Shown piece by piece: positions 1 through 64,000 of a stretch of 64,000 nucleotides of DNA; the first letter of the stretch is position 1, and every line of letters begins with the position of its first letter. Below the pieces are notes generated by a model. The model did not search any database. It saw nothing but the letters and a program-made list of their open reading frames with translations, and was not told where the DNA came from. Both the position numbers and the translations under genes were made by a program. This stretch comes from Dimorphilus gyrociliatus (Eukaryota; Animalia; Annelida): positions 1 through 64,000 of the forward strand of contig CAJFCJ010000054.1 of NCBI GenBank assembly GCA_904063045.1, read 5' to 3'.

Positions 1-90
1 GAGCCTTATTATTTCGAATATGCACAGTTTTTGACCCTTCCACTCTTGACAGACAAGGCAAAAACTCAATTTTCAAAGATATATATATAT

Positions 91-617
91 CAGTACTGAT
101 ACCCTATTTTTGGCCACCATTTTTTTTTGAAAATTAAATTTTTTTTCAACTTTCGCCTAAGCAAGATGTTTTTACCAAAAATTAAAATGAAGACAAATTA
201 TCTATCCTTACTTGAGAATTATAAAAGCTGTATTTAATACAAACTTGATAAGAAAAATATATCTTTTCACCAATGAGGTGTTAAAATTGATTTTTCTATA
301 TTTTTTAAAATAAGAATAATGAAGTTGCAAATGGTAAAAATGAAAGTCATTTTGTAACAGTATTCGATAATTTGTGAAAATTATTCTTGAATATTTATCA
401 CTAACTACTTTTAATTAATTAACCAATTTAGTCAATGTTTGCATAAATTGATAATTTTCTTATTTCTATTGTGATAAACAAAGATTTTATAAATCTCACT
501 TAAAGATAGATGAGTTGTCCTTATTTTAACTTCTATTTAAAACATCTTGTTTAGGCCAAAAAAATATTCATTTTTGGAAAAAAAACAAAAGTGGCTAAAA
601 ATAGGGTACCTCTACTG
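91..617. mobile_element. Non-autonomous Tc1/mariner-type MITE (~530 bp)
   Basis: Imperfect TIRs: left CAGTACTGATACCCTATTTTTGGCCAC vs reverse complement of right end CAGTAGAGGTACCCTATTTTTAGCCAC; inner match GCCTAAGCAAGATGTTTT / AAACATCTTGTTTAGGC; both ends flanked by TA runs; no coding capacity. Confidence 0.75.
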
Positions 618-621
618 TATA

Positions 622-710
622 TATATATATATGTAGTTGATGAATGAGTGTAGGTTAAAGCTATTTTCACCATCTTTACCAATATATGCGTTAAAGATTT
701 AAGGTATATA
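622..710 (+). repeat. Unclassified dispersed repeat, second copy at ~14204-14295
   Basis: TGTAG..ATGAATGAGT..GTAGGTTA.AGCTATTT.CACCA.CTTTACCAATA..ATGCGTTA..G.TTAAGGTATA shared by both loci. Confidence 0.5.
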
Positions 711-843
711 CTAGTAAATAAAGCAGTAATAATAAGTAATATCGAAAATGATAAAGGGTAATGAAATACCATTAGGTTTAAAAATATATATAATGTAAGG
801 TAATTATAAAATAATGTAAAGGGAATTTGGCTCACTGCCAAAT

Positions 844-1637
844 TTAGGCGATGCACCCATCAACTAGATTGGCTGGGGGAAGAACATGGGAAAGAGGCTC
901 ATTTAGTAGATAAGGAATGATATCTCTCACGTCTCTTTCTATGTTACTGTGACAGGTGTAAATCTCATATGTACAGTCTGTCAATTTTCGAATTATTTCT
1001 CCCAGTTTATATTTGTACGTTGACCTCTGATCCATGTATAAAACAGAGTCTCAGGAAAGAGCTCCAGTTTGTATCGATCTTTGTGCCATTTTGTTCTTTT
1101 ATGAATACCATTAAACAACTCAGTACAACATTTGTTGTTCAAGAGTTCACGCTCACGAGTGATGATAGTTGGGTCATATTCTCCATTATTAAGCAGTAAT
1201 TTGTTCAGCTTTAAGAAGTCCACTGGCGATACTGTCATCCGTTCTCCTAATTCATTGACTCCAAATGATATCAGATGGTTATTCACTAAGTTCTCAATTG
1301 TTGAGATTGTGAGACATATAACATTCCAGTCTAGATAGCTGTTTTTGTTTATTTCGGTAGTGAAAATCATGGGTTTAATTAGACCTATGATTCTTTCAAT
1401 CACTCCCATTTTATGAAAAGAGTAAGGGGAATTGAATTTCCACTGAATGTGCTTTACACTCGCTTGTTTCTTGCAATGGTCGTTGATCAACTTATACAGC
1501 CTTTTAAAGGTTGGTGCTGAGTCTGAAATTATTGACTTCGGCCAACTCCAACTGTTCATAAATATTTGGAACTCTGTTATTAATACCTCTGTAGCTAGGG
1601 AAGTAGTGGGTATAATTTGAACTGCCCTGGATCTCAA
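844..1637 (-). mobile_element. BEL/Pao LTR-retrotransposon integrase and C-terminal remnant (frameshifted)
   Basis: WPKSIISDSAPTFK, IQWKFNSPYSFHKMGVIERIIGLIK, TVSPVDFL are Pao integrase motifs; the next frame (KLGEIIRKL..IERDVRDIIPYL) resembles the Pao C-terminal region. Confidence 0.8.
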
Positions 1638-1974
1638 GCAACTTTGTTGTTATTTAAAGATTAGAACCACTATTCTTAAGGTATAATTTCTATAGAATTA
1701 TAGCTGAATAGGCTTTTAATTTAAATTTTCTACAATTATAGAAAATATAATTATTAAAATTATATTTATAGTGTAAAAAAAATATAATGTATAAAATATT
1801 TTATAGTGCTATTATACACGTACACAGAGCAAAATGATAATGGGAGTAAGAAAAAAGTTGATACAGCATTCAATATATTCAGTATTTAGGAATAAGTACA
1901 AGAAAATCCAATGACATGTAATTGGAAATTATATATGATTGATTTACTGCTTCATTTTATTTTTTTCTCTTCCA

Positions 1975-2300
1975 AAAAGTTAAAATAACAAAAAAGAATA
2001 CAGACATGCTAAGATTCAATAAATACAAAGCATATAAGAGACTGGAAAGTCTACAGAAGTTTGAAAGAGATGCAGAGTATGAGAGGTAATGTTTGTTGGT
2101 AACGTTCAGGCTATGTTTTAGGTCAACCTTGAGAAGAGTTGTACTTTGGGCTGCTATATTGGTGTCCAGCATGTAAGAAGAACCATAAGAACCTGGTGGA
2201 AAACAAAATGACCAGGCATGCGTTCAGAGCCAAAAATAGCCCCAGTGTGGCATCGGCAACACTAAGTAAAATGATAAAAAAAAGTTAAGTGAGAAGCTAA
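1975..2300 (-). pseudogene. Decayed LGR/RXFP-like GPCR fragment (TM2-TM3)
   Basis: Manual translation in two frames: FIILLSVADATLGLFLAL (TM2-like) and NFCRLSSLLYALYLLNLSMSVFFFVILTF (TM3-like). Confidence 0.4.
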
Positions 2301-3214
2301 AAGAAGATGTGGAAAAATGCGTCTATACTGACCTAATACTAGCTTCTGGTGATGTAAAATACATTGCAAAAACATTATCAAAATACTAAAAGCCCTTGAT
2401 CTACTAACACCCTGACAAAACTGACAACAAATTCAAGGGAAGTGATAAAACAAATTCCTTCAGAAAGGCAACCTGTGAACACCATAACAAGGTGATGGGA
2501 ATCCTGTATGATGGACTGAAGAATAAGATCTATTGAAATTGGAAAATTTTGGCACTGGTACCAAAGGGAAAGAAATATCAGGGGTAAAAGCAACGGTCTA
2601 TAATCCTTTATGGATATGGAATATCTTAGTAGCTCATCTCTGAACAGCATTTTCAAAAGAATGCGATAGAAATCGCCCATAGGAGGGACAGAAGTCACCC
2701 CACTTATCAATTAAAGAAAAATTATCAAATTATTGTTTTTCAAAAAATCCTTTAAAATATCTCTTCCTTTTTGTGCCAAGTATTTGCATTTGACATGAGT
2801 AAAATGTTTTTTTTTCATCATGGGTTCTTATCCAAAGGGTTAGGGAAGAAAGCTCAAAATGCCGTCAATTATCACTCAAACAACAACTAAAGTATTATTA
2901 ATTAAAGGATAGCTAAAACCAGGACATGTTTTGTCTTTTGTCATTTATGCATTTATTAAAAGTTTTTCTATTTGTACCAGTTTGTCAAGTAATAAATATG
3001 GGTAGTGTCTAAAAATATAATGTTCTCTTTGTATTCAACTTTTTAGTTGAATATGTTATGAATATTCATATATTTTTGCTGCAAAGAAATAAATGTCTTA
3101 AAAGGGTAAAAATTTTCATCATTTATTACAAAGTGATCAATATACTGTATCTATATAAACACTAACTTAACAAAATAGGACAGATACTTAATATATAAAA
3201 CTGGATTTTTGAGT

Positions 3215-3885
3215 ATGAATATAAAATTTCTAATTCTTTTTCTACTTGGTAGTTTAATTCCCAAATCTTATCTTTTGGATTATTGTAACACAACATTGAT
3301 AGGACTCTATGATGAAAATAAATTTCCCAACTCATTATTTTTTGGGTATAAAGCCCATGGTGGAAAGCTTGGACATCATGCAAGAATAGAAAAAATTTCA
3401 CCAAAGACTTGGTTCACTGCTGATTATCAAAATGGTTATTTACAAATTGATTTAGGTAAATAAACATAATTTTCTAAGTTCATTAAATTTTACTCTTAGT
3501 TTTCCACTTTTCTAAATAGGTCAACTATACAGTTTGTATGCATTGGATTTGTTAGGAGCATACTGGATCTCACCCAGTAATGTAGTAAGTGGTTACTATA
3601 CCAGGTCATTTCAAATTCGTTATGGATTTGATATAAATTCATTAGTCTACATAAAAACTGATGACCAGAATAATATTTATGTGAGACATATTGTTTGTAT
3701 TCTTTTATAAAAAATAATATTTTTTTTTTCTTTTTGAAATTTAAAGACTTTTGATGGTGCGGCTCCAAGTGAATACAACACTACAAAACGCATTTACTTT
3801 CCACATAAAATAACAACAAAATATTTTCGAATTTACCCCAAATCGGGTTATTATGGAGCTGTTAATATTGAACTTTATGGATGTA
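3215..3885 (+). CDS. Secreted F5/8 type C (discoidin) domain protein; exons 3215-3455, 3520-3680, 3747-3885, possibly continuing downstream
   Basis: Signal peptide MNIKFLILFLLGSLIP; WFTADYQNGYLQIDLG, YYTRSFQIRYG, TKYFRIYPKSGYYGAVNIELYGC; GT-AG introns keep the frame. Confidence 0.85.
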
Positions 3886-4996
3886 GTAAGTTGTCACCAG
3901 TCTTTTCTCTAAATCATTTCATTATTCATTTGATAAAATAACAATAATAACAACAACAAAACATTCAATCAGATTCAATATGAAAACATTTAAACATAAC
4001 ACAAGAAATGCTCAAAAATTTAAAAAAGTAAAATATAAATTTTTGAAGTTAACTTGTAAAGGTTTTCTTTACAATTGATGAGCCTTTAAAGTCTCTTCAT
4101 TTGAAGATCATTTATTTTAATGAAGAAGAAAGTAGACAGATTGAAGATTTCTTGAAACAGGAAAGGAATGTTTGTAAACATTTAAAATAGTTTAAATTTT
4201 CACAATAGCTTTTCGAATTGAGAGAGAAATGAGAAGAAAATCGGTGGAGAAGAATCAGAATCAAGAATGCTACCATTTTCAGTCTATAACAACTAGTTTT
4301 CCAAAAGATTCCTTTATTTATCTAAACTTTCAATGTGCAATTTAAAAGGCATCATTTTTCTCTCTCAGCCATTATTCAGTTGTCAAAACTAAAATCAGAC
4401 AGAGAAAGATAGTTCAATTTTGATACAAACTTAGTGATAAATAATTTATTGCAAAAATATAAAATAAAATTGTTTTGCTTTCTGAATATTTTCATGATTG
4501 GCTTTAAAAATGTAGAAAAATTTGTGATAGATTAACAATTTTATCTTCTTTGTTATAACTTGATTTAGAGGTTAGCGTGGGTAAAAGCGATTTCCTAGGC
4601 ATAAAGTTCATTTACCTTTCAGTGTTATTTAACAAGACAACAAACTATTTGGTTGAGTGATTCATCCATCAATTGTATTACAAATAGCTAAACTGCTTGA
4701 CTAGAATAGAATTATGTAATTCTATTCAATTATAGTTAAAATTGCATCCACATTAAAAATTCTTAAAAAATCACCAAACAATTATAAAATAATTAGTCTC
4801 TTTTTAGTTAAATATCCTCTCTACTCTTTTTCTTTTTCACAAAAACAGAGTTTCATTATTTACCACACCTGTCAAAAATTAAGTTTAATTGTGTCATGTG
4901 ACAAAATGTAATGACAAGTATTAAATTATTTTTATGGTATTTTAAGTATGAAAAGCTAGACAAAATGTCAGGAATAATATATAATTTAAAATACTT

Positions 4997-5203
4997 GGGG
5001 CTGGTCGTAAACGGCCATAAATGAAATATTTGAAAGTTAGGTTTCAGCCTGGGAAATGGTTAGGAGGAATAAGATAACTGTTGATATGTTCTTAGGAGGG
5101 TCCCATCTAAGGGTTAGGGGTATTCAAAAAGGTTAGGCAAAAACAAGGGCTGGGTTAGGGTTAGGGTGAAACCATAGATTTATGGCCGTTTTCTACCACA
5201 TCC
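4997..5203 (+). mobile_element. 207-bp Mutator-type MITE with TTAGGG tract (subfamily 2)
   Basis: 9-bp TSD AAAATACTT on both sides; TIR core AAACGGCCATAAAT / ATTTATGGCCGTTT; GGGCTGGGTTAGGGTTAGGG at 5147-5166. Confidence 0.9.
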
Positions 5204-5339
5204 AAAATACTTTTGTTATGGGCAAGAGAGAGAGAGAGAGAAAGATCTAGAATAGAATTATATATTTGAATGGAAAATTTCACTTGCTTTTAAATTTGGG
5301 CTTATTTTTGGAGTGTAATTTTGATAATAATATATTTAC

Positions 5340-7860
5340 AAAAACAACAGACAATGGAAATACTCAAATTTACTCAAATGGAAAATGAATCTTAACTTGT
5401 TACCATAGTAACTCTACACGTAAATACTGCAATATATATAAAGAGTAATTTTTTTGTAAATTTCTCACTTGCAATTATTTCAAATAGAGTTTTTTTTATT
5501 GAAATTAATAATAGAAGGACATTAATTTATCTAAAATCAAAGAACATTTCCAAATCCTTGTTATGCAGTTACCTTGAAATAAAAGGTCTGTTTTAAAAAA
5601 AACAAAAACACTATAAAATATAAACTAATGTTCAAATAGAGAACAAAATATCCTAAATATTGATAAAACCCTACTTGGAAATAGTAGTAATACAGTTATA
5701 TGGAATTTAAATTATATAAACAATGATCAATTAATAATGATACTTGATAGGATCATATCAACTAATTATGGCTTTAAAGAATATATTTAACCAGAAGTGA
5801 TGTCTTTCATATACCATCAATTTTCATAACTGTTTTAAACATTGAAAGAAACTTTTAAAAAGAAGTTTTTAAATTATTTAAATTTTTGAATTTAATTAAA
5901 CTAGATATTTCAAGTTCAAAACTACAAACAATCTCATTTAATGAAATGAAAACTTTGAAAAATTTAAAATATTTATACATTACTCATAACTTTATTGAAA
6001 GAATTGAGAAAGAGACATTTTTTAATGCTTTTCATTTGAAAGTTATTTATTTGAATAAGTCAGGAATTCCATTAAAAAATGCAAGAATGATAACAAAAAT
6101 GTTGCAAAGTGTTAAGAAAATATTTACTGAACAATTTTAAATCTGTTGCCCATTCAATTGACTATACAAGAAACGAGTTTTATACCTACCTCAACCAATG
6201 TGAACCCAAGCTTTGGTAAATGTATAAAAGGAAATGCATTTCCCCAGCTTGTCAGTTGTTATTTACTTTAAGTAAACAAGAATCAATTGTTCCAAATCCG
6301 TATCCTCTTAGAATCAATGTATCTGTATATTTTGATATACAGTTATGCTCTTAGTTATACTATCAATATGACTGTCTAAGCATGTCAACATATTCAAGGA
6401 GAATTTTGTGAACAAGCAAATTAATGTTCTTATGGATTTTATATACAGTATAGCTTCAACCAATCCTATTGTCTGAGAAAGATACTAGACAAAATACTTT
6501 CTGCCAGTACATTAACTGTTCTTCTAAAATAAAGGCTTCTGAGTTTATTAATATACACTATTTCCTCTATATATACAAAAAACAAGAATTTTTATTTACT
6601 TTTTTAATAGGTTAGTGGGTGTTTTTAATAGGGGGCGTTCCCTAGATATACTAATATTGTCGATTTATTTTAATCACACCAATATCTAGCAGCTTTTAGA
6701 ATTACATTGATCTTTCCAATCACACCATTTCACTGTTCTAGCCATTCTTTTTTTGTAATTTCCTGGAACTTCTGATGGACAGTTTATTTTCTTTAAAGTA
6801 TTAATAGCGGTACAACAGCCATTTTTATATTTTTCTTTTTCTTTCTTAACCTTGTCTAAATGACTTTGCATGGTCAGAATCCAATTTAACGAGTGTAACA
6901 TTACAATGAACAAGCAATAGAACCAAAGATCAATAGCAGAGTAGATAGTTCATAACAGCAGGTTGCCAAATTGCCAAACTAGCATGCAGCAGGAGAGTGG
7001 CTTATTCCATTGAAGGCTGTTCCCTGTGATCTTCCTCAATGATTAGTTTAATTTAGAACTAGAAACTCATTTACTCAATACATATTCTTTAAATGAAATA
7101 CTGGCATTTTGTTGATTAATTTCTACCGAAATTACATTTTTTATAACTACTTGTGGACGAACTTGGAAGGTTCTATTTGGACCAGTACTTTGGCAGATTG
7201 GTAAATGATTGGAAAGGATGAAGAAGAAGCAGAAATTCCTACAATTACAATACAACAAAGTACAAACAAAATACTTTATTACATGCAACAAATGATTACC
7301 TTCAAATGGAAGAGAGCTAGAGGAATGGATTGGCTTGTATTGTATCATTTTCTTTAATTTTTTCAATAACAAATATCTTTTTGATAACACTGGAGAGGTA
7401 TAAGGCAATTTGTAAACCATTTGAGGAAAATATTATAAAAACAAAAGCAAAATTGATATAACTGTTCAATTTTTTACTTACATTTGCAATTGTTTTAATT
7501 CTATTAATATTTTTCAAGGTTTTCTTTCTTTATTTTCAAAAATATTTCAATATATATGTTTTTATCTATTTTTAAAAAGATTGTTTTTCAGAATCATCAA
7601 CCTGTCTTAATATTCATACAAGAAGTGATAAAGGTGAAGGTTGGATATATTCATTTATTGTATTTGGTTTCTTGATTTTTGCAATCAGCCTATCAATCTT
7701 TTTACTTTATGTTTCAATATTCTTTGCAATAAATAAGAGAAATAAAATGTCTGCAGTTATAATATCATTCTTAGTCCCATTGAATTCATTACTCAATCCA
7801 TATATTTATTCATTTGATAGTTTTAAAAAAGTTCTCTTCATCCACCAAATTTTAATGTAA
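5340..7860 (+). pseudogene. LGR/RXFP (GRL101-like) LRR-GPCR pseudogene interrupted by repeats
   Basis: LRRs (LIKLDISSSKLQTISFNEMKTLKNLKYLYITHNFIERIEKETF); YLQMEES*RNGLAC..SITNIFLITLERYKAICKPF (ECL1-TM3, stop at expected W); SSTCLNIHTRSDKGEGWIYSFIVF (ECL2-TM5); VPLNSLLNPYIY (TM7); TM6 region apparently missing. Confidence 0.75.
6214..7265 (+). mobile_element. Insertion containing pieces of LTR-like repeat family A
   Basis: GAACCCAAGCTTTGG..GAAATGCATTTCCCCAGCT.GTCAGTT (6220) and ..TTCCTACAATTACAATACAACAAAGTACA (7235-7264) recur at ~27450-27770, ~52680-52780 and ~15990-16055. Confidence 0.55.
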
Positions 7861-8188
7861 AATTTATCTTTTACTGCATAAAACTCTCTCTGTCTTTTCT
7901 TTTTCTTTCTAATAGAAAAATCAGGTTTGCAAATTATGAGAAACATGTAAACTTTTAAAATAAATCAATCACTTTCGTTAGAAATGGAACAAGAATTCTT
8001 TGAAGATAATGAAGATGAAAATTTAAAAGAATTTATTATAAATCAAAAAATTTCTAAAGATTTCAAATACTTTTACTGTATTAGAGAAATATTGAAAGAT
8101 TTAAGAATATTCCATTCAGAAGCCTTATCTATTGATTGTTCAAATATTGAAAGTATTTTATCTGCGAAAGTAAATGTGGATTTTTTTT

Positions 8189-8396
8189 GGGGTCGACAGA
8201 AAACGTCTACAAATGAGAAATTTCAAGACAAAAATTTGGATTGAGAAATGGTTAGGCAAAAGAAAACAGCAACTGATTTGTAGTTAGGAGGGTCTCCTCT
8301 GAGGGTTAGGGGTAAAGGAAAAAGGTTAGGTACAGCTAAGGGCTGGGTTAGGGTTAGGGTAAAAGCACCAATTTGTGGACGTTTTCTGTCGTATCC
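8189..8396 (+). mobile_element. 208-bp Mutator-type MITE with TTAGGG tract (subfamily 1)
   Basis: TIR CGACAGAAAACGTC(T/C)ACAAAT; 9-bp TSD ATTTTTTTT; interrupts ORF 7984. Confidence 0.92.
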
Positions 8397-9163
8397 ATTT
8401 TTTTTTCTTTCTTGTTTATTTACAAAATTTCTTTTTGGCAGAAAAACATTGAACAGGGATATACAATTTTTCCAGAGTATTATACCAGATTAACAAAATA
8501 TCAGAATTGAAAGATATTTATTTTTTTGGAGATTTTTTTTCAATATAATACAAAAAAATTCAAACTAATTGAATAATGATTTATATGTTGTTTTTTTACA
8601 TGAATATTGCCTCAGAATACATTAAATAGATAACTATTGATTTGATATTTTTGAATACTAATGCCAACTACAATATTAAAACTGGATACATGTATTTAGT
8701 GTAAATTTATGGAGAAAATGTCTTATAAATTACTATCAAATGGTGCCATATTTGGTATTTTTCTTTATGCTGACTTCCAAATATTTTTTCCTTGCATTTG
8801 TAGCAATACAATACTATCTATCAACAAGAAGTAAAAATTATCAAAAAATGGTTGCTCAAAAGTTTCAAAAACTTGATTTAATTAATGATAATCTTACCTT
8901 AAATTGATATAACTGTAAAATATCTATTCAAAGATATTCAAATTTTTCTATTATTGCTATGTTTTGTGATTAAACTTAGTAAATATCTTTTACAGATAGT
9001 ATTTCAACAAAACTATTCTTTTGAAAGGAATCAAAAACAGAAAAACATAAACAGGAAATAGTTCCTCAACAAAATGGCGGATCTATCATTGCATAATTTT
9101 TATAATCTCAAAAGTTTGAAACAATATTTAACCCTATTTATCAATACCAATTTTCAATTCCAA

Positions 9164-9215
9164 GGACAATTTCTCCTGTGGACATTCTCTCTTGTGGACA
9201 TTTTCGCCTGCACCC
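9164..9215. repeat. Orphan Mutator/Phantom-type terminal array (~16-bp units)
   Basis: GGACAATTTCTCCTGT-GGACATTCTCTCTTGT-GGACATTTTCGCCTGCACC; reverse-strand core AAAATGTCCAC matches the AAAACGTCCAC of the MITE TIRs. Confidence 0.55.
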
Positions 9216-9259
9216 AGACAGCTCGTTAAGTATAACTTTGTCATTGTATACTGGAGACA

Positions 9260-9430
9260 AACCTTCAAGTATATAAATCTTCACTGTTTCATTCCAACTA
9301 TCCTACTTTAAATTGACAAGATCAACTGGAAACAACCCTCACTGGGACAAGCCTTCTACTGCTTTCCTTCAACATTGGACACTAGTTTGGTAATTTGATG
9401 ATTATCACCAAAAATGATATAACTTGCATC
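9260..9430 (+). repeat. Unclassified repeat family B (LTR-like), also ~21490-21730 and ~51390-51680
   Basis: Shared AAGTATATAAATC, CTGGAAACAACC.C.ACTGG, TCAACATTGGA...AGTTTGGTAATTTG, GTAGAACCAGT..TGTTATAACTTGCAA blocks. Confidence 0.4.
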
Positions 9431-10028
9431 AGCCTTTTAAATATTCTTGATTAAAAAGTAATCAGGTATAAATTCTTTATTCAAATCAAATGAAAGATCA
9501 GCTGTATAACCATTACCCTGGCGGTCTGAGCACTAGGAAGACATTTGTTGGATATAAATGTATATAAATTCCCAATCAATAGTTTATTTGAAAAATATAT
9601 ACAAAATGAACACATTGAAAAACAAAAAACATCAATAAAATCTATTTTCTGCTATAAATTTTAAAAACTGTTGACATAATATACATCAGAATATTTCAGA
9701 TTTATAGGCAATATAGAATTTACAAGATTTTATTTTGCTTGTAGCACGGAATTGCAGACAATTCTGTCTAAAATTATGTTTTTATTACTCTTAGCTTTCT
9801 CACACTGTTTTGATACATTCACTCTCTTTTATACCTTGCTAGCGTCACTTAACTGGGTGCTTGACTGTTCTCATTCGTGGTGCCACATTCGCGCCACATT
9901 GTTCTCTATCAACTATCCTGACTTTGGCTAAGTCAAGCTCCCCTTGTAAGTGACACTAACATACTGACATACATTCACTGACTCACACTGACTCACACAT
10001 AATGTTTAAACGCTCTCTTCATAGAATA

Positions 10029-11030
10029 CAGTCTGCAACAGAAAGATCCATATATGAAAAAAAAAAAGTTTTTTGATAAAAGAGCTTTTTTTTCTTTCTA
10101 AGATGAATTTTTTTGGTTTTTTTTTAAATATTGGTTGAAGAATATGTCTGAAATTGAAATTTGGATTCGGTTTGAATTGAATGTTTAATAATCTTAAAAA
10201 ATAGCAGAATAATAGTGCATCAAAAATTTCCGTATATTGTCAGTTAACTAGCTTGTCTTCATTTTTTTTATTACATTTCTATATTTTGTATTTGTACAAG
10301 AGTTATTTTCCTATCCTGTCACCTTTGTTGGCAATAACTTGCCAAATTCTTCCTCCTATTCCTTTATATAAATGTTTTACATAGCCTCTTTTGTTTCTAT
10401 TTATTTTTTCTGTTTTGGCTTGTATTTTGTCCCATAAATGGTCAAGGGTTTGGGGCGTACTTATTTCATAAACATTTTTTTTAAATAACCGCACAAATTT
10501 TCTATGGGGTTGAGGTCTGGTGAATATGGAGGCCAAACTAGCACTTGGATTCTGTTCTCCTCCAGTGTATCAGTTGTTACACTGGAGGTGTGTGGAGGTG
10601 CATTATCCTGCTGCCAGAAGAAGTCTTCACCAAATTTTTCCCTCAACATTGGAAAAATTGTCCCCTGAATGAACTCAGAGTAAATTTCTTCAGTGATGTT
10701 AGAGGGAAGTCTTTGGATGAAAACTTCACCATCTGAGGATTTACACCCCTACACCATCACTCCTCCTCCACCAACAGGACTTGAGAGTCTTGGCCTATTG
10801 TCTACTTGCCAAGTTAGTAGGTGGTTTGGACCATCTAGGGCAAACCTAGTCTCAGTGGTAAAGATCACTTTACTGAAATTAATCTGTTGTTGGATCCAGC
10901 CACCTACCAAAGCCATTTGAGTATTTTTTAGCTCTTGTTGACAAAGGGTAAATTTTTGGGACAGTTAGATAGCTTGCTCCTTCTTGCTTTAGAACCCTTT
11001 GTATGGTTCTCTTTGAGATATCCAGTCCTA
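10029..11030 (-). mobile_element. 5'-truncated Tc1 (DD34E) element
   Basis: LGLDISKRTIQRVL (HTH), FSKVIFTTETRF, GGGGVMV*G, QQDNAPPH..WPPYSPDLNPIE; terminal TA|CAGTCTGCAACAG at 10027-10041; stops and frameshifts. Confidence 0.8.
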
Positions 11031-11845
11031 ATTTTTGTCTATTTGAGTTTGCCATTCTTTTTAAGTTATTAATATCAGGAAGACATTTAGCATTAGATTC
11101 ATATGATAAAAGAACTTTTTCAGCAATGCTTCTTCCAGATGCTTTGTTATCACTTTTTTATATAGTTTTCAAATCTGTTTTTACTTTAACATCTACTTCT
11201 AAATTTTCTTTTCTATTGTGATTATGTTCCAGATTGCCTTTAATAAATATACTTCCACTTTGTCTTACTCTAGCTGCACATCTTTTCTTCTTATTTCTCA
11301 AACTGCATACCCAAATTGTGGTTGTAAGTGTTTTATGTTTAACAACAAAAGAGTATCCATCATTTAGAAGAATGTCATGTCCCTTTCTGCTCCCTCCCTT
11401 TACAATCTCAAAATCATTCTTTCTGATTGAATTGCTATCATCTTCTGCATTTCCCTCAACTTCTTCCAAACAGTCTAGGTCCATTGATTGGCTATCTGAA
11501 TGTATGGGATTTTCATGCTCCAATGTTGAATCCTTAAATTCATCAGGATCACTTTTGTTATCATCTAAGCTCTTATTATTCTTTTGGTATTGGTCAATTT
11601 CCATATTAGTTATCTTTTTAAGGCTAACAGTACATTTTCTTTTGTTACATGTTGTGCAAACTGGAATGCTAGGTGTTTTTTAGTCAATATGTTCAATATG
11701 TTAACAAAATATAGTTATCTAAAACATAATTAAATATTAATATACCTGTACATTTTTTATGGATAAGATTCTTACAAAGGCAGCATTTCAAATTTTTTTG
11801 CCTTCTATAAATTTTTGAATCACAATTGTTACATTTTAAAGCCAT
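11031..11845 (-). mobile_element. 5' half of a Phantom-like PHD-FLYWCH MULE transposase gene (decayed)
   Basis: Exon 11845-11746 MALKCNNCDSKIYRRQKNLKCCLCKNLIHKKCT; then VCTTCNKRKC; FLYWCH GGSRKGHDILLNDGYSF..WVCSLRNKKKRCAARV..HNH; homologous to 19101 element. Confidence 0.8.
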
Positions 11846-12246
11846 ATTATGAAATCAGAAAAAATTCATTTGATTATTAAAAATAATTGTCAGATATCAA
11901 TCAACGTCCTTTCCAAATATTCAAAATGGCTGAAATTTTATTTATTTGACAAATTTTGAAATAATTTGCTGTTAAAGAAAACACATTAAATTAAAATATT
12001 CCTCATCAAAAATCTGCTTAAAAGTATTTAGAAATTTACCTCTGTAAAATTTACTAACAAGAACTGTCCAAAATTTATTCAGGAAATATAACTTACTTTT
12101 TGAAGTATATGCCTTCTGAAGAGAAAGTTTGTTTCTACCACTTCCACTTTTGAAATGGCCGCCACTTCACTTTTCAACAACATTTTAGTTTTTTAAATAA
12201 TAATTCACATTGATGAAATATTTTTACTTTTTCAAATTATTATATA

Positions 12247-13853
12247 CAGTATAGGCAAAAAGTCCCCAGCCACCCTATAAAATTTTTAGTTTTGATATTA
12301 AGATATACAAAATAACTACTTTTAATTGGTAATAATAATGATTAATATGTATAAACTAATATCCTTTACAAAAAATTATCAAAAAATTGTTTTTCTTTTA
12401 TAAAATCCAGTTTTAGTAATTATATCTTGAAAAAAGGGGTTAGTTAAAAATGAGTCACTATCTAGTTAATCAAAAACTACCCTAGTATGCTAAGCTGCAT
12501 AAATCAAATAGGAAATTATCTTATGATAATTGTATCTTTGGTTATTCAAAAAAATGGTGGTCATTGATAAAGGAATTCATCGTTTGGTTGTTGAAAAACA
12601 CCAAGAAGGGCTATCATTGAATAAAATTGCCAAAATGCTAAATATTTTGAGGTTCAGTGCCCAAAATATCTGGAAAAAGTTTCAATTGCATCGTACAATT
12701 GAAGATTTACCCAAATGTGGCAGGCCACCCAAATTAAGTGAGTGGGATGAGAGAATATTATGCCTTATTTCTAGCAGAAATCCTTTCTGAGGATCAAAAA
12801 AAATTTTGTCAGCATCTAAATTAGCATCAGTAGTATCCCTATCTACTTGCAAGAATGTTTTAAGGAAACATAACTTGAGAGGCTATGTTGCAGCAAAAAA
12901 ACCCCTATTAAAAAAAAGGCATTTAATAAATAGGAGAAAGTTTTGTAAAAGACTCCTCTCTTGGAACAAAGAGCAAATTAATTCAATTGTGTTTTCAGAT
13001 GAGACAAGGATAGATTTATATCCAAAACACAGGCAGTTTGTCAGAAGGCCATATGCCATAAAAATGTTTAAAGAGGCAAATGGTTCCCTAAATATATGGG
13101 GTTTTATAAAAAGTGATGGCAGCAGAGGTATCCATTTATACAAAAGTAATTTAAATTCAGAAAAATATCAAGAAATTCTTGATAAATCTTTCCTAGAAAA
13201 TTACAATAGGGACCAAGTATTCATGCAGGATGGTGCTCCATGCCATACATCTAGGAGTACCTTAAGGTATCTAGATGAAAAGAACATAAGGCACTTGCAA
13301 GACTGGCCAGCCCAGAGTCCTGACCTAAATCCTATTGAAAATTTATGGTCATATCTAAAAGGAAGGGTTGGTAAACACATGTGTACAAATGTAGATGACC
13401 TATGGAGGGTAACAGAGCAAGAATTTGACAATATTCCAACTGAATATGTTAAAAATTGTTTAATAGTTTTTGAAAGAGGCTACAGCTGTGTCTTTTCAAT
13501 AAGGGTGGTCATACCAAGTATTAAAAAGGTTTAAAAGTATTATTACTATATTTTCATAAAATATTATAATAAGTCATGTGTATACATGGTAAAAGAGTGT
13601 CCTAAGGTAGATTTAATGTAAAATATTTAATTAAATAGATGGTGATTCATTTTTAACTAACCCCTTTTTTCAAGGTATAATTACTAAAACTGGATTTTAT
13701 AAAAGAAAAACAATTTTTTGATAATTTTTCATAAAGGATATTAGTTTATACATGTTAATCATTATTATTATCTATTAAAAGTAGTTATTCTATATATCTT
13801 AATATTGAAACTAAAAATTTTACAAGGTGGCTGGGGACTTTTTGCCTATACTG
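12247..13853 (+). mobile_element. Full-length Tc1 element (1607 bp) with ~225-bp TIRs and a disrupted DD35E transposase (~12554-13534)
   Basis: TA|CAGTATAGGCAAAAAGTCCCCAGCCACC ... GGTGGCTGGGGACTTTTTGCCTATACTG|TA; GRPPK, FSDET, QDGAPCH, WPAQSPDLNPIE; in-frame TGA at 12788-12790. Confidence 0.93.
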
Positions 13854-13867
13854 TATATACATATAAA

Positions 13868-14074
13868 GGGGTCGACAGAAAACGTCCACAAATGAGAAAT
13901 TTCAAGACAAAAATTTGGATTGAGAAATGGTTGGGAAGAAGAAGAGAGCAACTGATTTGTAATTAGGAGGGTCTCCTCTAAGGGTTAGGGGTAATGGAAA
14001 AGGTTAGGTACAGCTAAGGGCTGGGTTAGGGTTAGGGTAAAAGCACCAATTTGTGGACGTTTTCTGTCGCATCC
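13868..14074 (+). mobile_element. 207-bp Mutator-type MITE with TTAGGG tract (subfamily 1)
   Basis: 9-bp TSD ACATATAAA; TIR CGACAGAAAACGTCCACAAAT perfect on both ends; G4 motif at 14018-14037. Confidence 0.95.
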
Positions 14075-14084
14075 ACATATAAAG

Positions 14085-14140
14085 TAGTCCGCAAAAATTT
14101 TGGTACACTATAAATTTTAATAGGCCAAACTTTAAAAATC
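14085..14140 (+). repeat. Isolated Tc1-like terminal fragment, similar copy at ~17352-17410
   Basis: GTAGTCCGCA(A/T)AAATTTT.G.ACAC..TAAATTTT.ATAGGCCA shared. Confidence 0.4.
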
Positions 14141-14295
14141 CTTTTCACAAAGAAAGAAGTTTCTTTTTTTTATTTTTTCTGTCTTAAATATTAGATTAAA
14201 CATAGATATGTAGTCAATGAATGAGTAGCAGACGTAGGTTATAGCTATTTCCACCAACTTTACCAATACAATGCGTTAGAGTTTAAGGTATACTT

Positions 14296-14784
14296 TTACT
14301 GTATAGTGCAGGCAAGAGATTCAAGTCCATCACAAATTGTTTGAAATTTGCCTTTTCCTATTCTTGAATTGCTCAATAAATTAAGTTTAACTATTGAAGA
14401 ACACTGTTGTAGTGTGTCATCCAAGTTTTTACCATTGTCACTTGTTAATTTACAACTAGAAATATTGATTTTTTGCAAAGTTTTAGTAAATGATCTACAT
14501 GTTCCGCAAATAAACCAAAGAGCATGTTCCATTTTGTAATTTGATAATATATCAATATCTACTATGGAAGAGAATCCTCTTAATGTTCTGCCAAAGTATA
14601 CTCCTTGATATATTTCCAAATTACTATAACTAAGTTTGAATTGTTTCAGAGTGTTAGCAGATGAGACAAGTCCATTTAGATTCAGTCTAAAACCATTACC
14701 CATTTGCCAATTGAATGACAAATTTATACCCACTAAACACCTGCACTTTTTCATTATAATTATGAAAAGTAGTTCAAATTTCAT
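14296..14784 (-). pseudogene. RNI-like LRR fragment related to the NLR LRRs
   Basis: TLQKINISSCKLTSDNGKNLDDTLQQCSSIVKLNLLSNSRIGKGKFQTICDGL parallels repeats at 24273 and in the 35753 protein. Confidence 0.65.
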
Positions 14785-14926
14785 AGTAAATCCTTACCAA
14801 AGTGAAGGTTAACTTCAGTTTCTTCATTTATAAAACGGCTGTCATTTCATTTTTCAACATTGTCTTTATTTTTGTAGGTTCCATTAGTGTAATTTAAAAT
14901 AATAAAATTAAAAAAAGCCTATCTAT

Positions 14927-14980
14927 GGGTATGGTTTCATTTGGGTACGGTTTCACCCAGGTACAGTTTCACCCACTCCC
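14927..14980. repeat. Orphan Mutator/Phantom-type terminal array (GGGTACGGTTTCACC units); single unit also at ~30203
   Basis: Three tandem imperfect units ending ..CACTCCC. Confidence 0.45.
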
Positions 14981-15289
14981 ATAATGCTTATAGCTATCAG
15001 TGCAATACTAATTCAATACTACTCATCTATTGTGAAATAAAGCTTGCTATTGTAATACAGAAACCTTTTCCATATATCTTTTTATTTAGAAAGGAATACA
15101 AACCTGACACTCATTTAAGTAACACAATTTGCTGTACAGTCATTAATGAATAAATGAATTTTTATCCTACCTATATGTGTTTCAAGATGTGTCTTTTGGA
15201 GAAAATTATTATTTTGTCTATCTTTTTCAATATTACATAAATATAACTCATTGACAAAAAACAAACAATTTATATTTGTTATTTTAAAT

Positions 15290-15875
15290 TTGGCCTATGA
15301 AAATTGTTCCCACCCATACCTTACAGGCAATGGTATTGTTTAGCTTTTGTAGAAAATAGTATTGAGCTAGCTATACAGCTTTCTGACAAACGCTTCTTAG
15401 GAACTGACCTGTATTGATTTTTTTGTGGCTATAACCACATAACCTTTTATAGAAGCTGCTTCAAATGGATAACCATTGTTGTGAAAGCCTATCAGCCAGA
15501 ATCTCATACATAATACTTATCAATTATCAATATGAAATGTCCAAATATTCAAATCAGGAAAGAATTTAAATTCATGCTACTTTGCTTTAATTTAATCGCT
15601 TTCTTTTGCAGGCATCCAAAAATGATTCACAACCAGTATTAAATGAAGAAGCAAAGAAACATCAGGAAGTTATTGATAGTTTAAAATGCAAGCTTTGCTT
15701 TAGCAATATCGCAGATATTCTATTGCTTTCTTGCTATCATGTTATATGTTGCAAAGAATGCCTGCTCAATCTTACAACAGCAAAATGCCCCTATTGCAGA
15801 AAATTCATAAGGGGATATGTTGTCATCAAATCGGACCTTGACAAATTAAATTTTTGTTTTGCATCTGATAAATGA
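15290..15875 (+). pseudogene. IAP-like gene remnant: C-terminal RING-HC exon with a possible decayed BIR upstream
   Basis: After acceptor TTGCAG (~15611): CKLCFSNIADILLLSCYHVICCKECLLNLTTAKCPYCR; upstream GTDLY*FFCG..W..PESH..KCPNI contains stops. Confidence 0.6.
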
Positions 15876-16215
15876 AGAGAATTTTTGCAAAGTTTACTAG
15901 TTTCTTTCACATTTTAGTTACATTCTTGTGAGACTGTCACATTTCATCCAAATTAACCTTTGACTAATTTAACCTAATCTTGGGCAAATGATTGGAAAGG
16001 ACAAATACTGATCTGAACAAGAAGAATTCCTACAATTTCTATACAATAAAGTACAAGTTACAAAGAAAAATTTAAGCTAGATGTTCTTCCTTTTCTAATA
16101 TCACTCAATTTGAGGTAAGTTATTCTGGTGGTGTTTGATGATTTTTAGTGATTAATTGGAAGCATTTCTATTATACAGTCCGCGACAAAAATTTCCAAAT
16201 AATAATATAGATAAT

Positions 16216-17232
16216 GATCCTTATCTGGGGTTAGAACCTTGTTGTTGCCACCTAAGGCATAAACAACTGATAAGGAATTGTATAAAAGCAGGGCGTAGGT
16301 AGTAACAGGCATTCAGTCCTGAATCTACCCTCTTAGTGAAAAGGTCTAGTATTACTTTAGAGTACAGTTATATTATTCTTATGTTTTGGTTCTATAATCA
16401 TCCTTCCTCAATTCTACATCTCTCTTCTAAGTGGCTTACTCCTAATTCAGTTCTATTTGGACCAGTACTTACCTACAACCCCAGCAGGAAAGTACAAACT
16501 TGGCGCAGTTGACAGGATTCTAATCTTTTTTTTAAAATGGCTAGTGCTGGAAGTGATCCCTATACTAGTAGAACAAGTAAAGATGAAAAGAAAATCAGTG
16601 AGTATATGCTGAAATTGGAGGAATATATGGAAAAAGTAAAGAATTTGGGTGAAGCTGTTGATGGTGAATCTTTCATTACAAAACATGTGCAGTCTGGTTC
16701 ATTAACTCTTCCTGAAAACTCTTCTATGTATGGAAGTTCAAGTAGCCGCAAACCACAATCTGGTAGTTCAAGTGAGCCAATGTCTCAAGAAAGGAATAGG
16801 GGCAAGAGGACAACAGAACAGTTGGTAATGCAAATTACTTAATTGGAACATACCATAGCAAATTTACTCTTGGATGCTGGTGAAAGACCAAATACTATAT
16901 TGTTGAAACCATATTCTGGAAGAGAGGACAACTGGAATTTTAAAAGGAATTTCAGAACAGCTGCAGAAATAAGTTCATGGAATACTGAAGCAAAAAGAAT
17001 GTTAAGAAAGTACACTGTAGATAAAGCTAGACTGGTTGTTGAAAGACTTCCTCCTGAAGCATCAGAAAAATATATATGGGATGCCTTAGACTTTGAGTTT
17101 AACCCTCACCTAATTGTCTATAAAAGAGATGTTGAAAGGTTGAAGCAATTAACTGGTGAAACTGTAACAAGTTTTGCTGGGAGAGCAAGTGATCTTATTG
17201 AGAAATTCTTGCCTGGAAATAAAAATGATTAG
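16216..17232 (+). mobile_element. 5' end of a Gypsy LTR retrotransposon: LTR (16216-~16496), PBS (16501-16520), gag with one internal stop (16537-17232)
   Basis: LTR homologous to 26643-26941; PBS TGGCGCAGTTGACAGGATTC (tRNA-Ser-like 3' complement); gag motifs KPYSGREDNWNFKRNF..KQLTGETVTSFAGR. Confidence 0.85.
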
Positions 17233-17997
17233 CCTAAGGTGATTGAAAGGATAAGAGAAATAGGGGTTCGAACATACCTGAGTGCAAATGTACCCTTTTT
17301 TTCTTTATTATTTTTATGGATTTTTCATAAAATAATTTGGTTAGTGATGCACAGTAGTCCGCATAAATTTTCGCACACCCTAAATTTTGATAGGCCAGAT
17401 TTAAAATAACAAAAAAGAATGGCTTTTGGCAGAAAACTTATCCTCAGAATTCTCAAAGAATTTACCATTTGTTGTTCATTCACTGGCACTACGCCAACAT
17501 TAGCCAATGCTGTTTATCTCTATCATGGCATTTGGCCAAAAACCATTCTAACTTCCTAGTTATTAAAAATAGATATACTTATCACAATTTCCCCAAAATG
17601 TAGTTAATATAGAGAAACTTAATCTGAAGTAAATGTCTTTTGTCAGTTGTCAATGAGAAAAATATTAATCTTGGATACAATGACAGCTGCCAAAGAACAT
17701 TTTGAAACAGAGTTTAAAATATAAAGAGAATTGTGTATTGACAGTAAATTATGAATATATTTTATGTTCTTCAAAAAATTGTCTTCCCAAGGCTTGCAAA
17801 AAGTTTACAGAAAAAGTATGGTAATTTTTTTTTCTAATTTAAAATTTAATAAGTTTACAATTAATTTCAGAGTTCTTATTTAGAAAAAAAGGAAATTAAA
17901 CCTGTAATGACTCCTCATATTGAAATTCTGCAAATAATATTCCATTTTTTTACATTTTATTAGATGATCAATAGATGTTGACAACTAGCAAAACAGC

Positions 17998-18592
17998 TTA
18001 GGGTCAGAACGCCCCTGGTCAGTACGCCCCAGGTCAGAACGGCCCACTGATTTTTGAAGAACATAATATTTTTTGATGCTGTACTTATTGAATTAAAAAA
18101 AGTCAATTGAATATAAATTATATATGCATAATGTATTTTTTGTCTTAAAGTACAAAAGCTTAAACAAATATAATAAGTGATCACAAAAAAAGAAATAATT
18201 TTTCAAGCAATGTTCAAGTCAATTAAACCCTTTAAGAGATTATCTAAACTTAATTCTCTTTCTTCAAACTTCTTCCACAACTCAAAGATAATATCCTGCA
18301 AATCTTTATATTTATTCTTCTGATTCTGTCTCATTTTATTTTCCACCAACATATCCTCATAAACTTCAATAAGGCTGCTTTCTCTATGAAATTCAGTGAT
18401 AAGAGTATAAAAGTTTTCATTGCTTTCCAAATTTTGATTGATTCTTGTATGCCAAGACTCTACATGATTATTTGTATGAACTATTAATTCATAAACTGAC
18501 CAATTTTCTGGTTTCCAAATATTGCTTTCAATATAAGTAGATTCCATATACTCAAGAAGATCAGCATATAAATTCAGTTCCAAAAGTTCCTC
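17998..18592 (-). mobile_element. 3' remnant of a MULE/Phantom element with terminal array (GGTCAGAACGCCCC units, 17998-18048)
   Basis: YMESTYI..WSVYELIVHTNNHVESWH (catalytic E region); cut off where the next element begins at 18593. Confidence 0.8.
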
Positions 18593-21375
18593 GGGGTCGG
18601 GAAAAAACGTCCTTGGGAAAAAACGTCCCTGGGAAAAAACGTCCCAGGGCGGGAAAAAACGTCCTAATTGTTGGGAAAAAACGTCCTATGCCTGGCTAAA
18701 GATATACTTGGCATAATTATTTATACTTATAATCAGAAATGTTTTTCTCTTTGCTGTTTATTTCATTTATAGAATAAAATATTAATATTTTTGAAGAAAG
18801 GGATATGTATTGTGATGTTTTTACCAGTTTTCTCTGAATTATGTAATGCTATTAAAAGAGAAATGAGTTATTTCCTTGTCTTGTCTGTAAGTGAAAGATA
18901 AATTTTGCATTTCTTGGCATATTTTCAGGCTAATTTGTTTTTTAAGCATTGAAACTCTGGTATTGATTTAGTTTATTGAATATTACAAGATTATACATTT
19001 TTTAAGAACACTTCTTTCCAGTGAGTTATTATTTATAATTTTTGTATAGGCAGCCATATTTGATAGTTGAAAGTGAATTTATTTTTGCAGAAACTTAGTA
19101 ATGGCACCTGTTTGTATTAATTGTAATAAAAGATTTTATGGCAGACAGAGAAAGATGAAATGCAATGACTGCCAAGATTATGTCCATGCCAAATGCATCA
19201 AAGGTCTGTCTCTTTATATGTTTTTATTAAATTATTCACTTTTTTCATTTTCAATTTAGAATCTGAAAGAGTATTTTGCAATAATTGTGCAGAAAAATTC
19301 AGGATTCAAGAAACTACATGTTCACTTTGTCATCATATCTGTAAAGGTGATATTTACTATGTAAAACATACATTTATTTAACTTTGCTTAATATTACAGA
19401 AATGAAAGATGATAAGTGTTCTTCATGCAAAAGTTTGAGTGAAAGATATTGTCTCATTAGTTTATCAGATGTGATCAATGATGATCCTATTGTAAAAGCT
19501 GCTCTGAGTTGTACTCATAATAATATGGTTAAAGACAATTGTAGTCTTAAAGAAGTTAGCAATACTTCTAATATGGAGGAAAATTTATTGCATGAAAATG
19601 AAACTGAAAATAATGAGAATACGGAAAGCGCAGACAAATTTCATATTATTATTGGTGGAAGTCAAAAAGGGAAAGATATTTTGACCAACAATGGCTATGC
19701 TTTTAATATAAAATCTAGAAGTGACAAGAGAACCATCTGGAGATGTTCTGTTAGAAATAAGAATATTCAATGTCCAGTTATTATTCAACAAAAAGGAAAT
19801 ATTTTCATAAAGAGTAAACATGAACACAATCATAACAAAAGGAAAAGCCTTATTGTGAATATTTCTGCTAGAAAAGAATTGAGAGCAATCTGTAATGCAG
19901 ACATCAAGTCATCTGGAAGAGCAATTGCTGAAGATCTATTAATTAATTTAAATAAAAGTGAAAATAACCTACCAAAACTGGAAAATCTGAGGAGATTAGC
20001 CAATATCAATAGGCAAAAATCAAGGCCTAAAGAACCAAACGAAATTGATTTTGAACTTAATACAACATTTATACCAGATGATTTTCTTCAAAGTGATATT
20101 GTTGTAAGAAATCAAAGAGTTTTACTATTTGCTTCTAAGCACCAGCTGTCTTTATTATGTAAAAGTAAAGTATGGTATTTAGATGGCACTTTCAAGGCTG
20201 TGAAGGATCCATTTGTACAGCTTTTTTCTGTTCATTCTTTTATTAAAAATGATGGAGAAGCAAAACAAATTCCATTAGCATTTGCTTTTTTAACATCAAA
20301 GAAAAAAAAAGTGTACAAAATGATTCTTAAAGTAAGTATGATTTGGTTGCTTAATTCTGTTTCATTAACTTCATCTTATCAAAAGGAGATTCAAAAATTG
20401 ACAAATGATTTTCAACCTGACAAATTTGTAGTTGATTTTGAATTAGGTATATGGAGTGCTCTTAACTCAGTTTACCCTAATATTCCTATTCAAGGTTGTG
20501 TCTTCCATTGGACACAAGCTGTCTACAGAAAAATTCAAGTAAGCTTATATTTAAATTCAGTGGTTGGCCTTATTATTAAATTATTGTAGAATTTGGGATA
20601 CACACAACAATATAATATGGAAAAGAAGAAGGCAGGACTGCTGAAACAAGTTTTGGCATTACCTTTTCTTCCAGATGAAGCCATTCTAAACAGTTTCTAC
20701 ATGCTAAAAGATGAGGCCTTTGAGAGAAATGAATTTTTGGATTTTTTCCAATACATTGAAAGTACTTGGATTAAGCATTCAATTTGGACACCAAATTGTT
20801 GGTCTGTATTTGGTCTTGCCATCAGGACCAACAATGATGTTGAAGGATGGCACAGAAGAATAAATGAAAAGACTCCTGCAAAAGGGTCATTTTATATGCT
20901 CATAGATATTTTAAAACAGGAATCAAGTCTTATTCCAGTTGTAGAGAAACTTCTATCAGAAAAAAGGCTAAAGAAGTATCAGAAGAAAAGTGTCATCCAG
21001 AAGCAGAAGCAAGTATTTGCTGTTTGGGATGTCCTCTTGCAGAAGATTGCATTAATCTATTCAAAATAATTCTCAGTGTCTTAACATACTTTATACTTTA
21101 TTCTAGTAACTTTTAAACTTTGTATAACATTCTTAGCTTTTTTCATTTTTAATACATTTTAATAAACATATATTCATTATTAATTATTATATTCTCAGTA
21201 TATTGCCATTGGTTCCCAAAATAGAGCAATCTTTTTTAAAATTCTAATATCTTTTCCCACTACTTGTTTTTCCCAACCTTGGGACATTTTTTCCTAACCT
21301 TGGGATGTTTTTTCCCACACTGGGACGTTTTTTCCCAGGGACGTTTTTTCCCAAGGACGTTTTTTCCCATACTCC
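18593..21375 (+). mobile_element. Phantom-like Mutator element with foldback-type TIRs (GGGAAAAAACGTCC arrays)
   Basis: Left GGGGTCGGGAAAAAACGTCC.. (18593-18690) and inverted right array ending ..CCCATACTCC (21250-21375); no TSD recovered. Confidence 0.9.
19101..21069 (+). CDS. PHD-FLYWCH-MULE DDE transposase; exons 19101-19203, 19260-19346, 19400-20331, 20386-20538, 20590-21069
   Basis: Manual splicing gives an open frame: C4HC3 finger CINC..CNDC..HAKC..CNNC; FLYWCH; WYLDGTFK, VVDFE, GCVFHW, NNDVEGWH; all introns GT-AG. Confidence 0.88.
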
Positions 21376-21882
21376 TTTTTCAGTACCCTAATCAAGAGAG
21401 AATGTGCAAGAATCCAAGGTCATCTTTGATTGATGAAATATTTAAATGATGTTAATGAATGCTCACCAAAAAAAGAATGAAACAGTTGCCAATTAAGTTG
21501 ATTGTAGGAGTTATTACCATTACACTAATGGTGTGGCCTGACCTCAACATTATCCAACTGGATACTTTTCCCATCAATCATTAAGTTGATATTTAATATC
21601 TTCTTTCCTGAATATTTTTTAATGTCTACTAGTTTTTATTAAAAAAAATAATTTCTGCCAATTTGTCTTTTATTATCAGTATACTTTCTACTTTGAGTAG
21701 AACCAGTGATGTTATAACTTGCAAACACATATAGAATATAGTACACAATGCTATTGTTAAGCTTGAATGTTCAATTAGCTTGGAATCTAGTCAAGATACA
21801 GATTGTTTGGTTGTACTCAACAATTTTAAATAGAAAATCATAAAGTCTACTGTCTAAAAAGCATACAATATGTCAAAAAAAA

Positions 21883-24179
21883 GAATATGGTTAAAAGGGT
21901 CCGCAATTGAAAGGGTCCACAGTTGAAAAGGTCCGCAAGCTGATTGAAAGGCCCAAATTCATGATTTAACCCTAACCCTAACCTAGCCCTTGTCTCTCCT
22001 TAACCTTTTTGATTGCTCCTAACCCTTAGATGGAACCCCCCTAACTATAAATCAAAAGCTACTTTACCCCTCCTAACCATTTTTCAATCCGAAATGTTGC
22101 TTTCAAAAATCTCATTTGGGGACGTTTTCTGTCCGCCCCGTTAAGAAGATGTGACAAAAAGGAATTTGAAGCTAAACAAACAGTTTCTGACAATGAAATG
22201 ATTGATTCTCTTCTCACAAGTGATGAAATAGCTGATGAAAACCATCCTCAAGAAGATTTGGAAGACCACAAGATTGGCACATATTTTTATACTGATGTAC
22301 CTATTGCAAAAGATATTACAGTTGTTTCACAAAGAGAAGGAAGTGTCATTGAAGAAATTGCTGCAAATGTACAATCAAATGAGGACACAAACATGAATGT
22401 GTGAACTTTAAGTGAAAACATGATAAATTAATAAATTAATATACATTTCTATTTTTAACAGATTGATGAAAGTTCATTTGAAGATGTGGAAGAGAGTATT
22501 TTGCTGACTGATGGATCTTTTGAAATATTTGAAAATGGAAGTCAAAAAGGAAAACCTCTGCTTCTTCATAATGGATTTTCATATACAGTTAAACAAACAA
22601 GAAAATGTAATCGAATTTGGAAATGTAGTGGCAAAAATAAAAAAAGAAAATGTCCTGGAAGTGTTAATGAAAATGGTGGTAACTTTACATTAGGCTCTAA
22701 ACCTCACAATCATTCACCAAAGAAAAATCTAAAGCAAATTACAAAAATGAAAGTGCAAATAAAAAAAAGAGCAGAATCAGAAAAAAAGACATCTGCATTG
22801 AGAATTGTGGAAGATGCCTATATTCAACAAGATATTGTGTCAAATTTTCCAAAAATTACAAATTGCAAGCAGGTTGTTAATTACCACAGAAGAAAAAACC
22901 AACCAAAAGAACCAGAATCCTTGACATTTTTACTTAATCACTCCTTTATTGCTGATGGTTTCCTTCAATGTGATTTATTACATCAAAATGAAAGAGTGTT
23001 AATTTTTGCAACAGCAAAACAATTAAAACTATTATCATCATCAAAGATTTGGTATATGGATGGCACCTTTAAAGTTGTCAATCAACCATTCAAGCAAATG
23101 TTTTCAATCCATAGTTTTTTGAAAAAAGATGGAGAAATAAAACAAGTTCCATTGCTTTTTGCTCTGCTTTCTTTCCAAAAAGAGAGCAGCATACTCACTT
23201 TTGTTCAAAGTATGTTTTCAAATGATATTGAATACATGTAAGATTAACCTTTTCCTTTTTCATCAGAATGTAAAAGAATTGATTGGTGATTATTCACCCA
23301 AAACCATAAGAATGGATTTTTAGAAGGCACTTTGGAAAGCAGTCTCAAAATTGTTTCCTGCAGCTAAATCAAAAGGTTGTTTATTCCATTGGAGCCAAGC
23401 AGTCTTCAGAAAAATTCAAGTGATATTGAAAATTAATAATAAAATGTATAATATTAATTTTTTTGTTTGTTTCAAAGGAACTAGGATATGCATCAGATTA
23501 CAAAAATCACACAGGTCAATATGCTGAAATGAGAACTTTAATGGCTTTGCCATTTCTACCTCCAAATATCATTCCACAGGAATTTAACAAAATAAAAGAG
23601 TACTTTAATAGCATTAGGAAACTAGGTGATTTGATTAATTATATAGAAAACACATGGATAGATACTTATATATGGCCACCTTCTTCATGGTCTGTTTTTG
23701 ATGTTGCTATAAGAACCAACAATGATGTGGAAGGTTTTCCTAACAGATTGAATTTAAATGTTGGAAACAGCAAATCATTTTATAATCTTCTAGATGAGTT
23801 AAAAAGAGAAGCTGATCTTGTGCCAGTAATACAAAAAATGCTGTCTGAAAAAAAATTGATTTATGTAAATCTGCAAAAGAAGATTTTTGATATATGGGAA
23901 AATTTCAAAATTGGGCACATAACATGTTCAGAAGTCTTAGATATTTGTTCCAAGTTATACTTTTCAAATTGACATAAATTTAATCAACAAATTTTCATTT
24001 ACTTTATCAGTTTGAAACAAAATAAATTATTACAAATTAGCCATTCGTTATCTTTTTCATTTCTTTTCTTTTTTTATGATTTCATAAGAAAAAACATTTT
24101 CAAGTCTTTTTACTTTTCTTGCGGACCCTTTCAATCAGCCTGTGGACCCTTTCAATTGCGGACCCTTTCAACCGGTTCC
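21883..24179 (+). mobile_element. Defective Phantom-like Mutator element (GAAAGGGTCCGCAATT arrays) with inactivated transposase
   Basis: Inverted arrays at both ends; 9-bp TSD CAAAAAAAA; FLYWCH and WYMDGTFK; frameshift near 23180; MDF*KAL stop; TNNDVEGF; N-terminal exons missing. Confidence 0.88.
21955..22139 (-). mobile_element. TTAGGG-MITE body with one TIR, embedded in the left end of the 21883 element
   Basis: AACCCTAACCCTAACCTAGCCC and ..GGACGTTTTCTGTCCGCCCC; directly abuts transposase coding sequence at 22140. Confidence 0.8.
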
Positions 24180-24189
24180 CAAAAAAAAG

Positions 24190-25110
24190 GGATATCAATC
24201 AACTTCAACAAAATGAAATTGAAAAGTCATCTAGCACTTTGAAAAATATTGGTTCAGGTTGTGCTGATTTGAATGAAGGACACAGTACAAAGAAATTGGC
24301 TGAAGCATAGTTTCACAAAGCAAACAACACATCCTATCCACAATAATGAATTTTTAAATATTTGTGAAGGACTTCAAAGGTCATCAAGCACTTTGAAAGA
24401 TGTTAATATCAGATTCTTTAAATTAAATAGAGAACAAAGTAAAGAGCTTGGAAATTTGTTTAAACATTATTCTTCAATTGAAACAGTAAATCTATCAGGT
24501 AATGTTCACATGGGAAATGGATTTTTGAATATTTGTGAAGGACTTCAAACATCATCAAGCACTTTGAAAAATTTTGATTTGGATTGCTGTGATTTACAAA
24601 CAGAAGAAAGTAAAGAGTTTCAAAATTTGCTTAAACATTGTTCTACAATAGAAAAAATTGATCTATCGTTTAATAGAAATATGGAAGATTATTGAATATT
24701 CGTGAAGGACTTCAAATGTCATCCAAAACTTTGAAAGTTGTTAATTTCAGTTCCTGTGATTTAGATGACCAACACATTACAGTTAGAAAGAATAGAATAC
24801 AGTTGTTTTAATGAAAAACAGTACAGAGATTGGAAATTTGCTTAAACATTGTTCTAAAATAGAAACAATTAATCTATCACATAATGAATGCATGAGAAAT
24901 GAATTTTTGAATATTTATGAAGGACTTCAAAGATCATCAAACACTTGTCGATATATTTCTGTACGTGGTATTCATTTAAATGATGAACAAATTAGAGCAA
25001 TTAGAAATTTTGGAGAAGATTTCACTTTAAAAAAAAGGATGTTGACATTTTCTAATTTTTTTCCATTTTTACAGCTCCTTTCCATTTTTTCAAGTCAGAT
25101 TGAATATTAA
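24190..25110 (+). pseudogene. RNI-like LRR array pseudogene (57-aa / 171-bp units)
   Basis: FLNICEGLQ.SSSTLK repeats at ~24348, 24519, 24688, 24901, with stops and frameshifts. Confidence 0.75.
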
Positions 25111-25294
25111 ATTTTTTTATGATAGGCTGAATCTTGTTGTGCAATATAAAATTTCCCGACAATTTAGCCAACTGATGTTGACATGGTCTTGTTTTTATGT
25201 GTGGAAAAATCACAATAATCTTTTCCTTTAGTTTATGAATTAACAGTTAATGAATATATAAATATTATTGAATGCAACAGTACAAACCTTTTTA

Positions 25295-25530
25295 GGGATT
25301 CCAAAACATTTCATGTGCCAACTCTCAACATTATTGTTTGTTTTGACAACAAGTTGGTAGACAGACCAAAACTTTGGCTTCCAAATTTTTCAATCAAGTT
25401 TTTTGAATGTGTTCCACAAGATCATTGTACATATTCTTTTCTAAAAGTTCTTTCTTGATTTGGTGAAATTTTGAAGTAATAAATTCTTTTGGAAGATATA
25501 GAAGACAACTTTCAACTTTCTCAATATATT
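25295..25530 (-). mobile_element. MULE transposase C-terminal fragment
   Basis: Manual translation LVEHIQKT*LKIWKPKFWSVYQLVVKTNNNVESWH. Confidence 0.65.
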
Positions 25531-26199
25531 TTCTTCATAATTAACAATTATTAATTTTTAAGTTGGCTAAAAGAAAATTAGGATATCCCCTACTAGAAAG
25601 AGTTGCAAAATCAGAAGAGGAAAAAGAGATGAAAATAAAAATCATCAAAGCAGAATAAGGGCACATGGAAAAACCCATAAATATTAAGGATGCAGTGAGA
25701 ACAGCAGTATTTCTAAAATCAGTTGACAGAAATTTCGTCAACTTGCAAGAAACTTTTAACCCACTCTCAAGAATGTTATGTAGAGCATTTGTGCGGAGGA
25801 ATAGGCTGATAACTTTATTAAGTCCTATCACACCTCAGTTACCTACAGTTTTATCTGAAGAGAAAGGAACACACTTGGCTGGGAGACCTCACAACAATTA
25901 ATTATTGTACACAACACAAATCTATTCAGATTATATGTGACACAAACATTATTGTGAAAGATGGTAAATGCTCGAAGCAACTATTGACCAAGTATAAAGA
26001 GTTAATACTCTCAGTGGAACCCGTAACCCATTAGATATGTGAAATAAGTCTAAAAGATATGATATATGGCGAATGTGTTACTGAGCAAAATCTATTCAAG
26101 GTAAAAGATAATCCCTTAGATAGTCAGAGTAATAACAAACAGAAAATGTTTATTCATTATTCTACAAATTGATACAAATTCAGGAAAGTGGCTGCTCAA

Positions 26200-26368
26200 T
26201 CAATAAGGATTTTACCCTTAGACTAACCTTGCTCTTGTTTTGCCTAAACTTTTTCAATGCCCCTAACCCTTAGATGAGACCCTCCTAAGTATGTCTCAAT
26301 AGCTATTTTCCTAACTATTTCCCAACCTAAAATCTGACTTTCAAATATTTCATTTATGGCCATTGTAC
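26200..26368 (-). mobile_element. Degenerate TTAGGG-MITE (subfamily 2)
   Basis: CCCCTAACCCTTAGATG.GACCCTCCTAAG..CTTTCAAATATTTCATTTATGGCC matches the reverse complement of 4997-5203. Confidence 0.7.
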
Positions 26369-26642
26369 ACTTATGAACTATATTTAATAGAGATTTTATA
26401 AATAATAATTAAAATATAGTAGAAGTGTAGCAGTAGATGTTGCCTCAAAGGTAGATGGTACTGAACTACCAGAATCAACCCCTTTTATAGGCAAAGGAAA
26501 AGATGTTACATAACTAGACATGTTGACAACAACAAGTGTTTATTAACATAAATATGATGTAAGAATTGACCCTTAAGGGTTTACCTATACAAAGCTGTTG
26601 TTTACATCACTATTGCATAATATGATAACACTTGATCCTGTT

Positions 26643-26941
26643 TGTTGTGAACAATCCTTATCTGGGGTTAGACCCTTGTTGTTGACAGCTAAGGTATAAA
26701 CAACTGATAAGGAATTGTATAAAAGCAGGGCGTAGGTAGTAATAGGCATTCAGTCCTGAATGAACCCTCTTAGTGAACAGGTCTATTATTACTTTAGAAT
26801 ACAGTTATATTAATCTTACAATTTGGTTCTATATTCATCTTCCCTCAATTCTATATCTCTCTTCTAAGTGGCTTACTCCTCATCCAGTTCTATTTGGACC
26901 AGTACTAACCTACAACTACATTGCAGGAAAGTACATCAACA
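26643..26941 (+). mobile_element. Solo LTR of the Gypsy family at 16216
   Basis: TGTTG...CAACA termini; high similarity to 16216-16496 including TATAAAAG box; no PBS or gag follows; clean TSD not found. Confidence 0.75.
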
Positions 26942-27124
26942 TTTTTTCAAGTTACCTAAGAAAGTTTGTAGGACAAAGTTTTTAATTTCAACAATCCTTA
27001 TCTCTTTGCACAATATATCCAACATACACTTATGCAACTATAACCCAACACTGCCAGCAAGTTGATATAATCAATTAATCAACATTATTGTTATGGTTTA
27101 TGTGCACTAAGGTGTAATGAAATA

Positions 27125-27780
27125 TCAATATTTAGACTTTAGTTATAAGGGTACATTAGAAAGATTTCTATTTTGTAGGAATTAGAATGGTGCAACTTTT
27201 GAAAGACTTTTTTTAGTAGAGTTAGCTTTTAGTACTTTAGAAAGAACTCTATTTCGTAGGAAATAGGCTCTTTGACTGTAACAGATGGCGGCTATTTTTG
27301 AGTTCGCAAAAGAATAAAAAACATGGAAAAGATGCATGTCAAAGCTGTCTAAAGATTATACTTTATATGTGTGATATAACAGTCTTTCATATTTTGATAC
27401 TTGAGAATTTTAAGATTGTAAGATTTCAACTTTGCAAGCCTTTGACCAATTGAACCCAAACTTTGGGAAATCTATAAAATGAAATGCATTTCCCCAGCTG
27501 GTCAGTTCAGTTCTTTAACTGTTAGCAGATTGTTTAAACTTGCTTGTTTTGGAGTGGAAACTCATTTACTCGGTACATATTCTTTGGACGAAATACTGTT
27601 GTTTTGTTGATTAATTTCTAAAGAAATTACACTTTTGGAGACTATTTGTGGACGAACTTGAAAGGTTCTATATGGTGTGAGTACTTTGGTGCATTGATAA
27701 ATGATTGGAAAGGACAAATACTGTTCTGAAGAAGCAGAAATTCCTACAATTACAATACAACAAAGTACAAATATGGCGCA
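27125..27780 (+). mobile_element. LTR-like repeat family A (longest copy), followed by a PBS stub
   Basis: ~40-bp internal subrepeats (AGAAAGA.TTCTATTT..TAG.AATTAGAATGGTG); ends AAAGTACA-AATA-TGGCGCA, like the LTR/PBS junction at 16491-16507. Confidence 0.6.
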
Positions 27781-28302
27781 ATGTTATAAAATAATATATA
27801 ACTCTTTTCTCCTGTGGGATTGAAATTTAATTTGTAAAAACATAGGCTCTCCTTCAGATGACGAGTTGAGAAGAGTTGTTAATATAGAAAGAACAATGGT
27901 GGGGGGATTTTTAAAATATTGTTCATTGTTAGAAATATTAATTAATATTTGCACCAGTACTTACCAAACACTAACCACATGACAAAAAAGTACATTTATC
28001 CAATCTAATAGTTGATTAGTATTAATGTTCACACATTTTTAATATTTTCTCTTAACAAAGACAAATTTACAATTAATAATACAAGATATATAATACTCAC
28101 ATAATAATTAACTTTTTCAATAGTTCAGAGTTCAATTAAATCATATTTATGTTGAAAGAACTCACCAAATGGTTATGATATTAACAGATTTGTCCTAATT
28201 AATTTCCAATACTATTCACAGCAAATTGAAAATAATAGTGCCATTATATTAGAATTAATGTTGCACCTGGACTCTTTAGTGGTCTAACATTAAAATTGAA
28301 AA

Positions 28303-28662
28303 ATGAAGATTTTCGTATTTTCTCTACTTGTTCTATTTGTAGCCTACCAAGCTCATGTAAATGCAGCATTTGGTGATTTGAATGAAAAAGAAAAAGGTTT
28401 GGCTGAAGATGAAAATTTATTTCAAGATGTAGAGGAAAGAGCAATTGATGAACATATTGAAGAAGCTTTAATGAAAGTATGTATTGAAATCTGTACTGTA
28501 ATGTTGTCTTTTTATCATTTGTTTGCTTTTCAGAGAGGACGTCTCATTGGAAATTATTATTTCAAGTGTGGAGCATGCGTACTAAACCCAAGAGGCAAAG
28601 GATGTCAAAGAATCATTAGATTGTGTATTTTGAAATTTGGAATCAAGATTGCAAAATCATAA
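28303..28662 (+). CDS. Small secreted prepropeptide (antimicrobial-peptide/toxin-like); exons 28303-28476 and 28534-28662
   Basis: Signal MKIFVFSLLVLFVAYQAHVNA; acidic propiece; KR site across a 57-nt GT-AG intron; mature GRLIGNYYFKCGACVLNPRGKGCQRIIRLCILKFGIKIAKS; AATAAA downstream. Confidence 0.75.
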   Translation: MKIFVFSLLVLFVAYQAHVNAAFGDLNEKEKGLAEDENLFQDVEERAIDEHIEEALMKVCIEICTVMLSFYHLFAFQRGRLIGNYYFKCGACVLNPRGKGCQRIIRLCILKFGIKIAKS

Positions 28663-28799
28663 TGAATGATTAAAAAGAAAAATTCAGCAGATTTTAGTAT
28701 TTAAAATAATCAATTTTTATTCTTAAAATGAAATGTTATTTTAAATAAATATTGTAATCATTTCAAATAATAAATCTTAAAAATGTTTCAATGAACAAA

Positions 28800-29215
28800 G
28801 AAGCTCAGCACTTCCATTTTGGTAGATTATATATTCATTACCAACTTTGTCAAGTGTTTTAAAATAGCCATGAGACAACTATGTGAGTTCTTTGAGAAAG
28901 CTCACCACCAAAATTATGTTTTCTTCTTATTTCTACTATTATTACAGAAGTTATTTTTGCATTCAATTTGCCTTTGATTTAAGGCATATTTCTTGGCTGC
29001 TATTCTCCCATTCAGAGAATTTTTTCTCAAAATGGCTGTCACTATTATTAATGAAAGGGGAATAGGTAAACTGGTATCATGCAGCACTTCTCGAGCTGTC
29101 CATTTTGGGATGTTTTTGCTTGCTCCGGTTATTTGTCTCTCAATCTTGGGTATTTCAATTTTGGCATCCCACTTCTGGACCTGTCTTTTACAGATTTTCT
29201 TTCTAAAAACTTATT
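28800..29215 (-). mobile_element. Decayed Tc1 transposase fragment
   Basis: SVKDRSRSGMPK; PKWTAREVL..ILRKNSLNGRIAAKK. Confidence 0.6.
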
Positions 29216-29333
29216 ATTCTGAACAGTTTTTTTGCTGCATTTGAAAAGCAAATGTAATTTCGGTAGAAATGAATCAACAAAACATGAGTATCTCGTCCAA
29301 AGAAAAGACGCTTCTTTCTTTTTCATTTTGAAA

Positions 29334-29843
29334 ATGAAAACGTTCTATTTAATTTTCATTCATATTATCTGTTTGTCGCCAATTCCTTTATTAAAAGCAA
29401 GTGGCACAGGTAAGATAAAAAATATTTGTTATCCTAAAATTGACTTCTGGTTTAATCAAATTACAAGATTTGAAACCAAATCATAAACAACAATGTTTTG
29501 AATATAACAAAGAATTTATTGACACTGGCCTATTTCTAGAATCAAGAGAAATACAAGCTGATAAAGATATTGGATTGGGCTAATTCAAGTGTTTGTCAAG
29601 GATTTGAAGTAGTCTATGAATTTTCAAAAATGCTCACTTTCTATATTTATTTATCTATTAGAGACATTTGGAAGAGATTACAAACTAGAAAACAATTCCA
29701 TCTATGTTTATAGCCTGCCACCCTACATTCATAATCAATTCAAATCATTTAGTTTTAAATTGTTCAAAATGAAGAGTAACTTATGGAATGATTGTGGTAA
29801 TTGTACTAATTTCATTTTATTTCGGCAGTTGTGCCATCTTTAA
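29334..29843 (+). CDS. Possible secreted protein or pseudogene of unknown family
   Basis: Signal-like exon MKTFYLIFIHIICLSPIPLLKASGT ending G|GTAAGA; downstream frames need a frameshift to join. Confidence 0.3.
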
Positions 29844-30700
29844 AATTTTCTTATCATTTTTATCAAAGAAAGATACTGAAATTGTTAATCCTATATCGAT
29901 AATCTTTTCGTCTCTTGATCAATTTTTTTATCAATTGTAACGAAACCAACAATATTTGGATATCTACAACTAATGATATGATTCAATTTGGCTAAGGTCT
30001 GTTACGTAATGTAAATACATTATCATAAATTTGGCCAATTTAATAGACTCCATACAATTTAATATGAATGCTTTACAATTATGCCTACTAATATAAACAT
30101 TTTATTACAATCTTAAAAACCTAAGGTAAGACAATATCATTCACTCTTTCTACATTGTTCATCCATACCATATCTATCTTAAATTATTATATTAGTATAG
30201 TGGGTACGGTTTCACCTGCTCCCAATCCAACATGTGGAATGAAAACCTATGCTTTCCAGCATTCTTATCATAATCTCTAGGCCTATAAAAGTTTAGAAAA
30301 TATGCTAAAGATAAAGTTTTTAAATTGTTATCTACCAGATAACCTACCAGTACTAGCTTCTAAATAGATTTAATTCCATAATAAAACAATTCTTTATTGT
30401 TGACAATAATCTTTTCCGGAAAAGAATAAGAAGAGAAGAGTAAATCTTTAAGATTTCATATGATTAGCATCTTTTCATTACTTTTTCTTTTGCTTTTTTT
30501 ATTTTATAAAAGAAGCAAAATAAATTAAGCAATTTTAATCTTTTTGATTGATTGATTCTCAGTACAAAATTCTTCTTTTTTCAAATTACCATATTGGGTA
30601 ATTATGAATTTTTATCTGATAAAATAACTGATAAAAAACATTCTATATAAAGAGGTTTACAGAAATCAGACAGAAACTTTCAATTGGACAGTGAGAGAGA

Positions 30701-33428
30701 ATGTATACAAAAACAATAATTCTTTGTATAAATATTCTCATTTTTAGTGCAGTCTCTTCGATTTGTCAACAAATTCCAGATGTATTTAACAATAATGACT
30801 ATGCAGTTCAGAATTTACAATATTCAAAAGAAATGGGTCATGAAAAAAATAAAATTTCAAGGAATAAACTAACCCCATTACGAATTGCTCCATTATTGAT
30901 GCAGAATATTCTTCATACTACTATCAATTGTTCATTGGACATAAATTTAAAAAATTTAGCATCAAATTGTTGGTTAGAAAGAGAAAAGATTCTGGTAGAA
31001 ATGGTAAGAGGAGAGAAGGAATGGGCAAACAAATGTTGGTAATCTCATTCAATTCTTTTCATATTTAAAATATTGAATATTTTTGTCAAAAAAAAATTAG
31101 TTGAAGATTCTCATGGCGTAGATTTGTCAGGAACGTTGTTAGGTCGAAAAGGATCATTCGGTGAATATGACCAATGTAAAAGTATTTCAGCTAATGTATC
31201 CTTCAATGGTGTAAATGAAAAATGGAATGGTTTCTATTCTCTTCTATCATTCGAAGGTCTTCGACCAGATACCCTAAAATTTGATTCACTTACAATAGGA
31301 TTTTGTCTAGCTCCAAAATGTAGGAAATTTGTGGAAAATACACCAAATTGTTGAGTATTAACAACTGTTTTTTGCTGTTGTTATTGTTATTTATTTTGAT
31401 GAATTTGTTTTTTGTTTTCAGTTACCATATCAGACAAATCTTGCACCAACATTGGCAATGGTAGATTTATTCTTGAAGAAACTTTAACACCACTTAAAGA
31501 TGATAAATCATCAATTGGAGGAATGTTGGTTTTTCTTTATTTCAATTATTATATTATTATATTTAAATCATATAAAATTATTTCTAATTTGCAGTATATT
31601 CTTCTCAATATTTGGTCTTTTTTTAATAATTGCCACAATTTTGGATAATTACCTTGATTTTTATAGAAAAAAAAATGAAAAGTGGACAAAAGGAATTCTA
31701 TTAAGGATTATTTTACCATTTTCATTAAATAGAAATGTTAAAGAATTACTTAAAGATTCTCCTGCAACTGATAGTTTAAAGGTAATTCATGGACTGAGAG
31801 CAATTACTGTTACATGGATGGTATTACTACATACATATGTTTTATATTTACCAATTGGAAGTAGGTTGAGTAGTTGTTATGTTCAAATTGTTCAAAAATT
31901 ATTCAAATCAATAATTCACTTTCTAGCTGATATAGCAAGTTTCTTTAAAATGATGAAAACATTCACTTTTCAATCAATAATCAATGGACAAATTGGTGTT
32001 GATACATTCTTTGTTCTAAGTGGTTTTCTAACTGTTAGATCATTTCTGAAGAATATGAAAAAGACTAACAATCATCTACCAGTTAAGAAGATGATTAACC
32101 ATTTTGTCCATCGAATATGGAGGATATTACCATTATACGCAGCTGTATTATGCTTTTATGCTTCATTCTATAAAAGAATTAGGCTAGGACCTCTTAACTC
32201 GGTTGTAAATGATATTGAACTTTGTAAAAGGTATTGGTGGAGAAATATTCTCTTTATAAGTAATCTATTTCCAATTACTGAAACAGTAAGTCATTTTCAC
32301 ATTTAAACAAAACAACTTTTTGTATAAGAACATTACTTTTAAAATCAAGTGTATGGGTTTTACATGGTATTTAAGTGTTGATATGCAACTTTACATTGTT
32401 ACAGCATTTGGTCTTTTTCTTTACATTATGTAAGTTTTTAATATAAGTTTATTTTGAAATCAGCAAAAAAATTAAATGAAATAAAACCATCCACAGAAGT
32501 CCATTATGCACAATAGTCTTTTTTTTATTGATGGTTATCTGCCATGTTGTTATGCAAGGAGTTTTATTGAATAAATACATGTTTGTAATATTGGCCTTTT
32601 TTTCAATTTGATTTTAAAAAAAAAACATACATTTACTTTTTGCAAACAGAGAACCTGATGGTACTATGGATAATTTCAATTTTATTACCTACTTATATAT
32701 TAAACCATGGACTAGGGCTGGAACATATGCTCTTGGTGGTCTATTGGCATTTTTAATGCAGAAAAGACAAAAAATAAAGTTACCTACTCTCATTGTGTTG
32801 GTCATGTGGCTTATTGTTGTTGCATCTGGTTATCTAATTCTTCATGGAAAAGGTTTTGATGAAGCGGAAATTAAACCTTGGACAAAAGCTAGTAGGTTAT
32901 TGTATGAAATTCTACATAGGCCAGCATGGGGAATTTGTATTTGTTGGGTGATTTGGTCTTGTCATTCAAATTATGGATCAATTATTAATAGTTTCTTATC
33001 ATTTCGTTATTTCTTTATAATTAGTAAATTGAGTTATGGAGTATATTTATTACATTGGTGTGTAATTTCATATTTGTTTTATACTGCACGATACAAAAAA
33101 AGTTTTAGACATGTGGCTGTTGTAAGTATAAGAAATATTCTACCCATTTTCATTATAACATTCAAAATAATTTGCATCTTAGATATCTGAATTTTTGGCA
33201 ACAATGACCTACTCTCTCGCTCTTGCTGTTGTCTTTACATTAACAATTGAATTGCCATTTGCAAAATTAGAGAATGTTTTCTTTAGTAAATTAAAGGCAA
33301 CTGATTCACACCAAAAGGAGAAAAATGATGAAATGAAGAATGATTTAAATGAAAAAATACACCCAGTTATTGAAATAATATCTTCAAATGATATTGATAA
33401 GAAATATGATCCAACTTCCCTTTCATAG
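30701..33428 (+). CDS. Nose-resistant-to-fluoxetine-6 (NRF-6)-like O-acyltransferase, multi-exon
   Basis: Signal peptide; NRF domain (LLGRKGSFGEYDQC, IGFCLAPKC); Acyl_transf_3 motifs IHGLRAIT, VDTFFVLSGFL, HRIWRILP, WYLSVDMQLY, YIKPWTR, SKLSYGVYLLH, TIELPF. Confidence 0.92.
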
Positions 33429-34365
33429 GATATATTTTCCATGCTCAAGAGATTTTAATACTATATTACAATTATATGATTTATGTTTTTATATTCTAAA
33501 ACTCTTAACTTAAGTGATTCAAATCAATTTTGATAATAATATTACTAAAATGTGTGAAAAAGATAGGTTAAGTATTCATCCTCCTTACTACAATGTTGGA
33601 GCATTTATTCAGTTTTTTTTCAACTAATTACCATTCTTTTTCACAAAAATTTGTATCTGTAAATTTGAATACAAAATAAATATTTAAAAATTTTACAAAG
33701 CCATAGACAATGACGTAGCTAAACAAATAAAATTTTTACTTTAGATATTATAGAACTATAGAATGACTTATTTCGCGGAAATTATAATGGTGGAAGTTTA
33801 GAAAAAGTGTTATTTCATAGAAATTATAAATTTTATTTATAGATAAAATTGAATTGCAAGACAAGACTTGAACTGCTTGTTGAAAGAGAAATCTCTGTTC
33901 TACAATTGCCTAAACATCTACTCTAAATAAACTGTTTAATGTAATTTACAAAAAACTATATCACTTATTGTAATGAAATAAATTACAAAATTCTTACATC
34001 TGTCATAATTCTCAAGAAAATGCAGTTTACTTGTCCACTTGATGTGTTAACAATAGCTATAGTTACAACAAATGAACATTAATTACTGTACACATACACT
34101 TATCAGGTCTATTTTACAATAGATAAGTAATATTGGACCAGTTCTTTACCATGTTGATTGCACTTAGAGTGATAAGCAGTGTTTACCTGTAATTTTTTAT
34201 TAATTTATAAACAAATATTGCTATCTGCAACTTAACTTTAATATGATTAATATATAGATTTATTAAGTCAATTAAAATTAGTTCAATTAAATGTCAATCA
34301 TGCTTTTATTTTAAGTTTTAGATTTTATTCACTATTAAACAGTATTTCATAGATATTACTATTCC

Positions 34366-34940
34366 ACAGGGTACAACTAAATGTACCTCGATGCAAACAA
34401 CACCAGGTAGGTCTGAATACATTTTTCATTTCAAATGTCTGAACTATTGATATTTTAATGTGTTTGGCCTATTTTCAATGGGAGCATAAGTACTTGCTGC
34501 AATCACAAATATTAATCTAAAAGAATATTAAAAGTATTTTTCTGTTCTTTTTTTGACTGTTATTTAATAGGATATTATATTTGTTAATGCCTTAATATTT
34601 TGTGTACATACCCTTAGCTTCCACAACTGCCCTAAGCCTTCTTTCAATTGTCTCATATAAGAATTGAATTTCCAATTCTGGAATTTTAAAAAATTCCTCT
34701 CTGAACATCTCCCACAGCTCATCCTTGTTTCTTGCCTGATGTGCCATTAAACATTTTTGGCATATGCCCCATATTTGCTCAATGATGTTCAGGTCTGGGC
34801 TGTTTCCTGGCCATGGGTCCAGCGTTTCTACTCCCTTTCTCTTCAGATATGCTTTTGTTCTGGCTGCTGTATGACAACTAGCCCCATTCTGCTGGAAAGT
34901 TTCCCCTCTCTTGTAGTTTTGGCTACAATCAACAGTCAAG
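34366..34940 (-). mobile_element. 5'-truncated Tc1 element (35-residue D-E spacing, second D mutated to N); related fragment at ~52955-53075
   Basis: FQQNGASCHTA..WPGNSPDLNIIEQIW..LRAVVEAKGMYTKY*; putative terminus CAGGGTACAAC at 34367. Confidence 0.8.
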
Positions 34941-35199
34941 AAGAGAATTTATTAATTGTTTGAAAAAGATAAATGTACCTAATTCACTTGGAGTTTGAAT
35001 TGGCTGAAATAGATTGAATAATTTCTCCCCTTGGAAATGGGAAGATAATAGTCCAGTCAATTTTTCCCAATACAACAATTGGAATCAACAAATAAAAAAG
35101 GCATTTGTTTCTATAAGTTGTAACTCAAAGGTAATGGGACAAAGTTCCTGAAAGTGAGTACAATTGTATTGCCATTTCATCAAAAGAGAAATGGAAAAC

Positions 35200-35480
35200 G
35201 TTCAATTGCAGCACACAGTTGGAAAGTATTTGTAAAGTATCAAAGTTTTAAAAAAGAATCCAATTGAAAGAAAAACATCTGATAAATTATTTTAACAGTT
35301 AAAGTGACTTTTCCCATTTCCCTGCCAATAACCAACTGACTGATCCTCTGGTTAATGCACTCACTCACACCAGAGGTATGGTAATTGCAGGAATATCTGC
35401 AATAGATGATTTTTCCTGGTAACCATTTTTCAACCCAAAATGCTGCCTGGTTTTAGGTGAAATATTTAATGACAAGAATT
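35200..35480 (-). mobile_element. Highly decayed Gypsy-type integrase fragment
   Basis: QDSQFLS..; NYHTSGVSECINQRISQL..KWEKSL; YNCTH in shifting frames. Confidence 0.35.
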
Positions 35481-35752
35481 GACTGTCCTGTTGAGGGGAG
35501 GAGAGGATAATTAATAGATATCTATTATCTATTATCTACACAATTATACAAAGTTATCAAACTGAAAATTGTCAGTAAATCTTTCATGTTTGAAAATCCT
35601 TTCCTTTCTCTGTGCAGTTGAAAAGTCAATTCTTGGATCTCCATTTTTAGAACTAAACAAAATGCGGCAATGATCATCATTTCATTTGAAAAAGTGTATT
35701 ATTTTTAAATTAGTATACATATTTTTGTCAATTATATAGCATATAGTTCAAT

Positions 35753-38700
35753 CTAGAGGTCTAACGACACCTTTCTTCCACCCTTTCGCTTTTTTTCTAT
35801 AGCAAAATTGATCATTTGTTGTTTGTATTCTTTTGTCAAATCATTATTTGATATATCCACTTTTAGCAAGTTTTGCAGTTGATTTAAAAAGTCTATGAAA
35901 GCTTTTACAATGTTATTGTCAATTGCAATACTTTGAATAAAAATACATTCCAAAATGGGTGCACTGGGAGAGAGACTTTGGAAGAATCTTTGAAGGCATT
36001 CATTACCAATTCTATTGAAACTTATATCAAAGACTTTTAAAGAGAATTGCATAGACAGGAATGTTTGCAGATGTTTGCAAGTGATCTCGTTCAAACTTGC
36101 ATCACTCAACAGAATTTCTGTACAATAGATGAATGTACTGGTTGTATCAGTGAAAAATGATTTCAAATTGTAAGAATTCAAATCCATATATGTAAAATTC
36201 ATCACCATCTCTTTTAGCAATAAATTACTGTTACTTGGAAATTGAAGCAGACTTTTTTCAATTACATTCTTTAAATGACCAAAAACTGTACTGTTATTTT
36301 TGGCTGGACAGAACACTTCACTTGCACAAAGGTTGACTATTGCTAAAACTTTAATATCTTGTTTATGCCTTTTCTGTAAGGCTAAAAAGATTCTTTTGTC
36401 ACCCTTATACTTAATTACTATTTTATTGAATTGGTGTACAGATTTCTTACATAGGTAGAGGAAGAGGCTCATATCACCTGCATTCCGAATGTTTAAAGAT
36501 AAGGTACTTCCCAGAAATTTCCCTTCGGAAAGTGCTTTAAACAATGGCACACCTGATGGATCTAATGATCTGGAGACAAAGAATTTTCTCAGGTAGTAAT
36601 TTTCAATTGCAGGTAATATGAATAATTTATTCCAACCATGAATTAAAGGGAAAATAGCTTGTGGATTATATCTTATAATTCCAGTGGATAAGAGACTGTC
36701 AAGCTTCATTGATGTTAAATTTGTATAGTATTGTACTAGGACATCATTTGTATTGTTGTTGTTATTTTCCCATTGGAAATGACTCCTTTTCTTCTCATTT
36801 AAAATCTTTATAAACTGTTGAATTGCATTTTGTAAGGCAGGATCATGTTGATTATACTTCTCAGATAAAGTTAAAAATACAAGTAAAAAACACAAAGGAT
36901 GAGTGCAAAATTCCTTGAAGCCTTTTAAAGAAGTCATCAACATGGAATAATTGTATTTGATTGCTGAAAATGTATTGCTTCCAGAATAACTACAATAGAT
37001 GTCCTTAAGACTGTTCATATTGTGTTTGGGATTGATACCTTTTATTGTGAATATATAATCTATAGGAATTGATGGTTGCCTTAAATTTCTAATGAAAATC
37101 AACTTTCTAATTTTCCATGCCATCTCTTCTCTAAGAATTCTGCTTAGATTACTATCCGGATAGTTTGAATGTTCTTCATCATCATCAATAAGAATCAACA
37201 ACTTTTTGGGATAATATTCCAAAAGCATATTCAAATTCTCCTTTATCCTATTAATGCCGTTTCTCAAATGTTTATAATTTGAATCAAACAAGCAGTCAAC
37301 TAAGGATATGGGGCTTTTTATCTCACTCAACATTAACCTTAATACCAAAAGATTTTGCAGTTTCTCCTCCTTCGACCATAAATACAGAATTCTATTGAAC
37401 AGTGTTGTTTTGCCAATTTGAGCCGATCCAATAATGAAATTATTCACTGCCGAATTGCTGATGGATTCCAAAAACATAACATCAGCTAAATTGCTGGTTG
37501 TTTTTTGAAAAGGTTTAATTTGCTTCAAAAGTAATGGCATATATAATTGGTTGAAAAATTTGGTGTATTCTGGTTGAGCAACTGTTTTTAGGTCGATATT
37601 GGGTAGAAATTTCACGCCATCTAAATAATTTTTATGACAGTTAGCTGTTAAGTTTACAAAATTCTGCCAAATTCTGGTTAAGCTGGGATTTTGACCATTG
37701 TCATTGTTCAATCTAGCCTTTTTTACTATATTCGACATATTACTTTTTGCTTTGTTAAGCCAAGGAAAGAATTTTGAATGATAGACACTATTTGATGAGA
37801 TAATATCGGTTATCTTCTTTAAAATTAATAATCTGCTTTCCTCATTTATTTCCAATGTTACATTACTCAAATTTCGACATTTGACTAAAAAATTGACGAT
37901 ATTATCTATATCCTCTTTTATAATTGAACCTGACAGGTGAAATACTCTCAATGTCAATGAAGAATTCTTTAAATGTTTAAATATATCTGACAGTAGTCTT
38001 TTCTTGTTCTTGTTCTTGTTCTTGTTCTCCTTCTCCTTCTTCTCTCTCTCCTTTTCCATATCCTCCTTCTCCTCCTTCTCCAATTCCTTCTCTGTGTCCT
38101 CCTTCTCCTTCTCCTTCTTCTCCTTCTCTATCTCCTTTTCCATATCCTCCTTCTCCTCCTTCTCCAATTCCTTCTCTGTGTCCTCCTTCTCCTTCTCCTT
38201 CTTCTCCTTCTCTATCTCCTTTTCCATAAACTCCTTCTCCATCTCCTTCTCTATATCCTCCTCCCCCTTCTCCCTCTCCTTGTCCTTTGTTGTTCTAGCA
38301 GTTGGTCTGCTGTTGTCTTGCCTTTCACCAAAAGTTATATAGATCTCCTCAAGGTAGTGGCAATGATCAAACAATTTGCTCAAGCTATCTAAACAATGTT
38401 TGGTTATTGGACATTTGTTTATATTGAAAACTTTCAAGTTGGAAGATTTTCTTAATGAATCAAATATTTCACCTAAACTGTTAGTAATAGCTGGATTTCC
38501 GCCAATGTCAATTTCACTTAAATTTGGACATACCTTCAGTAGTTCTGCCAACTCTTTGCCATTTTGTTCATTGAAATTGCACAAATTGAATTTTAAAGAT
38601 TGCAGTGTTGGACTTGCTAATTTCAATTTTGATATAATCTGGATGTCATTCTCTTGATCATCATCATTTGAAATTTCCAACAGGTTCTCATTTGAACTCA

Positions 38701-41700
38701 TGTCCAAGTAACGTAAAGATCTGCAATAAATGAGAAGATGGCTCAAATTCTGTCCATGTTCTCTGTACGACAACTTACAGGATCTCAAAATCAAGAAATG
38801 AAGAAAAGGAGCACAAGACTTAATTATTGCAGGTATAATTTCAAGCATAGGAGGTTCATTATTACTCAAATTCAGGTATTTCAATCTTCTGAAAGCCATA
38901 AAGAAATTATGTAAATTTTTCAAAGCCCAATTTCTCAAATCTTGAAAAAGAAGATTTCTAAATTCCCTAACAGCTTCATCCTTAAATAACGACTCATTCA
39001 ATATGCATTTCTTAAAATGAGATAAGTTGTTAAAATCATCAGGCTGTTCACTCTTTATGTCTTTCAAAAGGCTTTCCTTAAGCTTGATGACATCATTACA
39101 CTGGTATTTCCTGGAAACTAAATTCTGTTCCAAAGTTTGTACAGACATTTTCTCAAGGAGAATACTCCTGAAATAGTTTAAATCTTTATTTTGAAACTTT
39201 GTTGAAAAGAGTCCTCCTTCCAAGTGATAAAAATTTGTTGCAGTTAAATCTTGCAATAGATACTCTTTAGTATTTTCATCATCAACAGTATTGAGATCCC
39301 TTATTTTACAACTAGAAATATCCAAGTAGAGTAAGTTACTCTGATTTGATTGTACACTTGAATAGAAAATGTTCAAGTGCTTGCCAATATTTTCATTTCT
39401 ACTCAAATTTATACTTTGAGCATTTGGTAGAGATTTGAAAAGATCCCAAAATGCTTTCAAACTTTTCTGAGAGAGATTACAATTAGAAAAATTCAACTTT
39501 AATATTGTTGACTTGGATGATGACTGTGAAAGAGCTTCAAATATTTCCGCCATTCTCTCTTCTCTAATTTCAACATTATTATGTATCCAGAAAATCTCTA
39601 AGCATTTACATTCAGCCAGGAATTCTTTCAATTTATTACTTTTGCCAATTTTCAGTTTGCAATCGTTAATCTTTAAAATTTTCATAATTTTATTAGTTGA
39701 TAAAGCTGTAAACAAATCAGAGCAAACTTCCTCATTAATTACATTTCCACTTAAATCTAGATTTTCCAATTGGGAGCATTTCTTTAAGAATTTACTGACA
39801 ACTTTTAGACTATTCTCGTTTAATTTGCATCTACTCAAATTGATGCTTTTTAACTTACTCGACGAATTCTCTAAACTCTCAATAACCTCTCGGAACATTC
39901 CGTAAAATTGCGTATTGTGTGAGATATCGATTTGAGATAAATTTTTTAAATTCTTCAGCAAAATGATAAGATTTTCATATTGATAAACACGATTTAAGTT
40001 GCATTTTGACAGATTTACAGATTTCAATTTTTTATTTACCTTTTTGAAAATATGGTTAAATTCAGAATCCAAACAGATAATTTGCGATAAATGCAAATAT
40101 TCCAACTGTTTGAAATTCTTGATTATTTGACTAAGGAGAAAACAACTCTCTTTATCCAAGTAACAATTCTCAACTGAAAATTCTTTTATTCCACTTTTCA
40201 TTGAATTTAGGCCTTGCCAGAAAATTAGCATTGCTTTATCAATAAATTTCACATCCTTTAGTTTAATTGATTGTAAACCTTTTAAAGAGAAAAGGCAACT
40301 TGAAAAGATTGAACTGATTCTGTTATCTATTTCAATATTTTCCAGGTGGAAATATTTCAATTTCTGGAATGATATATTCATAAATTTTTCAAATTCTTCC
40401 AAAAATCCAAAAATGTTGAAATTAGTCATTGAAACTCTCTGAATAGCATTACTTTTCATGACATAGCTCATAAATAGTCTGCAATTATCAACCTTCTCAT
40501 TCTCTTCCTTGTCTTCCTTGTTCAAATTCATTGTTTTTTTCTTTTCATTGCTGAACTGTGAAAAGTTGAGAAAGAATTTCTTCTTCTCTTCAGTAGAAGC
40601 TCCATAAAAGAATGGAATTTCAGCAAACATTATAAAATCACTTCTAATCGCTTCTTCGATGAATTTGTTGTGTTTTTCATCTTTTAACGGAATAATCTGA
40701 AACATTTCATTCTGAACATCGGAGTTGAGGAGAATCCTTGGCGATTCATCCTCAATTACAATAGATATTTCGTTGAGTGCCTTATTATTGGTGTTGGATT
40801 TATTTCTGTTGGAGGGAAGAAGCGATTGATTAGTATTTAAAAATGCTCTATAATTACTAGGGAGATCGTCTTGAATGGAATCATTGCTTTTCTGCTCATG
40901 AAACATTGAGTAGTAATTGCAGAAATGTTTGCTGCATTGCTTAAAAAAATCTTCATCTATCTCATCCAATTGACAATTTATAATAAAAGTATTTTTTAAA
41001 TTTTCTAAACTTTCCAGTTGATGAAAGAATTGTTTACAAAATTCACTTTTTAATATTTTATTATTTAATGTAATTGATTCCAAAGTATGAATATTTGTTA
41101 TCATTTCTACAAATCCTGTTGTTATTTCATCGTTCATTCCAATACTAAAGTACTCTACTCCAACTATTTCGTTTTCTTTGATACTGATGACAAGACCTAA
41201 CCCATATTTTTTGTCAAGATTTGATAGAGTAATTCTTAAAGTAGCCGAATCTTTGTCTTCATAAAATGGGTCACTTGCTGTTGCTTCAATATCATATTCC
41301 CTTGTGTTTATTGGTGTTGTTGTTGACTTGAGAATGAGCTTTTTCAACTTTTTCATGTTCAAAACTGATTTGAGTAATTTATCAAAATTCATTTCCAGAT
41401 CATTTAGCCTGATTTCCTCTTCTTCAAAGATTAAACATTTCAATTTTTTACAATTGCTAATCCTTTCGAAGAAGCAGATTTTATCTGAATCATCTCTAAA
41501 TGTACATTCGCTCAGCTCCAATTCCTCAATTTCCTCTTGAAACCTTTTAAAGATGATTCCTATTGTATACTCGTTTAATGTCTCCTTTTTCACTCTGACT
41601 GTTTGGTGAGAATCATTGCCAATAATTAATTCTTGTAAATCTTTATCTTTCAAAACCTTATCTTTAAAGCAGGGTTCCAGTATCATTTTGTTGTAGGTTT

Positions 41701-43213
41701 TCTCACAGTAGTCTGCAAGAAATGCTATTATATTATAAATCTTTGGATTCTTAGTTCTATTGATGATTTCGTAAATATTTTCCATTTCCATTATATTATC
41801 GCTCTCCTTTGCTTTCTTCATATTTTCAACTTGTGTTTCTAAATGTTTTGCTGCAAAATACTCTTTGAACAAGTTGCAATGAAATTTCAAATTAGGCTCA
41901 GAGTGAGTGTCATCAACTTTTGTAAATAGAACATTTGAATAGCATTTCGCTATTTCCTCTATTTTGTCAAACTCTTGAATTGGGCTACCATCTTCTTGTA
42001 TGATGTTGTTGAAACAAAATTGAAAGAAATTCTTTTGAACATCTTTCTCTTCAAAGTGCTGGCCATATTTGCATATTGGATCCAACATAGAATATGGAGT
42101 CTTCTTGTTAAACAGGTCCTTGTTTTCTAACCAAAGGCTCGAGATTATCATAGCAATCTTTGGAGTTTCACTCAATTGCCTTAATTTCGAGTTGAAGTCC
42201 CATAATTGTTTACTTTGCTGTTTCACCATTTTTGTGTATAATGCTTGAATTTGTTGATCATTAAATTTTAACAGTTGAAATACACCAGCAGCATTTATTC
42301 TTAAATCATTGTTTTGTAAACTTTCCACCCAGATAATCATTCTTATTGGATATTTTTCTTGCAATAAAAGTGTTGATATCCACTGCTTTTTCAAAAAACA
42401 TTCCTTACCTAAATCTATCAAGAGAGTTGTCTTTGAATTATCATCTTTCAACAATGCCTCTACAGTATCTTCTCTGATGTAGTCAAATATTTGGCTGTTG
42501 AAATTTTGCTTTTTCACCACTGCAGATAGACTGTTGGCTTCCTCATCTATTCGACTAACATTTATAGAGAGCAGCAGTTGGTGTTTTAACTGATAAGCTG
42601 CCTCCTTGTTGTTGGACCAGTTGTAGATGATTTGTTGACTTTGAAGAGTCTTACCTGCTCCAGGACATCCCACAAATATCCATTTCTTTTCTTTTATTTT
42701 TTTTTCAAATATTTCTTGAAAAACCTCTTCTTCCTCAAGTTCAACTGTTGTTTCTTCATTTTCAACATTTTCCTTAGTCTGTGACAGTTTTAATGGAACT
42801 CTAAAACTATCTAATTTTTGTCTATTATTTTGTCTCAATGGAAGGATTGGAACATTTGAAAGTTCTTCTTTTCGCCTCATTTTGACAAGTTTTATCAAAT
42901 TTTCCCAAACTTCAACTTTCTTTTCGTCGGTAAAGTTTTGAGCCAACTGTTGTGATTGTTTATTGTCCATTTCACTGAACAGTCCCGTCAGGGAGAATTC
43001 ATTGTTGAAAATATCATTAATAGTTGCATCTATTATTTTTGCTTTGTCATTGCTTTCTTCATAGCTTTGCTTATTGTCTTGACCTTGTTCACAGTTGTAG
43101 ATGCCTTCCTGTACAAGAAAGTCGGTAGCGAAAAAAAAATTGTTTTTATTATCAAGTAATTTTTGCAACTTTGTTTCATGTTTGGTCAATAGTAGTCTTC
43201 TAACAGCATCCAT
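35753..43213 (-). CDS. 2486-aa intronless NLR-like protein: CARD-like - NACHT - LRR (with E/K insert) - second NACHT - LRR
   Basis: Uninterrupted ORF, ACCATGG start; Walker A GCPGAGKT (42648-42670) with FHCNLFKEYFAAKHL winged-helix motif; many LxxLxLSxN/C repeats; second Walker A GSAQIGKT (37402-37428) with LLILIDD; terminal LRRs. Confidence 0.92.
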   Translation of the reverse strand: MDAVRRLLLTKHETKLQKLLDNKNNFFFATDFLVQEGIYNCEQGQDNKQSYEESNDKAKIIDATINDIFNNEFSLTGLFSEMDNKQSQQLAQNFTDEKKVEVWENLIKLVKMRRKEELSNVPILPLRQNNRQKLDSFRVPLKLSQTKENVENEETTVELEEEEVFQEIFEKKIKEKKWIFVGCPGAGKTLQSQQIIYNWSNNKEAAYQLKHQLLLSINVSRIDEEANSLSAVVKKQNFNSQIFDYIREDTVEALLKDDNSKTTLLIDLGKECFLKKQWISTLLLQEKYPIRMIIWVESLQNNDLRINAAGVFQLLKFNDQQIQALYTKMVKQQSKQLWDFNSKLRQLSETPKIAMIISSLWLENKDLFNKKTPYSMLDPICKYGQHFEEKDVQKNFFQFCFNNIIQEDGSPIQEFDKIEEIAKCYSNVLFTKVDDTHSEPNLKFHCNLFKEYFAAKHLETQVENMKKAKESDNIMEMENIYEIINRTKNPKIYNIIAFLADYCEKTYNKMILEPCFKDKVLKDKDLQELIIGNDSHQTVRVKKETLNEYTIGIIFKRFQEEIEELELSECTFRDDSDKICFFERISNCKKLKCLIFEEEEIRLNDLEMNFDKLLKSVLNMKKLKKLILKSTTTPINTREYDIEATASDPFYEDKDSATLRITLSNLDKKYGLGLVISIKENEIVGVEYFSIGMNDEITTGFVEMITNIHTLESITLNNKILKSEFCKQFFHQLESLENLKNTFIINCQLDEIDEDFFKQCSKHFCNYYSMFHEQKSNDSIQDDLPSNYRAFLNTNQSLLPSNRNKSNTNNKALNEISIVIEDESPRILLNSDVQNEMFQIIPLKDEKHNKFIEEAIRSDFIMFAEIPFFYGASTEEKKKFFLNFSQFSNEKKKTMNLNKEDKEENEKVDNCRLFMSYVMKSNAIQRVSMTNFNIFGFLEEFEKFMNISFQKLKYFHLENIEIDNRISSIFSSCLFSLKGLQSIKLKDVKFIDKAMLIFWQGLNSMKSGIKEFSVENCYLDKESCFLLSQIIKNFKQLEYLHLSQIICLDSEFNHIFKKVNKKLKSVNLSKCNLNRVYQYENLIILLKNLKNLSQIDISHNTQFYGMFREVIESLENSSSKLKSINLSRCKLNENSLKVVSKFLKKCSQLENLDLSGNVINEEVCSDLFTALSTNKIMKILKINDCKLKIGKSNKLKEFLAECKCLEIFWIHNNVEIREERMAEIFEALSQSSSKSTILKLNFSNCNLSQKSLKAFWDLFKSLPNAQSINLSRNENIGKHLNIFYSSVQSNQSNLLYLDISSCKIRDLNTVDDENTKEYLLQDLTATNFYHLEGGLFSTKFQNKDLNYFRSILLEKMSVQTLEQNLVSRKYQCNDVIKLKESLLKDIKSEQPDDFNNLSHFKKCILNESLFKDEAVREFRNLLFQDLRNWALKNLHNFFMAFRRLKYLNLSNNEPPMLEIIPAIIKSCAPFLHFLILRSCKLSYREHGQNLSHLLIYCRSLRYLDMSSNENLLEISNDDDQENDIQIISKLKLASPTLQSLKFNLCNFNEQNGKELAELLKVCPNLSEIDIGGNPAITNSLGEIFDSLRKSSNLKVFNINKCPITKHCLDSLSKLFDHCHYLEEIYITFGERQDNSRPTARTTKDKEREKGEEDIEKEMEKEFMEKEIEKEKKEKEKEDTEKELEKEEKEDMEKEIEKEKKEKEKEDTEKELEKEEKEDMEKEREKKEKENKNKNKNKKRLLSDIFKHLKNSSLTLRVFHLSGSIIKEDIDNIVNFLVKCRNLSNVTLEINEESRLLILKKITDIISSNSVYHSKFFPWLNKAKSNMSNIVKKARLNNDNGQNPSLTRIWQNFVNLTANCHKNYLDGVKFLPNIDLKTVAQPEYTKFFNQLYMPLLLKQIKPFQKTTSNLADVMFLESISNSAVNNFIIGSAQIGKTTLFNRILYLWSKEEKLQNLLVLRLMLSEIKSPISLVDCLFDSNYKHLRNGINRIKENLNMLLEYYPKKLLILIDDDEEHSNYPDSNLSRILREEMAWKIRKLIFIRNLRQPSIPIDYIFTIKGINPKHNMNSLKDIYCSYSGSNTFSAIKYNYSMLMTSLKGFKEFCTHPLCFLLVFLTLSEKYNQHDPALQNAIQQFIKILNEKKRSHFQWENNNNNTNDVLVQYYTNLTSMKLDSLLSTGIIRYNPQAIFPLIHGWNKLFILPAIENYYLRKFFVSRSLDPSGVPLFKALSEGKFLGSTLSLNIRNAGDMSLFLYLCKKSVHQFNKIVIKYKGDKRIFLALQKRHKQDIKVLAIVNLCASEVFCPAKNNSTVFGHLKNVIEKSLLQFPSNSNLLLKEMVMNFTYMDLNSYNLKSFFTDTTSTFIYCTEILLSDASLNEITCKHLQTFLSMQFSLKVFDISFNRIGNECLQRFFQSLSPSAPILECIFIQSIAIDNNIVKAFIDFLNQLQNLLKVDISNNDLTKEYKQQMINFAIEKKRKGGRKVSLDL
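38004..38290 (-). repeat. Coding Glu/Lys-rich repeat, 84-bp (28-aa) unit x~2.5, plus (NK)n
   Basis: MEKEIEKEKKEKEKEDTEKELEKEEKED repeated; DNA period 84 bp. Confidence 0.9.
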
Positions 43214-43535
43214 GGTTTTTTTTCTCTGCTAGCTTTTTGCTTTCTCTTTTCCCTGTGAAAACATGTGAAAGAAAAAGCTATGAATGGCCTAAATAAAAAA
43301 AGCCAACCATTGACAACAAATTGTGTTTATTTGCTAAGTGAAAAGAAGCGCCTATGTGCTTTCAGTCTTATCCAAGTTGTCTAGATTAAATAGAAAAACG
43401 AAAGTAGAAAATAGCTACTTATATTTTCATTCTTATATTGACTTTTAAGATTAGGCTTGGGTTTGTAAAGGGTTTGTTTGTAAAGAGTAATTTTCTCAAT
43501 AACTCATCAAAGTACTCAAACAAATGGAATCTTTA

Positions 43536-43740
43536 AAACTAACATTGCAATAACTATCTTGTTCTTTTGTTTCACTCTGTCTTTTAACTAGTTTATTGAA
43601 CTATTATTATAGGCGTAGGTATAGCAACCATTTGAAAACTGTAATATGACACAACTAACTGTAATGTGTAATGATTGCAAAAATTGCGAAAATCAAGACA
43701 TTTATTACGTTCTAAACGTAGTTTTGAGTGACTTTGTCTG
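43536..43740 (-). repeat. Unclassified repeat family C; copies at ~57640-57815 (+) and ~62715-62852 (+)
   Basis: GCAATTTTT.CAATC.TTACACATTACAGTTAGTTGT..TGCTATA.CTAC.C..AATAATA.TT.AAT.AACTA.TTAAAAG.CAGA shared. Confidence 0.65.
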
Positions 43741-44639
43741 GTAGATGCGAATACACAATATTTGTAAATCCATCTAAAATTTATTGACAGCAGCTAAAAA
43801 TGGCCATTTTTAACAATTGTTCTGAAACAGCACTAAAAAGAATTTACAATATAGGTGGAGTGATGCAATTTTTCTCATCTTCTTCACTTGAACTTTAGAG
43901 GGCAGACTAAAATTTCAAATAAGTTTAGTATGTCAGATTCTTTTATAAGATGTAACAATTTTTGTAATATTCATTTCAAACATTGAATATGGTGAAGTTG
44001 GAACTGGTCCAAAAGTTAAAAATAGAAATTTTTTACCTTTCAATATTTTTAACAGGTTGATAGTTCCATAATTAATACTAAATTCATCATGTTTTGTTGT
44101 AAGAATTGTTTGTGTACAATTATAAATGTAAATATAAAGTAGTGAGTATGCTAAAATTCATCTTTGTCCGGATTATGGACTGCAGTACCATCTTTATATT
44201 CAAGCGGTATCCATTCTAGGATTGTGTGTTTGTGTAGGTATGTTCTTTTCAGTTCTAATTGTAACAGTGGAAACCAGTTTTCCCATTCCTTAAAATAGTA
44301 TGATGTATCAAGTAAGCAGAATGCTGTTCATTCATTTGGAAACCACTCGTTCAAACTAGTATTCAATGGAATCAATATTTTTACCAAAAGGGCGTTTTTT
44401 AAACAATTGAAATGGACTGTTTATAAAAGGTTTTTCATATGAATTCTGTTTGAAAAGATAGTCTTTTGGAGACATTCTCATTTCAACTTACGAAACTTAT
44501 GATGAAGGCAACTTTTCTAATTTTAAACGTTTGCTTCATTTTACTTTCTAAGGTAGATTGAATATTATCATATATTAGTAAAAAAAAACAGCCTAAAACC
44601 TCAATATTTAACATGATATTTCTAAAAAAATTTCCTATA

Positions 44640-47600
44640 TTTCAGCCTAATCGTTTAAACGGAAATTTTAGCAAAAAAACTGATAATTCCACAAAGTGCA
44701 TCTTGAAAAGTTTTCAAACAATCCAAAGGACGATAACGAAAAATGTTGACGATTTATTTGGTGAGATTCTCTCTTTATAAATAGTTCGAGTAAAAAATAC
44801 TTTTTTTAAAAATCTAGGAATGTTAATAAATCACCAAGCTTCTCCAACAAGTAATTCTTTTCAATATATTCAATCAAAACGAAAACTTAATTATTAATAT
44901 ACTCTTCATAATTTAGAAATGGTATATTGTTACAAACAGCAGACGATAAATCAAGATTTCAGCAATTTTAACACTAAATTCGTTATCTCTGCAAACAATA
45001 GAAATATTCGAGGATTGTATGAATGTACAATAATTTTAAATATTGATAGAACTTTGAATTCAGTTTGTTGTTTTATAGTTTAATTCACTTTTATGAGATA
45101 AAGACTCTCTCTCTCTCTCTCTCTCTTTCAATTTAGATCATAGAATTACAATTTGAAAATATGAATTTTCAAAATACATCAACATGTAGCAGCGATAGAT
45201 TGACATTTACGGACGATAGTAATTCCATTACATTCTGTCAATATAGATTACTGAATGGTAAGTTTCTTAAAAAGTAGCGATACCATCTCATTTATCCGTT
45301 TAAAAAATAGATATGGACGATAATCAGAGGTCAATAACAACAAATTTATTCTATATTGAGAAACCAATGCTGAATCAAAATTATCAAATAAAGCCAAAAG
45401 GGTCATTGGTTATTCGATACATCACTGACGGAGAATCTACTCAGTCGGAATTCTCTCTAATAGCTAACTTCAAAAATCCAACATTTCAGTGTGAAAAGCC
45501 AACTGAAAGTTCGGATAAAATTCAGAGAATAGAATGCAAGGATCACTCAAGAGATACATTCAATTTTGACTGTTCCGGTAGAGTACTTTTTATATCGACT
45601 AATAATACATACGCTTCCGGAGAAGACTGTACAGTAATTGTAAATACTTTATGCGGACAAATTGGGGTAAACAACATTTTAAATTGGTTTATAAATAAAT
45701 GAATTTAAAGTTTTTCCATTTGTTAATTTAGACATTTTTCTTTGAGTTTGAATCTTTCGATGTAGAAAAGCAGAATCTTTGCGAATATGATAAATTATAT
45801 ATTGCAAGCGAAAATGTAAATCGCACTTTCTGTGGAAGAGGCGGAAGAGGTAAAAACTTTCATATTCTTAAGACTATTGATATGAGCTAATGTATTGCCA
45901 GGGGATATTTCTGTTAGAGAAGATGATCGAATAATCCATCGCTCAGTTCAGCTCCATAAAGCTTATTCAATAAAAACTGTCAAGTCTGTTACTGTAAACT
46001 TTGTTACTGATGCAAGTGTTGTAAAGAGAGGATTTGTTATGAAAGCATGGTTTGATTGCGATAAGACAGAAGAGGACGAAATAGTAACTACCACTCCTAG
46101 AATGCCAAACACTACATCAGCAAATCGGGAAGATTCTCAACTACTGTATTGTCAGAATGGATCAAAAGAGACTATCACATTGGGTTGCAATAATAGAAAT
46201 TATACATTATCATCGAATGGTTCTTACAGATCATACGAGTCTTGTAACTATCATTTCATACTTGAAAATGGTTTAAAAGGGGTTAGTAGGTCAAAAGTTT
46301 ATTATTAATAAAATCATTTTCACATTATCATTTAGAGATTATCATTGGAATTTAAATCATTTCAAGTCGAACGTAGCATTGATTGTCTTTATGATTACAT
46401 TGGTTTTAGACAAGACAATAAGGAAATCCGTGTTTGTGGTTATGGGCAAAATGGTTAAGAAATTTCACATATAAAACAGTAGATTAAAATAATTATCTTT
46501 CTTCATTTTACAATTAATCAACAGATTCTTACAATAACCAAACAAGATTGTCCTCACCAGCAATACGTAACGGAGTGTATCTCAATACGAAGTACTATTT
46601 AGATATTGATGAATCACTAGATATATACTTTCGAAGTGATGGAAATTATGAATTCAGTGGCTTTGAAATTGGAATGAATTTTGATTGTAGTTATGAAATA
46701 AACTCAACTTTAAGACCGGAAATAAAATCCAGTATAATGAAGACATGTTACAATTGAATATTTCTGTACATTTTAAATATTTTACAGAGAAGGTAACCTG
46801 TCATACTGAAAATTCAACTTACCTGAATGTTGAGAACGGATTCGATGAATATATAATTACATCACCCAATAATCCATCATACTATAAATCCTATGATTAT
46901 AGTTGTTCAATTTATTTTTATAATTCTTTTTGTCAACATTCAAGCAGATCCAATTCAAAAAATTGGTGTACAGTCTACATTATATTTGACGAGTTAATCT
47001 TTAAAAACACGAAATGTGCCTCTAATAGATTAATCATTTCAAATAGATTTTCAAAAGTTACATATTGTTCTGCAGGTGTTTTTTTATTTTTACAAATTAG
47101 TAATCTATGCCAAAAAGTAATTGTATAATTATTCAATCAGACAATTCAAGTACAAATAATTCTTTGGGCGATATAAAACTGTTTGAAAATGAGGATATTA
47201 TGATAAATAAGATATACGAAATTAAATATTCCTACTCTATCAATATCGATATTTTTCTAACATCTTTTCCGTTTGCTAAACGTTTTAAATTACGAATTTT
47301 GAGAAATCTTGATAATATACCTGGATTTGGAAATATAGCTAAAGCTATTGGAGAAAGAACAACCATCTCTCCTTGGATTGGGACAAACGAAACAACAATG
47401 AATTATACGTTGGAAAAAACTGAATCAACCCAAAACAATGACAGTAATGTTGTTTTATATAAATCTATAATGATGTAATTGAATTATCTTCTATTTAAAA
47501 AGCTGTAGTAGAGTGCAATGGAATAATCTACTTGAATAGATCAGACATATGTAACAAGACAATATCGATTGTCCCAATAATGAATTTTACATCCAATCGT

Positions 47601-48048
47601 CGAAATTACTACAGTTGTGACGTTAGGTTTTATACACGACAGACAACTCCACAAGTACATTACTTAGCTAGTCTAAAAGTTTATAAATCTACTAAAATAC
47701 TATCATCTCTTTTGAACAGGAAGCTTTTATAGAATTTACTGAACTTCCGGTTAATTTAGCTAATAGTCAAACTCCTACTATTACACTTAATGACAACTTG
47801 AATAGAATAACTTATTATAAAATTGGTAAATATGTTATTTAAATTTAATTATAAATATTTTATGGTGAAAATTTCTGGTAAAAGGTACTCAACGGAATTC
47901 TCTTTCTCGTATCTCTATGAATGAAAATATCATATATAAGAACATGAGATATAAACTGAACTTTAGGAAATGGTTCGGTTTGAACTACGGAATCTATGGC
48001 AAAATGAATGAACAACATTTTCGACTCGAAGTTAAATACAGATGCTAA
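44640..48048 (+). CDS. Multi-exon, multi-CUB-domain extracellular protein (exact 5' end unresolved)
   Basis: CUB motifs LQFENMNF..CSSDRL..FC; FESFDVE..CEYDKL..FCG; FKSFQVERSIDCLYDYI..VCG; ITSPNNPSYY; FRSDGNYEFSGF; last exon ends HFRLEVKYRC*. Confidence 0.8.
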
Positions 48049-48289
48049 AAATTTAATCCAATTATGCACAATTAGTTTTTTAATAACATAGATTATTTTG
48101 AATAAATGATTAACATTCAAGAAGCAATTGGCTCTCTCTCTTTAGTTCATCTAAAAGGGTTAGATAAATGAATTGGTGTTGAGAATTGATGGTAAAATAT
48201 AGAATATCTCATTCTTGGCTTTAATGAAATGAGAATTTCAAATTTATTCCTCAAATTTGAATTGTGGACCATCGGGATCCTTAATGTTA

Positions 48290-48420
48290 TCCTAAAGTCT
48301 TTTCACTATGATTTTTCCATGTCCTGAAGTCGTCAGGGTCACTCAGTGAGAATCTAGCCTTGTTGGTGAAAATTACTTTAGATCAGTTGTTATTGTTTGA
48401 ATTTCCTAAAGAATATGATG
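48290..48420 (-). mobile_element. Tc1 transposase micro-fragment
   Basis: N*SKVIFTNKARFSLSDPD resembles WSKVIFTDESRFSL. Confidence 0.4.
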
Positions 48421-49012
48421 AAATTTAGAGGTTAGATGAAATGTTTGTTAATTTACCCTTAATACTTGTTTATATGCTTTCTTCTTTTATCTGTCGAATC
48501 TCAACTAGACAGTTCACACAAATGACTACCTATACCCTGGTGTGCTTTATTCTATAAAGATAAGTAGTATCTTTCGCTGTGCTGATTGAACTGATAGACA
48601 TGTTGGATTTGTCCTAAAAAAAATTTTTGTTTTTGTGAACATTGACATCCATGAACTATTAACCTTTTAAAATATATATATTTTTATAATTGATTTTATA
48701 TATTGATGGATAAGGAGATAATTATTTTTGAATTTGAAAGAACAATGCTAATACATTACAATATTACTCCAAAAAAGGCAAATAAGAGACTGGAAAATTG
48801 AATTTAGCATGACATTCAAAAGTGTCATTCAATTTAAAAAAAGTTTTAGAGTCTTAATAAAACGATTAGAGTATTTTTTTAAGAATTGGAAAATTTTTCT
48901 AATGAAAAACCCTCTCTACAAGAAAAAAGAAAAGAATTCATCTCTATCTGATACATATTAAATAGTAAAAAACAAAAAAAAACTCTTTTTGTCAAAGATC
49001 TTTTATTTTTAT

Positions 49013-49523
49013 TTAAATTTGTCTTTGAATTTCTTTTACAATTATAACACCTGTAGATTTATGTCTACTTTCCCATTCGTTATTTATTTGACAAAGTGTA
49101 CAGCATGGGCAAAAGTGAGCTGTACAGCAATCGCCACATAAACTTCCAGGAATATTGTATTTTCCTCGAATGTAGGATCTCATAGCTGATATTGTTGGTG
49201 GAAGAGAGGAAATACAACATAATGCACCCTCATTGATTTTACATGTAACATATATTGAAAAACATGGACAGCAGAATGCTCCAGCCAAGCCTAATTGAAA
49301 ATATAAAAAAAAAGTCTATTATTTTTCATAGTAAGTTTTAAATGTCAAAAATGTTTACATCCAGGAACATTATCGAAACAACTGCATAAACCATTAATCC
49401 AACTTTCTTGAACAATATAGTCTCTATTTCCTGTCTGTAAAATGTAATAAAATTTTTAAAAATTTAATTTTTAATATTATTTATGCATTTAAAGAAAAAA
49501 AATTTAAAGTAATTTACTTCCAT
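49013..49523 (-). CDS. PLAC8/cornifelin-family Cys-rich protein (3 exons)
   Basis: ME|TGNRDYIVQESWINGLCSCFDNVPG|CLAGAFCCPC..RSYIRGKYNIPGSLCGDCCTAHFCPCCTLCQ..E; GT-AG introns. Confidence 0.9.
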
Positions 49524-50289
49524 TGTCCAATAAATTTAGTTTTGAGAGACTGTTTTCCTTTTTCAACTTTAAAAATAACTGAAAATGGAAAGTAGAAAAT
49601 AGGATCAGGCTTATCTTAAATCTATATCTTTTAGATAATAAAGTTTATCTTGAAATTTTCTCCTTGAAATCTACCTTTACAATCAGTAGAAGAGTTTTAT
49701 TTAGTGAGAACCAAATACATTTTTAAGAAGAGCTAGTAACTCCTCCAATTACATTACAATAAAAGTACAGATAGATAAGCATCAATATTATTGATTGTAA
49801 AATTTATCTTTAATTCTATTCTTTCAATCAGTTAAGGTATTTATCTATTGATATAATTATTTCGATAGTATTCATTATCTCCAAGTGTAGATTTTCCATT
49901 TATGGGATGGTTTTACTGCATGTTAAAACAATTGGAAAATGTTACCTCTGAACAGAAAATATATTGTCCATTTTTGCTTTTGAAATGCATTTAACATATC
50001 TTGTTTCAGTTTTAGAGTTAGTTTTATATCTTTTACAATTTGACAGAAAAAGGATACAAGCACCATCTAGTGTCTTATTGTAAATTCCTCTTGCTCTTTC
50101 AAATAATCTTTGATTGCAATTTAAAGATTTAGTTTTGCTAAATGTTTTTTAAAAAAGATTATATCTTAAAATGCAGGTGTGAAACATTATGATTGCAAGA
50201 ATAACTAATGAATCCAGAGCCAGAAGTGACTAGTAAAAGTTATTGACTATCAGATAAAAACACAAAAAAATATTATAAAATGGTCAAAG

Positions 50290-51030
50290 TTTAAAAAAGG
50301 TTTATAAAACTTCCAGTTTTTAAAATAATTTTTAATCTTCTATATCTGGCTTCTTTACTTAAAATATAATTATTTTTAGAGATGAGCGATAATGTAAAAA
50401 TACAGAAAATAAGTATTTTTAAACTATTGACAAATGTTAATAATGAAAAAGAGAAAAATTGAATAGAACCATCCATCTTTTCTGTGATTTCCTAAATGAA
50501 TATAAAAAACAGAATGACAATCCTGAGTAGTAATTCTTAATATAAAAATAATATAGACCTATATTTTAATAATGGAGTCAAAAAATATGAGATAAATAAA
50601 GTCTACAAAGTGTAAAAATGGCTAAATAGAAAGTATTAATGATAAAAAGATTGAAATTGATGTTAAAATTGCAACTTGAATTTTGGAAAGATTTTGAAAT
50701 TTTAAACCTTAATTCAATACTTTTTTTTCCTACGCCAGAAGAAGTAGGCTAAAATTTGATAAAACAATTGAAAATGTTGTTGAAATATCAGAAAAATGGC
50801 ACAAATTTCTATTCCTCCATTCAAAATCATTTTCAATATAGATATTTAAAAACCTGATATCTTGAATGGAAATGATTGAGAAATAGATTGAAAATAATAG
50901 ATTTGTTAATGTTAGCGTCATGTTAAACAATTAAGATGGTCTAGTGAAATTTCTTAAAATTGTTATTAAACACAAGACATTCAGCAGAAAGGAAGAGAAT
51001 GAAAATGTATATATAGAAACTGGTAGCCAA
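50290..51030 (-). pseudogene. LGR/RXFP-like GPCR remnant (TM1-TM3 and a later TM)
   Basis: SFSSFLLNVLCLITILR (TM1); LTNLLFSIYFSIISIQDIRFLNIYIENDFEWRNRNLCHFS (TM2-ECL1-C); stops. Confidence 0.6.
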
Positions 51031-51924
51031 AAATCTCCTTTATTTAAAGAAATAAAAAGTTGATAGTAGTGTTGTACAAATTTGGTTATATTTAACATGC
51101 TTGAACTCTATTATTTTATGCAACATATACATGTACATCTTAAAACCTAGGCAAGAAAATGCTATAACATTGGCCGAACATAAGTCTGATTAGTCAGCTT
51201 GAAGGCTCATCTTTAATTACCAATAAAGGTTTGGCCAAGTTATAATTTAATTAACTTGCCTAGGGTGTGGCCAAGTTATAATTCAATTAACCTTCCTAAA
51301 TGTTCAACCTTTTAACATCCTCTTACTAAACATAAATATGAACTACACATTTCAGCAACTGTAAAGTGATGATTGGATGTCAGAGGCAAACCTCAAAGTA
51401 TATAAATCATTACTATTCTCATTCTGCATGCAGCTTCCATCTGGACCCAAGGACCTGGGAAGATAAGCTGGAAACAACCTCCACTGGAACCATGCATCTA
51501 CTCCTCAACATTGGAAGACAGTTTGGTAATTTGTCAACCTGCTATTACAAACTATCTACTCTGCTATTGAACTCTCATATTGTTACTTGCTTAAGTATTA
51601 TTATTGCAAATAAACCATTTTAATTTTAAACACTTGTTTAAAAGGTTCGAGTAGAACCAGTATTGTTATAACTTGCAAGAGCAGTACAGTGTCACCTTTT
51701 AAAGGAACAGATTATATTAAATCACCACATGACATAGATTCATCTCTCTTTGTTTTACAAAATATCATTTTCAGTTTTTCAACAGAATGCCAGTATTTCT
51801 CAGATAAGATATGTGAAAATCACTCTTGACCAGTCCAGATTTTCAGCAATTGTTTTGAGGCAGTATTCTTTTCTTCTTGCTCAATCCTTAGGTGTAAGAT
51901 TAACTCTTTGTCTTATCCTTTTAT

Positions 51925-52442
51925 ATTTATAATTTTGAATTCAAATAAGCCAAATGGTGTAATGAAAGCAGGTTTCTCCTTATTTTCCTCCTTATTGGGA
52001 ACATTTGTGAAATGCACTTGTTAGATCCAATATTGAAAAGTGTCTATGACCTCCTCCAAGTTTGTCAAATAGATCTTCCTGATATGGGATTGTGTAGCAA
52101 TTTCCCTTTGATTGCTAGCTGAGTTTCTTATAATCAACACACATTCTTAATGCTCCTTCTTTCTTTCATGATACCTTCATGGCTCTTGATCATTTCTTTT
52201 AATTCTTCTCTGCTCTCGTTGATATTATTTTTGGACACATGTAAATAATTGTCAGTTTCTAATGTATTTAAATTAATAATGTTTACATTTTGATTAGGCA
52301 AACATTCAAACTCAATGCTTTCCTGATGTAATTGTTCTAACTCGGGAAAAGTTGGAATTATCTCTGGTTTCTTTTCAATTTTGATGGTTATTCCATCTTC
52401 CAATTCAATGTATTGTAGCTTTATTTCAATTGTTGAATTCAA
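51925..52442 (-). mobile_element. Gypsy reverse-transcriptase remnant; adjacent Tc1 scrap at ~51810-51920
   Basis: CVDYKKLS*..TIPYQEDLFDKLGGGHRHFSILDLTSAFH..EKPAFITPFGLFEF; then LTPKD*ARRKEYC..DWSRVIFT. Confidence 0.75.
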
Positions 52443-52514
52443 TTTTTCAGGTGTGATTTCAGTCTCTTCTTGAGAGGAATTTATAAGAATTGTGCACTTT
52501 GGTATAATGATATA

Positions 52515-52780
52515 TTAATATTCAGACTTTAGATATAAAGGTACATTAGAAAGACTTTCTATTTCATAGCAATTAGAATGGTGGAAGTTGTGTTCGATAT
52601 AACAGTCTTTCATATTTTTGTTACATGAGAATTATGAGACCATCAGATTGCAACTTTGTAATCTTTTAACCAATTGAACCCAAGCTTTGGCCAATGTACC
52701 AGCTTGTCAGTTCAGTTTTTTAACTGTAACTGGTTGTTTAAAGGAGCAGAAATTCCTACAATTACAATACAACAAAGTAC
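52515..52780 (+). mobile_element. Internally deleted copy of LTR-like family A
   Basis: Colinear blocks shared with 27125-27770, ending CAACAAAGTACA. Confidence 0.65.
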
Positions 52781-53677
52781 AGGTATAGCGGAAATTATGT
52801 TTGTTTCAATTAATTCTTTATGGGTATACTATTATTGTTATATTTAAATATACTTTGTGAATAAAATTGTAATTATTTTATCACATTATTAGTTGTTTCT
52901 TATAGATTCAGATATACAAAACTAGGTCATCGTCCATTGATCGGAAGAGTTTTGACTTAAAAAAATCTTTTACATATGTCCCATATTGGCTTCAATAATG
53001 TTGAAGTCTGGGCAGTTGGGTGGCCATGGATGCAATGTTTCAACTTTCTTTTTCTTTATTTTGCTCTGGCTGCTGTATCCCTCTATAATAATTTGCAACA
53101 ACATACTTGCTCAATATCTTGTTATAGTCTGATGCTGTCATGTGATTAGACGCTAAAGCCAACTCTATCTCAAAATTTAATATAGCCAAAAATCATGATA
53201 CTCCCTCCTCCAAAATTTCACTGTTTTTTGTTACTCACCTCCTCAATGGTCGCGGCTGTAGTCAGTTTAAGTTTTTAGGGAGCGACAGGTGAGATTTTCC
53301 TCACAATCTCATTTTGTTCAAAAATTATTCATTGATTTTCAGTTTTAGCCACGTAGTAAAAGGAGAAAACTAGTTTTTTCTTTATTTTTTCATTAATAAA
53401 CACTCATTGTTGTCAAAATAATACTGAGAGTCGTTTAAATTGATAAAATCGTCATATTACTTTTTAATGATTAGCAGTTTGTCTACAGTTCTCATGCTTT
53501 GTAGTTAATAATTAAAATATAATTAACTACTAATCAGCGACTATATTGATATATCATTATTTTAAAATTTGTATTCATTGAGATCAATACACGATCTTCT
53601 TGTATAAAAAAGAAGAAAGAATTAAATCAAACTTGTTTTAAAAAATTGTTTTAATCCTCTCTCTCTCTCTGGAAAGT

Positions 53678-56600
53678 ATGATAAATTTAACAAATCTAAC
53701 AATTATCACGGCTATAAGCGTTTTATTTAGCCAAGGAAACGCAGGTTTCTTGAAGAATTTCTTTTTTTATTAAATTAATTCTATTCAATAAATTTATAAA
53801 ATTTTTCTTTCAGAAAATCAACATTGTTTAAGTAATGAAAATTGTTTACAGTTTGAAATCTGTGCATTTGGCAAATGCATTTGTAATTTACAATATGGAC
53901 AAGATTTCTGCGATAATAGTAAGATTAAAATATTTTTGCTTGGAGAAAATATGGATTTTAAAGGTATTCCTAAGATCAGGGAAAGTAGGGTTAAAAGCTA
54001 AAATTTTTTGTCCACATTTTCTCCAACATTCAAACATTTTTTAACAAAAAAAAAAAATCTGAAAAATCTTTGTATTTAATAAAAAGGTAAGAATTTAATT
54101 TTAAAAAGAATGAAATTTGTAAATAAAGTTAGTAATACTACTATTTCTGTTAAATCAATTGACGAATGCTACAAAATCTGTTTAAACACTACTCAATACG
54201 ACTGTGTTGGAATTTCTTATACGAAAGGAAATAATACAAATGTTAATTTTCAATGTCAAATATTTAGTGAAATTTCTTTTCCATTAATTGAAAGTGAAAA
54301 TTCTTCATTAATTATTCGAAAAGGTAAAAACCAAAATCAGTAAAAGAAGACAAGGAGGGACAACGCTGTCCTTCTTTGTTATCGTGAATAGCGATTTTAT
54401 TTGAAAAACAACGATCTATACAGACAAACAACTAGGTGTTTGCGGCTCTAATTCTAGTATAGTACCACCAATGGAAGAATGCTATTCATATTTATGGATT
54501 GAAAGTGGTTGCTTTACAGAAGAATTTAGGCCTACTGAACTGGAAGAATCGATGACTATTTCTCAGTTTAGCATTTACGTTAAAGATGTTTTTAAATTAT
54601 CTATGAAAAAACACCAAATAAATTCAAATACGAAGAATTATAGATTAATCTGCTACAAGAATCTTTATGATAGAACGAACATAGCTTTTAATAGAAAAGT
54701 TACGTATTCTGGAAAATTGGATAGTCCATTACTAGATCCAATCCACATTGTGGATGGTTTATATCACAACGACATTTCTTTAGGATCTTGTTCAATATTG
54801 ACAATGTTTAATTCAACTAAACCAAAACTATCAATTGAATTGAGTGAATATCACGAAGAGATAAAAATTGTTTTGTGGCCGACAAACGAAGAAAGTAAAC
54901 TAAAAACAAAAACAAAAAAATTATCTTTTTCCTTATTAATTCCTTTTTGTTTTTCGTTTAGTAAATCAAACATTTATTGTTTATATATCCGAACCGAATA
55001 ATTTATGCTCCAATAACGTCGAATTAGAAATGAATTCAACAGCCAAAGTCTTTTGTAGTAATTTAAAAGAAAACGGAAGTGAAATAATAATTGAAGTAAA
55101 ATTTAACGATAACCTTCACCTTTGCGAAGTGGAAATATTTTCAGGTGAATAAATTAAATATAATTTATATAAATATTAAAAATTCAATTAAATCTACTTT
55201 TTTTTTTACAGTAAATTTAGCTTTTAAAAAACCAGTTTTATCCAAATTAGCAAAAAAGAATCTATATAATTTAACAAATGGCCTAATTAGTAATTATGTA
55301 TTATTTCACCTTGGAATTGATTATTGGCTAGCAATTAATCTTTTAGCTTACTTTAAAGTTTTTGGTTTAGACGTTAAACCCAGTTTAACTTTTTTAAATT
55401 CATTTAAAAATTTTTACATTGAATTAACCAATGAAAATCCTGCTTTGGCCTATGACGTAATCAATTATCAATTTTGCGGAAGAAAGAATAATAGTCTATT
55501 AACTACTGATGAATATTATACAATTTTATGCTCTAAAGGTGGTGTAGAAGGTCAATTTGTCGTCTTTCGTAGTAATCGTAGTAATTACGCAAGTATTACA
55601 TTTAAAGAAATTGAAATATTTGGATATTTTTTAAGATTTCCCTATCAACAAAATACGAATATCCTCTTAAATAAACCGGTATGGTCCTCTTCCATCTTTA
55701 AACACAAACACGCAGGTTCCAGACTAACGAATGGAAATTTCAATGATTTATTCCATAGCAAAGGAGAAATATATCCTTGGATCAGAGTAGATTTACTTGG
55801 AATGTATGTAATTCAAAAAATGTCTGTTACAAACAGAAATGGATATTGTAAGTGTTGAATTTTGTTTTTTCAATATGATAAATGAAATATGTTTAAGAAA
55901 TATTCTCTTTCATAGACGCATTTAGAGCGAGAAACGTAACGGGAATCGTATCGAATTATTCAGAATTTTCAATTGAAAATCAACATTTATTTTCTCAAAT
56001 TTGCTTTAGTAATAATGGATTATTTGATCAAGGAGAATATAAAATGTGGATATGTCAACAACCATTTCCTATTGGTAGATTTGCTATACTATATCTTTAC
56101 GATAATGATAATCCTATACATTTGCATATTATTGAATTTGAAGCCTATGGCGAAGAAATAGTTAATCATAATTTTACACTTTTATCACTAGTTAAAAGTG
56201 ACAGAAATGTTAATATTACCAATATTTTTGACAGCAGCAATGGTGGAAAAGATGAATTTCCTTTAAAAATTATTGACAATTTAGCTTCAAATATTATTTT
56301 AGAAAGTGAATTTTTGTCTTGTAGCGGAACTTTAACGAATGGAAATTTTGAGGGAAGAATCAGTATTTATTTGAATAATTTTCATATGATTCATCAAATT
56401 GCTCTTCTTTTTCCACTTTTATCCGATGAAGGTATTGAAAATATTGTCCAGTATATACTATATATATATTTCTATATTTCTTTATTTATTCATTTCAAAA
56501 AGATGAAAACCAAAAAAATTCTCAAAATATAGAAACTACAGTTGAAATACTTTCAACTGAAATACAAAGACAAATTTGTAATTTAACAAACAAGCCAAGT

Positions 56601-57503
56601 TTTGAATATTTCTTTTATAACTGTAAATTTATTGGTAATAGAATATCATTTTATAAAATTGACGAAAATAAAAATCCTATTCAAATTTGTCAAGTTTATA
56701 TTTTTGGTGAAAAAATATCTTCTAACTTACAAAGTTTGTCATTTTCTTTTTATTAATAAATTATTTTTCAATTCTTTTATTTATTAATAAAAGATTCAGG
56801 TAGAATTTTGAATGGAACAATTGGTTATTCGACGAAAATTTACAGATTTACCATAACTCTTTTTGCGGTTATACTACTCAAGATTATTATGTACAATTAC
56901 CAGTTTATAATCAATTCAACGCAATTGGATTTTCTTTAAGAAAAACAGCAAATTTTTCATTAGGTTTACAAATTTTTGGAGTAAAATATAGCGAAGAAAT
57001 ACTTTGTACAAAATTGTATAAAATTCTTAAAGTTATTCAACCAACATTCTTTACATTTCCTTGTAATGAAGAAATTATTGCAAAATATTTGAGAATTTAT
57101 TCATCGAATCAAGAATACGAAATTTGTAATTATTACGTAATCAGTAAAATAGAAATAAACACCAATTTGACAGGTAAAAAAACTTTTAATTTGGTAATAA
57201 TTGATTGAGTTTGAAAAATATTTCCATTTCAAAGTTTATAATATGTTGAAAAATGAAAATACATCCATCAAACCAGAATATACCTACGCCGTAAAGGAAA
57301 CAGTTGACTTTTTATCTTGTTATTTATCTTGCCTAAATGAAAATGAATGCGAAAGTATAAACTACTCAACAATTGATAAAAGTTGTAAATTTAGTAAATT
57401 TGCAATTCTATCAAATTTACGAGGTTATTTGTTAGAAAATACTTGCAAAAAGTCTTGTGTTACACTATATAAAGTGGATAATTGTGAATTTGAACTTTGT
57501 TGA
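53678..57503 (+). CDS. Secreted mosaic lectin: EGF-like - PAN/Apple - Cys module - several fucolectin (FTP)/discoidin domains - PAN/Apple; multi-exon
   Basis: Signal-like exon MINLTNLTIITAISVLFSQGNA; CLSNENC..CAFGKCICNLQYGQDFC; ECYKICL..CVGISY..C; NIAFNRKV..VDG, NLAFKKPV..TNG, NILLNKPV..TNG..PWIRVDL; SCYLSCL..CESINY..C; exon boundaries only partly resolved. Confidence 0.78.
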
Positions 57504-58477
57504 ATAAAGGGCGGTGACGATGTAAAATGTTTGAAATCATCAACGTCAATCCGAAGATTTGTGTTCCGTAAACCTCAAATTCTTTGTCGCGAAATGTAAT
57601 CTACTTTTAACTAGATATTTATTAACAAAATTACGTAATAAATGTATGGATTTTCGCAATTTTTCCAATCGTTACACATTACAGTTAGTTGTGCAAGACT
57701 TACTGTTTTCTTATCGTTGCTATAGCTACGCCCTCAATAATAATTCAATAAACTATTTAAAAGCCAGACTGAAACAAAAGTACAAGATAGTTATTGCAAT
57801 GTTAGTTTTGTATTACTGAATTATTTTTTCAGGTTGAATTGAAAATGGTTTGGAGCGAAAGCGAACCAAGTTGCTTTAAGTATTTTATTGTAAAATTCTT
57901 TATTGCAGAAATTCACTTTGCACCTTAGCAACTGCAAAAACTATGTATATAAATGACTGGTTTCACTAGTATGTTCAGTGAGAGAACATTGTCAAGACAC
58001 TGACTGTCTGCGTTAATTGGCAGATGTCGTCAATATGGTGGATTGGAAATGGATCACTGGTTTAAACAAAGACTAACAGTTATCAGATTGATTGCTTACT
58101 TCTTTTTACTGCATGTTTTAATCATGGAGTAAAACTGGGTTTATTTCTTTTTCAAAAGATTCACATCTTTTCAATTTGTTTTTAAACCTCGGTTGATGAA
58201 TTGTTCTACTTCGAAAGCAGCTCTGCAATCGAGCTATAAAGCACACAAAAGGGCAGAAGTAGAATTTTTCAGAGACCACATCATTTTGCGATTTAACTCT
58301 ACTGTGACTTGGCAATTAGTAGTTTTAAACAGCATATGATTGCGGTCTATGAATCTTATCTTCTAATTCATTGCGAAGTATGCAAAAAGTCTGTCTATAA
58401 CTTCAATTTGTTTGAATCATGGCTATACTTCTGGTCTACCAGTTTCATTGAGAGAACTTGCATTAAATCAATTTGGG

Positions 58478-58684
58478 GGAGTTGACAGAAAATGTCCACA
58501 AATGAAAAATTTCAAGACAAAAATTTGGATTGAGAAATGGTTAGGCAAAAGAAAACAGCAACTGATTTGTATTTAGGAGGGTCTCCTTTAAGGGTTAAGG
58601 GTAATGGAAAAGGTTAGCTACAGCTAAGGGCTGGGTTAGGCTTAGGGTAAAAGTACTGATTTGTGGATGTTTTCTGTCGCATCC
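58478..58684 (+). mobile_element. 207-bp Mutator-type TTAGGG-MITE (subfamily 1, older copy)
   Basis: TIR GACAGAAAATGTCCACAAAT; TSD CAATTTGGG / CAATTTGAG (1 mismatch). Confidence 0.88.
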
Positions 58685-58899
58685 CAATTTGAGCTATATT
58701 GTAAATATGAAAATTACAGGCCTACAAATAGAATTTATTTATGAATGCGTAATTTCTAGTATAGATTAAAAATAAACAGGTTGTGTATAATGGAGTATAT
58801 TAATACAGCAAATGTTAATTGGTGTACTGGTATGATGGAACAACAAAAAATTCATAATAATAATAAAGGTTATTTGATGCGATAGAAAAAGGCTCCCTG

Positions 58900-59255
58900 T
58901 TATATCACACATACTGTATAAAATATAATCATTAGATTAGGGCCACATGCCAAACATGTGCCACTGCAAACAGGCCTGCCTCATCAGCATCTGGTATTTG
59001 ATATGTATCTTTTCCATGTTCTTTGTTCCTTTGTTAATTCCCAAGTAGACAATGTCTCTTACAGTTAAAGAGTCTATTTCTTACGAAATAGAGTTCTTTC
59101 TAAAGTACTGAAAGCTAACAATATGAATTAAAAGTTTTTCTAAAGTTCCACTATTATAATTGCTATGAAATAGAAGTATTTCTATAGTTGCACCATTGTA
59201 ATTCCTATAAAATAGAAGTCTTTCTAATGTTGCCTTATATCTAAAGTCTAAGTAT
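58900..59255 (-). mobile_element. Inverted copy of the 5' part of LTR-like family A
   Basis: Reverse complement matches 27130-27380 (subrepeats, AACATGGAAAAGAT, GTGTGATATAACAG). Confidence 0.6.
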
Positions 59256-59289
59256 TCGTTCACTCATTATTTCTAAGTGCACAGTGAAA

Positions 59290-59798
59290 AAAATTTTAGT
59301 GTAACAAAAAATATGGGAAGAGGTGGAGTAATGATTTGGGGACCAATAACCTCAGATGGGGTGTTTGAGGTTTGGAGGATTAGTCAAAACTTGGCAGCCC
59401 AAACATATAGCTGATTTGTTGTGGAAAATGTTCTTCCTGTCACTGAAGAGATATCACTCAAAATGGGCCGGAATTATGCCTTCCAACAAGACAACTCAGG
59501 CTGCCACACTGCAAGAGCTAATAGGAGGGCCTTTAGAATGAATGGTATAAATCCAATTGATTGGCCAGCAAAGAGCCCTGACCTTAGCCCAATAGAAAAT
59601 ATGTGGCACCTGACAAAGAATTTAGTGTATGATGGGGCACAATTTCAATCTGGGAATGAACTGTGGGAGAAAATTAAAAAATGTTCATAACAGGTTATAA
59701 GACAAAGTCCTGACTTGCTACAAAAATTATATACAGGGATGGGGGGTAGGATTAGTAAATGCATTGAAAATGAGGGTTGTCATATTCAGAAATATTAA
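59290..59798 (+). mobile_element. 5'-truncated Tc1 (DD34E) transposase with stops
   Basis: GRGGVMIWG, FQQDNSGCH, WPAKSPDLSPIENMW, RISKCIENEG..KY*. Confidence 0.85.
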
Positions 59799-60709
59799 AA
59801 TTATAAATCCCCCAAACATTGTCAGAGTAATAATGTCTCAAGACCAAATAAGAAAAAAATCATTAAAAAATCAATAATAAGAAAGCAAAAGCACTTATGT
59901 AAAAACTTAACTAAATGATATTTAAAAGAAACTCATGTGTAACTCTTCTTGCCTGAATGACTGACATATCATACACAAATAATGATTTCCAGATGATGGC
60001 AACAGATAAGGTTAAAGCCATATTTCCTCAACTAGGGAATAATATATGACATAGATGCATATGTCATAGATTCACTATCCACAATACCAAGACAGTCTGT
60101 AAATTATATACAGCCCACTAGTGAATACTGGACTTTCCCTCTCCCCTTCAAACACAATCCAAACACATTAGAGAATAATTATGAGATGACAAAGAGCTGG
60201 ATTCCAGGCCTTTCATTCAGAGCCTATTTACAATGATGAGTTTGAAATTGGAATTAAATAATCCATATTAAACTGAAGTGCATTCCTCTCTTAAATGAAA
60301 ATAGGAAGAGATTTTAATTTTGTAAAATTGCCTAAATAAGAAAAATAGCTAGGATCAATAATATTTCTAAAAATTGCGTACATTGTTGATGGCATTTGAA
60401 GAATTTTTATATACTTTATTCAATTATATATTAAAAAGAACATTTTATTATATAGTTTTCTTACTAAGGTGATAAAAAACAAATTAATGTTGCCAGTCTC
60501 TTTCAAAAGTGCAAGATAGGCTAATGAATGTGAATAGGACAGGTTGTTTATTGAGAATTCTCTTCAATTATATCTAAAAAGTACTAAAAACTTTTATGAT
60601 TTTCATAACCAACCCTAAAATAATCTAAAGGCTTTGCATGACTATATAAATGGTTGATTTTAAAATAGAACTCAACAAATAGGGCTAGAGGAGTGAATAT
60701 TTTAAAAAA

Positions 60710-61315
60710 ATGCAGAAATTTCTTTTAGTTTTACTAAATATAATTCTACTGCAAACTTCATTGCAAACCCTTTTGCTGAATGAAATAAATTATGAACAAG
60801 ATTATATAGAGATTAAGAATGTTGGATCAAGTGCTGTAGATTTAACTCCAATTTATCTTTCTGTCATAGTTCTTAAAGGTGGTACACCTACAATGCATAA
60901 TCCTTCTGGATTACATGGTTCCATACAACCAAACGACTTTCACGTAATTCAATTTGACCCTGTTAGAAATAAAAGAGCTGTTCAATTAACACTAGATTAT
61001 TTCTATCTTCCAACAGGTGGCCCAAGAGCAGTACTATCCAGAAATAAAATTGAAATATTTCTGAGAAAAAATCTTACAAATCTAAAAGTAATAATTTCAA
61101 AAGAAGACAACTACTTGACAGGTCATTATCTAAATATCAAATTCAACAATTTCAACATTTTGACAAGCGTCTATGGAGGACTAATTGGAGATATTGGAAG
61201 AAAAAATGTTAATGTTATTCCATCTGCTCAGAGTCATACTAGTGCTATTTTTCAAATTAATGGAAAGTATGTTGAAGCAATAAAGCCCAGCAACCAGGCT
61301 TTATCCATCTACTAA
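60710..61315 (+). CDS. Intronless secreted protein with a bacterial-type lamin-tail-domain (LTD)-like N-terminus
   Basis: Signal MQKFLLVLLNIILLQTSLQ; LLLNEINY..DYIEIKNVGSSAVDLT..L..GSIQPNDFHVI; TATAAA at 60645; AATAAA just after the stop. Confidence 0.7.
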   Translation: MQKFLLVLLNIILLQTSLQTLLLNEINYEQDYIEIKNVGSSAVDLTPIYLSVIVLKGGTPTMHNPSGLHGSIQPNDFHVIQFDPVRNKRAVQLTLDYFYLPTGGPRAVLSRNKIEIFLRKNLTNLKVIISKEDNYLTGHYLNIKFNNFNILTSVYGGLIGDIGRKNVNVIPSAQSHTSAIFQINGKYVEAIKPSNQALSIY

Positions 61316-61502
61316 TAAATTATTAACATAAAAAGAATTTAGATGTTTAGTTTCAGAGTTTTATTGAATAAGAAGGAAAAAAAAAACAAAATGCTTTTAA
61401 AGGCAATTATCCCATTGCATACATAAATTATCACTTATTCTTTGACTTCTCTGTCTAGATTAGTAAAATATAAAAGAATTGGTGCAGAGATAAGAAAAAC
61501 AG

Positions 61503-62423
61503 ATGAATTCTTCAAATATTGGCTATAAAGTTTTGTATGATGTAACCAAATTTCAGAGTGTTGCATTAAAATTACTTTTATATCTGGAATTAATCTTTGG
61601 ATTCTTTCTATCATCTCTAATTTTATTGCTGTTTATTATATCGAAATCTGCTAGAGAATCTTTTGGATATTTCATCTTTCCGCTATCTTTAAATAACCTC
61701 CTTTTAGTTTTATGGTTTTTCTTCATCAATGTTAGCACAGATAGTGGATTTGTGATTGAATTATCTCCAATAATGTGTTCAGTAATATTAATTGTACCCA
61801 GTTTAATGAATACTCAATCTCAGTTCAATTTTTTGGGTTTACTTTCAACTAGATATTTATTAATAAATTATCCTTTTAAATATAATCAATATTGTAATAT
61901 AAAAGTAAAATTGTTTTCCTTGATACTCGTAAATCTTTCATCAATTTTCCTCTCGTTAATTCCAATATTTTCAGATTTATCAGATCCTCTGATTTGTTTT
62001 AATTTTGTTTCAAAGCAAGGTGTAGTATTTTATATATATTTTGTACTTTCTTTTGGACCAATTCTGGCAAGTTTATTATTATATTTTCTAATTTTAAAAG
62101 TGGCTAGAAGACATGCAAAATTAATGAATACTCAAATGAAACAATCTCAATCAATATCTAAATCATCAAAAATTACAGTATTCCAGCTATTGTTTGTTGT
62201 AATTCTATGGATATGTTATCTTATTCTTTTAAAAAAATTTTCATCCAATCTGCTTAGCATCAGTTACAAAATATCTCTTATTTTGGAAATAATTTTGTTA
62301 ATGGCACCTGGAATTATATCATTTATACTTTTGATCAGTAATGTTCATGTTAAAGTCCTGTCAAAGAAATATTTGAATTGCAATGGCCAGATATTTCCTT
62401 CAGAAAATAACTCTATCGCTTGA
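61503..62423 (+). CDS. Intronless divergent class A (rhodopsin-like) orphan GPCR
   Basis: Seven hydrophobic segments; PLSLNNLL (TM2), C at top of TM3, STRYLLINYPFKY in place of DRY..P, LYFLILKVARRH after TM5. Confidence 0.85.
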   Translation: MNSSNIGYKVLYDVTKFQSVALKLLLYLELIFGFFLSSLILLLFIISKSARESFGYFIFPLSLNNLLLVLWFFFINVSTDSGFVIELSPIMCSVILIVPSLMNTQSQFNFLGLLSTRYLLINYPFKYNQYCNIKVKLFSLILVNLSSIFLSLIPIFSDLSDPLICFNFVSKQGVVFYIYFVLSFGPILASLLLYFLILKVARRHAKLMNTQMKQSQSISKSSKITVFQLLFVVILWICYLILLKKFSSNLLSISYKISLILEIILLMAPGIISFILLISNVHVKVLSKKYLNCNGQIFPSENNSIA

Positions 62424-63069
62424 ACTGTTTTTGTTTTTCTCAATAGACTGAAGCTATTAGTAATCGTCAAAAAACTCATAATATTCTATGTTTTGTTTAG
62501 AGTCCTTCTAATGATTATCTCTCTAAATTGATGAATGTCATCTTGACTATGCTATGAATGTATGAATGTATGAATGTCTGTCAGACATCTCCCAAAATAG
62601 CACCCTGAAAATATTTTACAGGCTTCCTCCTACGTCGGGCACGTTTGATCTTGTTGTATTGGGACAATATACCAGATGTGAGGTCGGGAGTGTTGAAAAA
62701 AGTATATAAAGTGCTTAATAAATGTGTTGATTTTGGCAATTTTTGCAATCGTTACACATTACAGTTAGTTGTACAAGACTACTGTTTTCTTATCATTGCT
62801 ATAGCTACACTCCTCAATAATAGTTTAATGAACTAGTTAAAAGACAGACTGGAAGGTTCTATTTATGTGAGTACTTTGGTAAGTTTACAATTTCAATTCT
62901 TAGTCATTGATTTTGCTTCCAATTTCATCAAAATCAGCCTAGTAATATAATTCATTCTAATGGAACTGATGTAAATATTTTCTATTGTAAATGGAATAGT
63001 TCTAAACATCAATTTTGGGGTATTTTTCCTTTGACTGTTTCCCACAAACAATTGGGACCCTTGAAGTGT

Positions 63070-64000
63070 GAGAATTCTGTTCAAACAAACCCTTTACAAA
63101 CCCAAGCCCAATCTTAAAAGTAAATATAAGAATGAAAATATAAGTAGGTTTTTTCTAGTTTCGTTCTTCTATTTAATCTAGACAACTTGGATTGAAAAAG
63201 TTACTGTTTACAAAGAAACCATTTACAAACGCAACGTAAGAATGAAAGTATAAGTAGCTATTTTCTAGTTTCGTTTTTCTATTTAATCTAGACAACTTGG
63301 ATAAGACTGAAAGCACATAGGCGCTTCTTTTCACTTAGCAAATAAACACAATTTGTTGTCAATGGTTGGCTTTTTTTATTTAGGCCATTCATAGCTTTTT
63401 CTTTCACATGTTTTCACAGGGAAAAGAGAAAGCAAAAAGCTAGCAGAGAAAAAAAACCATGGATGCTGTTAGAAGACTACTATTGACCAAACATGAAACA
63501 AAGTTGCAAAAATTACTTGATAATAAAAACAATTTTTTTTTCGCTACCGACTTTCTTGTACAGGAAGGCGTCTACAACTGTGAACAAGGTCAAGACAATA
63601 AGCAGAGCTATGAAGAAAGCAATGACAAAGCAAATATAATAGATGCAACTATTAATGATATTTTCAACAATGAATTCTCCCTGACGGGACTGTTCAGTGA
63701 AATGGACAATAAACAATCACAACAGTTGGCTCAAAACTTTACCGACGAAAAGAAAGTTGAAGTTTGGGAAAATTTGATAAAACTTGTCAAAATGAGGCGA
63801 AAAGAAGAACTTTCAAATGTTCCAATCCTTCCATTGAGACAAAATAATAGACAAAAATTAGATAGTTTTAGAGTTCCATTAAAACTGTCACAGACTAAGG
63901 AAAATGTTGAAAATGAAGAAACAACAGTTGAACTTGAGGAAGAAGAGGTTTTTCAAGAAATATTTGAAAAAAAAATAAAAGAAAAGAAATGGATATTTGT
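63070..64000. repeat. Inverted segmental duplication of ~42670-43490 (NLR upstream region and 5' CDS)
   Basis: Near-identical reverse complement; this copy has an extra ~115-bp tandem unit at ~63125-63300. Confidence 0.92.
63459..64000 (+). CDS. Second copy of the NLR gene (5' 180 codons; runs off the window just before Walker A)
   Basis: MDAVRRLLLTKHETKLQ...KEKKWIFV open to the window edge; three substitutions seen by eye versus the 43213 copy. Confidence 0.88.
   Translation, partial: MDAVRRLLLTKHETKLQKLLDNKNNFFFATDFLVQEGVYNCEQGQDNKQSYEESNDKANIIDATINDIFNNEFSLTGLFSEMDNKQSQQLAQNFTDEKKVEVWENLIKLVKMRRKEELSNVPILPLRQNNRQKLDSFRVPLKLSQTKENVENEETTVELEEEEVFQEIFEKKIKEKKWIF

Follow-up and report, generated by a model that had tools for sequence, protein, structure and literature searches.

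Whether a single animal polypeptide can carry two complete NOD modules is the question raised by a locus of the miniature annelid Dimorphilus gyrociliatus. The accepted picture of animal NLRs is one NOD per protein, and NLRs that cooperate, such as NAIP and NLRC4, are separate gene products. The window (the whole stretch of DNA that was analysed, positions 1 to 64,000 of contig CAJFCJ010000054.1, 64,000 nucleotides) contains on its minus strand one long open reading frame with two P-loops, whose product is ordered as an N-terminal helical domain, NACHT1, a long LRR, an E/K spacer, a linker, NACHT2, and a short LRR. The features are as follows.

35753-43213, minus strand: whole intronless gene of Dimorphilus gyrociliatus, 7.5 kb, 2486 amino acids plus stop
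42809-43213, minus strand: N-terminal domain, residues 1-135, predicted all-helical, poorly conserved
41534-42706, minus strand: NACHT1 module (NBD-HD1-WHD-HD2), residues 170-560, from Pfam, a family profile against NLRC4, and motifs
38324-41533, minus strand: post-NACHT1 region, residues 561-1630, with ribonuclease inhibitor (RI)-type LRRs at residues 931-1630
38045-38323, minus strand: E/K-rich low-complexity spacer, residues 1631-1723, encoded by an in-frame tandem repeat
37469-38044, minus strand: linker ahead of NACHT2, residues 1724-1915, conserved and in frame in all four genes described below
36224-37468, minus strand: NACHT2 module, residues 1916-2330, from Pfam NACHT, profile search, hhalign, and motifs
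35756-36223, minus strand: C-terminal short RI-type LRR array, residues 2331-2486, ribonuclease inhibitor match at E 3.6e-13
63191-64000, plus strand: start of a second, near-identical and inverted gene copy, with its ATG at 63459, running off the window end

The single 2486-residue frame claimed in the preliminary description is borne out, starting with ATG, containing zero internal stops, and being preceded by an in-frame stop 6 codons upstream. At the 30% GC content of the DNA, approximately 8% of random codons are stops by arithmetic from composition, and chance therefore cannot account for 2486 codons without a stop. The ORF is real, and the readings of it as a chance frame or as a pseudogene were both rejected. 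An exact look-up of the protein in public records gave no match. The inverted copy differs from the gene at only three nucleotides over its 542 visible coding bases, and approximately 270 bp of upstream sequence is common to the two.

The other elements that had been read from the letters are also present. The P-loops are GCPGAGKT (residues 182-189) and GSAQIGKT (residues 1929-1936), and each is followed by a Walker-B-like strand, TTLLIDLGKE and LLILIDDDEE, respectively. LRRs lie downstream of both; residues 931-1630, with a period of ~28 amino acids, match ribonuclease inhibitor and designed LRR chains in the PDB at E values from 6e-22 to 1e-12, and the C-terminal array is likewise of RI type. 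For residues ~620-930, no recognised family or repeat match was obtained.

In NACHT1, the Walker A motif lies at 42647-42670 of the window. The window copy has LLIDLGKE as its Walker B, weakened in that the acidic pair reads K-E, and WVES at the sensor-1 position, where the arginine is lost and a glutamate stands instead; the WHD motif KFHCNLFKEYFAA keeps its histidine. The Pfam NACHT model (PF05729, gathering score 26.7 bits) gives this module 18.2 bits, under the cut-off, and gives the NACHT1 of two relatives 36.3 bits (P0010) and 43.3 bits (the L006 ORF). Furthermore, a four-sequence NACHT1 family profile matches NLRC4 (8fvu) with an E value of 7e-7; the match spans NBD-HD1-WHD and takes in the FxHxxFxEY motif. 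Profile comparison shows in this way that NACHT1 belongs to the NACHT family.

The search of related genomes for the same architecture yielded three further colinear two-module genes. A paralogue in D. gyrociliatus (L001:10001-17326) is an uninterrupted 2441-residue ORF, colinear end to end through both halves. The other two genes, P0009 and P0010, come from another genome (22% GC), in whose DNA they are intronless ORFs of 2233 and 2270 residues. They were recovered from independent assemblies of that one genome (runs SRR23372216/28/29), on whose contigs tRNA scans detected nothing, and were found only by exhaustive profile search, not by word search. Their P-loops are positioned at 175/1687 and 180/1643, respectively, and both align colinearly with almost all of the window ORF. 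At 24-50% identity, none of the four two-NACHT genes from two genomes has lost either P-loop or the reading frame through the linker.

The family also has members of other shapes, namely a single-NACHT relative of 1623 residues (L006:461-5332) and, next to the paralogue, a 454-residue ORF holding the C-terminal part of module 2 only. Together with the very recent inverted duplicate, these show a birth-and-death pattern, which is typical of immune receptor families. Dimorphilus has a canonical NACHT-LRR gene as well (DgyrCDS3195). In public records, the paralogue is represented by an uncharacterised model, DgyrCDS14929 (1842 residues, 47% identity, colinear with residues 1 to ~1640), which has only a sub-threshold match to Pfam NACHT. 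The model stops 6 residues before P-loop 2, by way of a predicted, frame-shifting GT..AG intron of 56 nt, and its locus contains the full two-module ORF. Because the model ends before P-loop 2, the two-NACHT architecture is invisible in the public protein record.

The same model gives some substance to the view that, although the frame is continuous in the DNA, the two modules do not normally share a chain: a short intron just ahead of P-loop 2 could be spliced out to leave a protein with one NACHT, or translation could begin internally and give module 2 alone. The GT..AG letters of the annotated intron occur also in the window, at 37392-37447, and a truncated isoform with module 1 only may be made; the single-NACHT relative and the 454-residue ORF would suit separate chains too. 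These letters are, however, explained by conserved Val and Asn-Arg codons, and the annotated model also removes 18 in-frame codons, so that it looks like ab initio guesswork. Moreover, module 2 is in frame with module 1 in all four genes despite their divergence. The linker between them is stop-free and without a conserved methionine, and it is itself conserved, with residues such as P1817, W1818, W1849, and H1860 invariant in the four genes. Module 2 is also the best-conserved part of the protein, its NBD showing 34% cross-genome identity compared with 20-27% in the other conserved regions, and it is therefore translated. No stand-alone module-2 protein was found in a word-based search with module 2 alone over 5.8 billion clusters. 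Separate chains are, on balance, rather unlikely, and it is the conservation of the frame that argues for a product made as one chain of ~290 kDa.

The identity of the second module could be questioned in another way, in that the region around the second P-loop could be a generic P-loop NTPase or a decayed relic, making the protein a single-NACHT NLR with an unusually long tail. The Pfam score for NACHT2 is barely at the cut-off (27.1 bits in the window protein), although P0009 reaches 31.6 bits, and the L001 paralogue scores 50.5 bits over its two matching stretches combined, the better of which lies at NACHT2. The match of the NACHT2 profile to solved NLRs in the PDB is weak, the best being NOD2 (5irm) at an E value of 0.1, the WHD histidine is gone, and AlphaFold gives no confident model of module 2 (pLDDT 35, from a shallow alignment of two sequences). 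Against this stand the motifs: Walker A (window 37406-37429), Walker B (LILIDDDEE in the window, DDxE[E/D] as a pattern), the sensor-1 arginine (in IFIRN), and the HD1 motif (FCTHPLCF in the window, C-x-H-P-L as a pattern) are invariant in all four genes. No other segment of the protein is as well conserved as the NACHT2 NBD.

The profile searches point in the same direction. A two-sequence NACHT2 profile was searched exhaustively against 1.84 billion (1.84e9) representative proteins and returned 12 matches, comprising four from its own family and eight others, all bona fide NACHT proteins. Seven of these eight were scanned with Pfam, and they score 45-90 bits for NACHT versus 17-32 bits for NB-ARC. 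The window protein itself is likewise recognised by Pfam as NACHT and not NB-ARC, with no TIR or CC family found, and in the ESM Atlas the ten top-ranking look-alike clusters that carry a name belong without exception to STAND-type NTPase families. In addition, hhalign aligns NACHT1 with NACHT2 through NBD-HD1-WHD (97.6%, E 3.3e-12, 294 columns). On the strength of the profile matches, the invariant motifs, and this alignment, a non-NACHT second P-loop was rejected, and a relic is very unlikely. The C-terminal half, which the preliminary description had taken for a second NACHT, can be assigned to the NACHT family, with a fold shown by sequence profiles only.

The alignment of the two modules shows, at the level of sequence, that they are homologous to each other. 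The phylogeny of NACHT1 against NACHT2 proposed earlier resolves them into two supported clades (94/92 and 100/99, respectively), and the group that both form, with P0014 inside it, is split from other NACHTs at 98/96. Most likely, NACHT2 arose from an ancient duplication within the family, predating the split of the four genes.

A possible assembly artefact, in which two adjacent NLR genes were joined at the tandem repeat encoding the E/K spacer (38025-38240; 84-bp unit, 2.6 copies, 96% matches), could appeal to the capacity of assemblers to misjoin at such repeats and to the near-identical inverted gene start within the same window, but it is effectively refuted by the D. gyrociliatus paralogue and the other-genome relatives P0009 and P0010, which lack the spacer and its repeat and yet run continuously over the junction with linker residues conserved on both sides.

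The N-terminal domain is a different matter. Its first ~95 residues had been described as fitting a CARD or death-fold pattern, which gained no support from any approach used. A Pfam scan of the N-terminus detected no death-fold family even at E<=1, a PDB search with a five-sequence profile returned no death-fold chain, and hhalign against a Death-domain profile gave a probability of 0.3%. The protein-language-model look-up in the atlas was featureless (best score 0.40). An AlphaFold model from five sequences is all-helical but unreliable (pLDDT 46.5), and Foldseek with this model found no match below E 0.8, which is noise only. The invariant residues of the domain are M1, F26, L33, W103, L106, and I107, and it may be a very divergent helical bundle. 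A copy of the domain was sought ahead of NACHT2 by hhalign, with no significant similarity (0.9%). An invariant Trp occurs at an equivalent position upstream of both NBDs. The earlier double-NLR reading hence stands in part: a NACHT-LRR followed by a NACHT-LRR in one chain agrees with the colinear relatives, whereas the CARD-like N-terminus is unsupported.

Collectively, the gene is probably a functional member of a small, lineage-restricted, intronless family of NLR-type STAND proteins with two complete NOD modules per polypeptide. The chain would consist of the helical N-terminal domain, NACHT1, ~1000 residues that end in at least ~700 of RI-type LRR, the linker, NACHT2, and a short RI-type LRR. 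In cytosolic surveillance, such a chain could serve as a platform for oligomerisation or as a switch under nucleotide control. The motifs of the two NTPase sites are unequal, NACHT1 of the window copy having lost the sensor-1 arginine and part of its Walker B, and NACHT2 having Walker A, Walker B, and the sensor-1 arginine. Since NACHT2 retains these elements, its Walker B being acidic, and no other region is better conserved, it could be the hydrolysis-competent engine. In the two Dimorphilus copies, the degenerate site of NACHT1 would bind nucleotide but hydrolyse it poorly, because Glu stands in place of the sensor-1 Arg and 'KE' in place of the 'DE' of Walker B, with the WHD His retained; the task of this module would then be regulation or sensing by way of the long LRR. 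An immune role and a division of labour between the two sites are both suggested by such motifs. Under these assumptions, the gene would amount to a sensor/helper NLR pair joined covalently. The specific proposal that the degenerate N-terminal NOD and its ~1000-residue tail, largely LRR, sense ligand and control in cis a hydrolysis-competent C-terminal NOD that drives assembly is put forward tentatively, as a mechanism of fairly low likelihood. If it is true, each protomer would enter the oligomer with its own two NODs paired as an intramolecular heterodimer, a mode of assembly that, to our knowledge, has not been described for any animal STAND protein.

NLRC4 and other NLRC-type receptors are among the known systems closest to the window protein. 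The closest solved relatives of NACHT1 (PDB 8fvu/8fw2) have the same NBD-HD1-WHD order, including FxHxxFxEY, and vertebrate NLRC-type NACHT-LRR receptors have RI-type LRRs and a cytosolic STAND architecture as well. However, NLRC4 has one NACHT per chain and the window protein two, sequence identity between them is very low, with the window NACHT1 under the Pfam cut-off, and the window protein, which is encoded by an intronless gene, has no detectable CARD or other death-fold N-terminus. NAIP-NLRC4 and the paired NLRs of plants are encoded by separate genes, whereas the units here are covalently joined. The motif asymmetry would fit a division of labour as in such sensor/helper pairs, and in the fused protein, unlike in the pairs, a 1:1 stoichiometry would be fixed in cis.

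Tandem modules in one polypeptide are known from plant NLRs, such as Arabidopsis RPP2A (TNTNL), the TNLTNL and CNLNL proteins of grape and poplar, and wheat Sr62-NLR/WTN1 with two NB-ARCs (PMC3782705; bioRxiv 10.1101/2024.08.30.610287, 10.1101/2024.08.30.610185). For Sr62-NLR, unequal roles of the two NB-ARCs have been proposed, with the sensor kinase predicted to dock on NB-ARC2 (bioRxiv 10.1101/2024.08.30.610287, 10.1101/2024.08.30.610185). These proteins and the window protein have in common two NOD modules per polypeptide and, in some plant classes, the N-L-N-L order. The plant proteins, however, combine NB-ARC with TIR or CC heads, whereas each module of the window protein is a NACHT and much larger, and ~1000 residues, largely LRR, separate its NODs. 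Plant tandem NLRs are the nearest analogue, without common descent of the architecture. A limited literature search for proteins with two NACHT domains or with NACHT domains in tandem, which is not proof of novelty, returned only inter-chain NACHT-NACHT contacts or per-genome counts; in the literature searched, the two-module layout is described for plants and was not found described for animals.

In one comparative study, no annelids except tubeworms and Capitella were reported to have an NLR homologue (PMC8476170); Dimorphilus, in contrast, has the double-NACHT family in addition to its canonical NACHT-LRR gene. Divergent immune-type receptors of this kind escape standard annotation and Pfam thresholds, as exemplified by the paralogue model cut before P-loop 2. 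As a conserved natural NACHT-LRR fusion with unequal motifs, the protein would allow a direct test, at fixed stoichiometry and in a single polypeptide, of how one NOD controls another, and the family would represent in animals what tandem NLRs are in plants, a layout reached independently.

The minus-strand open reading frame (ORF) at window positions 35753-43213 consists of 2486 uninterrupted codons, and its ATG is located 6 codons after an in-frame stop. The window DNA is ~30% G+C throughout, a composition from which stops are expected at ~8% of random codons; a frame that stays open for so long must therefore be coding. As proposed in the preliminary description, this one frame carries two P-loops (GCPGAGKT and GSAQIGKT), each followed by an Asp-ended, Walker B-like hydrophobic strand, which is LLIDLGKE in module 1 (the first NACHT, or NOD, and its LRRs) and LILIDDDEE in module 2 (the second). 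The LRRs claimed downstream of each module were also recovered and are, by sequence, of the ribonuclease inhibitor type: residues 931-1630, after NACHT1, resemble ribonuclease inhibitor and designed LRR proteins (E 6e-22 to 1e-12), and the final ~110 residues, after NACHT2, match ribonuclease inhibitor (E 3.6e-13). The main landmarks of the ORF are as follows.

Window 42647-42670, minus strand: Walker A motif of module 1 (GCPGAGKT, residues 182-189)
Window 38025-38240, minus strand: in-frame tandem repeat encoding the E/K-rich spacer (residues 1631-1723), with an 84-bp unit, 2.6 copies and 96% matches
Window 37406-37429, minus strand: Walker A motif of module 2 (GSAQIGKT, residues 1929-1936)

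When the window protein was scanned piecewise with Pfam NACHT (cut-off 26.7 bits), module 2 scored 27.1 bits and module 1 scored 18.2 bits. Taken alone these scores are marginal, and evidence from the family was therefore used. For module 1, NACHT scores rise to 36.3 bits in P0010, a two-NACHT relative from a second genome, and 43.3 bits in the ORF of L006, a D. gyrociliatus locus with a single-NACHT member. In addition, a four-sequence module 1 profile matched NLRC4 among solved structures (8fvu/8fw2, E 7e-7) over ~280 positions, spanning the P-loop and HD1 into the winged-helix motif with the ADP-sensing histidine (in the window protein, KFHCNLFKEYFAA). For module 2, whose AlphaFold model reaches a pLDDT of only 35, the fold argument consequently rests on profiles. 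A two-sequence NOD profile searched against 1.84 billion representative proteins gave 12 matches, 4 being family members and 8 coming from elsewhere; the 7 of these 8 that were scanned show Pfam NACHT at 45-90 bits and are matched at that domain, which, together with the 27.1 bits, speaks against the C-terminal half being something other than a NACHT. The ten best named look-alike clusters in a protein-language-model look-up are all STAND-type NTPase families (nSTAND4, NACHT, NPHP3_N etc.). Moreover, the two modules align with each other (profile-profile probability 97.6%, E 3.3e-12, 294 columns) in register through the pre-P-loop strand, Walker A, Walker B, sensor 1, the HD1 C/x-x-P motif and the WHD. 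Collectively, these results indicate that each module is a complete NACHT-family NOD.

The best database match, D. gyrociliatus DgyrCDS14929 (1842 aa, 47% identity), at first sight covers module 1 only. Its locus in GCA_904063045.1 (L001, CAJFCJ010000103.1), however, holds an uninterrupted 2441-aa ORF at L001:10001-17326. This ORF retains both P-loops and aligns colinearly with each half of the window ORF (47-48% identity); the two genes are most likely paralogues. In the public model, a 54-nt 'intron' takes out 18 codons that are in frame, and a further predicted intron (56 nt, GT..AG) diverts translation into another frame that terminates, so that the model and the ORF part 6 residues ahead of P-loop 2. 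A run of N lies downstream of this ORF (L001:17899-21126). The same architecture recurs in P0009 (2233 aa) and P0010 (2270 aa), found by exhaustive profile search and lying on Logan contigs (L002-L005 and L007, also the source of the single-NACHT relative P0014) of runs SRR23372216, SRR23372228 and SRR23372229. The P0009 and P0010 contigs look genomic, with 22% G+C and, in one, ~4.9 kb of ORF-poor sequence upstream. Each protein is encoded by one intronless ORF, with P-loops at 175/1687 and 180/1643, respectively, and is 24-29% identical to the window protein, colinear across nearly its whole length.

In all four genes module 2 is in the frame of module 1, and the linker is conserved and stop-free, with invariant P1817, W1818, W1849 and H1860 and no methionine conserved among them. 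Because the frame is conserved in this way, we infer that the window protein is translated as one chain. An isoform cut before NACHT2 may also arise by splicing at window 37392-37447, the equivalent of the paralogue's annotated intron, where identical GT..AG letters are present, although these letters are accounted for by Val and Asn-Arg codons. An assembly join at the E/K-rich repeat is excluded, since the three other two-NACHT genes lack the repeat and keep both modules, and the architecture is thus independent of it. The repeat is young and may be length-polymorphic.

The CARD/death-fold assignment of the N-terminus is unsupported. No Pfam death-fold family matches it even at E<=1, a PDB search with a five-sequence N-terminal profile brought up no relevant chain, hhalign gave 0.3% when the domain was compared with a Death-domain profile derived from two NLRs that surfaced in this analysis, and the ESM Atlas (protein-language-model) score is 0.40. 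The AlphaFold model is all-helical but unreliable (pLDDT 46.5), and Foldseek found no match for it. The domain itself is real, being common to the window protein and the single-NACHT member.

Further copies of the family lie in the window and at the two other D. gyrociliatus loci.

Window 63191-64000, plus strand: inverted, near-identical second copy of the gene start (ATG 63459), 20 kb from the first
L001:5755-7119, minus strand: partial module 2 copy, an unannotated 454-aa ORF beside the paralogue
L006:461-5332, plus strand: single-NACHT member, unannotated, 1623 aa (CAJFCJ010000036.1)
L006:8263-12341, plus strand: frame-broken copy downstream of the single-NACHT member, its pieces including P-loop 2

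The inverted copy comprises the promoter-proximal region and first 180 codons, differs at 3 of 542 coding bases and continues past the window end; a very recent inverted duplication would explain it, as would a duplication in the assembly. The partial copy is 49% identical to residues 2083-2475 of the window protein and is confined to the helical and LRR parts of module 2, and public protein CAD5126254.1 (569 aa) corresponds to a piece of the frame-broken copy. In a maximum-likelihood tree of NBD cores, all NACHT2s form one clade (support 100/99) and all NACHT1s with the single-NACHT member a second (94/92); both, with P0014 inside the group, are split from other NACHTs at 98/96, and the AU test does not reject a tree that holds NACHT1 together with NACHT2 (p 0.41). 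The tree and the recent, partial and broken copies fit an old duplication within the family that would predate the split of the four genes, followed by birth-and-death turnover.

The catalytic motifs of the two modules are asymmetric. In all four genes NACHT2 retains G-x-x-Q-I-G-K-T, L-I-D-D-x-E-[E/D], the sensor-1 arginine (IFIRN) and C-x-H-P-L, but not the WHD histidine, and no other region is as well conserved between genomes as its NBD (34% versus 20-27% in other conserved regions). NACHT1 retains the P-loop lysine, the first Walker B Asp and the WHD histidine; its Walker B acidic pair is KE, KE, EK or DK in the double-NACHT genes, compared to the canonical DGADE of the single-NACHT relative, and its sensor-1 arginine is Glu in both Dimorphilus copies (WVES, WLES) and part of SR, TR or CR elsewhere. 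From this asymmetry we infer that NACHT2 would drive hydrolysis and that NACHT1 would be a degenerate nucleotide site with a regulatory role. Other tandem ATPases show comparable asymmetry.

By sequence the window protein belongs to the NACHT-LRR (NLR) family and is predicted to work like it, NLRC4 being its nearest solved relative; it is set apart by carrying two NODs on each chain and by a head without a recognisable death fold. Among D. gyrociliatus proteins, P0021 (DgyrCDS3195, 1598 aa) has the precomputed Pfam domains of a conventional NACHT-LRR protein. According to one comparative paper, NLR homologues are absent from annelids except tubeworms and Capitella (PMC8476170). No paper describing an animal protein with two NACHT domains turned up in full-text searches, which covered one library and are not proof. 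Plant tandem NLRs, such as RPP2A (TNTNL) and the TNLTNL and CNLNL classes (PMC3782705), have an analogous two-module layout, but with NB-ARC rather than NACHT modules; in wheat Sr62-NLR, NB-ARC2 is the predicted docking site of the partner kinase (bioRxiv 10.1101/2024.08.30.610287). The two-NACHT NLR-type genes constitute a genuine and conserved family, for which the proposed mechanism, with NACHT2 hydrolysing and NACHT1 regulating, is plausible.
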